From a virus (Duplodnaviria; Heunggongvirae; Uroviricota; Caudoviricetes): a DNA stretch of 9,541 nucleotides. The translations under genes were made by a program, and so were the position numbers. This document shows positions 1-9,541 of this stretch, in pieces; positions within the stretch are counted from its first letter, which is position 1, and every line of letters starts with the position of its first letter. The DNA lies in the IMG/VR virus record IMGVR_UViG_2548876863_000015; one strand, written 5' to 3'. The notes beneath the pieces are model-generated. The model made no database searches. It was not told the DNA's origin and worked only from the letters and a program-made list of their open reading frames with translations.

Positions 1-11
1 ATGATAGTTAT
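1..11. repeat. Terminal direct repeat ATGATAGTTAT, copy 1; candidate att core / element boundary
   Basis: Identical 11-mer occupies bases 1-11 and 9531-9541, i.e. the very first and last bases of the window. The repeat could extend beyond the window. Confidence 0.5.
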
Positions 12-21
12 TTATCAGTTA

Positions 22-39
22 GTGTTCGTGGGTGTTCGT
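22..39. repeat. Two GTGTTCGT copies 10 bp apart; candidate arm-type integrase binding sites
   Basis: GTGTTCGT at 22-29 and 32-39; same TGTTCG core as the arrays at 95-131 and 9403-9429. Confidence 0.4.
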
Positions 40-94
40 CATGGTGTGGGCATCTAATTTATTTCTATGATTATAAAGGATAATTTCGTTTTTC

Positions 95-162
95 TTGTTC
101 GCCCTTGTTCGTCACAGTTCGCCCTTGTACGATGCACGGTGTAGTCAATGGTGTAGTTAATT
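95..162. repeat. Left arm module: four TTGTTCG-type heptamers at ~10-bp phasing plus tandem 12-mers GGTGTAGTCAAT / GGTGTAGTTAAT
   Basis: TTGTTCG at 95-101 and 105-111, variants AGTTCG at 116-121 and TTGTACG at 125-131; 12-mers at 139-150 and 151-162. The same module recurs at 9403-9460. Lies directly upstream of int. Confidence 0.55.
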
Positions 163-184
163 TTGATGACCGGAAACACGAAAC

Positions 185-1408
185 ATGAGCAGGGCAATTC
201 ATAGACTTAGCGACACTCTTTTACGAAAATTAAGCGGATCACCAACCACAAAAAGCACCTTTTTTAATGATGGTGGCAACCTTAGCGTAAGGCATTCAAC
301 CAATGGCCTGTTAACCTGGTATTTCACTTACAGGTCCGGAACTGGTAGGCAGATATCACCTGAACGTCTGAGGCTGGGAAATTATCCAGATTTGAGCCTG
401 AAAGCAGCCAGGGAAAAAGCGTCGCAATGTCGCGCATGGCTGGCTGAGGGGAAAAATCCGCGCTATGAACTTAATCATGCTGTACAGGACGCGTTAGCCC
501 CCGTGACGGTTAAGGAAGCGCTCACTTACTGGCTTGAATCGTACGCAAAGGAAAAGCGCACTGACTACGAATCACTGAAAAGCCGGATCAATAAACACAT
601 AATTAGCCAGATTGGAGCTATGCCACTGGAAAAATGCGAGCTACGCCACTGGCTGGCCTGTTTTGACCAGCTTGCTAAGCGTAATCCGGTATCAGCCGGA
701 TTTTTGCTACAGGTATGCAAACAGGCGCTTAAGTACTGCCGAAAACGACGATACGCAATCAGCAACGTTCTTGATGATATGGTTGTCGGTGATGTTGGGA
801 AAAAAGCAGAAATAAGCGAGCGCGTACTAACAAACAAGGAGCTTGGGGAATTACTACGCGCCCTTGATGAAAAAATTTACCCACCGTACTACAGCGCCCT
901 GATTCGCCTCCTGATTGTCTTCGGATGTCGTACCACTGAGCTAAGACGCTCTGAGGTCCAGGAATGGGATTTTAAAGAAATGCTCTGGACCGTGCCGAAA
1001 GAACACAGCAAAACGAAGGTAGCAATATTCAGGCCAATACCGGAAGCGATCTTGCCGTTTGTCATGAAGCTGGTGGAGCAGAACAGGCACACGGGCTTAT
1101 TGCTCGGAGAACTGAAAGGGCAATCATCCGTATCAGAGTACGGAAGAACGGCACACAGACGCATTAATCAAGCCCCCTGGACGTTGCACGACATCCGGCA
1201 CACGTTTACAACGATGCTGAACGATTTAGGCGTGGAACCGCATGTTGTGGAGCAGCTTACCGCGCACCAGTTGCCAGGAATGCAACGAGTCTATAATCAC
1301 TCCCGTTATCTTGATGCAAAACGTGACGCTCTTAATCTATGGGTTGAGCGCCTCGATGTGCTGGCTGGAAATCATGAAAATATTGTTATGCTGAAGGTGG
1401 CCAAATGA
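185..1408 (+). CDS. int: Tyrosine recombinase / integrase, P4-type (N-terminal arm-binding domain plus C-terminal catalytic domain)
   Basis: 407-aa ORF. N-terminus (LSD...GLLTWYFTYRSG...LGNYPDLSLKAAREKA) fits the arm-binding domain pattern of P4/CP4-57-type integrases. C-terminal part carries the catalytic Arg in TTELRRSE, the HDIRHTF (H-x-x-R) box and a terminal Tyr region (VYNHSRYLD). Weak SD. Confidence 0.9.
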   Translation: MSRAIHRLSDTLLRKLSGSPTTKSTFFNDGGNLSVRHSTNGLLTWYFTYRSGTGRQISPERLRLGNYPDLSLKAAREKASQCRAWLAEGKNPRYELNHAVQDALAPVTVKEALTYWLESYAKEKRTDYESLKSRINKHIISQIGAMPLEKCELRHWLACFDQLAKRNPVSAGFLLQVCKQALKYCRKRRYAISNVLDDMVVGDVGKKAEISERVLTNKELGELLRALDEKIYPPYYSALIRLLIVFGCRTTELRRSEVQEWDFKEMLWTVPKEHSKTKVAIFRPIPEAILPFVMKLVEQNRHTGLLLGELKGQSSVSEYGRTAHRRINQAPWTLHDIRHTFTTMLNDLGVEPHVVEQLTAHQLPGMQRVYNHSRYLDAKRDALNLWVERLDVLAGNHENIVMLKVAK

Positions 1409-2178
1409 AATTACCTAAAAGACTCTATTATCCGTTACCTGAAGCGGCAGAAAAGTTAGGCTGTGCAATAAAAGATCTTTATCATTACGCATATATAGGT
1501 GCTCTTAATATTTCTGTATATATACCAAAAATTGATGCTAAAAAATTCAATTTTTCATTATGTCATTTTATCAATGGTTGTAATGAGGAAGAATTAATAA
1601 AATATCCTTTCAATGATGAATCTGCTGTTTTTGGAAGTAATTTTACAGTTGGTTTAACTGGTGACACTGAATTTTTAGATAGTGCCATTATTGGTCCTGT
1701 AGGGAATTCTATCAAATGTTATTATGTTAGCAGCTTATCAGGGTTTTATTATACTCCGGCATATGTTTTTGCTGATGTCGAATTTAGCATGAGACAATAT
1801 ATAAAATGTTCTCATCTTACGAATAAGTATGGTGATGATAATCTCATGTATGTTTTTTGTAAGGGTGGTTATGAATTTGATGTTAACTATTTGTGTGTGA
1901 TGGCTAGTGATTTAGATAATATAAAAAATACGGGAGACTTCCCGAAGATAACAGAAGATAGCCCAAAAGCATCGTCAAAAAGGAATGAGGTTATTTACTC
2001 TTTAATTAAACTTATTCCAGAAATGGGTGATGTAGACCTGGACACGGAATCATTACCTAAAATAGCAGATTTAATTGATTCTATAGCTGCATCCAGAGGG
2101 ATAGAATTTCCAAAAACACATTGGCAGACATGGCAAAAGTATTTGGGGCGTGAATCTCAACAAAAACGTAAAAAGTGA
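1405..2178 (+). CDS. Hypothetical protein, 257 aa, AT-rich, no domain recognised; candidate accessory/cargo gene
   Basis: Start overlaps the int stop (ATGA at 1405-1408), suggesting translational coupling. Composition is visibly AT-rich (roughly one-third G+C by eye) against about half in flanking genes. Uninterrupted 257-codon frame, Tyr/Phe/Asn-rich, basic C-terminal tail (QQKRKK). No Walker, HEPN or nuclease motif recognised by eye. Confidence 0.7.
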   Translation: MKLPKRLYYPLPEAAEKLGCAIKDLYHYAYIGALNISVYIPKIDAKKFNFSLCHFINGCNEEELIKYPFNDESAVFGSNFTVGLTGDTEFLDSAIIGPVGNSIKCYYVSSLSGFYYTPAYVFADVEFSMRQYIKCSHLTNKYGDDNLMYVFCKGGYEFDVNYLCVMASDLDNIKNTGDFPKITEDSPKASSKRNEVIYSLIKLIPEMGDVDLDTESLPKIADLIDSIAASRGIEFPKTHWQTWQKYLGRESQQKRKK

Positions 2179-2203
2179 TATCACGTGCTGGTAGTGTGAT
2201 ATC
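2176..2203. promoter_or_regulatory. Two copies of the perfect palindrome GTGATATCAC separated by 8 bp; candidate regulator binding site
   Basis: GTGATATCAC at 2176-2185 (overlapping the orf257 stop codon) and 2194-2203. A TAGAAT -10-like hexamer follows at 2229-2234 without a good -35. Confidence 0.4.
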
Positions 2204-2234
2204 ACACAAACGGCGTTTTACTACCGCCTAGAAT

Positions 2235-2269
2235 CGTCCTCGTTCGGCAACGTTCGAGGACGTTTTTTT
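2235..2269 (+). terminator. Rho-independent terminator that also contains the alpA Shine-Dalgarno
   Basis: 8-bp stem CGTCCTCG (2235-2242) / CGAGGACG (2255-2262) with a 12-nt loop, followed by a T7 run (2263-2269) that abuts the alpA ATG at 2270. The only SD-like sequence for alpA (GAGGA, 2256-2260) lies in the 3' arm of the stem. Confidence 0.6.
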
Positions 2270-2494
2270 ATGAATCAAAATACACAATTTCAATCACTAT
2301 CAGATCGCGTAATCCGTGAGGATGAATGCCGTAAGTTAACAGGAGTGTGCCGCACTACACGCTACGAACTGGAGAAAAAAGGGAATTTCCCGTCACGCCG
2401 TAATCTGGGTGGTCGTTCAGTAGGTTGGCTGCTTTCCGAGGTTATGGAATGGGTTAAAAGCCGGGATCGTATTAATTCAGGTAAGGCAGCGTAG
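2270..2494 (+). CDS. alpA: AlpA-family transcriptional regulator / excisionase-like HTH protein
   Basis: 74-aa ORF. Motif ...CRKLTGVCRTTRYELEKKGNFPSRRNLGGRSVGWLLSEVMEWVKSR matches the AlpA / phage-regulatory HTH family pattern (L-TG-S--T-Y-----G-FP----LG-R-V-W--SEV--W). Position immediately downstream of int is typical for Gram-negative PICIs and P4-like islands. Confidence 0.8.
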   Translation: MNQNTQFQSLSDRVIREDECRKLTGVCRTTRYELEKKGNFPSRRNLGGRSVGWLLSEVMEWVKSRDRINSGKAA

Positions 2495-2510
2495 GGGGAA
2501 CATATGACAC

Positions 2511-2540
2511 ATAAAACAAAGGCGACCTGTGGCGGTCGCC
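2511..2540 (-). terminator. Candidate rho-independent terminator for the minus-strand regulator gene
   Basis: 7-bp stem GGCGACC (2521-2527) / GGTCGCC (2534-2540), 6-nt loop. On the minus strand it is followed by TTTGTTTTAT (complement of 2511-2520). On the plus strand it is not followed by a U-tract. Confidence 0.45.
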
Positions 2541-2628
2541 AATGGGAAAACACTAAACATAAGCCCGAACATCATAGCGATTTGCTGTCTGGTGGGCAAT
2601 GTGCTCAGTGTGCTGGCTTGCTGGTGGA

Positions 2629-2808
2629 CTATTCCTGCTCTTTGGCCTTGCGGCGCTGGCGGCGTTTGATTTCGCCGCGCATGGCTGCGTTTATAAACTG
2701 CCCCGTGCTTTCACCTTCTTCTTTCACGTTCTCCATGCCTTCAATAATTTCATGGGCAATACGTGCAGTTACAGATTGTGATTTTGCATTCTTTGGACCC
2801 GTTGCCAT
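2629..2808 (-). CDS. Small DNA-binding protein, ribbon-helix-helix-like (59 aa); candidate repressor
   Basis: Preferred start is the ATG at 2808-2806 (MATGPKNAKSQSVTARIAHEIIEGMENVKEEGESTGQFINAAMRGEIKRRQRRKAKEQE), preceded by a GAGGGG SD 6 nt upstream. The track start at 2847 is a GTG with no SD. SVTARI then two helices fits an RHH (Arc/CopG-like) layout by eye. Divergent from an operator-rich promoter region. Confidence 0.55.
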   Translation of the reverse strand: MATGPKNAKSQSVTARIAHEIIEGMENVKEEGESTGQFINAAMRGEIKRRQRRKAKEQE

Positions 2809-2828
2809 GTTTAACCCCTCATGTTTTT

Positions 2829-2912
2829 GGTGTAAGACAATATACACGAAAAAAAAATATTTTGAAGGGTTGACGTGTAAGACACCGTTATTTTACATTG
2901 TGTCTTACACCT
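2829..2912. promoter_or_regulatory. Divergent promoter region with three copies of the operator-like motif GTGTAAGACA(C)
   Basis: GTGTAAGACA at 2830-2839; GTGTAAGACAC at 2875-2885; inverted copy GTGTCTTACAC at 2900-2910. Plus-strand sigma70-like promoter TTGACG (2870-2875), 18-bp spacer, TACATT (2894-2899), with operators overlapping the -35 and following the -10. Minus-strand -10 TATATT (complement of 2839-2844) abuts the first operator. A-tract at 2850-2864 between the two promoters. Confidence 0.55.
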
Positions 2913-3007
2913 TGTTGATGCAAGGTACAGAAAAGACGAAACCCGGCAGTGCGTCAACACTAACCGGGCTTCTAACCACCAACGATAGCAACAGTATCGA
3001 GGTAGCT

Positions 3008-3211
3008 ATGTTAAATCATACCACACACCCGCAAGGGCGGGACTCGCACAACCTGAATAAATACATCTGGCGTTTTCTGGCCCTGAGTGCCGGAGAATCT
3101 CAAATCATCCACGTAACCGCCTGGACGGAACGCGAAGCGCGTAGCCGTTGCCCGTCAGGTTGTGTTGCTGTATTTGTCGCCCGTATTCGTCAGGGGGTGT
3201 GCCGTGCTTAA
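3008..3211 (+). CDS. Small conserved protein (67 aa), possibly Icd/Ash-like as seen in P4-family islands
   Basis: ATG at 3008 with GAGGT 4 nt upstream. MLNHTTHPQGRDSHNLNKYIWRFLALSAGESQIIHVTAWTEREARSRCPSGCVAVFVARIRQGVCRA. The WRFLAL ... EREAR ... VFVARI pattern resembles, from memory, small Icd-like/Ash-family proteins of enterobacterial P4-like prophages; not verified. The upstream extension to 2504 in the ORF track is rejected. Confidence 0.5.
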   Translation: MLNHTTHPQGRDSHNLNKYIWRFLALSAGESQIIHVTAWTEREARSRCPSGCVAVFVARIRQGVCRA

Positions 3212-3290
3212 AACCTTCCGCGTTTTTTCCCGTGCTGTTAACAAGCGCGGCTATACCGTTGGCATCACGCAGAACGTGAAGGCCGTTAAT

Positions 3291-3581
3291 ATGCAAGCGG
3301 CGATTGATTCAGTAATCAGTAATTCCGGTAAAGCAGGTTTATCACATGTAATTATTGCAGCAGTACATGAATTAAAAGGGGGGGCATTAATGAAGGAAAT
3401 TACATTACACGAAGCCGCTGAACGTGCGCACCAGACAGAAATTATTTGCCGACTTCTTGAGGTGTACCCTAATAAATTAAATGATGGTGATATATCCGCA
3501 TTAGCTGGCCTTCTGGCAAAACTTTCTGGAAGTGTTGCGCTGTGGTTAATTGATGAGAGATTTAAACGCTATGAACAATAA
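3291..3581 (+). CDS. Hypothetical small protein (96 aa if the start is 3291; 63 aa if 3390)
   Basis: In-frame ATGs at 3291 (GAAGG 9 nt upstream) and 3390 (very strong AAGGGGGGG SD 5 nt upstream). C-terminal part ...LHEAAERAHQTEIICRLLEVYPNKLNDGDISALAGLLAKL... looks helical. The track start at 3162 overlaps the preceding gene and is unlikely. Confidence 0.5.
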   Translation: MQAAIDSVISNSGKAGLSHVIIAAVHELKGGALMKEITLHEAAERAHQTEIICRLLEVYPNKLNDGDISALAGLLAKLSGSVALWLIDERFKRYEQ

Positions 3582-3813
3582 CAAACGCGTAATTTGCGAA
3601 TTGAATGAACTCACACAAAGCGCAATATCTTACAACAATGCCGTAAGTGAGATTATTAACGTCTGGTTTGAATCGCTGATAAATTGCGAGCGTGACGAGT
3701 CAACGACAAGATTAACCTTTGCCATTTCTGAATTACTGAATATTTCCACCAGCAAAATAGAGAGCATATCAGAGAAGATTAACGGCTTATCAGGTCACGC
3801 TATCGGAGAATAA
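3571..3813 (+). CDS. Hypothetical small protein (80 aa)
   Basis: ATG at 3571 overlaps the stop of the previous ORF by 11 nt (coupling). MNNNKRVICELNELTQSAISYNNAVSEIINVWFESLINCERDE... No recognised domain. Confidence 0.5.
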   Translation: MNNNKRVICELNELTQSAISYNNAVSEIINVWFESLINCERDESTTRLTFAISELLNISTSKIESISEKINGLSGHAIGE

Positions 3814-3818
3814 AAATA

Positions 3819-4118
3819 ATGAAACTTAAATATTCTGGCTTAACTGCCAGCGGCAAAACTCGCACTAAATTCATGTGCGGGGATATTTACCGCGATAAGT
3901 ACGGCGGCACGGTAATGATTAAGGGCGTGGAGGAACGGCGCGTAACTTACCGCCGTGAAGGCTACGAATATGATTGCGTTATGCCTGTTTATCAGTTCAA
4001 CCGTGATTTTTCTCTGGTACAGGCAGCGCCCCGCAGTAAGCCAACCAGCAGGGAGAAAGCACGCGCCAATATTCAGGAAATAAAAAAGATGCTTAACGTA
4101 TTCAGGGGTAAAAAATGA
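3819..4118 (+). CDS. Hypothetical small basic protein (99 aa), translationally coupled to the replication gene
   Basis: ATG at 3819 with GGAGA SD 9 nt upstream; stop overlaps the pri-rep start (ATGA at 4115-4118). No domain recognised. Confidence 0.6.
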   Translation: MKLKYSGLTASGKTRTKFMCGDIYRDKYGGTVMIKGVEERRVTYRREGYEYDCVMPVYQFNRDFSLVQAAPRSKPTSREKARANIQEIKKMLNVFRGKK

Positions 4119-5863
4119 AACTGGCACCGAACGTAAAAAAACAGCCACGCGGAATAAAACACAAAGACACAGAGGTGATTATTTTCGCGGGTAGTGATGC
4201 GTGGGCACATGCAAAACAGTGGCAGGAGCAGGACGGCCCCGCATCCGGCGATAATGTGCCTCCTGTGTGGCTTGGGCCAAATCAGCTTGCCGAACTTTAT
4301 GCACTGCAAATTGTTCCTGATGGAAAAAAACGCGTAAGGCTGTACCAGGCAGGAGAACTGGACTTGGTGGAGACCAAAAAGATTGGTCAGAAGCTGGCGG
4401 CGGCAGGCGTACAGGATGCAAAATTTTACCCCGAAGGAATGCACGGTCAGAAGTGTGAAAACTGGCGGCGCTATCTGAATGCTGAGCGTGAAAATATTGC
4501 CGCAGGGCTTACCATGCCGGAGCAGAAAAATACGCAACTGGCACAAATGGCAGACAGTGAGCGCGCCCAGCTGCTTGCCGATCGCTTTGATGGCGTTTGC
4601 GTACATCCTGAAAGTGAAATCGTTCACGTATGGCGCGGCGGGGTATGGTGTCCGGTCAGCACAATGGAACTTAGCCGCGAAATGGTGGCGATCTATTCAG
4701 AGCACAGGGCCACTTTCAGCAAACGCGTGATCAATAACGCCGTTGAAGCGTTAAAAGTTATTGCCGAACCAATGGGGGAGCCGTCCGGCGATTTGCTGCC
4801 GTTCGCCAATGGTGCACTTGACCTGAAAACGGGGGAATTTTCCCCGCACACGCCGGAGAACTGGATCACCACGCACAACGGCATTGAGTACACGCCACCA
4901 GCACCAGGGGAGAACATTCGCGACAACGCGCCAAACTTTCATAAATGGCTTGAGCACGCAGCCGGAAAAGACCCGCGCAAGATGATGCGTATATGTGCCG
5001 CGCTGTACATGATTATGGCGAACCGGTACGACTGGCAGATGTTTATTGAGGCCACCGGAGACGGCGGGAGCGGTAAAAGTACATTCACACACATAGCCAG
5101 CCTTCTGGCAGGGAAACAGAACACCGTAAGCGCGGAGATGACATCACTCGATGATGCAGGAGGGCGCGCGCAGGTTGTCGGGAGTCGTCTTATCGTCCTG
5201 GCTGACCAGCCGAAATATACAGGCGAAGGAACGGGCATCAAGAAAATCACGGGCGGCGACCCCGTGGAAATTAACCCGAAATATGAAAAGCGTTTCACGG
5301 CGGTAATCAGGGCGGTGGTGCTGGCGACCAACAACAACCCGATGATATTCACCGAACGGGCCGGAGGCGTGGCACGTCGTCGGGTTATTTTTCGCTTTGA
5401 CAATATCGTTAGCGAGGCAGAAAAGGACAAGGATTTGCCGGAGAAGGTCGCGGCTGAAATCCCTGTGATTATCCGCCGCTTGCTGGCTAATTTTGCTGAC
5501 CCTGAAAAGGCACGGGCTTTATTACTGGAACAGCGCGACGGTGATGAAGCACTGGCGATAAAGCAACAGACAGATCCGGTTATTGAGTTTTGCCAGTTCC
5601 TGAATTTTCTGGAGGAAGCGCGCGGCCTGATGATGGGTGGCGGTGGCGATTCCGTGAAGTACACGACCAGAAACAGCCTTTACCGCGTCTATCTGGCGTT
5701 TATGGCATACGCAGGAAGAAGCAAGCCGCTAAACGTGGCTGATTTCAGCAAGGCCATGAAGCCAGCGGCGAAAGTTTACGGACATGAATATATTACGCGA
5801 AAAGTTAAGGGAGTAACGCAGACCAACGCAATTACAACGGATGATTGTGACGCGTTTTTATAA
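4115..5863 (+). CDS. Replication initiator: primase-associated / D5-like SF3 helicase (P4 alpha-like primase-helicase C-terminal region)
   Basis: 582-aa ORF with SD AGGGG 6 nt upstream. Walker A GDGGSGKST; downstream Walker B-like run RLIVLADQP; LATNNNP and RRRVIFRFDN motifs typical of the phage/plasmid primase P4-family C-terminal NTPase domain; D5-N-like segment before the P-loop. Followed immediately by an iteron array. Confidence 0.9.
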   Translation: MKLAPNVKKQPRGIKHKDTEVIIFAGSDAWAHAKQWQEQDGPASGDNVPPVWLGPNQLAELYALQIVPDGKKRVRLYQAGELDLVETKKIGQKLAAAGVQDAKFYPEGMHGQKCENWRRYLNAERENIAAGLTMPEQKNTQLAQMADSERAQLLADRFDGVCVHPESEIVHVWRGGVWCPVSTMELSREMVAIYSEHRATFSKRVINNAVEALKVIAEPMGEPSGDLLPFANGALDLKTGEFSPHTPENWITTHNGIEYTPPAPGENIRDNAPNFHKWLEHAAGKDPRKMMRICAALYMIMANRYDWQMFIEATGDGGSGKSTFTHIASLLAGKQNTVSAEMTSLDDAGGRAQVVGSRLIVLADQPKYTGEGTGIKKITGGDPVEINPKYEKRFTAVIRAVVLATNNNPMIFTERAGGVARRRVIFRFDNIVSEAEKDKDLPEKVAAEIPVIIRRLLANFADPEKARALLLEQRDGDEALAIKQQTDPVIEFCQFLNFLEEARGLMMGGGGDSVKYTTRNSLYRVYLAFMAYAGRSKPLNVADFSKAMKPAAKVYGHEYITRKVKGVTQTNAITTDDCDAFL

Positions 5864-5876
5864 TTTTTTGTAAAAG

Positions 5877-6107
5877 CCCTCTACCCCATCTACCTGAATG
5901 AAATAAACGCATATTATTCAACATGATAAGTGGGTAGAGGGATAGGTAGAAGGCTAATAAAACCCCTCTACCCCCTCTACCATGATTAAGGTCGTTTGTG
6001 AGGGGCGGGTAGAGGATGGGTAGAGGGCCACGAAAAGTCCTCTACCCATCTGAAAGCCGCGCCATTACTGACCTGAAAGATGATTAGGTAGAAGAGGTAG
6101 AGGAGGT
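5877..6107. repeat. Iteron array; putative replication origin
   Basis: About 11 copies of an 8-10-bp motif (C)CTCTACC(C) / GGGTAGAG(G) in alternating orientation clusters: 5877-5895 (direct x2), 5932-5952 (inverted x2), 5962-5980 (direct x2), 6007-6026 (inverted x2), 6038-6049 (direct), 6087-6107 (inverted x2). AT-rich segment at 5896-5930. Located directly 3' of the replication gene, as in SaPI/PICI origins. Confidence 0.7.
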
Positions 6108-6150
6108 GCACCACAACCTAAAACTTTTTAAACGAGGGGGGTAAAAATAA

Positions 6151-6459
6151 ATGTGCATACATCAAAATCACTTAACAAACATGCCGACCGAAAACATGAA
6201 TCAGGGGCGACAAATGACCAAAATGCGCAGAGACAGAACACAGCAAAAATATAAAGCGTTAGACATGACAGAGCTTTCCCTAAAGGTGGCAATCAAAGTT
6301 ATAGACCGCCACACACGGGAAGGATACGCGAAGGAGAATCCCGAACTAATAAGCGCATTCATGACCACGGCGGCGGCAAACTTTGCCACGCTGACAGAGC
6401 GGGAGATTGCAGAAGCGGAACAGGTAACAACCATCAACGTTAAAAGCACTGGAGAATAA
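6151..6459 (+). CDS. Hypothetical protein (102 aa)
   Basis: ATG at 6151 with GAGGGGGG SD about 9 nt upstream; alternative in-frame ATGs at 6181 and 6196. Followed by a strong terminator. No domain recognised. Confidence 0.55.
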   Translation: MCIHQNHLTNMPTENMNQGRQMTKMRRDRTQQKYKALDMTELSLKVAIKVIDRHTREGYAKENPELISAFMTTAAANFATLTEREIAEAEQVTTINVKSTGE

Positions 6460-6476
6460 CCGAAGGAGTGAGCACA

Positions 6477-6501
6477 TAGCCGGAGCAATCCGGCTTTTTT
6501 T
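6477..6501 (+). terminator. Rho-independent terminator
   Basis: Stem AGCCGGA (6477-6483) / TCCGGCT (6488-6494), GCAA tetraloop, then a T8 run (6494-6501). Sits 18 nt after the stop of the 6151-6459 ORF. Confidence 0.75.
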
Positions 6502-6589
6502 CGATCTCTCATATCTTAAAAAATGGTTGATTAATGATAATCTATCGAAAATACTGATTATGCGATGATAAGTATCAGGAGGAAACAAA

Positions 6590-6784
6590 GTGGAAGAGAT
6601 AAAGCAAAGCGCTACCGTGATGATTGATCACGAGATCCTAAACGAGCTTAAAAAACTTCAATTCGATGTTATTCGCCGGATGAATGAAGCTGGTATATAC
6701 GGCAGAGCCGCCACGCCAACAATAGGTCATCTTGCACGTGTGCTGTTACGCGAAAGACTGGGCATTGCAACAGGTGAGGCATAA
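6590..6784 (+). CDS. Hypothetical small protein (64 aa), GTG start; possibly a small DNA-binding protein
   Basis: GTG at 6590 with canonical AGGAGG SD 7 nt upstream. N-terminus TVMIDHEILNELKKL is compatible with a beta-strand plus helix (RHH-like) but this is a guess. Confidence 0.5.
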   Translation: MEEIKQSATVMIDHEILNELKKLQFDVIRRMNEAGIYGRAATPTIGHLARVLLRERLGIATGEA

Positions 6785-6787
6785 CAA

Positions 6788-9541: not shown

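What the first reader, a model, noticed from the sequence alone, without database searches (positions are those of the whole stretch)
1405..2178. AT-rich orphan ORF wedged between int and alpA: candidate cargo, possibly anti-phage
This 257-codon ORF is visibly more AT-rich than every other gene in the island and is translationally coupled to int (ATGA overlap). It is followed by paired GTGATATCAC palindromes and a strong terminator that insulates it from alpA. That compositional break marks it as separately acquired cargo in a slot that is variable in P4-like and PICI-type islands. Satellites are known carriers of single-gene defence or abortive-infection modules. The protein has no motif I can recognise, which makes it a candidate for an undescribed function.
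Basis: partly seen in the sequence, partly recalled or inferred. Interest (0 to 1): 0.7.

Follow-up and report, generated by a model that had tools for sequence, protein, structure and literature searches.

The report
Integrase-coupled regulator module beside alpA
The AT-rich gene between the integrase and alpA of this E. coli phage satellite is not an orphan: it belongs to an undescribed protein family that always sits in this spot with its own conserved DNA and RNA signals, and it most likely helps control the satellite's master switch rather than being a stand-alone anti-phage weapon.

Summary
In detail: a 257-codon ORF (1405-2178) with an ATGA overlap onto int, the lowest GC in the island (0.32; GC3 0.21), two GTGATATCAC palindromes and a strong hairpin before alpA.

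- The ORF is not an orphan. It has 390 homologues at the 50%-representative level, all unnamed and without a Pfam domain.
- In all 29 distinct loci examined (E. coli, Klebsiella, Providencia, Pantoea, Enterobacter, metagenomes), it sits between a translationally coupled P4-type int and alpA.
- Related islands that lack it have an empty 365-420 bp spacer, never other cargo.

The protein has three parts: an excisionase/MerR-type winged HTH, a hypervariable beta-rich middle (12-23% identity where the C-terminus is 94-95% identical), and a conserved three-helix C-terminal domain. These elements are co-inherited with it:
- paired palindromes, the first overlapping its stop codon;
- a fixed 44-nt spacer;
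- a covariation-supported hairpin that masks the alpA Shine-Dalgarno and carries GAAC/GTTC repeats also found in the att arms.

Best reading (about 0.4): an int-coupled DNA-binding regulator of the alpA switch with a phage-sensing variable domain. A defence role is neither supported nor excluded. No function was tested.

The parts
1..11 (.). att core direct repeat (ATGATAGTTAT), left copy. The right copy is at 9531-9541, so the window is the whole island.
   Evidence: Sequence. The island lies between yljB/cspD and clpS in O157:H7.
96..168 (+). Left arm block: three to four GTTCG repeats with a 10-bp period, then GGTGTAGTnA x2. It is repeated at 9394-9466. A further GTTCG pair lies at 24-40.
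   Evidence: Direct repeat D4, 74% identity. GTTC-N6-GTTC scan. The same layout occurs upstream of int in other genera.
185..1408 (+). int: P4-type tyrosine integrase, 407 aa, with an arm-binding domain.
   Evidence: Pfam Phage_integrase 1.6e-17 and Arm-DNA-bind_3 2.1e-16.
1393..1408 (+). Translational-coupling junction: SD-like GAAGGTGG followed by the ATGA overlap.
   Evidence: Conserved as GAAGGTGnnnAAATGAAn in all loci where the junction is present. The int tail is ...N(I/V)xxLKVxK*.
1405..1539 (+). ORF257 N-terminal domain (aa 1-45): beta-alpha-alpha-beta winged HTH of the excisionase/MerR type.
1540..1932 (+). ORF257 middle domain (aa 46-176): beta-rich and hypervariable.
   Evidence: Mean pairwise identity is 24%. 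It is 12-14% to E. coli/Salmonella members whose C-terminus is 94-95% identical. Only G113, F114, E126 and L163 are invariant in A1. No fold match.
1963..2178 (+). ORF257 C-terminal domain (aa 187-257): three helices plus a basic tail, with the motif G[IV]xxPxxxxTWxKYLGR.
2175..2184 (.). Palindrome 1, GTGATATCAC, overlapping the ORF stop codon.
   Evidence: Conserved as GTGAwwTCAC in every locus with the canonical C-terminus.
2196..2205 (.). Palindrome 2, GTGATATCAC, 21 bp from palindrome 1.
   Evidence: Spacing to palindrome 1 is 20-22 nt. Its distance to the loop repeat is fixed at 44 nt (46 in the E. coli type) across an unconserved spacer.
2229..2234 (+). TAGAAT hexamer abutting the stem. 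It is either a -10-like element or the A-tract partner of the T-run.
Evidence: An xAxxxT hexamer is at the same position in 14 of 15 non-redundant loci.
2235..2269 (+). alpA leader hairpin. The 5' arm CGTCCTCG is the anti-SD, the loop is TTCGGCAACGTT, the 3' arm CGAGGACG holds the alpA SD (GAGGA), and a T7 run follows.
   Evidence: -19 kcal/mol, z -4.06. On 10 loci: 94% of cells paired, 8 of 10 pairs with compensatory changes, covariation 0.733 against 0.247 for shuffles (0 of 500), slid controls 34-48% paired.
2241..2256 (+). Direct repeat CGTTCG-GCAA-CGTTCG inside the hairpin, with the same motif and period as the att-arm repeats.
   Evidence: A GAAC/GTTC-N6-GAAC/GTTC repeat occurs in 22 of 30 junctions against 2% of shuffles. 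Its orientation is flipped in the E. coli type.
2270..2494 (+). alpA, the PICI master activator. Its first roughly 12 codons belong to the swapped module.
   Evidence: Pfam Phage_AlpA 3.4e-16. The ORF-less island L008 has an identical AlpA from DRVIREDE... onward but a different N-terminus.

Best explanation
ORF257 belongs to an undescribed, Enterobacterales-wide protein family that forms an optional control module inside the 'integration zone' of Gram-negative phage-inducible chromosomal islands (PICIs). It is made together with the integrase through translational coupling, so it should be present in the quiescent island.

The protein has an N-terminal excisionase/MerR-type winged HTH, a hypervariable beta-rich middle domain, and a conserved C-terminal three-helix domain. 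The module also brings its own cis elements: two 10-bp palindromes two helical turns apart (the first on the ORF's stop codon), a spacer of fixed length, and a hairpin that pairs the alpA Shine-Dalgarno with an anti-SD and carries two GAAC/GTTC boxes of the kind found in the att arms.

I infer that the protein binds this region. The C-terminal domain would sit on the palindromes, and the wHTH possibly on the GAAC boxes. In that way it would set whether alpA, the master activator of the island's cycle, is expressed. The variable middle domain would be the part that recognises a helper-phage product. This makes it a functional counterpart of the Stl/Rpr regulators of Gram-positive PICIs, without homology to them. 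Whether it represses or activates is not resolved.

Shown: the family, its synteny, its domain mosaic, and conservation of the palindromes, spacing and hairpin. Inferred: DNA binding, which domain binds what, control of alpA, and phage sensing.
For: (1) Strict synteny. int (4-bp overlap), ORF, alpA in all 29 distinct loci, across E. coli yljB- and rcnR-site islands, Klebsiella cf-PICIs, Providencia, Pantoea, fis-site PICIs and metagenomes.
(2) Module behaviour. ORF-less relatives differ from the last roughly 15 int codons through the first roughly 12 alpA codons. They lack the ORF, palindromes and hairpin together.
(3) Palindromes. They are conserved where the flanking intergenic sequence is not. 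All loci with the canonical C-terminus have paired GTGAwwTCAC. Five loci with a divergent C-terminus (L055, L056, L057, L066, L070) have none. L058-60 have a different pair, TGGAATATTCCA x2, also 21 bp apart.
(4) The palindromes are not AlpA sites. The AlpA DNA-binding region is identical in palindrome-free L008 and similar in the palindrome-free group.
(5) Fixed geometry. Palindrome 2 to the loop repeat is 44 nt in 11 of 11 loci, across unconserved sequence.
(6) Hairpin covariation is strong. Its 3' arm is always the alpA SD.
(7) Architecture. The protein has one supported DNA-binding domain (the wHTH) and a second candidate one, joined by a variable domain with almost no invariant residues and no enzymatic, toxin or transmembrane domain.
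(8) Mosaicism. The middle domain is 12-23% identical where the C-terminus is 94-95% identical. This is as expected if the middle part determines partner specificity.
(9) Literature. Whether Gram-negative PICIs have a global repressor is described as 'unclear'. alpA transcription is switched on by an unidentified helper-phage factor (PMC6092414).
Against: No experiment was done and DNA binding is not shown.
- The C-terminal coding region lies within 250 bp of the palindromes. Their co-variation could reflect linkage in one recombination block rather than recognition.
- L045 has the same palindromes with a rather different C-terminal sequence.
- The palindromes could be sites for a host or helper-phage protein.
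- Most E. coli PICIs of this int family work without the gene, and those islands' alpA is also phage-inducible according to the literature. The gene is therefore not a universal switch.
- The palindrome-free group leaves no room for a separate alpA promoter, so the promoter-control version of the model cannot be general.
- The putative -10 hexamer doubles as the A-tract of a terminator.
- GAAC repeats also occur in ORF-less spacers and att arms, where Int or AlpA must be the binder.
Confidence: 0.4

Rival explanations
1. Stand-alone anti-phage defence or abortive-infection cargo carried in the 5' accessory region of the satellite. The variable middle domain would recognise phage proteins and the protein itself would block infection.
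For: The gene is accessory and found in few genomes: the full gene is in 47 of 5,426 E. coli genomes. It has low GC. The hypervariable, recombining middle domain is typical of arms-race proteins. PICIs are reported to carry immune systems at their 5' or 3' ends (PMC11364771, citing Fillol-Salom 2022). Constitutive co-expression with int would suit a sentinel.
Against: There is no PADLOC family beyond a marginal HTH hit (E 0.015). No effector-type domain is present and few residues are invariant. The slot holds only this family or nothing in the sample, not diverse systems. The gene is translationally coupled to int and flanked by dedicated conserved cis elements across genera, which a self-contained cargo gene would not need. 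No homologues were found in phages. The two readings overlap: a sensor that fires alpA prematurely would itself interfere with phage.
Confidence: 0.25
2. Integrase accessory or recombination-directionality factor. The Xis-like N-terminal domain would bind att-arm DNA or Int and bias integration against excision, with the other domains modulating this.
For: The N-terminal fold matches excisionases: Pukovnik Xis, RdfS, the GIsul2 excisionase and Tn916 Xis. Translational coupling with int is obligatory in all loci. The repeats in the alpA leader are the same motif as the att-arm repeats.
Against: The island already has AlpA, the Xis-type factor required for excision in PICIs (PMC6092414). Islands with 92% identical int and the same att site do without the gene. 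Known RDFs are small single-domain proteins. This reading explains neither the palindromes at alpA nor the hypervariable domain. Profile comparison with the island's AlpA shows no homology (probability 1.9%).
Confidence: 0.15
3. The ORF is an unrelated passenger, and the palindromes and hairpin belong solely to alpA control by other factors (AlpA, Int, or host or helper-phage proteins). The association would be due to physical linkage only.
For: The C-terminal coding region, palindromes, hairpin and alpA 5' end form one recombination block. The hairpin and GAAC boxes also occur in members without palindromes. The C-terminal fold is not recognisably DNA-binding.
Against: Palindromes were seen only next to family members within PICI contexts. 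Of the enterobacterial palindrome-pair hits in 100,044 species genomes, Pantoea and Enterobacter carry a family member and only Trabulsiella does not. ORF-less islands have none. Palindrome 1 is built into the ORF's stop codon in nearly all loci. A passenger would not keep a conserved wHTH and C-terminal domain across 390 representatives.
Confidence: 0.12

Closest known systems
Stl / Rpr master repressors of SaPIs and other Gram-positive PICIs
   Same: It is encoded next to int and expressed with it in the quiescent island. It has an HTH plus a highly divergent partner-specificity region. It lies adjacent to the gene or promoter that starts the satellite cycle. Stl is relieved by a helper-phage protein (as summarised in PMC6092414), which is the role proposed here for the variable domain.
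   Different: There is no sequence or fold similarity. The gene is co-oriented with, not divergent from, the regulated gene. Its HTH is of the excisionase/MerR type, not the Cro/CI type. It is present in only a minority of Gram-negative PICIs. Neither repression nor a phage partner has been shown.
Excisionase / AlpA / MerR-type winged-HTH proteins (Pfam HTH_17, Phage_AlpA; e.g. Pukovnik Xis 4j2n, RdfS 8dgl, GIsul2 excisionase 8c3t)
   Different: At 257 aa with two further domains, it is much larger. No family member reaches a Pfam threshold, and only 4 of 27 N-terminal segments give weak HTH_17 hits. There is no profile similarity to the island's own AlpA.
PICI- and P4-encoded single-gene defence systems in accessory hotspots
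   Same: It sits at the 5' end of a satellite, has low GC, is patchily distributed and has a variable region.
   Different: There is no match to PADLOC models and no effector domain. The slot is not occupied by alternative systems in relatives. The gene is tied to conserved regulatory DNA/RNA elements. I could not read Fillol-Salom et al. 2022 (not held), so I cannot exclude that they tested a relative.
RBS-sequestering leader hairpins / intrinsic terminators
   Same: The stem pairs the alpA SD with an anti-SD. In E. coli it is followed by a T7 run, like a terminator.
   Different: The 12-nt loop has a conserved length and carries a DNA-type direct repeat whose orientation can flip. The T-run is absent or weak in Klebsiella, Providencia and Pantoea.

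Membership tests
Excisionase/MerR-type winged HTH (HTH_17 / Phage_AlpA) | beta-alpha-alpha-beta(-wing) fold of about 50 residues | tested here: met
Excisionase/MerR-type winged HTH (HTH_17 / Phage_AlpA) | Sequence match to the Pfam model above the curated threshold | tested here: not met
   The window protein has no Pfam hit. 1 of 68 full-length members hits HTH_17 at E 0.0026. 4 of 27 N-terminal segments hit it, best E 2e-4.
Excisionase/MerR-type winged HTH (HTH_17 / Phage_AlpA) | Homology to the island's own AlpA | tested here: not met
   hhalign probability 1.9%.
Excisionase/MerR-type winged HTH (HTH_17 / Phage_AlpA) | Small single-domain protein acting as a recombination directionality factor | tested here: not met
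   257 aa with three parts. RDF activity is not testable here.
Stl/Rpr-like satellite master regulator | Encoded beside int and expressed with it in the integrated state | tested here: met
   ATGA overlap with an upstream SD in all loci. Expression itself is inferred.
Stl/Rpr-like satellite master regulator | Binds operators in the control region of the gene that starts the satellite cycle | tested here: inconclusive
   Paired palindromes at a fixed distance from the alpA leader are conserved and track the C-terminal subtype. Linkage could explain this, and the C-terminal fold is not recognisably DNA-binding.
Stl/Rpr-like satellite master regulator | Inactivated by (or responsive to) a specific helper-phage protein | not testable with these tools
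   The only indirect hint is the hypervariable middle domain.
Stl/Rpr-like satellite master regulator | Sequence or structural homology to Stl | tested here: not met
Known anti-phage defence systems | Match to a defence-protein model | tested here: not met
   PADLOC gives only mad1, E 0.015, aa 8-34 (the HTH).
Known anti-phage defence systems | Sits in a hotspot where relatives carry other, diverse systems | tested here: not met
   The slot is empty in 5 of 5 ORF-less relatives at three att sites and holds a family member otherwise. The sample is small.
Known anti-phage defence systems | Reduces phage plating or causes abortive infection | not testable with these tools
   Needs an experiment.
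Intrinsic terminator (for the hairpin) | GC-rich stem followed by a U-run | tested here: met
   Window: 8-bp GC-rich stem plus T7, -19 kcal/mol.
Intrinsic terminator (for the hairpin) | U-run conserved in homologous loci | tested here: not met
   After the stem, Klebsiella has ATTTATCT, Providencia AATCATTT, L051 ATGCCCCA and L052 ATATCCAT.

The most novel reading that the evidence does not exclude
This family is the missing phage-sensing switch of a subset of Gram-negative PICIs. A two-headed DNA-binding protein made with Int would bridge the paired palindromes and the GAAC boxes in the alpA leader to hold the master activator off (or poised). Its hypervariable beta domain would bind a helper-phage protein and so define which phages can induce each island. 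That would be a non-homologous analogue of Stl, evolving by swapping the sensor domain between fixed DNA-binding ends.
Probability: 0.3. Interest if true: 0.8.

Novelty: new variant of a known kind. Interest (0 to 1): 0.6.

Why it matters
How helper phages switch on Gram-negative PICIs is an open question. [quoted passage not shown] Later surveys define the integration zone as int plus alpA only (PMC10111431).

A conserved, int-coupled protein with a DNA-binding domain, with a swappable middle domain and its own operators at a fixed distance from the alpA leader, gives that question a concrete, testable handle for a subset of islands. These include Klebsiella capsid-forming PICIs and islands in Shiga-toxigenic E. 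coli. If the variable domain sets helper specificity, it would help predict which phages mobilise which islands.

The covarying hairpin that masks the alpA ribosome-binding site is also a new regulatory element, whatever the protein does. If the gene instead proves to be a defence protein, it would be one with an unusual architecture.

Tried and rejected
- Pfam, PHROGs and PADLOC scans of the protein, its three segments and 68 family members gave nothing above threshold.
- Foldseek against PDB found nothing at E <= 0.001. The afdb50 library was unavailable.
- tblastn against 50,697 phage records found no match.
- The search for related loci on species-representative genomes found none with A1 and had no usable pattern with A2.
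- The palindrome-pair scan of those genomes gave 36 hits, mostly unrelated MAG repeats.
- I rejected 'the palindromes are AlpA autoregulation sites'. An identical AlpA DNA-binding region occurs in palindrome-free islands.
- I rejected CRP sites: the spacing is TGTGA-N2-TCACA, not N6.
- I rejected lambda-type operators: TATCAC-N11-GTGATA, not N5. Both rejections rest on the sequence and textbook consensus.
- I rejected 'the N-terminal domain is an AlpA paralogue' (hhalign 1.9%).
- EcCIMP1_002, another gene between int and alpA, is a small unrelated ORF.
- Tai systems sit next to pri, not here.
- The Cell 2022 paper on PICI immune systems could not be read.
Full report
**What the window is**
The 9,541-bp window is a complete phage-inducible chromosomal island (PICI).
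- It is bounded by the direct repeat ATGATAGTTAT (1-11 and 9531-9541).
- It lies between yljB/cspD and clpS in Shiga-toxigenic and other E. coli. 38 of 5,426 complete genomes hold at least 80% of it.
- Gene order: int (185-1408), the ORF in question (1405-2178), alpA (2270-2494), a YlcI/YnfO-like gene on the minus strand, icd-like, DUF4222, a P4-type primase, terS and a capsid-like gene.
- It is therefore PICI-type, not P4.

**Checking the observation**
- The ORF has 257 codons. Its ATG overlaps the int stop (ATGA) and follows GAAGGTGG.
- Its GC is 0.323 (GC3 0.213), the lowest of 16 genes. The rest of the island is 0.472.
- GTGATATCAC occurs twice, at 2175-2184 and 2196-2205, against 0.27 expected. 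The first copy overlaps the ORF's stop codon rather than following it.
- The hairpin (2235-2262, then T7) folds at -19 kcal/mol with z = -4.06 and ends 7 nt before the alpA ATG.
- No Pfam, PHROG or PADLOC family is matched beyond marginal hits to the first roughly 40 residues.

**Not an orphan**
- A word-indexed search found 19 clusters. All are Enterobacterales, all are 'hypothetical', and none has a Pfam domain.
- A profile search of 1.84 billion representatives found 390 proteins at E <= 1e-3 and 54 at E <= 1e-30, mostly 230-320 aa.
- No paper in the library describes the family. The literature treats the PICI integration zone as int plus alpA.

**Context is invariant**
I collected 29 distinct junctions, from these sources:
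- E. coli yljB- and rcnR-site islands;
- Klebsiella capsid-forming PICIs;
- Providencia, Pantoea and Enterobacter;
- IMG/VR, metagenome and Logan contigs.

In every one the gene lies between a roughly 407-aa P4-type integrase and alpA. Wherever the int-ORF junction lies within the fetched contig, it has the same ATGA overlap, and the int tail and SD are conserved (...N-I/V-x-x-L-K-V-x-K*, GAAGGTG). This holds with int down to 52% identity. Many of these loci are the 'fis PICIs' of Williams and colleagues: their left ends carry the complement of the fis identity block TACGGCATGAACTAA. Low GC is a property of the whole family (0.29-0.38 against 0.39-0.52 for the adjacent int).

**Is the slot variable?**
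Yes, but in a binary way.
- Islands at the same yljB site with 92% identical int lack the gene. They have a 420-bp AT-rich non-coding spacer instead.
- More distant int relatives at roxA and tqsA have a 365-bp empty spacer.
- I saw no other cargo in the slot.
- The swap runs from the last roughly 15 int codons to the first roughly 12 alpA codons. The ORF, palindromes, hairpin and alpA 5' end therefore travel as one module.

**The protein**
AlphaFold2 on the family alignment gave mean pLDDT 78.
- *Linker.* Disordered (aa 177-186).
- *Conservation.* The domains differ strongly in conservation. Mean pairwise identity is 53% for the N-terminus, 24% for the middle and 55% for the C-terminus. Against the window protein, several E. 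coli/Salmonella members are 36-44% (N), 12-14% (middle) and 94-95% (C) identical.
- *No catalytic signature.* Only G113, F114, E126 and L163 are invariant in the middle domain. That argues against an enzyme and for a binding domain.

**The cis elements**
1. *Palindromes.* Every locus with the canonical C-terminus has two GTGAwwTCAC palindromes 20-22 nt apart. The first overlaps or immediately follows the stop codon in every such locus, even where the surrounding intergenic sequence is unrelated.
   - Five loci with a divergent C-terminal subtype have no palindromes and only about 50 nt before alpA.
   - L058-60 have a different pair (TGGAATATTCCA x2, 21 bp apart).
   - L045 has the canonical palindromes with a divergent C-terminus and a split N-terminal ORF.
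   - The nearly constant N-terminal wHTH therefore cannot explain which palindromes are present. The C-terminal subtype correlates better, but it is also tightly linked physically.
   - The palindromes are not AlpA sites. AlpA's DNA-binding region is identical in the palindrome-free L008.
2. *Hairpin.* A 7-12 bp stem has a 3' arm that is always the alpA Shine-Dalgarno (GAGGA, AGGAG, AGGGT or GGTGG) and a 5' arm that is the matching anti-SD.
   - On 10 loci, 94% of cells pair and 8 of 10 pairs show compensatory changes.
   - The covariation score is 0.733 against 0.247 in shuffles (0 of 500). Slid registers give 34-48% paired.
   - A 96%-identical relative (L078) shows a clean double change, GTCCTCG/CGAGGAC to GCCCTCG/CGAGGGC.
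   - The T-run is good in E. coli and some others but absent in several genera. RBS masking, not termination, is the conserved property.
3. *Loop repeat.* The 12-nt loop and closing pairs hold a direct repeat with a 10-bp period (yGAACn-N4-yrAACn) in 22 of 30 junctions, against 2% of shuffles.
   - In the E. coli type it is flipped to CGTTCG-GCAA-CGTTCG.
   - The same GTTC repeats form the presumed arm-type sites at both island ends (window 24-40, 97-127, 9405-9428). They occupy equivalent positions upstream of int in other genera.
   - They also occur in the spacers of ORF-less islands.
4. *Geometry.* Palindrome 2 starts exactly 44 nt before the first GAAC in 11 of 11 GAAC-type loci, and 46 nt in the flipped type. 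The intervening 23-28 nt are unconserved.
   - An xAxxxT hexamer (TAGAAT in the window) abuts the stem in 14 of 15 loci.
   - If that hexamer is a -10 element, transcription would start at the end of the 5' arm. Such transcripts would lack the anti-SD, while read-through from int would carry the masked RBS. The palindromes would then be centred near -40 and -61.
   - The hexamer is equally the A-tract partner of the T-run, so this is one option, not a finding.

**Interpretation**
I hold with high confidence (about 0.8) that the gene is an integral, co-evolving part of an alternative int-alpA control module rather than arbitrary cargo.

The mechanism I think most likely (about 0.4) has four steps:
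- the protein is co-made with Int;
- it binds the palindromes, and perhaps the GAAC boxes;
- it thereby sets alpA expression;
- its swappable middle domain senses a helper-phage product.

This would parallel Stl/Rpr of Gram-positive PICIs in logic but not in ancestry. It would fit the published statements that a global repressor in Gram-negative PICIs is 'unclear' and that alpA is turned on by an unidentified phage factor.

The main weaknesses are:
- no binding data;
- a C-terminal fold with no DNA-binding match;
- linkage as an alternative explanation for the subtype-operator correlation;
- the palindrome-free subgroup;
- the fact that most PICIs do without the gene.

**Rivals**
- A stand-alone defence gene (0.25) is compatible with low GC, patchiness and a hypervariable domain, and with reports of immune systems at PICI 5' ends. 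It lacks any supporting domain, database match or hotspot behaviour.
- An integrase-accessory or directionality role (0.15) fits the Xis-like fold and the coupling. It does not explain the alpA-side elements, nor the islands that manage without the gene.
- A pure passenger whose neighbouring elements serve other factors (0.12) is hard to square with two facts: the palindrome is built into the stop codon, and palindromes are absent from ORF-less islands.
- The regulator and defence readings are not mutually exclusive.

**Novelty and score**
This is an undescribed protein family and an undescribed alpA leader structure, inside a known kind of system (satellite regulatory modules). I call it a new variant of a known kind. 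Interest is 0.6: no function is shown, but the anatomy is unusually specific and makes an open question in the PICI field directly testable.

Noticed in passing
window 1-11 and 9531-9541; 96-168 and 9394-9466; 24-40: The window is the entire island, bounded by the direct repeat ATGATAGTTAT. Both ends carry a co-oriented 73-nt block (74% identical) of three to four GTTCG repeats (10-bp period) followed by GGTGTAGTnA x2. These are presumably arm-type or RDF sites of attL and attR.
   Followed up: partly
L006, L056, L057, L063, L066 (25-50 nt upstream of int); L084, L002 variants: fis-site PICIs carry a doubled or tripled motif (GGTGTATCAC[G/T], or GTGCAGTCAG / GTGTAGTCAG) just upstream of int. 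It resembles in layout the 'doubled motif' TGTATTGC that PMC10111431 reported for helper-embedded PICIs and said was not found in fis PICIs.
   Followed up: no
L091-L094 (about 40-100 nt after the int stop), L008: ORF-less islands have five to six tandem xAACA/GAAC repeats at a 10-bp period in the int-alpA spacer. This is the same motif as the att arms and the hairpin loop, and these repeats are candidate AlpA (autoactivation) or Int sites.
   Followed up: partly
window 8660-9330: The non-coding stretch after the capsid-like gene is dense with repeats: an 88-nt repeat at 8695/9232 (95%), a 28-nt repeat at 8669/8787 (96%), 47-72-nt repeats at 8823/9029/9083, and GCGCAAAATTGC x3. It could be packaging or origin sequences, or REP-like elements.
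   Followed up: no
window 2825-2915: GTGTAAGACA occurs at about 2829 and 2875, and its reverse complement at about 2901. The sites lie in the divergent region between the YlcI/YnfO-like gene (minus strand) and the icd-like gene and flank TTGACG...TACATT. They look like operators of a second regulatory switch.
   Followed up: no
window 7033-7058, 7275-7312: Short tandem coding repeats (AAAAAGTTACAC; peptide KKVTKKVTEKVT) lie in and upstream of the terS reading frame.
   Followed up: no
L045 (Enterobacter vonholyi) 2080-3570 on the minus strand of the fetched locus: A variant module: the wHTH is a separate 71-aa ORF, followed by a 225-aa protein that shares only the C-terminal domain, then TGTGATATCACA x2, a hairpin and an AlpA-family gene. 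The adjacent integrase looks truncated.
   Followed up: partly
L002, L051-L053, L062, L065 (5' arm of the hairpin): In several loci an in-frame ATG sits in the 5' arm of the hairpin. Gene callers therefore sometimes annotate alpA with a 12-13-aa N-terminal extension (for example 86 aa in L065 against 66-69 aa for the downstream start called in L002 and L062). The downstream ATG with the SD in the 3' arm is the likelier start.
   Followed up: partly
L046 (Trabulsiella guamensis) 1881-1911: The same palindrome pair occurs downstream of a 294-aa ORF that by eye resembles a phage antirepressor (not scanned), with no family member nearby. This is the one enterobacterial exception to the palindrome-ORF association.
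   Followed up: no

Follow-up and report, generated by a model that had tools for sequence, protein, structure and literature searches.

The window, by which we mean the whole stretch of 9,541 nucleotides analysed here, is a complete E. coli phage-inducible chromosomal island (PICI). It shows a size of about 10 kb, att repeats at both ends, co-oriented int, alpA and primase genes and few packaging genes, without lysis or tail genes. An att core repeat at 1-11 and 9531-9541 bounds the island, which sits between yljB/cspD and clpS according to the RefSeq annotation. Pfam searches and the RefSeq annotation identified int, alpA, a D5-type primase gene, terS and a capsid gene. The int gene (185..1408, plus strand) encodes a tyrosine integrase with an Arm-DNA-bind_3 domain (PF00589 and PF13356; RefSeq annotation) and is the origin of the read-through transcription heading towards alpA. 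The following gene, orf257 (1405..2178, plus strand), overlaps the int stop codon by ATGA and terminates at its own TGA (2176-2178). orf257 is AT-rich; its product has a variable central part, a conserved C-terminal region of about 70 residues and an N-terminal region of about 50 residues predicted to form an excisionase/MerR-like winged helix-turn-helix (wHTH) that resembles the fold of Xis, RdfS and BldC. Downstream lies alpA (2270..2494, plus strand), encoding a 74-residue protein of the Phage_AlpA family (PF05930, E = 3e-16). No start codon other than the ATG at 2270-2272 is possible for the conserved AlpA domain, and RefSeq annotates this one too.

By sequence and by modelled fold, AlpA is an excisionase-type wHTH protein. 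It matched the excisionase 8C3T by sequence (E = 1e-7), which was also the top fold match, and is homologous by sequence to TorI (31% identity, E = 3e-5). The structure model itself was of low confidence (pLDDT 65), and the TorI fold match was weak (rank 7, E = 0.5). The PHROG annotation of the protein reads 'excisionase and transcriptional regulator'. In the literature, AlpA is the master activator and recombination directionality factor (RDF) of Gram-negative PICIs: its role as the helper-induced switch for excision and induction has been published (PMC6092414, PMC11773190, PMC10803314), and it is required for excision and replication of Gram-negative phage satellites and sufficient when overexpressed. 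How a helper phage turns alpA on is an open question according to PMC6092414 and PMC10803314. The Pseudomonas aeruginosa AlpA (PMC7969949, PMC9371919) shares with the PICI protein its name and the presence of a terminator between promoter and target gene. It is an unrelated, larger, Q-like processive antiterminator with a 21Q-like fold, a ring-forming N-terminal segment, a C-terminal helix-turn-helix at residues ~126-142 in a chain extending beyond residue 140, and loading at the ABE between -35 and -10. The island AlpA is 74 residues long, and its fold matches are excisionases and MerR-type wHTH proteins; the idea that it acts as a Q-like antiterminator of its own leader terminator was therefore rejected. 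A search of the genome contigs with AlpA returned only four distant, irrelevant loci.

The alpA leader contains a hairpin at 2235-2262. As the original prediction had claimed, it is an 8-bp GC-rich stem, with the 5' arm CGTCCTCG at 2235-2242 carrying an anti-Shine-Dalgarno CCTC and the 3' arm CGAGGACG at 2255-2262 (both plus strand, supported by folding and covariation). The only Shine-Dalgarno (SD) sequence of alpA, GAGGA at 2256-2260, lies in the 3' arm 9 nucleotides before the ATG and pairs with 2237-2241 (UCCUC in the RNA). A run of seven T residues (2263-2269, plus strand) abuts the start codon, also as predicted, and would serve both as the U-tract of a terminator and as the spacer between SD and ATG. 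Six of the eight stem pairs are G-C, and the U-tract follows the stem directly, so that the stable GC-rich stem-loop and the adjoining U-run of an intrinsic terminator are both present here. Folded alone, the hairpin had an energy of -17.6 kcal/mol (z = -4.63), and none of 200 shuffled sequences was as stable; the region 2170-2290 as a whole folded at -37.9 kcal/mol (z = -4.89). The predicted stem thus stood, with a difference in one detail: the 12-nucleotide apex is not a plain loop but has a 2x2 TT/TT internal loop followed by 2 bp and a GCAA tetraloop, and it carries two sequence boxes described below. A consensus terminator scan gave no match at the hairpin, solely because the 12-nucleotide apex exceeds the loop limit of 8 in the tool. 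Rfam had no match at the hairpin leader. We rejected a minus-strand terminator at this position because the minus strand lacks a T-run.

We then compared 11 distinct leaders, with relatives from six genera. The 8-bp helix was paired in 95.5% of cells, compared with 30-53% for slid controls; four of the eight pairs had changes on both sides, and the variants CTTG/CAAG and CCTG/CAGG occurred outside this covariation count. The covariation indicates that the stem is more than a chance structure. All relatives have an SD motif (GAGG, GGAG or AGGG) in the 3' arm, giving the arrangement of a fold-back that sequesters the ribosome-binding site: an SD in a conserved stem arm and an anti-SD partner upstream. 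An inverted repeat of this kind, a 28-bp near-palindrome beside a promoter-like hexamer, might instead be a double-stranded DNA operator for a dimeric protein. The helix, however, contains 10 G·U cells, which are compatible only with pairing in the sense-strand RNA, and the arm sequences vary freely while the pairing and the SD stay; we consider the operator reading barely credible. Judged from these leaders, the SD-sequestering stem is selected as a sense-strand RNA structure.

The T-run has a different distribution. It is kept in the E. coli, Citrobacter and Salmonella relatives, missing in L127, L128, L131 and L132, and marginal or interrupted in four others; the stem and the SD pairing are kept throughout. 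Since about four relatives have lost the T-run and retained the stem, the comparison indicates that SD sequestration is the conserved feature and termination a lineage-specific addition. The original prediction that read-through transcripts are both terminated and silenced is therefore supported in part: compensatory changes and G·U pairs support the conserved SD pairing, and the loss of the U-run speaks against the terminator as a conserved feature. One could also regard the hairpin as the plain intrinsic terminator of int-orf257, with an incidental SD overlap, no embedded promoter, and alpA expressed by read-through once a factor of the helper phage or of the island suppresses termination. 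The anatomy is that of a strong terminator (8 bp of GC-rich stem, U7 and many A residues in the 5' flank), expression of alpA depends on a helper phage, and the promoter-like hexamer discussed below has no -35 element. We nevertheless think this reading unlikely: the leaders with a lost or interrupted U-run retain the stem, the SD within its arm and the hexamer; the SD of any read-through RNA would still be locked in a stem of -12 to -18 kcal/mol; no nut- or qut-like elements were seen; and the P. aeruginosa AlpA that acts like Q is another, larger protein.

Adjoining the stem on its 5' side is the -10-like hexamer TAGAAT (2229-2234, plus strand), a putative promoter element. In 9 of 10 divergent leaders, whose upstream flanks are otherwise unrelated, such a hexamer stands at -40/-41 from the ATG, and its variants directly 5' of the stem are TAGAAT, CAGAAT, AAGAAT and AAAAAT. 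In the L128 leader it is conserved although unpaired in the predicted fold. From its position and conservation, we infer that the hexamer is the -10 element of an alpA promoter. An RNA beginning about 7 nucleotides past it (2241) would be free of the anti-SD arm, and the folding prediction leaves it unstructured (-4.7 kcal/mol, z = 0.59). The leader comparison revealed no conserved sigma-70 -35 element for the hexamer that scored better than 3 of 6, and the promoter would therefore depend on an activator. The upstream 'TTACC' was rejected as a -35 element because its spacing is inconsistent. With regard to the predicted transcript from TAGAAT that would free the SD, hexamer conservation and the unstructured RNA are thus in its favour, and the missing -35 element is against it. 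Since the U-rich spacer that follows the stem is often its pairing partner, the hexamer could be conserved for structural reasons unrelated to a promoter.

Two palindromes lie further upstream, at 2175-2184 and 2196-2205. They were correctly predicted as exact copies of GTGATATCAC and are spaced 21 bp start to start; the first overlaps the orf257 stop codon, and relative to the predicted transcript start they are centred at about -62 and -41. Chance predicts about 0.01 to 0.02 occurrences of an exact 10-mer in 9.5 kb, and two identical self-palindromic copies 21 bp apart were observed. They are invariant in E. coli, Citrobacter, Salmonella, Providencia and one metagenome relative, and are replaced in Klebsiella by the symmetric variant GTGAATTCAC. 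The spacer between the palindromes drifts, and the distance from palindrome to hexamer is fixed. What the original prediction overlooked is their strict tie to one gene family: they occur only alongside orf257-family genes, are absent where a DUF6387 gene is present, and stay unchanged across orf257 proteins of only 31-60% identity. This co-occurrence, together with the predicted DNA-binding fold, makes the orf257 protein a candidate binder of the palindromes. Lambda-type operators and CRP or CII sites were rejected by eye, as half-site order and spacing do not fit.

The copies of GTGATATCAC are also complementary to each other and could form a 10-bp RNA stem of -12.3 kcal/mol at the 3' end of the orf257 mRNA, acting there as a stabiliser or processing site and not as alpA operators. 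The arms of such a stem are conserved and the loop between them is variable, and the element, which overlaps the stop codon of orf257, accompanies that gene in every case. Yet the 10 bp of each arm also form a perfect palindrome in their own right, a symmetry that RNA pairing would not require and that chance would give in about 1 of 1000 cases, and with centres 20-22 bp apart the two sites face the same side of the helix. In Klebsiella, GTGAATTCAC keeps its dyad symmetry in one copy while the second copy is degenerate, which breaks the RNA stem, and the distance to the hexamer is fixed. We regard an RNA element as distinctly unlikely and favour DNA operators of alpA. A bolder extension, to which we give similarly little credence, is that the orf257-family protein is the master regulator and helper-phage sensor of this class of Gram-negative PICIs: a dimer would sit on the GTGATATCAC operators at -41 and -62, and a helper protein acting on its variable domain would fire alpA. 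Were this so, the protein would functionally correspond to the Stl repressors that Gram-positive PICIs have, and in sister islands DUF6387 proteins would take its place.

The hairpin apex carries two CGTTCG boxes 10 bp apart (2241-2246 and 2251-2256, plus strand), candidate sites for AlpA as an RDF. These RDF-type boxes were missed in the original prediction, whose account of the hairpin was in this respect incomplete. Boxes of the same type with 10-bp phasing occur in both att arms on the plus strand. The attL arm has a block of two TGTTCG boxes (23-28 and 33-38) and a block of three to four (96-101, 106-111 and 116-121, with a degenerate box at 126-131); the attR arm has a cluster at 9394..9429, with TGTTCG at 9404, 9414 and 9424 and a degenerate box at 9394. 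Within the window, an exact GTTCG-N5-GTTCG is found only in attL, attR and the alpA leader. Across 69 loci covering 350 kb, the relaxed pattern GTTC[GC]-N5-GTTC[GC] fell almost only in attL and the int-alpA interval, with about 2.7 occurrences expected by chance. Scanning viral contigs for exact matches to the boxed hairpin yielded only the same E. coli islands, together with unrelated coding matches in high-GC phages. Sister islands have a sequence resembling a THI box at their att site; Rfam did not confirm it, and it was dropped.

The boxes resemble those of a characterised RDF. In the prophage KplE1, the TorI sites have a GTTCG core, 10-bp phasing and an organisation in blocks of two and three (PMC2951348), and the two-plus-three architecture of attL here matches the TorI site layout in KplE1 attL. 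Phased repeats are thus found both at att and at the regulated gene, as for an RDF that is also a regulator, and by analogy with TorI the leader boxes are probably AlpA binding sites. Alternatively, they might be arm-type sites of the integrase or a by-product of the hairpin sequence that no protein binds. Integrase arm sites, more typically than RDF sites, are found on both att arms, as these boxes are; in leader types A to C the boxes lie within an inverted repeat, and they take opposite orientations in different lineages. Against this, the sites mapped for TorI in KplE1 are GTTCG sites, and IntS has different arm sites there (PMC2951348). A separate 12-bp doubled motif on both arms varies with the integrase, whereas GTTCG follows AlpA. 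The fifth base of the box (G, A or C) covaries between the att arms and the region upstream of alpA according to AlpA type. The apex is conserved as a sequence and not as a pairing: the inner helix is only 77% paired, and at one of its two pairs 4 of the 11 cells lack pairing. Moreover, phased boxes precede alpA in all leader types, including types D and E that have no hairpin. We hold the integrase or by-product reading to be very unlikely and retain AlpA as the probable ligand.

Taken as a whole, these features lead us to a model, which we judge slightly better than even, in which the int/orf257-alpA junction is a composite gate and AlpA synthesis depends on where the transcript starts. Transcripts from int/orf257 would carry both arms of the hairpin, and the 8-bp GC stem with U7 would terminate most of them. 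The remaining read-through RNA would go untranslated because its SD, GAGGA, would be paired with the UCCUC anti-SD. A weak promoter of alpA itself would initiate at about G2242; given that TAGAAT adjoins the stem, the resulting local mRNA would lack the 5' arm and have a free SD. This promoter, without a -35 element, would be controlled through the two identical dyad operators at about -41 and -62, most likely by a dimer of the orf257-family protein, or else by a helper-phage or host factor. The apex boxes match the RDF boxes of the att arms, and AlpA may therefore occupy its own leader between about +1 and +15 and feed back on its own synthesis. Boxes so placed make us lean, for this leader type, towards a limiting, negative feedback. 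The published AlpA autoregulation, in EcCICFT073 (PMC6092414) and EcCIMP1 (PMC11773190), is positive and runs against the repression that this position suggests.

None of the leader cis-elements is described in PMC6092414, PMC11773190 or PMC10803314. They comprise a covarying stem that hides the SD, a hexamer placed such that only the local mRNA would be translatable, AlpA-type boxes common to the att arms, and an operator pair tied to one int-overlapping gene family. Jointly, they would explain how a constitutively transcribed integrase module can lie upstream of a toxic switch gene without leakage, and they give handles on how helper phages switch satellites on.

The arrangement has parallels in mobile elements. 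In IS10 and IS50, transcripts entering from outside pair the ribosome-binding site, and the element's own promoter starts within or after the pairing sequence, so that only its own transcript is translated. Davis, Simons and Kleckner (1985, Cell 43:379) reportedly described this control of read-through transcripts, known as fold-back inhibition, for IS10/Tn10 and IS50. The alpA leader is similar in having a sequence that pairs the ribosome-binding site and a predicted start of its own inside the stem. It differs in that the product under control is a phage-satellite RDF and activator and not a transposase, the stem in this lineage doubles as a putative terminator, the apex carries candidate protein-binding boxes and the transcript start is predicted only.

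P2 Cox, 186 Apl and P4 Vis are dual-function RDFs. Like TorI and RdfS, they are small wHTH proteins that bind 10-bp-phased repeats in att and in a promoter; RdfS of ICEMlSym binds attP as well as its own promoter, and it keeps its own level in check (PMC11963761). The likeness to TorI extends to the GTTCG core at the candidate AlpA boxes. Unlike the sites of these RDFs, the boxes here lie in a transcribed leader, inside an SD-sequestering hairpin, and on both att arms. The RDFs also bind their repeats, whereas AlpA binding here is predicted only, and the published autoregulation of PICI AlpA is of the positive kind. Close in organisation are EcCICFT073 (PMC6092414), EcCIMP1 (PMC11773190) and the PICMIs (PMC10803314), which share the order int, optional overlapping gene, alpA and replication genes, and whose AlpA is helper-induced, needed for excision and induction, and autoregulated. 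The leader of EcCICFT073 differs from the one described here in having no hairpin, a GTG start codon and boxes about 300 nucleotides upstream.

The 9,541 bases correspond exactly to one complete island, bounded at both ends by the 11-mer core repeat ATGATAGTTAT (1-11 and 9531-9541). Judged from its sequence, the gene organisation is that of a Gram-negative phage-inducible chromosomal island (PICI). The tyrosine integrase gene int (185-1408) is followed by orf257 (1405-2178), a 257-aa ORF of no known function whose start and the int stop share ATGA (1405-1408), and by alpA (2270-2494), which encodes a 74-aa Phage_AlpA protein; then come a YlcI-like gene in reverse orientation and genes for an Icd-like protein, DUF4222, a D5-type primase, the small terminase and the major capsid protein. 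Identical copies are present in E. coli 2014C-3061 and in O157:H7 and O121 strains, between yljB/cspD and clpS. A comparable overlap is seen in Vibrio PICMIs, whose 'iolg' genes are required for excision; in sister islands the orf257 slot is taken by DUF6387 genes. AlpA of Gram-negative PICIs is a helper-induced, autoregulated master activator required in excision (PMC6092414, PMC11773190); in related PICMIs it is an excisionase that alone suffices for excision (PMC10803314).

Re-reading of the sequence recovered every element listed in the original prediction, which had proposed a terminator hairpin that hides the alpA Shine-Dalgarno (SD) sequence, at its assigned coordinates. The 5' arm CGTCCTCG (2235-2242) faces the 3' arm CGAGGACG (2255-2262), which contains the SD GAGGA (2256-2260), 9 bases upstream of the ATG at 2270, and a run of seven T residues (2263-2269) follows. 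The hairpin folds with -17.6 kcal/mol, a stability reached by none of 200 shuffled sequences. A generic terminator scan did not list it, solely due to the 12-nt apex. A minus-strand terminator-like hairpin (2521-2540) directly after the alpA stop is probably the terminator of the convergent YlcI-like gene, so that hairpins flank alpA on either side.

Leaders for comparison were taken from E. coli genomes, IMG/VR contigs, contigs with a more distant AlpA (59-68% identity) and contigs of Salmonella, Klebsiella and Providencia encoding orf257 homologues. The set comprised few (∼12) independent leader lineages. In the alignment of 11 distinct leaders the 8-bp helix showed standard pairs in 95.5% of cells and two-sided changes (CG to UA, UA to CG) in four of its eight pairs; sliding the partner by 1-3 columns lowered pairing to 30-53% of cells. 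Further compensatory variants were CTTG/CAAG in Providencia and CCTG/CAGG in Klebsiella. The helix contains 10 G·U cells, which only sense-strand RNA can form; these rule out a DNA operator and identify the hairpin as an RNA structure. A purine-rich SD (GAGG, GGAG or AGGG) lies within the 3' arm in every relative, as predicted. The terminator anatomy of the prediction is present in this leader, with seven U residues after the stem, but not throughout: the U-run is present in E. coli, Citrobacter and Salmonella leaders, interrupted (ATTTATCT) at four loci (L125, L126, L133 and L135) and absent from four more, L127 (GTTAACCA), L128 (ATCACTTA), L131 (ATACATAA) and L132 (AATCATTT). Since the U-run varies while the stem and the SD in its arm are kept, SD sequestration is the predicted conserved function of the hairpin, with the predicted termination a trait of this lineage.

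The -10-like hexamer TAGAAT (2229-2234) adjoins the 5' side of the stem. In 9 of 10 divergent leaders a hexamer (TAGAAT, CAGAAT, AAGAAT or AAAAAT, with A in second and T in sixth position) sits at -40/-41 nt from the ATG, directly 5' of the stem, and the sequences further upstream are unrelated. The hexamer frequently pairs with the U-rich spacer 3' of the stem, and part of its conservation could therefore be structural; it is, however, more conserved than its pairing partner and is retained in L128 even though it is predicted to be unpaired there. A start about 7 nt downstream would be at G2242 or the next bases, with purines at the equivalent positions in all relatives, and RNA beginning at 2241 is without significant structure (-4.7 kcal/mol, z = 0.59). 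A -35 element was found in none of the leaders examined; an activator would thus be required for a promoter of this kind. The conserved hexamer and the unstructured RNA support, but do not prove, the embedded alpA promoter that had been proposed at TAGAAT.

Two exact copies of the palindrome GTGATATCAC (2175-2184 and 2196-2205) lie upstream. Every orf257-family island carries TGATATCA twice, at -94 and -73 from the ATG, and among the islands compared it is absent from those with a DUF6387 gene or an empty slot. Mutual identity of the orf257 proteins is only 31-60%, with conserved N- and C-termini and a variable centre. Palindrome 1 is invariant except in Klebsiella, which has the symmetric variant GTGAATTCAC; the 11 nt separating the palindromes drift, and their distance to the hexamer is constant within 1 nt. 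Each copy is a perfect dyad by itself, a symmetry that pairing between the copies as RNA would not call for. Assuming a start at 2241, the palindromes are centred on -40.5 and -61.5 and share one face of the helix. Co-occurrence and fold make the orf257 protein a reasonable candidate for the palindrome binder.

The hairpin apex contains two plus-strand CGTTCG boxes (2241-2246 and 2251-2256), 10 bp apart, which the original prediction had overlooked. Within the window, GTTCG-N5-GTTCG occurs only in attL (24, 97 and 107, plus 117 with the degenerate second box GTACG), attR (9405 and 9415) and the alpA leader (2242), always on the plus strand. TorI, the recombination directionality factor (RDF) of prophage KplE1, binds five attL sites in blocks of two and three with cores GTTCG, GATCG and GTCCG, and its binding represses the intS promoter (PMC2951348). 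In the K-12 sequence the block of three is GTTCGtcatgGTTCGcttcaGATCG, with the same 10-bp phasing as the boxes in the window. AlpA is 31% identical to TorI over 62 residues (E = 3e-5), and its best solved relative is the GIsul2 AlpA-family excisionase (8C3T). Across 69 non-redundant loci (350 kb; pattern GTTC[GC]-N5-GTTC[GC]), phased pairs are nearly confined to attL and the int-alpA interval, against a chance expectation of ∼2.7 for the whole set. Between int and alpA, hairpin leaders have them at -26 to -29, a second leader type at ∼-140 and the EcCICFT073 type at ∼-300. Hairpin-less type D leaders (L054/L055, 2955-2985) have three CGAAC boxes ∼140 nt upstream, a diluted version of the hairpin-leader layout. 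Boxes of the att arm and those upstream of alpA covary in their fifth base: E. coli hairpin types have G, Klebsiella has A and the EcCICFT073 type has C. The boxes are conserved although pairing at the two inner base pairs of the apex is not, and some lineages carry the boxes inverted (CGAACG...CGAACG), which fits a double-stranded DNA site. Most probably, AlpA binds these candidate sites in its own leader. Given box positions of about +1 to +15 relative to the putative promoter, we lean towards self-limiting feedback; RdfS limits itself at its own promoter (PMC11963761), and TorI is likewise a repressor at PintS. Positive AlpA autoregulation was published for leaders with boxes far upstream (PMC6092414, PMC11773190), so feedback of either sign may operate in the hairpin leader.

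In the mechanism we propose, the hairpin and U7 would stop read-through from int/orf257, and RNA passing them would have its SD locked in the stem. An activator-dependent promoter with its -10 against the stem would yield mRNA lacking the anti-SD arm, the sole translatable alpA mRNA; two operators (-41 and -62) would control this promoter, and AlpA would come back to the two att-type boxes where its own transcript begins. Inferred here are where the transcript starts, that termination occurs, which proteins bind the two kinds of DNA site and the sign of the feedback. IS10 and IS50 ignore outside transcription by fold-back inhibition, which the first two steps resemble; the last resembles the dual-function RDFs TorI, RdfS, Cox, Apl and Vis. 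The underlying principles are already known; the leader cis-elements, not described in the literature found on AlpA, are an addition to the AlpA role covered there.

Both att arms also carry the 12-bp doubled motif GGTGTAGTTAAT x2, or GGTGTAGT(C/T)AAT x2 (139-162 and 9436-9459), which becomes GTGTGGTCAGTT x2 in islands with a different integrase, GTTCG being unchanged. It is similar to the 'doubled motif' described in HE-PICI attP and is therefore probably the better candidate, compared with GTTCG, for the integrase arm sites. The 73-nt arm-site block is repeated in both arms (96-168 and 9394-9466) in the same orientation with 74% identity. Sister islands at the rcnR-side site adjoin a THI-box-like sequence (GGGGTGCCCTTC..GCTGAGAAATACCCGTAT; L002 400-470, L004 120-180, L005 1-50 and the attL side of L134), which scored below the Rfam gathering score in L004 1-400.

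Other repeats occur along the island. Three exact copies of GTGTAAGACA, two direct (2830-2839 and 2875-2884, plus strand) and one inverted (2901-2910, minus strand), against 0.3 expected by chance, lie in the divergent region from the YlcI-like to the Icd-like gene and have the look of operators for the main island operon. The minus strand at 2935-3007, immediately upstream of the Icd-like gene, weakly matches the Rfam SymR antitoxin RNA (E = 0.002; 33.8 bits, where the gathering score is 61); the match may mark an antisense or immunity RNA or be due to chance. Iteron-like CCCTCTACCC units, both direct and inverted (5871-6063), follow closely on the primase gene, where a PICI would be expected to have its replication origin. 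Direct and inverted AAAAGTTACAC repeats (7033-7316), at the start of and within the small-terminase gene, may be a packaging site. Between the capsid gene and attR there is an 88-nt direct repeat (8695-8782 and 9232-9319, 95% identical), and 27-nt palindromic units (CGATATGGGGATCACCATATCGGG) are found at 8668-8694, 8791-8817 and 9322-9340.

Follow-up and report, generated by a model that had tools for sequence, protein, structure and literature searches.

The stretch of DNA analysed here, in the following called the window (9,541 bp), contains a short intergenic region from which a small gene on the minus strand and an operon on the plus strand diverge. The question was whether this region is a repressor-operator switch and, if so, whether it is the main lock of the element. 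The original prediction had answered yes to both, with the small gene encoding a master repressor comparable to Stl. The analysis led to a different picture: an autoregulated switch, in which the small protein YlcI would act on operators of the type GTG-N5-CAC, is quite probable, and it would be one of several layers of control.

Domain and profile searches of the ORFs identified the window as a Gram-negative PICI-type phage satellite. Like PICIs of the EcCICFT073 type it has int, alpA, primase and packaging genes on an island of about 10 kb, which is inserted at a non-prophage site. In several STEC O157:H7, O103:H2 and O121 genomes the same island was found, with 98.8% identity to the window, inserted between cspD/yljB and clpS. 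The coordinates of all features are collected in Table 1; besides the Icd-like gene, the window contains several further small ORFs on the plus strand. The family of the Icd-like protein is named cell-division inhibitor by NCBIfam and is labelled "transcriptional repressor" by PHROGs. The model of the protein had no recognisable DNA-binding fold, and the fold search was uninformative. Searches of the operon ORFs against Pfam, NCBIfam and PHROGs detected neither an Ant, Bro or KilAC domain nor a second RHH protein. In addition, a terminator scan of the plus strand found no terminator-like site between alpA and the rightward operon. RgdR (Flockhart 2012) was considered as the small regulator and was rejected, because it is the 99-aa DUF4222 protein upstream of the primase.

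Table 1. Genes and regulatory features of the window (positions on the 9,541-bp stretch; for features read on the minus strand, two dots give the positions in reading direction).
Feature	Position	Strand	Basis or remark
P4-type integrase gene	185-1408	+	Profile searches
ORF without assigned function	1405-2178	+	
alpA	2270-2494	+	Pfam PF05930, E 3e-16; convergent with ylcI
ylcI intrinsic terminator	2540..2521	-	Terminator scan, sequence reading
ylcI-like gene, 59 aa, predicted RHH repressor	2629-2808	-	ATG start at 2808
O1 operator (candidate), GTGTAAGACAa	2830-2840		Overlaps leftward -10 and start site; presumed autoregulatory
P_L, leftward promoter	-35 TTCAAA 2866..2861; -10 TATATT 2844..2839	-	Consensus scan; 16 nt spacer
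P_R, rightward promoter	-35 TTGACG 2870-2875; -10 TACATT 2894-2899	+	Consensus scan; 18 nt spacer
O2 operator (candidate), GTGTAAGACAC	2875-2885		In P_R spacer, abuts the -35
O3 operator (candidate), GTGTCTTACAC, inverted	2900-2910		Directly past P_R -10, over the expected start site
Small inverted repeat, ACCTTG-TTGATG-CAAGGT	2909-2926		Sequence reading; past O3
SymR-like cis-antisense RNA (predicted)	2929-3007	-	Rfam symR, conserved structure
Terminator hairpin of the antisense RNA, GC-rich, followed by U-run	2972..2938	-	
Icd-like gene, 67 aa, first gene of the rightward operon	3008-3211	+	NCBIfam NF033153
Candidate extended -10 of the antisense RNA, TGgTATGAT	3015-3023	-	Within the first icd-like codons
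DUF4222 gene	3819-4118	+	Profile searches
Primase/helicase gene (D5_N, DUF5906), replication gene ending the rightward operon	4115-5863	+	Pfam
TerS-like gene	7080-7568	+	Profile searches
HK97-type capsid-like gene	7731-8654	+	Profile searches

The small gene has a Shine-Dalgarno sequence (GAGGGG) 6 nt upstream of its start. It is monocistronic, i.e., it has its own terminator and no adjacent ORF on the same strand in the window. The terminator is confined to the minus strand; the T-run is absent from the plus strand. A longer version of 72 aa, which starts with GTG, was rejected as the conserved form because the homologues begin with MATG. Residues 9-50 of the protein matched the NCBIfam family NF041551 (YlcI/YnfO; DUF3950) with 64.8 bits (cutoff 30, E 5.2e-18), and the RefSeq annotation of the same gene in STEC genomes is also YlcI/YnfO. 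In PHROGs the protein falls into two families labelled as function unknown. Pfam yielded no family, RHH models included, at E values up to 0.1, a sequence-profile search of the PDB retrieved no meaningful relative, and a tblastn search of 50,697 deposited phage records returned no match for this subfamily. A functional paper on YlcI, YnfO or DUF3950 was not found in the searchable literature.

The fold was recognised from the structural model. The single-chain AlphaFold model has the strand-helix-helix order of RHH proteins and matches RHH repressors; the predicted elements are a strand at about residues 11-17, helix A at 19-28 and helix B at 35-58. The DNA-binding domains of the antitoxins CopA_SO, MazE6, HicB, TacA and VapB12 were among the top structural matches. 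The protein was modelled as a monomer, so that the two-stranded beta-ribbon lies outside the model. YlcI has no extra domain beyond the RHH core, and its C-terminal segment EIKRRQR is invariant. The conservation and the family match bear out the predicted small gene on the minus strand, and the model supports its RHH-like nature.

The motif GTGTAAGACA occurs exactly three times in the 9,541 bp, and all copies lie in the divergent region, where three copies had been predicted (2830-2839 and 2875-2884 on the plus strand and 2901-2910, inverted, on the minus strand). By chance, a mean of 0.01 copies was expected, and none of 200 dinucleotide-preserving shuffles reached three. As 11-mers, O2 and O3 are perfect inverted copies of each other, separated by 14 nt, while the 11-mer of O1 departs from O2 at the last base. 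O1, which had been predicted to abut the -10 of P_L, overlaps it, and its position over the -10 and the start site implies negative autoregulation, as far as this can be read from the geometry. O2 starts at the final base of the P_R -35 and occupies the spacer, and O3 starts immediately after the -10. It had been proposed that these two copies are inverted and bracket the -35 and the -10; the inverted orientation was confirmed, but the sites flank the -10. With one site in the spacer and one over the start, repression of the icd-to-primase operon would be implied. Repeated candidate operators over the regulated promoters, that of the putative repressor gene included, are what is expected for an RHH repressor, and this arrangement is kept in 69 loci. 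The small inverted repeat past O3 may be a hairpin at the 5' end of the mRNA or a site for another protein; a CTTGA..TCAAG repeat is present at the same place in many related loci.

For the comparison, 68 loci were collected from one-genome-per-species contigs by a search with the YlcI protein, and E. coli examples were added. The genera covered are Escherichia, Citrobacter-like, Serratia, Yersinia, Pectobacterium, Dickeya, Xenorhabdus, Proteus, Morganella and Providencia. The layout was fixed across 69 related loci, which come from many different Enterobacterales. Counted from the ylcI start, the offsets are 24 for O1, 64 for the rightward -35 and 69 for O2, with single-base precision in nearly all loci. 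The -35 (TTGAnn) was found at its offset in 60 of 68 distinct regions. The -10 of P_L was TATACT, overlapping the end of O1, in 49 of the 60 distinct related intergenic regions, and an A/T-rich stretch lies between the leftward -10 and the rightward -35 in the related loci. The distance from O1 to O2 was 45 bp in 56 of 65 loci. The distance from O2 to O3 was 22, 23, 25 or 35 bp, and O3 occurs in either orientation, at or after the P_R -10. This spacing and orientation are variable, and therefore no single cooperative geometry can be proposed. Within flanks of 3 kb, 45 of 70 loci had alpA beside ylcI, and 41 had int. In E. coli, roughly 1,800 genomes have the module.

The consensus of the sites is GTG-N5-CAC, and its flanks are nearly constant across the islands. 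O1 is an exception at one end: in 51 of 65 loci its last triplet is CAG instead of CAC, because O1 shares bases with the -10 of P_L. O1 is therefore probably the weaker site, and a weaker O1 would mean that P_R is shut before the repressor limits its own synthesis.

The N5 core behaves differently from the flanks. It is shared by the three sites of one island and differs between islands; 20 cores were found, which fall into 15 classes. The core is TAAGA in the window, and it is GGCCA, TATTT, GCTGA, CGATT, GTGTT, GAGTC, GGTGC, TCCGA and others elsewhere. The cores differed on average at 0.41 positions within an island and at 3.49 positions between islands with different beta-strands, which is near random. 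The GTG/CAC flanks, the P_L -10 (TATACT) and the P_R -35 (TTGAnn) remained constant while the cores varied. The concerted change of three sites around fixed promoter hexamers argues for a trans-acting reader with an island-specific specificity.

This reader is most likely YlcI. The columns of the YlcI alignment that were most informative on the operator class were residue 14, with 0.78 of the class entropy, and residue 12, with 0.65. Both alternate with Arg16, which is invariant, as would be expected for residues on that side of an RHH ribbon which faces the DNA. The association was also seen when searches were started from the DNA only. The TAAGA operator pair retrieved 28 viral contigs. In 26 of them ylcI starts at a distance of exactly 69 nt, and each of these 26 proteins carried QS[V/L]TARI. 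The GGCCA pair retrieved 14 contigs, 12 of them with ylcI, and the protein carried QALKARV in 12 of 12 cases. In at least two of the other four contigs the match was near the contig end. Taken alone, the association of protein and operator could reflect linkage (hitch-hiking), as the operators are within about 150 bp of ylcI and are passed on with it as one block. Given the linkage, the concerted change of the three sites and the concentration of information at residues 12 and 14 are the stronger arguments.

Downstream of the operators, a structure was detected on the opposite strand of the leader, and it points to a second, RNA-based lock, which had been missed in the original prediction. Among E. 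coli sequences, ylcI is less widely conserved than the leader that runs from O3 to the Icd-like start. A full-length match to the Rfam SymR model extends from 3007 to 2935 on the minus strand, with 33.8 bits, i.e., under the gathering score of 61. A match at the same place was found in five of ten relatives scanned (35.5-45.4 bits, all sub-threshold). RNAalifold predicted two hairpins for the antisense strand (-31.5 kcal/mol, 24 pairs), but nearly no structure for the sense strand (-2.8 kcal/mol, 6 pairs); many G-U pairs of the antisense strand are A-C mismatches if read on the other strand. In an alignment of 43 sequences 16 of 23 pairs showed compensatory changes, and 96.5% of the cells were paired. 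None of 500 shuffles was as good, and slid controls paired only at 31-46%. The 5' region and a hairpin of the putative RNA are complementary to the Shine-Dalgarno sequence and the start of the Icd-like ORF; SymR is likewise a structured antisense RNA over the 5' end and the ribosome-binding site of the opposite gene. A TAnnnT hexamer, 7 nt upstream of the RNA 5' end, was present in loci with three different N-terminal coding classes. A sense-strand immunity RNA of the C4/CI type was also considered and was rejected, because there was no Rfam match to C4 or isrK and the sense strand is nearly structureless.

The likeness to SymR (Rfam RF01809) extends to the architecture, that is, a two-hairpin RNA of about 77 nt with its 5' end beside the start codon of the opposite gene and a terminator at its 3' end. 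The island leaders can be aligned with symR and the symE leader of K-12, and two of the loci (L003 and L069) share the identical 12-mer GTGCGCCAACAC with K-12. The target differs from that of SymR, as it is the Icd-like gene or another small ORF in the islands, not SymE. The region upstream of symE contains a LexA box. It aligns with nothing in the islands and is unrelated to O2/O3, in contrast to the islands, which have the YlcI operators at this place. The antisense RNA would thus tie a chromosomal type I antitoxin RNA to the control regions of satellites.

Taken together, the following mechanism is proposed. YlcI would be an RHH repressor with 11-bp operators of the type GTG-N5-CAC. Bound to O2 and O3, on either side of the P_R -10, it would block transcription of the operon from the icd-like gene to the primase gene, and at the slightly weaker O1, over the -10 and the start of its own promoter, it would exert negative autoregulation. 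Its specificity would reside in the beta-strand residues 12 and 14, next to Arg16, and these residues and the N5 core would have diversified jointly, so that the satellites of Enterobacterales fall into at least 15 classes, comparable to immunity types. A transcript that escapes would be met by the second lock, the SymR-like antisense RNA over the ribosome-binding site of the first ORF. An override would probably come from upstream and without an anti-repressor, by AlpA-activated transcripts that run antisense through ylcI into the operon. The lack of a plus-strand terminator between alpA and the operon would make such read-through a simple route, and a precedent exists in P4, where transcription from the late promoter, which lies upstream, crosses the immunity region and continues towards the primase gene (PMC10111431). 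We infer binding, repression, occupation of each site by one dimer and AlpA read-through from the sequence; for one dimer per 11-bp site, the arguments were the site size and the comparison with omega-type RHH proteins. The prediction that the operon leading to the replication gene is controlled from here is supported by the geometry of O2 and O3 on P_R and by the covariation of sites and protein.

The place of YlcI in the hierarchy of control can be judged from the prototype of the PICI group. EcCICFT073 has the same module, a ylcI gene (C_RS30120) divergent from an Icd-like gene. The locus-tag number is far above those of the neighbours (C_RS069xx), which suggests that the gene was annotated later. 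Its protein (WP_000190587.1) is the YlcI of locus L002, the operators of which are of the GGCCA type. It has been reported that AlpA overexpression in the absence of a phage leads to excision and replication of EcCICFT073 (PMC6092414). YlcI cannot be a sufficient lock, because AlpA alone induces an island that carries the module.

This bears on the reading that was originally favoured, in which YlcI is a master repressor in the sense of Stl and a helper-phage protein inactivates it. YlcI alone would then keep the island silent, and AlpA would act downstream or in parallel. In favour of this reading, ylcI lies in the divergent region from which the replication operon is controlled, and the invariant EIKRRQR segment could be a conserved docking surface. 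The literature also leaves room for it, since the paper in which Gram-negative PICIs were defined (Fillol-Salom et al., PMC6092414) terms their global repressor "unclear", with AlpA as the sole known activator, and names no phage inducer of alpA. However, it is the transcription of alpA that is raised by helper phages (PMC6092414), and as AlpA overexpression suffices in spite of the module, a mechanism with an Stl-like anti-repressor is not needed. Islands of the EcCIEDL933 type have neither ylcI nor P_R, and yet they are AlpA-dependent and phage-induced. YlcI itself, with 59 aa and nothing beyond the RHH core, is unlike Stl in size, fold and orientation to int. A single master lock of this kind with a helper-phage-encoded inducer is thus unlikely, and these two parts of the original prediction are disfavoured. 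No mention of such a repressor was found in the cf-PICI preprint, the paper on helper-embedded PICIs and the EcCIMP1 paper, and no paper in the openly searchable literature (subscription-only sources excluded) linked PICIs to an RHH protein. The "putative repressor" of EcCIMP1 was considered as a candidate for YlcI and was rejected, as it is a PerC-family protein.

It is very improbable that the motifs are bound by another factor, i.e., AlpA, the Icd-like protein or a host protein, and that YlcI has an unrelated role. This reading could draw on the PHROG label of the Icd-like family. It could also draw on lambdoid prophages, in which ylcI/ynfO lie beside cos and the small terminase gene; in K-12, ylcI of the DLP12 prophage, a distant relative, is next to cos and divergent from nohD, and a triple operator was not apparent there on reading the sequence. 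Against this reading, the operator class varied independently of AlpA similarity and of which gene comes first in the rightward operon. Three loci (L005-L007) have AlpA proteins that are only 31-41% identical to that of the window and yet the same operators, three others (L002, L015, L068) have AlpA proteins with 61-67% identity and yet different operators, and L003 combines a different first ORF with identical operators. The operator class is predicted by residues 12 and 14 of YlcI, all 38 ylcI proteins in the reverse searches were of the expected class, and at least 15 island-specific cores are not explicable by a host factor. In addition, the model of the Icd-like protein lacks a recognisable DNA-binding fold.

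The same module could be viewed as an addiction system, in which YlcI is the antitoxin-like half and a toxic Icd-like protein is the partner. The RHH antitoxins among the best structural matches, the name cell-division inhibitor of the Icd-like family and the resemblance of the antisense RNA to the type I antitoxin SymR would fit. But ylcI is monocistronic and divergent from the putative toxin gene, with which it is not co-transcribed, YlcI has no toxin-neutralising C-terminal domain, and in many loci the same YlcI and operators are combined with another first ORF, so that this reading has hardly any likelihood. Finally, although PICI origins carry iterons (PMC6092414), repeats that arose by chance or serve as DNA sites for replication, packaging or attachment without a role in transcription can be dismissed, as 0.01 copies were expected, the positions of the sites relative to the promoter hexamers are kept to the single base in 69 loci, and mapped PICI origins lie with the replication genes (Primase, SSB, DUF5906) and not at such a place (PMC10111431).

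The autoregulated YlcI switch is thus the preferred reading, and it would have several consequences. It would give the YlcI/YnfO (DUF3950) family a first function, and it would supply the missing negative arm of the control of Gram-negative PICIs. Since the model island EcCICFT073 has the module, this gap, which has been stated openly for satellites, can be tested directly there. The classes would represent a natural recognition code of RHH proteins and DNA, centred on two residues; if residues 12 and 14 set the specificity, the exchange S12A/T14K should shift YlcI from GTGTAAGACAC to GTGGGCCACAC. The classes, which differ chiefly in these two strand residues and in the 5-bp core, would also be a ready collection of mini-repressors that are probably orthogonal, and RHH-DNA recognition could be studied with them. 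A more far-reaching version, which we regard as rather doubtful, is that YlcI is the repressor that silences the Gram-negative PICIs, including EcCICFT073; the loss of YlcI, through AlpA-driven convergent transcription across ylcI or a helper-phage factor, would then be the real induction, and the at least 15 classes of operators and beta-strands would be true immunity groups, on which coexistence or cross-repression of satellites depends.

Among the known systems, the immunity I region of P22 is the closest in function, followed by immI of P1 and by P4. Mnt and Arc of P22 are small RHH repressors with single operators of 17-21 bp, and Mnt has a tetramerisation tail. The island module shares with P22 immI the gene for a small RHH-type repressor divergent from its target operon, the operators at the promoters and an antisense RNA in the leader. 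In P22, a small antisense RNA is likewise a second control on the leader of the operon (PMC2629481). There is, however, no detectable sequence relationship, and YlcI does not have the Mnt-type tail. The operon comprises the Icd-like gene and replication genes and encodes neither an ant-type domain nor an Arc-like second RHH protein, three 11-bp sites are present, and the antisense RNA is SymR-like. With P1 immI (c4 RNA-icd-ant) and P4 (CI RNA) the module shares an RNA-based lock ahead of an Icd-like first gene. In contrast, C4 and CI are processed RNAs of the sense strand, whereas the structure found here is on the opposite strand, and there is no RHH repressor at that position in P1 or P4.

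Stl is a helix-turn-helix repressor of roughly 250 aa. As with Stl of the SaPIs and the Rpr master repressors of Gram-positive PICIs, the gene of the putative repressor is divergent from the operon of a satellite, which in those systems serves excision and replication (PMC6092414). Stl is co-oriented with int and is inactivated by helper-phage proteins (PMC6092414), whereas the 59-aa RHH protein YlcI is encoded on the strand opposite to int and occurs together with the AlpA activator pathway. The RHH omega repressor of pSM19035 binds contiguous arrays of 7-bp heptads, whereas the sites found here are 11 bp long and 22-45 bp apart; omega has no sequence similarity to YlcI. The module thus counts best as a new representative of RHH repressor-operator systems, which is located at the control point of a widespread family of satellites and stands outside the systems of P22 immI, P1 immI, P4 and Stl.

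In the EcCIEDL933-type island of E. coli O157:H7 (L072, 3932-5144), a cf-PICI, alpA is followed by a 247-aa plus-strand ORF that reaches the Icd-like gene, and the island lacks ylcI. Therefore, the repressor module is an optional part of such satellites. An altered version is present in E. coli NCTC86 (L075, 2282-2570). It forms a further specificity class, in which the YlcI strand linked to operator class reads QTVAARV and EVEYRQR replaces the usually invariant C-terminal segment EIKRRQR. Three GTGTT(C/T)AACAC sites surround the rightward promoter P_R, including one that precedes the -35; the position of the candidate operator O1 is degenerate. The ylcI of the K-12 prophage DLP12 is similar to the satellite homologues at the greatest distance (L069 and L070). 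The triple operator was not apparent upstream of this gene, as judged by reading the sequence.

Features within and outside the repressor module (window coordinates, except for the DLP12 gene)
Feature	Position	Strand	Remarks
257-aa ORF	1405-2178	+	overlaps integrase stop codon
Inverted repeat ACCTTG-N6-CAAGGT	2909-2926		directly after O3
SymR-like cis-antisense RNA	2929-3007	-	conserved; opposite leader and ribosome-binding site of first rightward ORF
Candidate promoter of SymR-like RNA	about 3015-3023	-
DUF4222 gene	3819-4118	+	RgdR family; just upstream of primase
ylcI, name-giving gene (E. coli K-12 DLP12, L073)	4252-4446	-	divergent from nohD; adjoins cos region

The hairpin between alpA and ylcI (2521-2540) has a T-run on the minus strand only, and thus alpA transcripts meet no intrinsic terminator in the stretch that leads to the rightward operon (2494-3008, plus strand). 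Unterminated, they would cross ylcI in antisense direction before reaching that operon. Many related loci have the inverted repeat after the candidate operator O3 in the form CTTGA..TCAAG, but loci with a 35-bp O2-O3 distance lack it. The repeat may form a hairpin at the 5' end of the mRNA or be a site for another protein.

The structure of the SymR-like RNA is supported on the minus strand only, with compensatory changes in 16 of the 23 pairs. The leaders of these islands align with the K-12 symE/symR region, and this alignment suggests a shared origin. For the Icd-like first ORF (3008-3211, plus strand), the NCBIfam name is host cell-division inhibitor, whereas its label in PHROGs 6196 and 1743 is 'transcriptional repressor'. 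A structural search with the AF2 model, which has a beta-beta-alpha-beta arrangement (pLDDT 76.8), gave no informative match, so that both labels are unconfirmed.

Upstream of alpA, the 257-aa ORF has no Pfam, NCBIfam or PHROGs match; its position is a frequent place for satellite accessory genes. The Rfam int-alpA RNA motif (RF02996) was detected between int and alpA in five related loci (L010, L044, L055, L057 and L063; 49-63 bits). It had no match in the window, where an extra ORF sets int and alpA apart.

The DUF4222 gene belongs to the family of RgdR, a regulator from a prophage that acts on type III secretion and motility in EHEC (PMC3378721). At residues 20-22, the window protein has CGD in place of the RGD motif that the study names.

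Follow-up and report, generated by a model that had tools for sequence, protein, structure and literature searches.

The small-gene operon ahead of the primase gene in an Escherichia coli PICI-type satellite: gene structure, modular architecture and a probable accessory role

We analyzed a 9,541-nt stretch of viral DNA (IMG/VR record IMGVR_UViG_2548876863_000015, hereafter the window) and found that its positions 3008-4118 are a locus of a recognisable, known kind, the first part of an early operon, with a cell-division-inhibitor-like gene at one end and the known regulator RgdR at the other. The window is a complete E. coli PICI-type satellite of about 9.3 kb. On balance we favor the reading that these positions form the promoter-proximal part of a rightward, helper-induced operon ending in pri-rep, and that its small genes are accessory, host-takeover genes and not replication or excision proteins. 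We report the gene structure, coupling geometry, gene families, purifying selection, a gene fusion, the modular architecture of the cassette and a modelled RgdR fold. A growth-arrest role of the small genes is suggested by analogy with a locus of strain ECOR61 and with Icd of phage P1.

Results

The window is a PICI

The genes int (185-1408), alpA and pri all lie on the + strand, in the order set out for PICIs by Fillol-Salom 2018. The att sites are given by an imperfect direct repeat of 73 nt (96-168 and 9394-9466), which makes the island about 9.3 kb long. The att sites, the size (roughly 10-15 kb for Gram-negative PICIs) and the absence of lysis and tail genes agree with this class. The only structural-type genes encode a TerS homologue and a capsid-protein homologue. 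An iteron origin, as described by Fillol-Salom 2018, directly follows pri (Table 1), and its arrangement agrees with the PICI ori of PMC6092414. Related E. coli genomes carry this island in the interval from cspD/yljB to clpS.

Table 1. Features in and around the small-gene operon of the window.
Feature	Position	Strand	Description
alpA, PICI activator gene	2270..2494	+	Pfam PF05930 E 3.4e-16; upstream of the operon
YlcI/YnfO-family small gene, divergent	2629..2808	-	NCBIfam NF041551 E 8.8e-18
Putative operon promoter with operator-like repeats	2829..2911	+	TTGACG 2870-2875, 18-nt spacer, TACATT 2894-2899
ORF1, Icd-like	3008..3211	+	ATG to TAA, 67 aa, pI 10.1; first gene of the operon
ORF2, 2a-2b in-frame fusion	3204..3581	+	GTG to TAA, 125 aa; 8-nt overlap with ORF1
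Gene 2a half of ORF2	3204 to about 3386	+	phrog_3672
Poly-G tract G7	3378..3384	+	Sets the frame at the 2a/2b junction; also the 2b Shine-Dalgarno (ATG 3390, 5 nt downstream)
Gene 2b half of ORF2	ATG 3390 to 3581	+	phrog_1478
ORF3, phrog_5796 acidic protein	3571..3813	+	ATG to TAA, 80 aa; 11-nt overlap with ORF2
ORF4, RgdR orthologue (DUF4222)	3819..4118	+	ATG to TGA, 99 aa, pI 10.05; 5-nt gap from ORF3
pri-rep	4115..5863	+	D5_N / DUF5906 / P4-family primase C-terminal domain; ATGA overlap with the ORF4 stop
Replication-origin iterons CCTCTACC / GGTAGAGG	5871..6104	.	At least 10 copies, both orientations, immediately 3' of pri

Control region

The initial annotation of this DNA had placed the ORFs between a regulated promoter and the replication gene, and the candidate promoter does bear operator-like repeats. 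Three copies of GTGTAAGACA(C), at 2830, at 2875 and, inverted, at 2900, overlap it. As a sequence the putative promoter is a consensus match only, with six promoter-like sites found against 6.1 expected in shuffles; what favors it is where it lies, together with the perfect 11-nt inverted repeats. The divergent YlcI/YnfO-family gene is a candidate repressor that may act on the GTGTAAGACA repeats. PGAP calls a 180-nt CDS at its position in relatives, and homologues are present in most related loci.

In EcCICFT073, the genes downstream of alpA are activated by AlpA, and the operon in the window may be induced in the same way. Arabinose-induced expression from a complementing plasmid, with no helper phage present, yielded excised circular PICI DNA (Fillol-Salom 2018). 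The earlier analogy with the xis slot of SaPIs fails on this point: xis is not in the small-gene slot, and it is AlpA, upstream, that controls induction.

Gene structure and coupling

A chain of ORFs on one strand occupies all of 3008-4118 and continues into the primase gene (Table 1). Four ORFs of about 60-100 aa had been described here. The ORFs are real and their coordinates are right, but ORF2 has 125 aa and is a fusion of two genes. Close relatives have five coupled genes, encoding the Icd-like protein (67 aa), 2a (61 aa), 2b (63 aa), ORF3 (80 aa) and the DUF4222 protein (99 aa), and five small genes are annotated in RefSeq for E. coli O157:H7 SS TX 313-1 and Sakai Sp7. The tight packing of stops and starts that feeds into pri-rep was correctly seen (overlaps, gap and ATGA junction in Table 1). 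Every start except that of ORF3 has a G-rich Shine-Dalgarno-like motif 5-11 nt on its 5' side. For ORF3 the one candidate is a weak GAGAG, 11 nt before the start, and the start at ATG 3571 is backed by the family alignment. No terminator-like site was found on the + strand between 2900 and 6200.

All ORFs have family matches (NF033153, E 1.4e-17; DUF4222, E 1.5e-24; PHROGs 3672, 1478 and 5796, E 1e-25 to 1e-37). Compared pairwise with diverged orthologues, 2a, 2b and ORF3 have dN/dS of 0.2-0.4 (0.21-0.37 for ORF2 and 0.23 for ORF3), RgdR mostly 0.1-0.3 and the Icd-like gene 0.3-0.7. All five small genes are under purifying selection (dN/dS < 1).

ORF1 is related to P1 Icd

ORF1 scored 63.5 bits against NCBIfam NF033153 (cutoff 25), a family in which P1 Icd itself scores 52.6 bits. 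The hhalign comparison of the ORF1 family alignment with P1 Icd gave 94.9% probability, an E value of 4e-8 and 36% identity over 50 columns. Sequence comparison shows ORF1 to be genuinely homologous to P1 Icd, and these scores bear out its earlier assignment as Icd/Ash-like. When the Icd-like protein was searched by tblastn against 50,697 phage records, P1 was not recovered and one satellite-like record matched; RgdR had no match in the same collection. Sequence-profile searches of the PDB gave no match for ORF1, ORF3 or RgdR.

ORF4 is an orthologue of RgdR

A family had initially been proposed for the first ORF alone. This proved too narrow, since ORF4 belongs to DUF4222 (Pfam PF13973, 85.7 bits, cutoff 27, residues 18-68) and is 94% identical, gap-free and over its full length, to the characterised RgdR (ECs1581, 99 aa). 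The two proteins share the length of 99 aa, the conserved core 20-68, the basic C-terminal part and the position immediately upstream of the primase. ORF4 differs from ECs1581 by C20 for R20, and also has S6, A10, K27, R45 and N61. The RGD motif is absent from ORF4, whose residues 20-22 are C20-G21-D22 (CGD). In the DUF4222 family position 20 is variable (R, C, N, H, P), but G21 and D22 never change. ORF4 has C20, A10, K27 and R45 in common with ECED1_1787, the inactive variant from ED1a; it retains K35. In published work, ECED1_1787, which has CGD, showed no activity, and ECs1581 with R20C alone was still active, so ORF4 may be active or inactive on LEE and motility.

ECs1581 has been published to activate LEE1, repress motility and bind DNA non-specifically; activation of LEE1 and type III secretion together with motility repression is published for ECs1581 and C1493 only. 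RgdR is reported as encoded by all E. coli PICIs analyzed. Its phenotypes were recorded in uninduced cells. Therefore at least rgdR has basal expression, and the gene may serve the host and not the satellite.

The core of RgdR is predicted to form a barrel of the Tudor/SH3-like kind, and after it comes a helix that belongs to the basic C-terminal part. Foldseek searches of the model against PDB and BFVD returned only weak, generic small-barrel matches.

ORF2 is a fusion set by a poly-G tract

Two distinct PHROG families cover the two halves of ORF2. In relatives with six G residues (G6), 2a and 2b are separate genes with a TAATG overlap. The locus of O157:H7 SS TX 313-1 is 99.8% identical to the window, and the sole length difference between them is G7 (window) against G6. 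Among complete E. coli genomes with the exact 80-mer, 12 have G7 and 17 have G6. Alleles G6, G7, G8 and G9 occur in islands that are otherwise 98-100% identical. The tract has the sequence features of a candidate phase-variable locus, namely a run of 7 nt or more of one base, placed where it changes the product, and length polymorphism among near-identical relatives. An analogous tract of G5-G11 is present at the junction of modules C3 and C4 in related cassettes.

Full-length 2a-2b fusions of 125-130 aa are also present in lineages whose identity to the window is no more than 60-74%. The G7 allele may have lost 2a function, because PGAP labels 2a a pseudogene in a G7 strain. The exact 2b protein occurs in 2816 assembly-index blocks, and the islands returned were all of the window's own type. 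An AF2 model of the fused protein had low confidence (pLDDT 48, alignment of 6 sequences); its modelled secondary structure is beta-beta-alpha-beta, then two long helices.

The cassette has conserved ends and a mosaic middle

A profile search with the RgdR alignment found 80 loci in viral contigs, which were used, and 2 loci in genome contigs. Cassette genes were called by a left-to-right chain caller, giving 72 unique cassettes. The Icd-like gene is first in every one of the 72. RgdR likewise abuts pri in 72/72, and the ATGA junction is kept throughout. An ORF3-family member, recognised in the window by phrog_5796 (E 1.8e-34), lies directly upstream of RgdR in 67 cassettes, with the 5-nt gap in 65 of 66 scored junctions. 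Junction overlaps in the set are 1, 4, 8 or 11 nt.

Between the conserved ends, the cassettes carry differing sets of orphan genes in a mosaic pattern. The middle genes are freely swapped among islands with 90-100%-identical primases. The ~140 N-terminal residues of the primase are conserved, and RgdR stays beside them also in islands whose primase is otherwise a different allele. By hhalign among the cassette modules, the Icd-like genes are related to long Ash-type genes and C8 to C10; no mutual relationship was detected for 2a, 2b, ORF3, C3 and C4. Pfam gave no match for the alternative middle modules, and none of the small ORFs matched a defence system in PADLOC.

A similar locus arrests growth in ECOR61

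Silas et al. 2023 (preprint) described a prophage-encoded growth-arrest ('PCD') locus in ECOR61 that is triggered by the phage accessory gene orf24. Suppressor insertions fell in three genes of 366 nt (Icd-like), 186 nt and 192 nt, which overlap by 8 and 1 nt (Silas et al. 2023). Reconstitution took six linked genes, one of them a primase gene, and removal of the Icd-like gene abolished arrest; the arrest reconstituted in a laboratory strain was described as muted. The ECOR61 coordinates (supplementary file 21 of the preprint) match the 2a and 2b lengths and the junction overlaps of the window's G6 relatives.

The six genes ending in a primase correspond to the layout icd, 2a, 2b, ORF3, RgdR, pri. 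Judging from annotation, gene sizes and overlaps, the ECOR61 locus appears equivalent to the cassette in the window. The two differ in the Icd-like gene, which in ECOR61 has 366 nt (121 aa) with an N-terminal extension against 204 nt (67 aa) in the window, and in 2a and 2b, which are fused in the window.

Discussion

We favor a host-takeover or growth-arrest role for the small genes over replication or helper derepression because the ECOR61 locus, with like gene sizes and overlaps, arrests growth. Once an infecting or induced phage switches the operon on, the Icd-like protein, 2a and 2b would arrest growth or division. RgdR would modulate host transcription by non-specific DNA binding and possibly by contact with RNA polymerase; ORF3 is the partner that almost always precedes it. 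Because stops and starts overlap, the output of the small proteins would be tied to that of the primase. In the window a +1 slip in the poly-G tract (G6 to G7) joins 2a to 2b, and 2b retains its own ATG with the G tract as its ribosome-binding site.

A more specific and much more tentative version, which we regard as a doubtful possibility, is that the genes from Icd-like to RgdR form a modular phage-sensing growth-arrest system of E. coli PICIs, the same as the ECOR61 'PCD' locus. In this version hypermutable poly-G tracts at gene junctions would toggle its protein composition between separate, fused and third-frame products, and RgdR would be a CarD-/UvrD-CTD-like RNA polymerase binder that works through its Tudor-type barrel.

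The coupling to the primase could be explained in another way, if the small proteins were accessory factors of pri-rep, for example cofactors for origin binding, for loading or for priming. The ATGA overlap of RgdR and pri in all 72 cassettes, the non-specific DNA binding of RgdR and its constant place beside the conserved primase N-terminus across differing alleles would all suit such factors. Yet rep and ori of EcCICFT073 alone, under an arabinose promoter, replicate a temperature-sensitive plasmid, the middle genes are exchanged among islands with nearly the same primase, and the phenotypes of RgdR are transcriptional and host-wide, so we consider a replication role quite unlikely. Lysogenic conversion is also unlikely, if a little less so. 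Here the genes would benefit the host as regulators of virulence and motility in the manner of RgdR and PerC/Pch, and the integrated island would express them outside the satellite cycle. Deletion of ecs1581 or OI-51 in uninduced EHEC does reduce type III secretion, adherence and sheep colonisation, and LEE activators have been reported on PICIs. However, the cassette is common in LEE-negative strains, its genes lie in the induced operon directly ahead of pri, the 2a homologue is silent under most tested conditions, and none of Icd-like, 2a, 2b and ORF3 has a link with virulence.

Accessory functions directed at host or helper had been suggested at the outset. This idea fits the fast-shuffling mosaic of middle genes and the phage-triggered arrest in ECOR61. 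No evidence was found for helper derepression. Small genes that derepress or activate a helper prophage in the manner of P4 epsilon, or that block helper morphogenesis as in SaPI-type interference, have positional analogy only on their side, although an arms race with helpers would be in keeping with a mosaic of fast-evolving middle genes. Pfam, NCBIfam, PHROG and PADLOC gave no homology to factors of P4 or SaPIs, and Fillol-Salom 2018 saw no phage induction by an incoming Gram-negative PICI, which counts against the derepression that had been proposed. The known interference of E. coli PICIs, according to PMC6739421, maps to packaging genes (Rpp) elsewhere in the island. We judge such helper-directed functions improbable. 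Most improbable of all is that ORF2, if not the whole cassette, is in decay, with the G7 frameshift marking a pseudogene and the remainder hitch-hiking DNA. It is true that PGAP marks 2a incomplete in a G7 strain and that third-frame G8 variants with junk tails occur. But dN/dS is well below 1 for every gene, G7 leaves the frame open through 2b, the fusions recur at full length in diverged lineages, 2b retains its own start and ribosome-binding site, and the exact 2b protein is found in thousands of assembly-index blocks.

The cassette is very common in E. coli, and its islands influence EHEC virulence through RgdR. The ECOR61 link offers a concrete candidate role for the Icd-like gene, 2a and 2b, and suggests that some so-called prophage abortive-infection systems may be satellite early operons that have been switched on. 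The Tudor-like model of RgdR may give a mechanistic lead on how this regulator acts, a question dating from 2012. Poly-G junctions would give satellites cheap variation of their accessory proteins.

Compared with known systems, the operon resembles the left operon of P4 (kil, eta, cI, epsilon, orf151, alpha) in belonging to a satellite and in having small early genes upstream of a primase-helicase. The slot had at first been equated with that of P4 kil, eta and epsilon. This likeness is positional only: no ORF had a Pfam, NCBIfam or PHROG match named for any of the three, and the element is a PICI. Its immunity is not RNA-based, and its regulators differ from those of P4, being the activator AlpA and the divergent YlcI-like gene. 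Fillol-Salom 2018 treats the two kinds of satellite, PICIs and P4, as independent lineages, distantly related in AlpA, Pri-Rep and Int only.

ORF1 and P1 Icd, from the immI operon c4-icd-ant, share the core FIWRF...A.TE.EAR..P.G...F.AR, and each is a small leader ORF overlapping the gene that follows, in P1 icd by an ATGA. According to the P1 record, icd is apparently required for ant expression. The differences are that identity is about 36% over 50 residues only, that an Rfam scan of the window found no RNA family and no C4-type antisense RNA was found, and that a chain of satellite genes follows ORF1 here against an antirepressor in P1.

The E. coli PICIs EcCICFT073 and OI-51 / CP-933C / Sakai Sp7 (Fillol-Salom 2018; Flockhart 2012) have the same order of int, alpA, small genes, RgdR, pri-rep and iterons. 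The island in the window is smaller (about 9.3 kb) and lies at cspD-clpS, not at the OI-51 site. It has TerS and capsid-protein homologues whereas Sp7 has a full head module, and it has the 2a-2b G7 fusion that sets it apart from Sp7. Identity between the window and Sp7 is 74% for the Icd-like protein, 67% for 2a and 69% for ORF3. The five genes of the cassette are ECs_1577 to ECs_1581 in Sakai Sp7, with the primase gene ECs_1582 next in line, and its 2a, 2b, ORF3 and RgdR genes have the same lengths of 186, 192, 243 and 300 nt.

Organization of the small-gene region

The whole of 3008-4118 is occupied by head-to-tail ORFs on the + strand. G-rich Shine-Dalgarno-like motifs precede four of the five starts (ORF1, ORF2, ORF4 and the primase gene, pri); for ORF3 the sole candidate, a weak one, is GAGAG 11 nt upstream. 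No terminator-like sites were found on the + strand between 2900 and 6200. The overlapping ORFs, the motifs at their starts and the lack of a terminator thus bear out both the coordinates of the initial annotation and its description of coupled ORFs feeding into pri-rep.

Features of the small-gene region and of the rest of the island (positions in the window)
Feature	Position	Strand	Description	Start motif	Family match
257-aa ORF	1405-2178		start overlaps int stop (ATGA)		
YlcI/YnfO-family small gene	2629-2808	-	divergent from the Icd-like operon		
Putative promoter	2870-2899	+	TTGACG, 18-nt spacer, TACATT		
ORF1	ATG 3008 to TAA 3211	+	67 aa	GAGG	NCBIfam NF033153 'Icd-like', E 1.4e-17
ORF2	GTG 3204 to TAA 3581	+	125 aa; 8-nt overlap with ORF1	GGGGG	phrog_3672 (residues 1-58); phrog_1478 (second half)
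ORF3	ATG 3571 to TAA 3813	+	80 aa; 11-nt overlap with ORF2		phrog_5796, E 1.8e-34
ORF4	ATG 3819 to TGA 4118	+	99 aa; 5-nt gap behind ORF3	GGAGA	Pfam DUF4222, E 1.5e-24
pri	ATG 4115 (start)	+	starts inside ORF4 stop (ATGA)	AGGGG	
Iterons	3' of pri		CCTCTACC / GGTAGAGG		
53-aa ORF	6788-6949		just before the G9 tract		
G9 tract	6953-6961		upstream of TerS homologue		
ORF	6939-7568		overlaps the G9 tract		
53-aa ORF	7580-7741		behind TerS homologue		
'Major capsid protein'	7731-8654		307 aa		
Non-coding repeats	8669-9362		capsid-like gene to attR		
88-nt direct repeat	8695-8782 and 9232-9319		95% identical		
Palindromic units	8669 and 8787		ATC.CGATATGGGGATCACCATATCGGG		

Every ORF at 3008-4118 has a protein-family match (NCBIfam, Pfam, PHROGs), with one PHROG for each half of ORF2. 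We calculated dN/dS by the Nei-Gojobori method against orthologues at dS 0.1-0.9. The ratio was 0.21-0.37 for 2a and 0.27-0.37 for 2b, the two genes joined in ORF2, 0.23 for ORF3, and mostly 0.1-0.3 for ORF4 (0.8 in one near-identical pair, from four substitutions). ORF1, which at its 3' end runs into the next gene, gave 0.29-0.69. Judged by family matches and these ratios, the ORFs are genes.

The putative promoter is a consensus match only, and promoter-like sites in the region are at chance expectation. Three copies of GTGTAAGACA(C) overlap it (2829-2911), two of which make a perfect 11-nt inverted repeat. The YlcI/YnfO-family gene, a candidate repressor of the operon, has homologues in most related islands. 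Gram-negative PICIs are described as unidirectionally transcribed, whereas the window and most relatives have this divergent gene.

ORF1 and P1 Icd

The possible Icd/Ash-like assignment of ORF1 in the initial annotation is confirmed. P1 Icd matches NF033153 (52.6 bits) and aligns with the PICI family profile (hhalign probability 94.9%, 36% identity over 50 columns), with the common core FIWRF...TE.EAR..P.G...F.AR. The P1 icd gene is itself a leader ORF and shares an ATGA overlap with ant1; according to the P1 record, Icd inhibits cell division and is apparently needed for ant expression.

ORF2 is a fusion of two genes

Four ORFs had been proposed and four are present in the window, but the family has five genes, of which 2a and 2b are joined here by a G7 tract (3378-3384). 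The nearest E. coli relative, O157:H7 SS TX 313-1, is 99.8% identical to the window, and the sole length difference is G6 instead of G7. In this G6 relative RefSeq annotates 2a (61 aa) and 2b (63 aa) separately, with a TAATG stop/start overlap; 2a and 2b are likewise separate in Sakai prophage Sp7. In the G7 allele they are joined in frame. Since the tract lies 5 nt upstream of the 2b ATG (3390), it would also be the ribosome-binding site of 2b. The ATG and this site are kept in G7, so free 2b could still be made, and the part that changes is the C-terminus of 2a.

G7 is a genuine allele and not an error peculiar to the window. The identical G7 80-mer is found in 12 complete genomes of several serotypes, and G6 in 17. 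G9 in one strain adds one Gly codon and leaves 2a and 2b separate, and G8, the third frame, occurs in one IMG/VR locus. PGAP labels 2a in a G7 strain as a pseudogene. Protein databases contain full-length 2a-2b fusions (125-130 aa) from lineages that share only 60-74% identity with the window, as well as variants in the third frame and a fusion of Icd with 2a. A 41-nt query with AAAAGGGGGGG was masked by the low-complexity filter and returned a false 'No match'; the G6 version was unmasked.

Conserved ends and a mosaic middle

We sampled 80 IMG/VR loci with RgdR, the ORF4 product, together with E. coli loci. Both Icd-like and RgdR genes were present in 78 loci, which gave 72 distinct Icd-to-RgdR segments of 706-2361 nt; the nine remaining loci are truncated less than 1 kb upstream of rgdR. 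Genes were called chain-wise in the 72 segments. The Icd-like gene is first and RgdR last in 72/72 cassettes; as loci were chosen by RgdR and segments needed both end genes, their presence is by construction and their positions are observed. The RgdR stop overlaps the primase start (ATGA) in 72/72, and in 67/72 the gene immediately before RgdR belongs to the ORF3 family.

Between these ends, alternative small genes form a mosaic: 2a (7 cassettes), the 2b family (18), C3 (36), C4 (24), C3-C4 fusions of ~150 aa (12 unique cassettes), Ash-type genes (15), and the further modules C8/C10, C12 and C21. Long Ash-type Icd-like genes match the Icd-like NCBIfam model. Ash-type aside, no Pfam match was found for the alternative modules, and PADLOC models gave no match to the small ORFs of the window. 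Icd is related to Ash and C8 to C10; no relationship was detected among the other modules. Junction overlaps are almost always 1, 4, 8 or 11 nt.

The C3|C4 junction, which is non-homologous to 2a|2b, has a G5-G11 tract with the same placement relative to the downstream ATG. G8 and G11 alleles have separate genes, G7 and G10 a fusion, and G9 the third frame. These cassettes thus repeatedly have poly-G where two genes meet, in alleles with and without a fusion.

The C3|C4 tract stands 5 nt upstream of the downstream ATG, as GAAAATG(n)TTATGCGT (for example in the related loci L006, L034, L048 and L062). Fusions are also seen at the junction of Icd with the next gene, where a G5-G7 tract encodes ...ARIRQG(G)(G)V (protein entry P0012; L047:2693 onward); one is a 127-aa Icd-2a and another, of 228 aa, joins an Ash-type gene to an ORF3-family gene. 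The window has a second long poly-G tract, G9, which is also length-polymorphic among close relatives: G8 in L001, L003, L008 and L011, G9 in L010 and G10 in L009.

ORF4 is RgdR

ORF4 is 94% identical to Sakai ECs_1581 (RgdR) over all 99 residues. RgdR is an activator of the LEE1 promoter and of type III secretion and a repressor of motility, and its DNA binding lacks sequence specificity; OI-51, the island that carries it, aids sheep colonisation (Flockhart et al., PMC3378721). All analysed E. coli PICIs encode RgdR (Fillol-Salom et al.). Residues 20-22 of ORF4 are CGD, not RGD. Of the six substitutions that mark the inactive ED1a variant, four recur in ORF4, but K35 is retained, and ECs1581 with R20C alone is still active (Flockhart et al., PMC3378721); the window RgdR may therefore be active or inactive.

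An AlphaFold2 model built with 50 sequences has pLDDT ~90 over residues 21-70. It consists of a five-stranded barrel and a short helix, then a helix at residues 77-97, where the C-terminal part is basic; the whole protein has a pI of 10.05. KOW-type barrels found by Foldseek agree, without significance (best E-value 0.03). The fold can be assigned to a Tudor/SH3/KOW-like barrel with reasonable confidence; that RgdR contacts RNA polymerase is no more than a hypothesis.

Beside RgdR, primase residues 1-140 (window 4115-4540, phrog_2850) show 57-74% identity, and this N-terminus is kept even with a different allele of the rest of the primase (for example Sakai Sp7 and the related locus L056), which suggests that RgdR moves together with the N-terminal domain of the primase.

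The island

The window is a whole satellite. Its left part carries int, a 257-aa gene, alpA, the divergent YlcI/YnfO-family gene, and the small-gene operon with pri; to the right of the iterons come further small genes and homologues of TerS and of a capsid protein. Imperfect 73-nt direct repeats lie at both flanks, and in E. coli genomes the island sits between cspD/yljB and clpS. With int, alpA, the operon, iterons and repeats, the window has defining sequence features of Gram-negative PICIs (PMC6092414).

The 257-aa ORF, an accessory gene in the int-alpA slot, occurs in only some otherwise near-identical islands (L001 is without it) and had no significant Pfam, NCBIfam, PHROG or PADLOC match (one weak PHROG, E 0.021). 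A match to the central part of the TerS PHROG (positions 89-125 of 162) makes the 53-aa ORF behind the TerS homologue look like a duplicated fragment. The 'major capsid protein' matches major-head PHROGs in its C-terminal part only. One record submitted as an induced prophage, L088 (LR881103.1, 'Escherichia phage vB_KppS-Ant'; 16.5 kb), is organized like a satellite, with int, a regulator, a 324-aa protein whose C-terminus is an Icd-like domain, a pair of small genes, the primase gene and a head module. This record probably represents a capsid-forming PICI and not a phage.

Function and comparison with known systems

The best-supported reading of 3008-4118 is a PICI early operon encoding host-directed accessory proteins. 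In EcCICFT073, helper phages activate alpA, and AlpA activates genes downstream of alpA. A phage would switch the operon on, and a growth- or division-arrest function of Icd-like, 2a and 2b would then fire; ORF3 and RgdR would be a conserved pair adjoining pri, with RgdR acting on host transcription. Less well supported are roles of the small proteins as lysogenic-conversion regulators, as the helper derepression or interference factors proposed in the initial annotation, or as replication cofactors, and decay of the cassette. In EcCICFT073, rep and ori alone suffice for plasmid replication, which is evidence against the small genes being essential for replication.

At the 'prophage-encoded' locus of ECOR61, expression of the phage accessory gene orf24 causes growth arrest; suppressor insertions fell in an Icd-like gene and two hypothetical genes, reconstitution needed all six linked genes, primase included, and the effect was lost without the Icd-like gene (Silas et al., bioRxiv 10.1101/2023.04.06.535777). 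The supplementary coordinates of that study (QOYT01000045.1:9309-9675, 9131-9317, 8940-9132) give genes of 366, 186 and 192 nt with overlaps of 8 nt and 1 nt, as in Icd|2a|2b of the PICI cassette family, and six is also the count of Icd, 2a, 2b, ORF3, RgdR and pri. By gene lengths and overlaps, the 186- and 192-nt genes of ECOR61 are very probably the 2a-2b module.

The cassette is a common one in E. coli, and neither the island type nor RgdR nor the Icd-like annotation is new. The present analysis contributes a corrected gene count that takes in the G7 fusion, an architecture of anchors around a mosaic, the recurrence of poly-G at junctions, a Tudor-like model for RgdR and the proposed equivalence to the ECOR61 locus.
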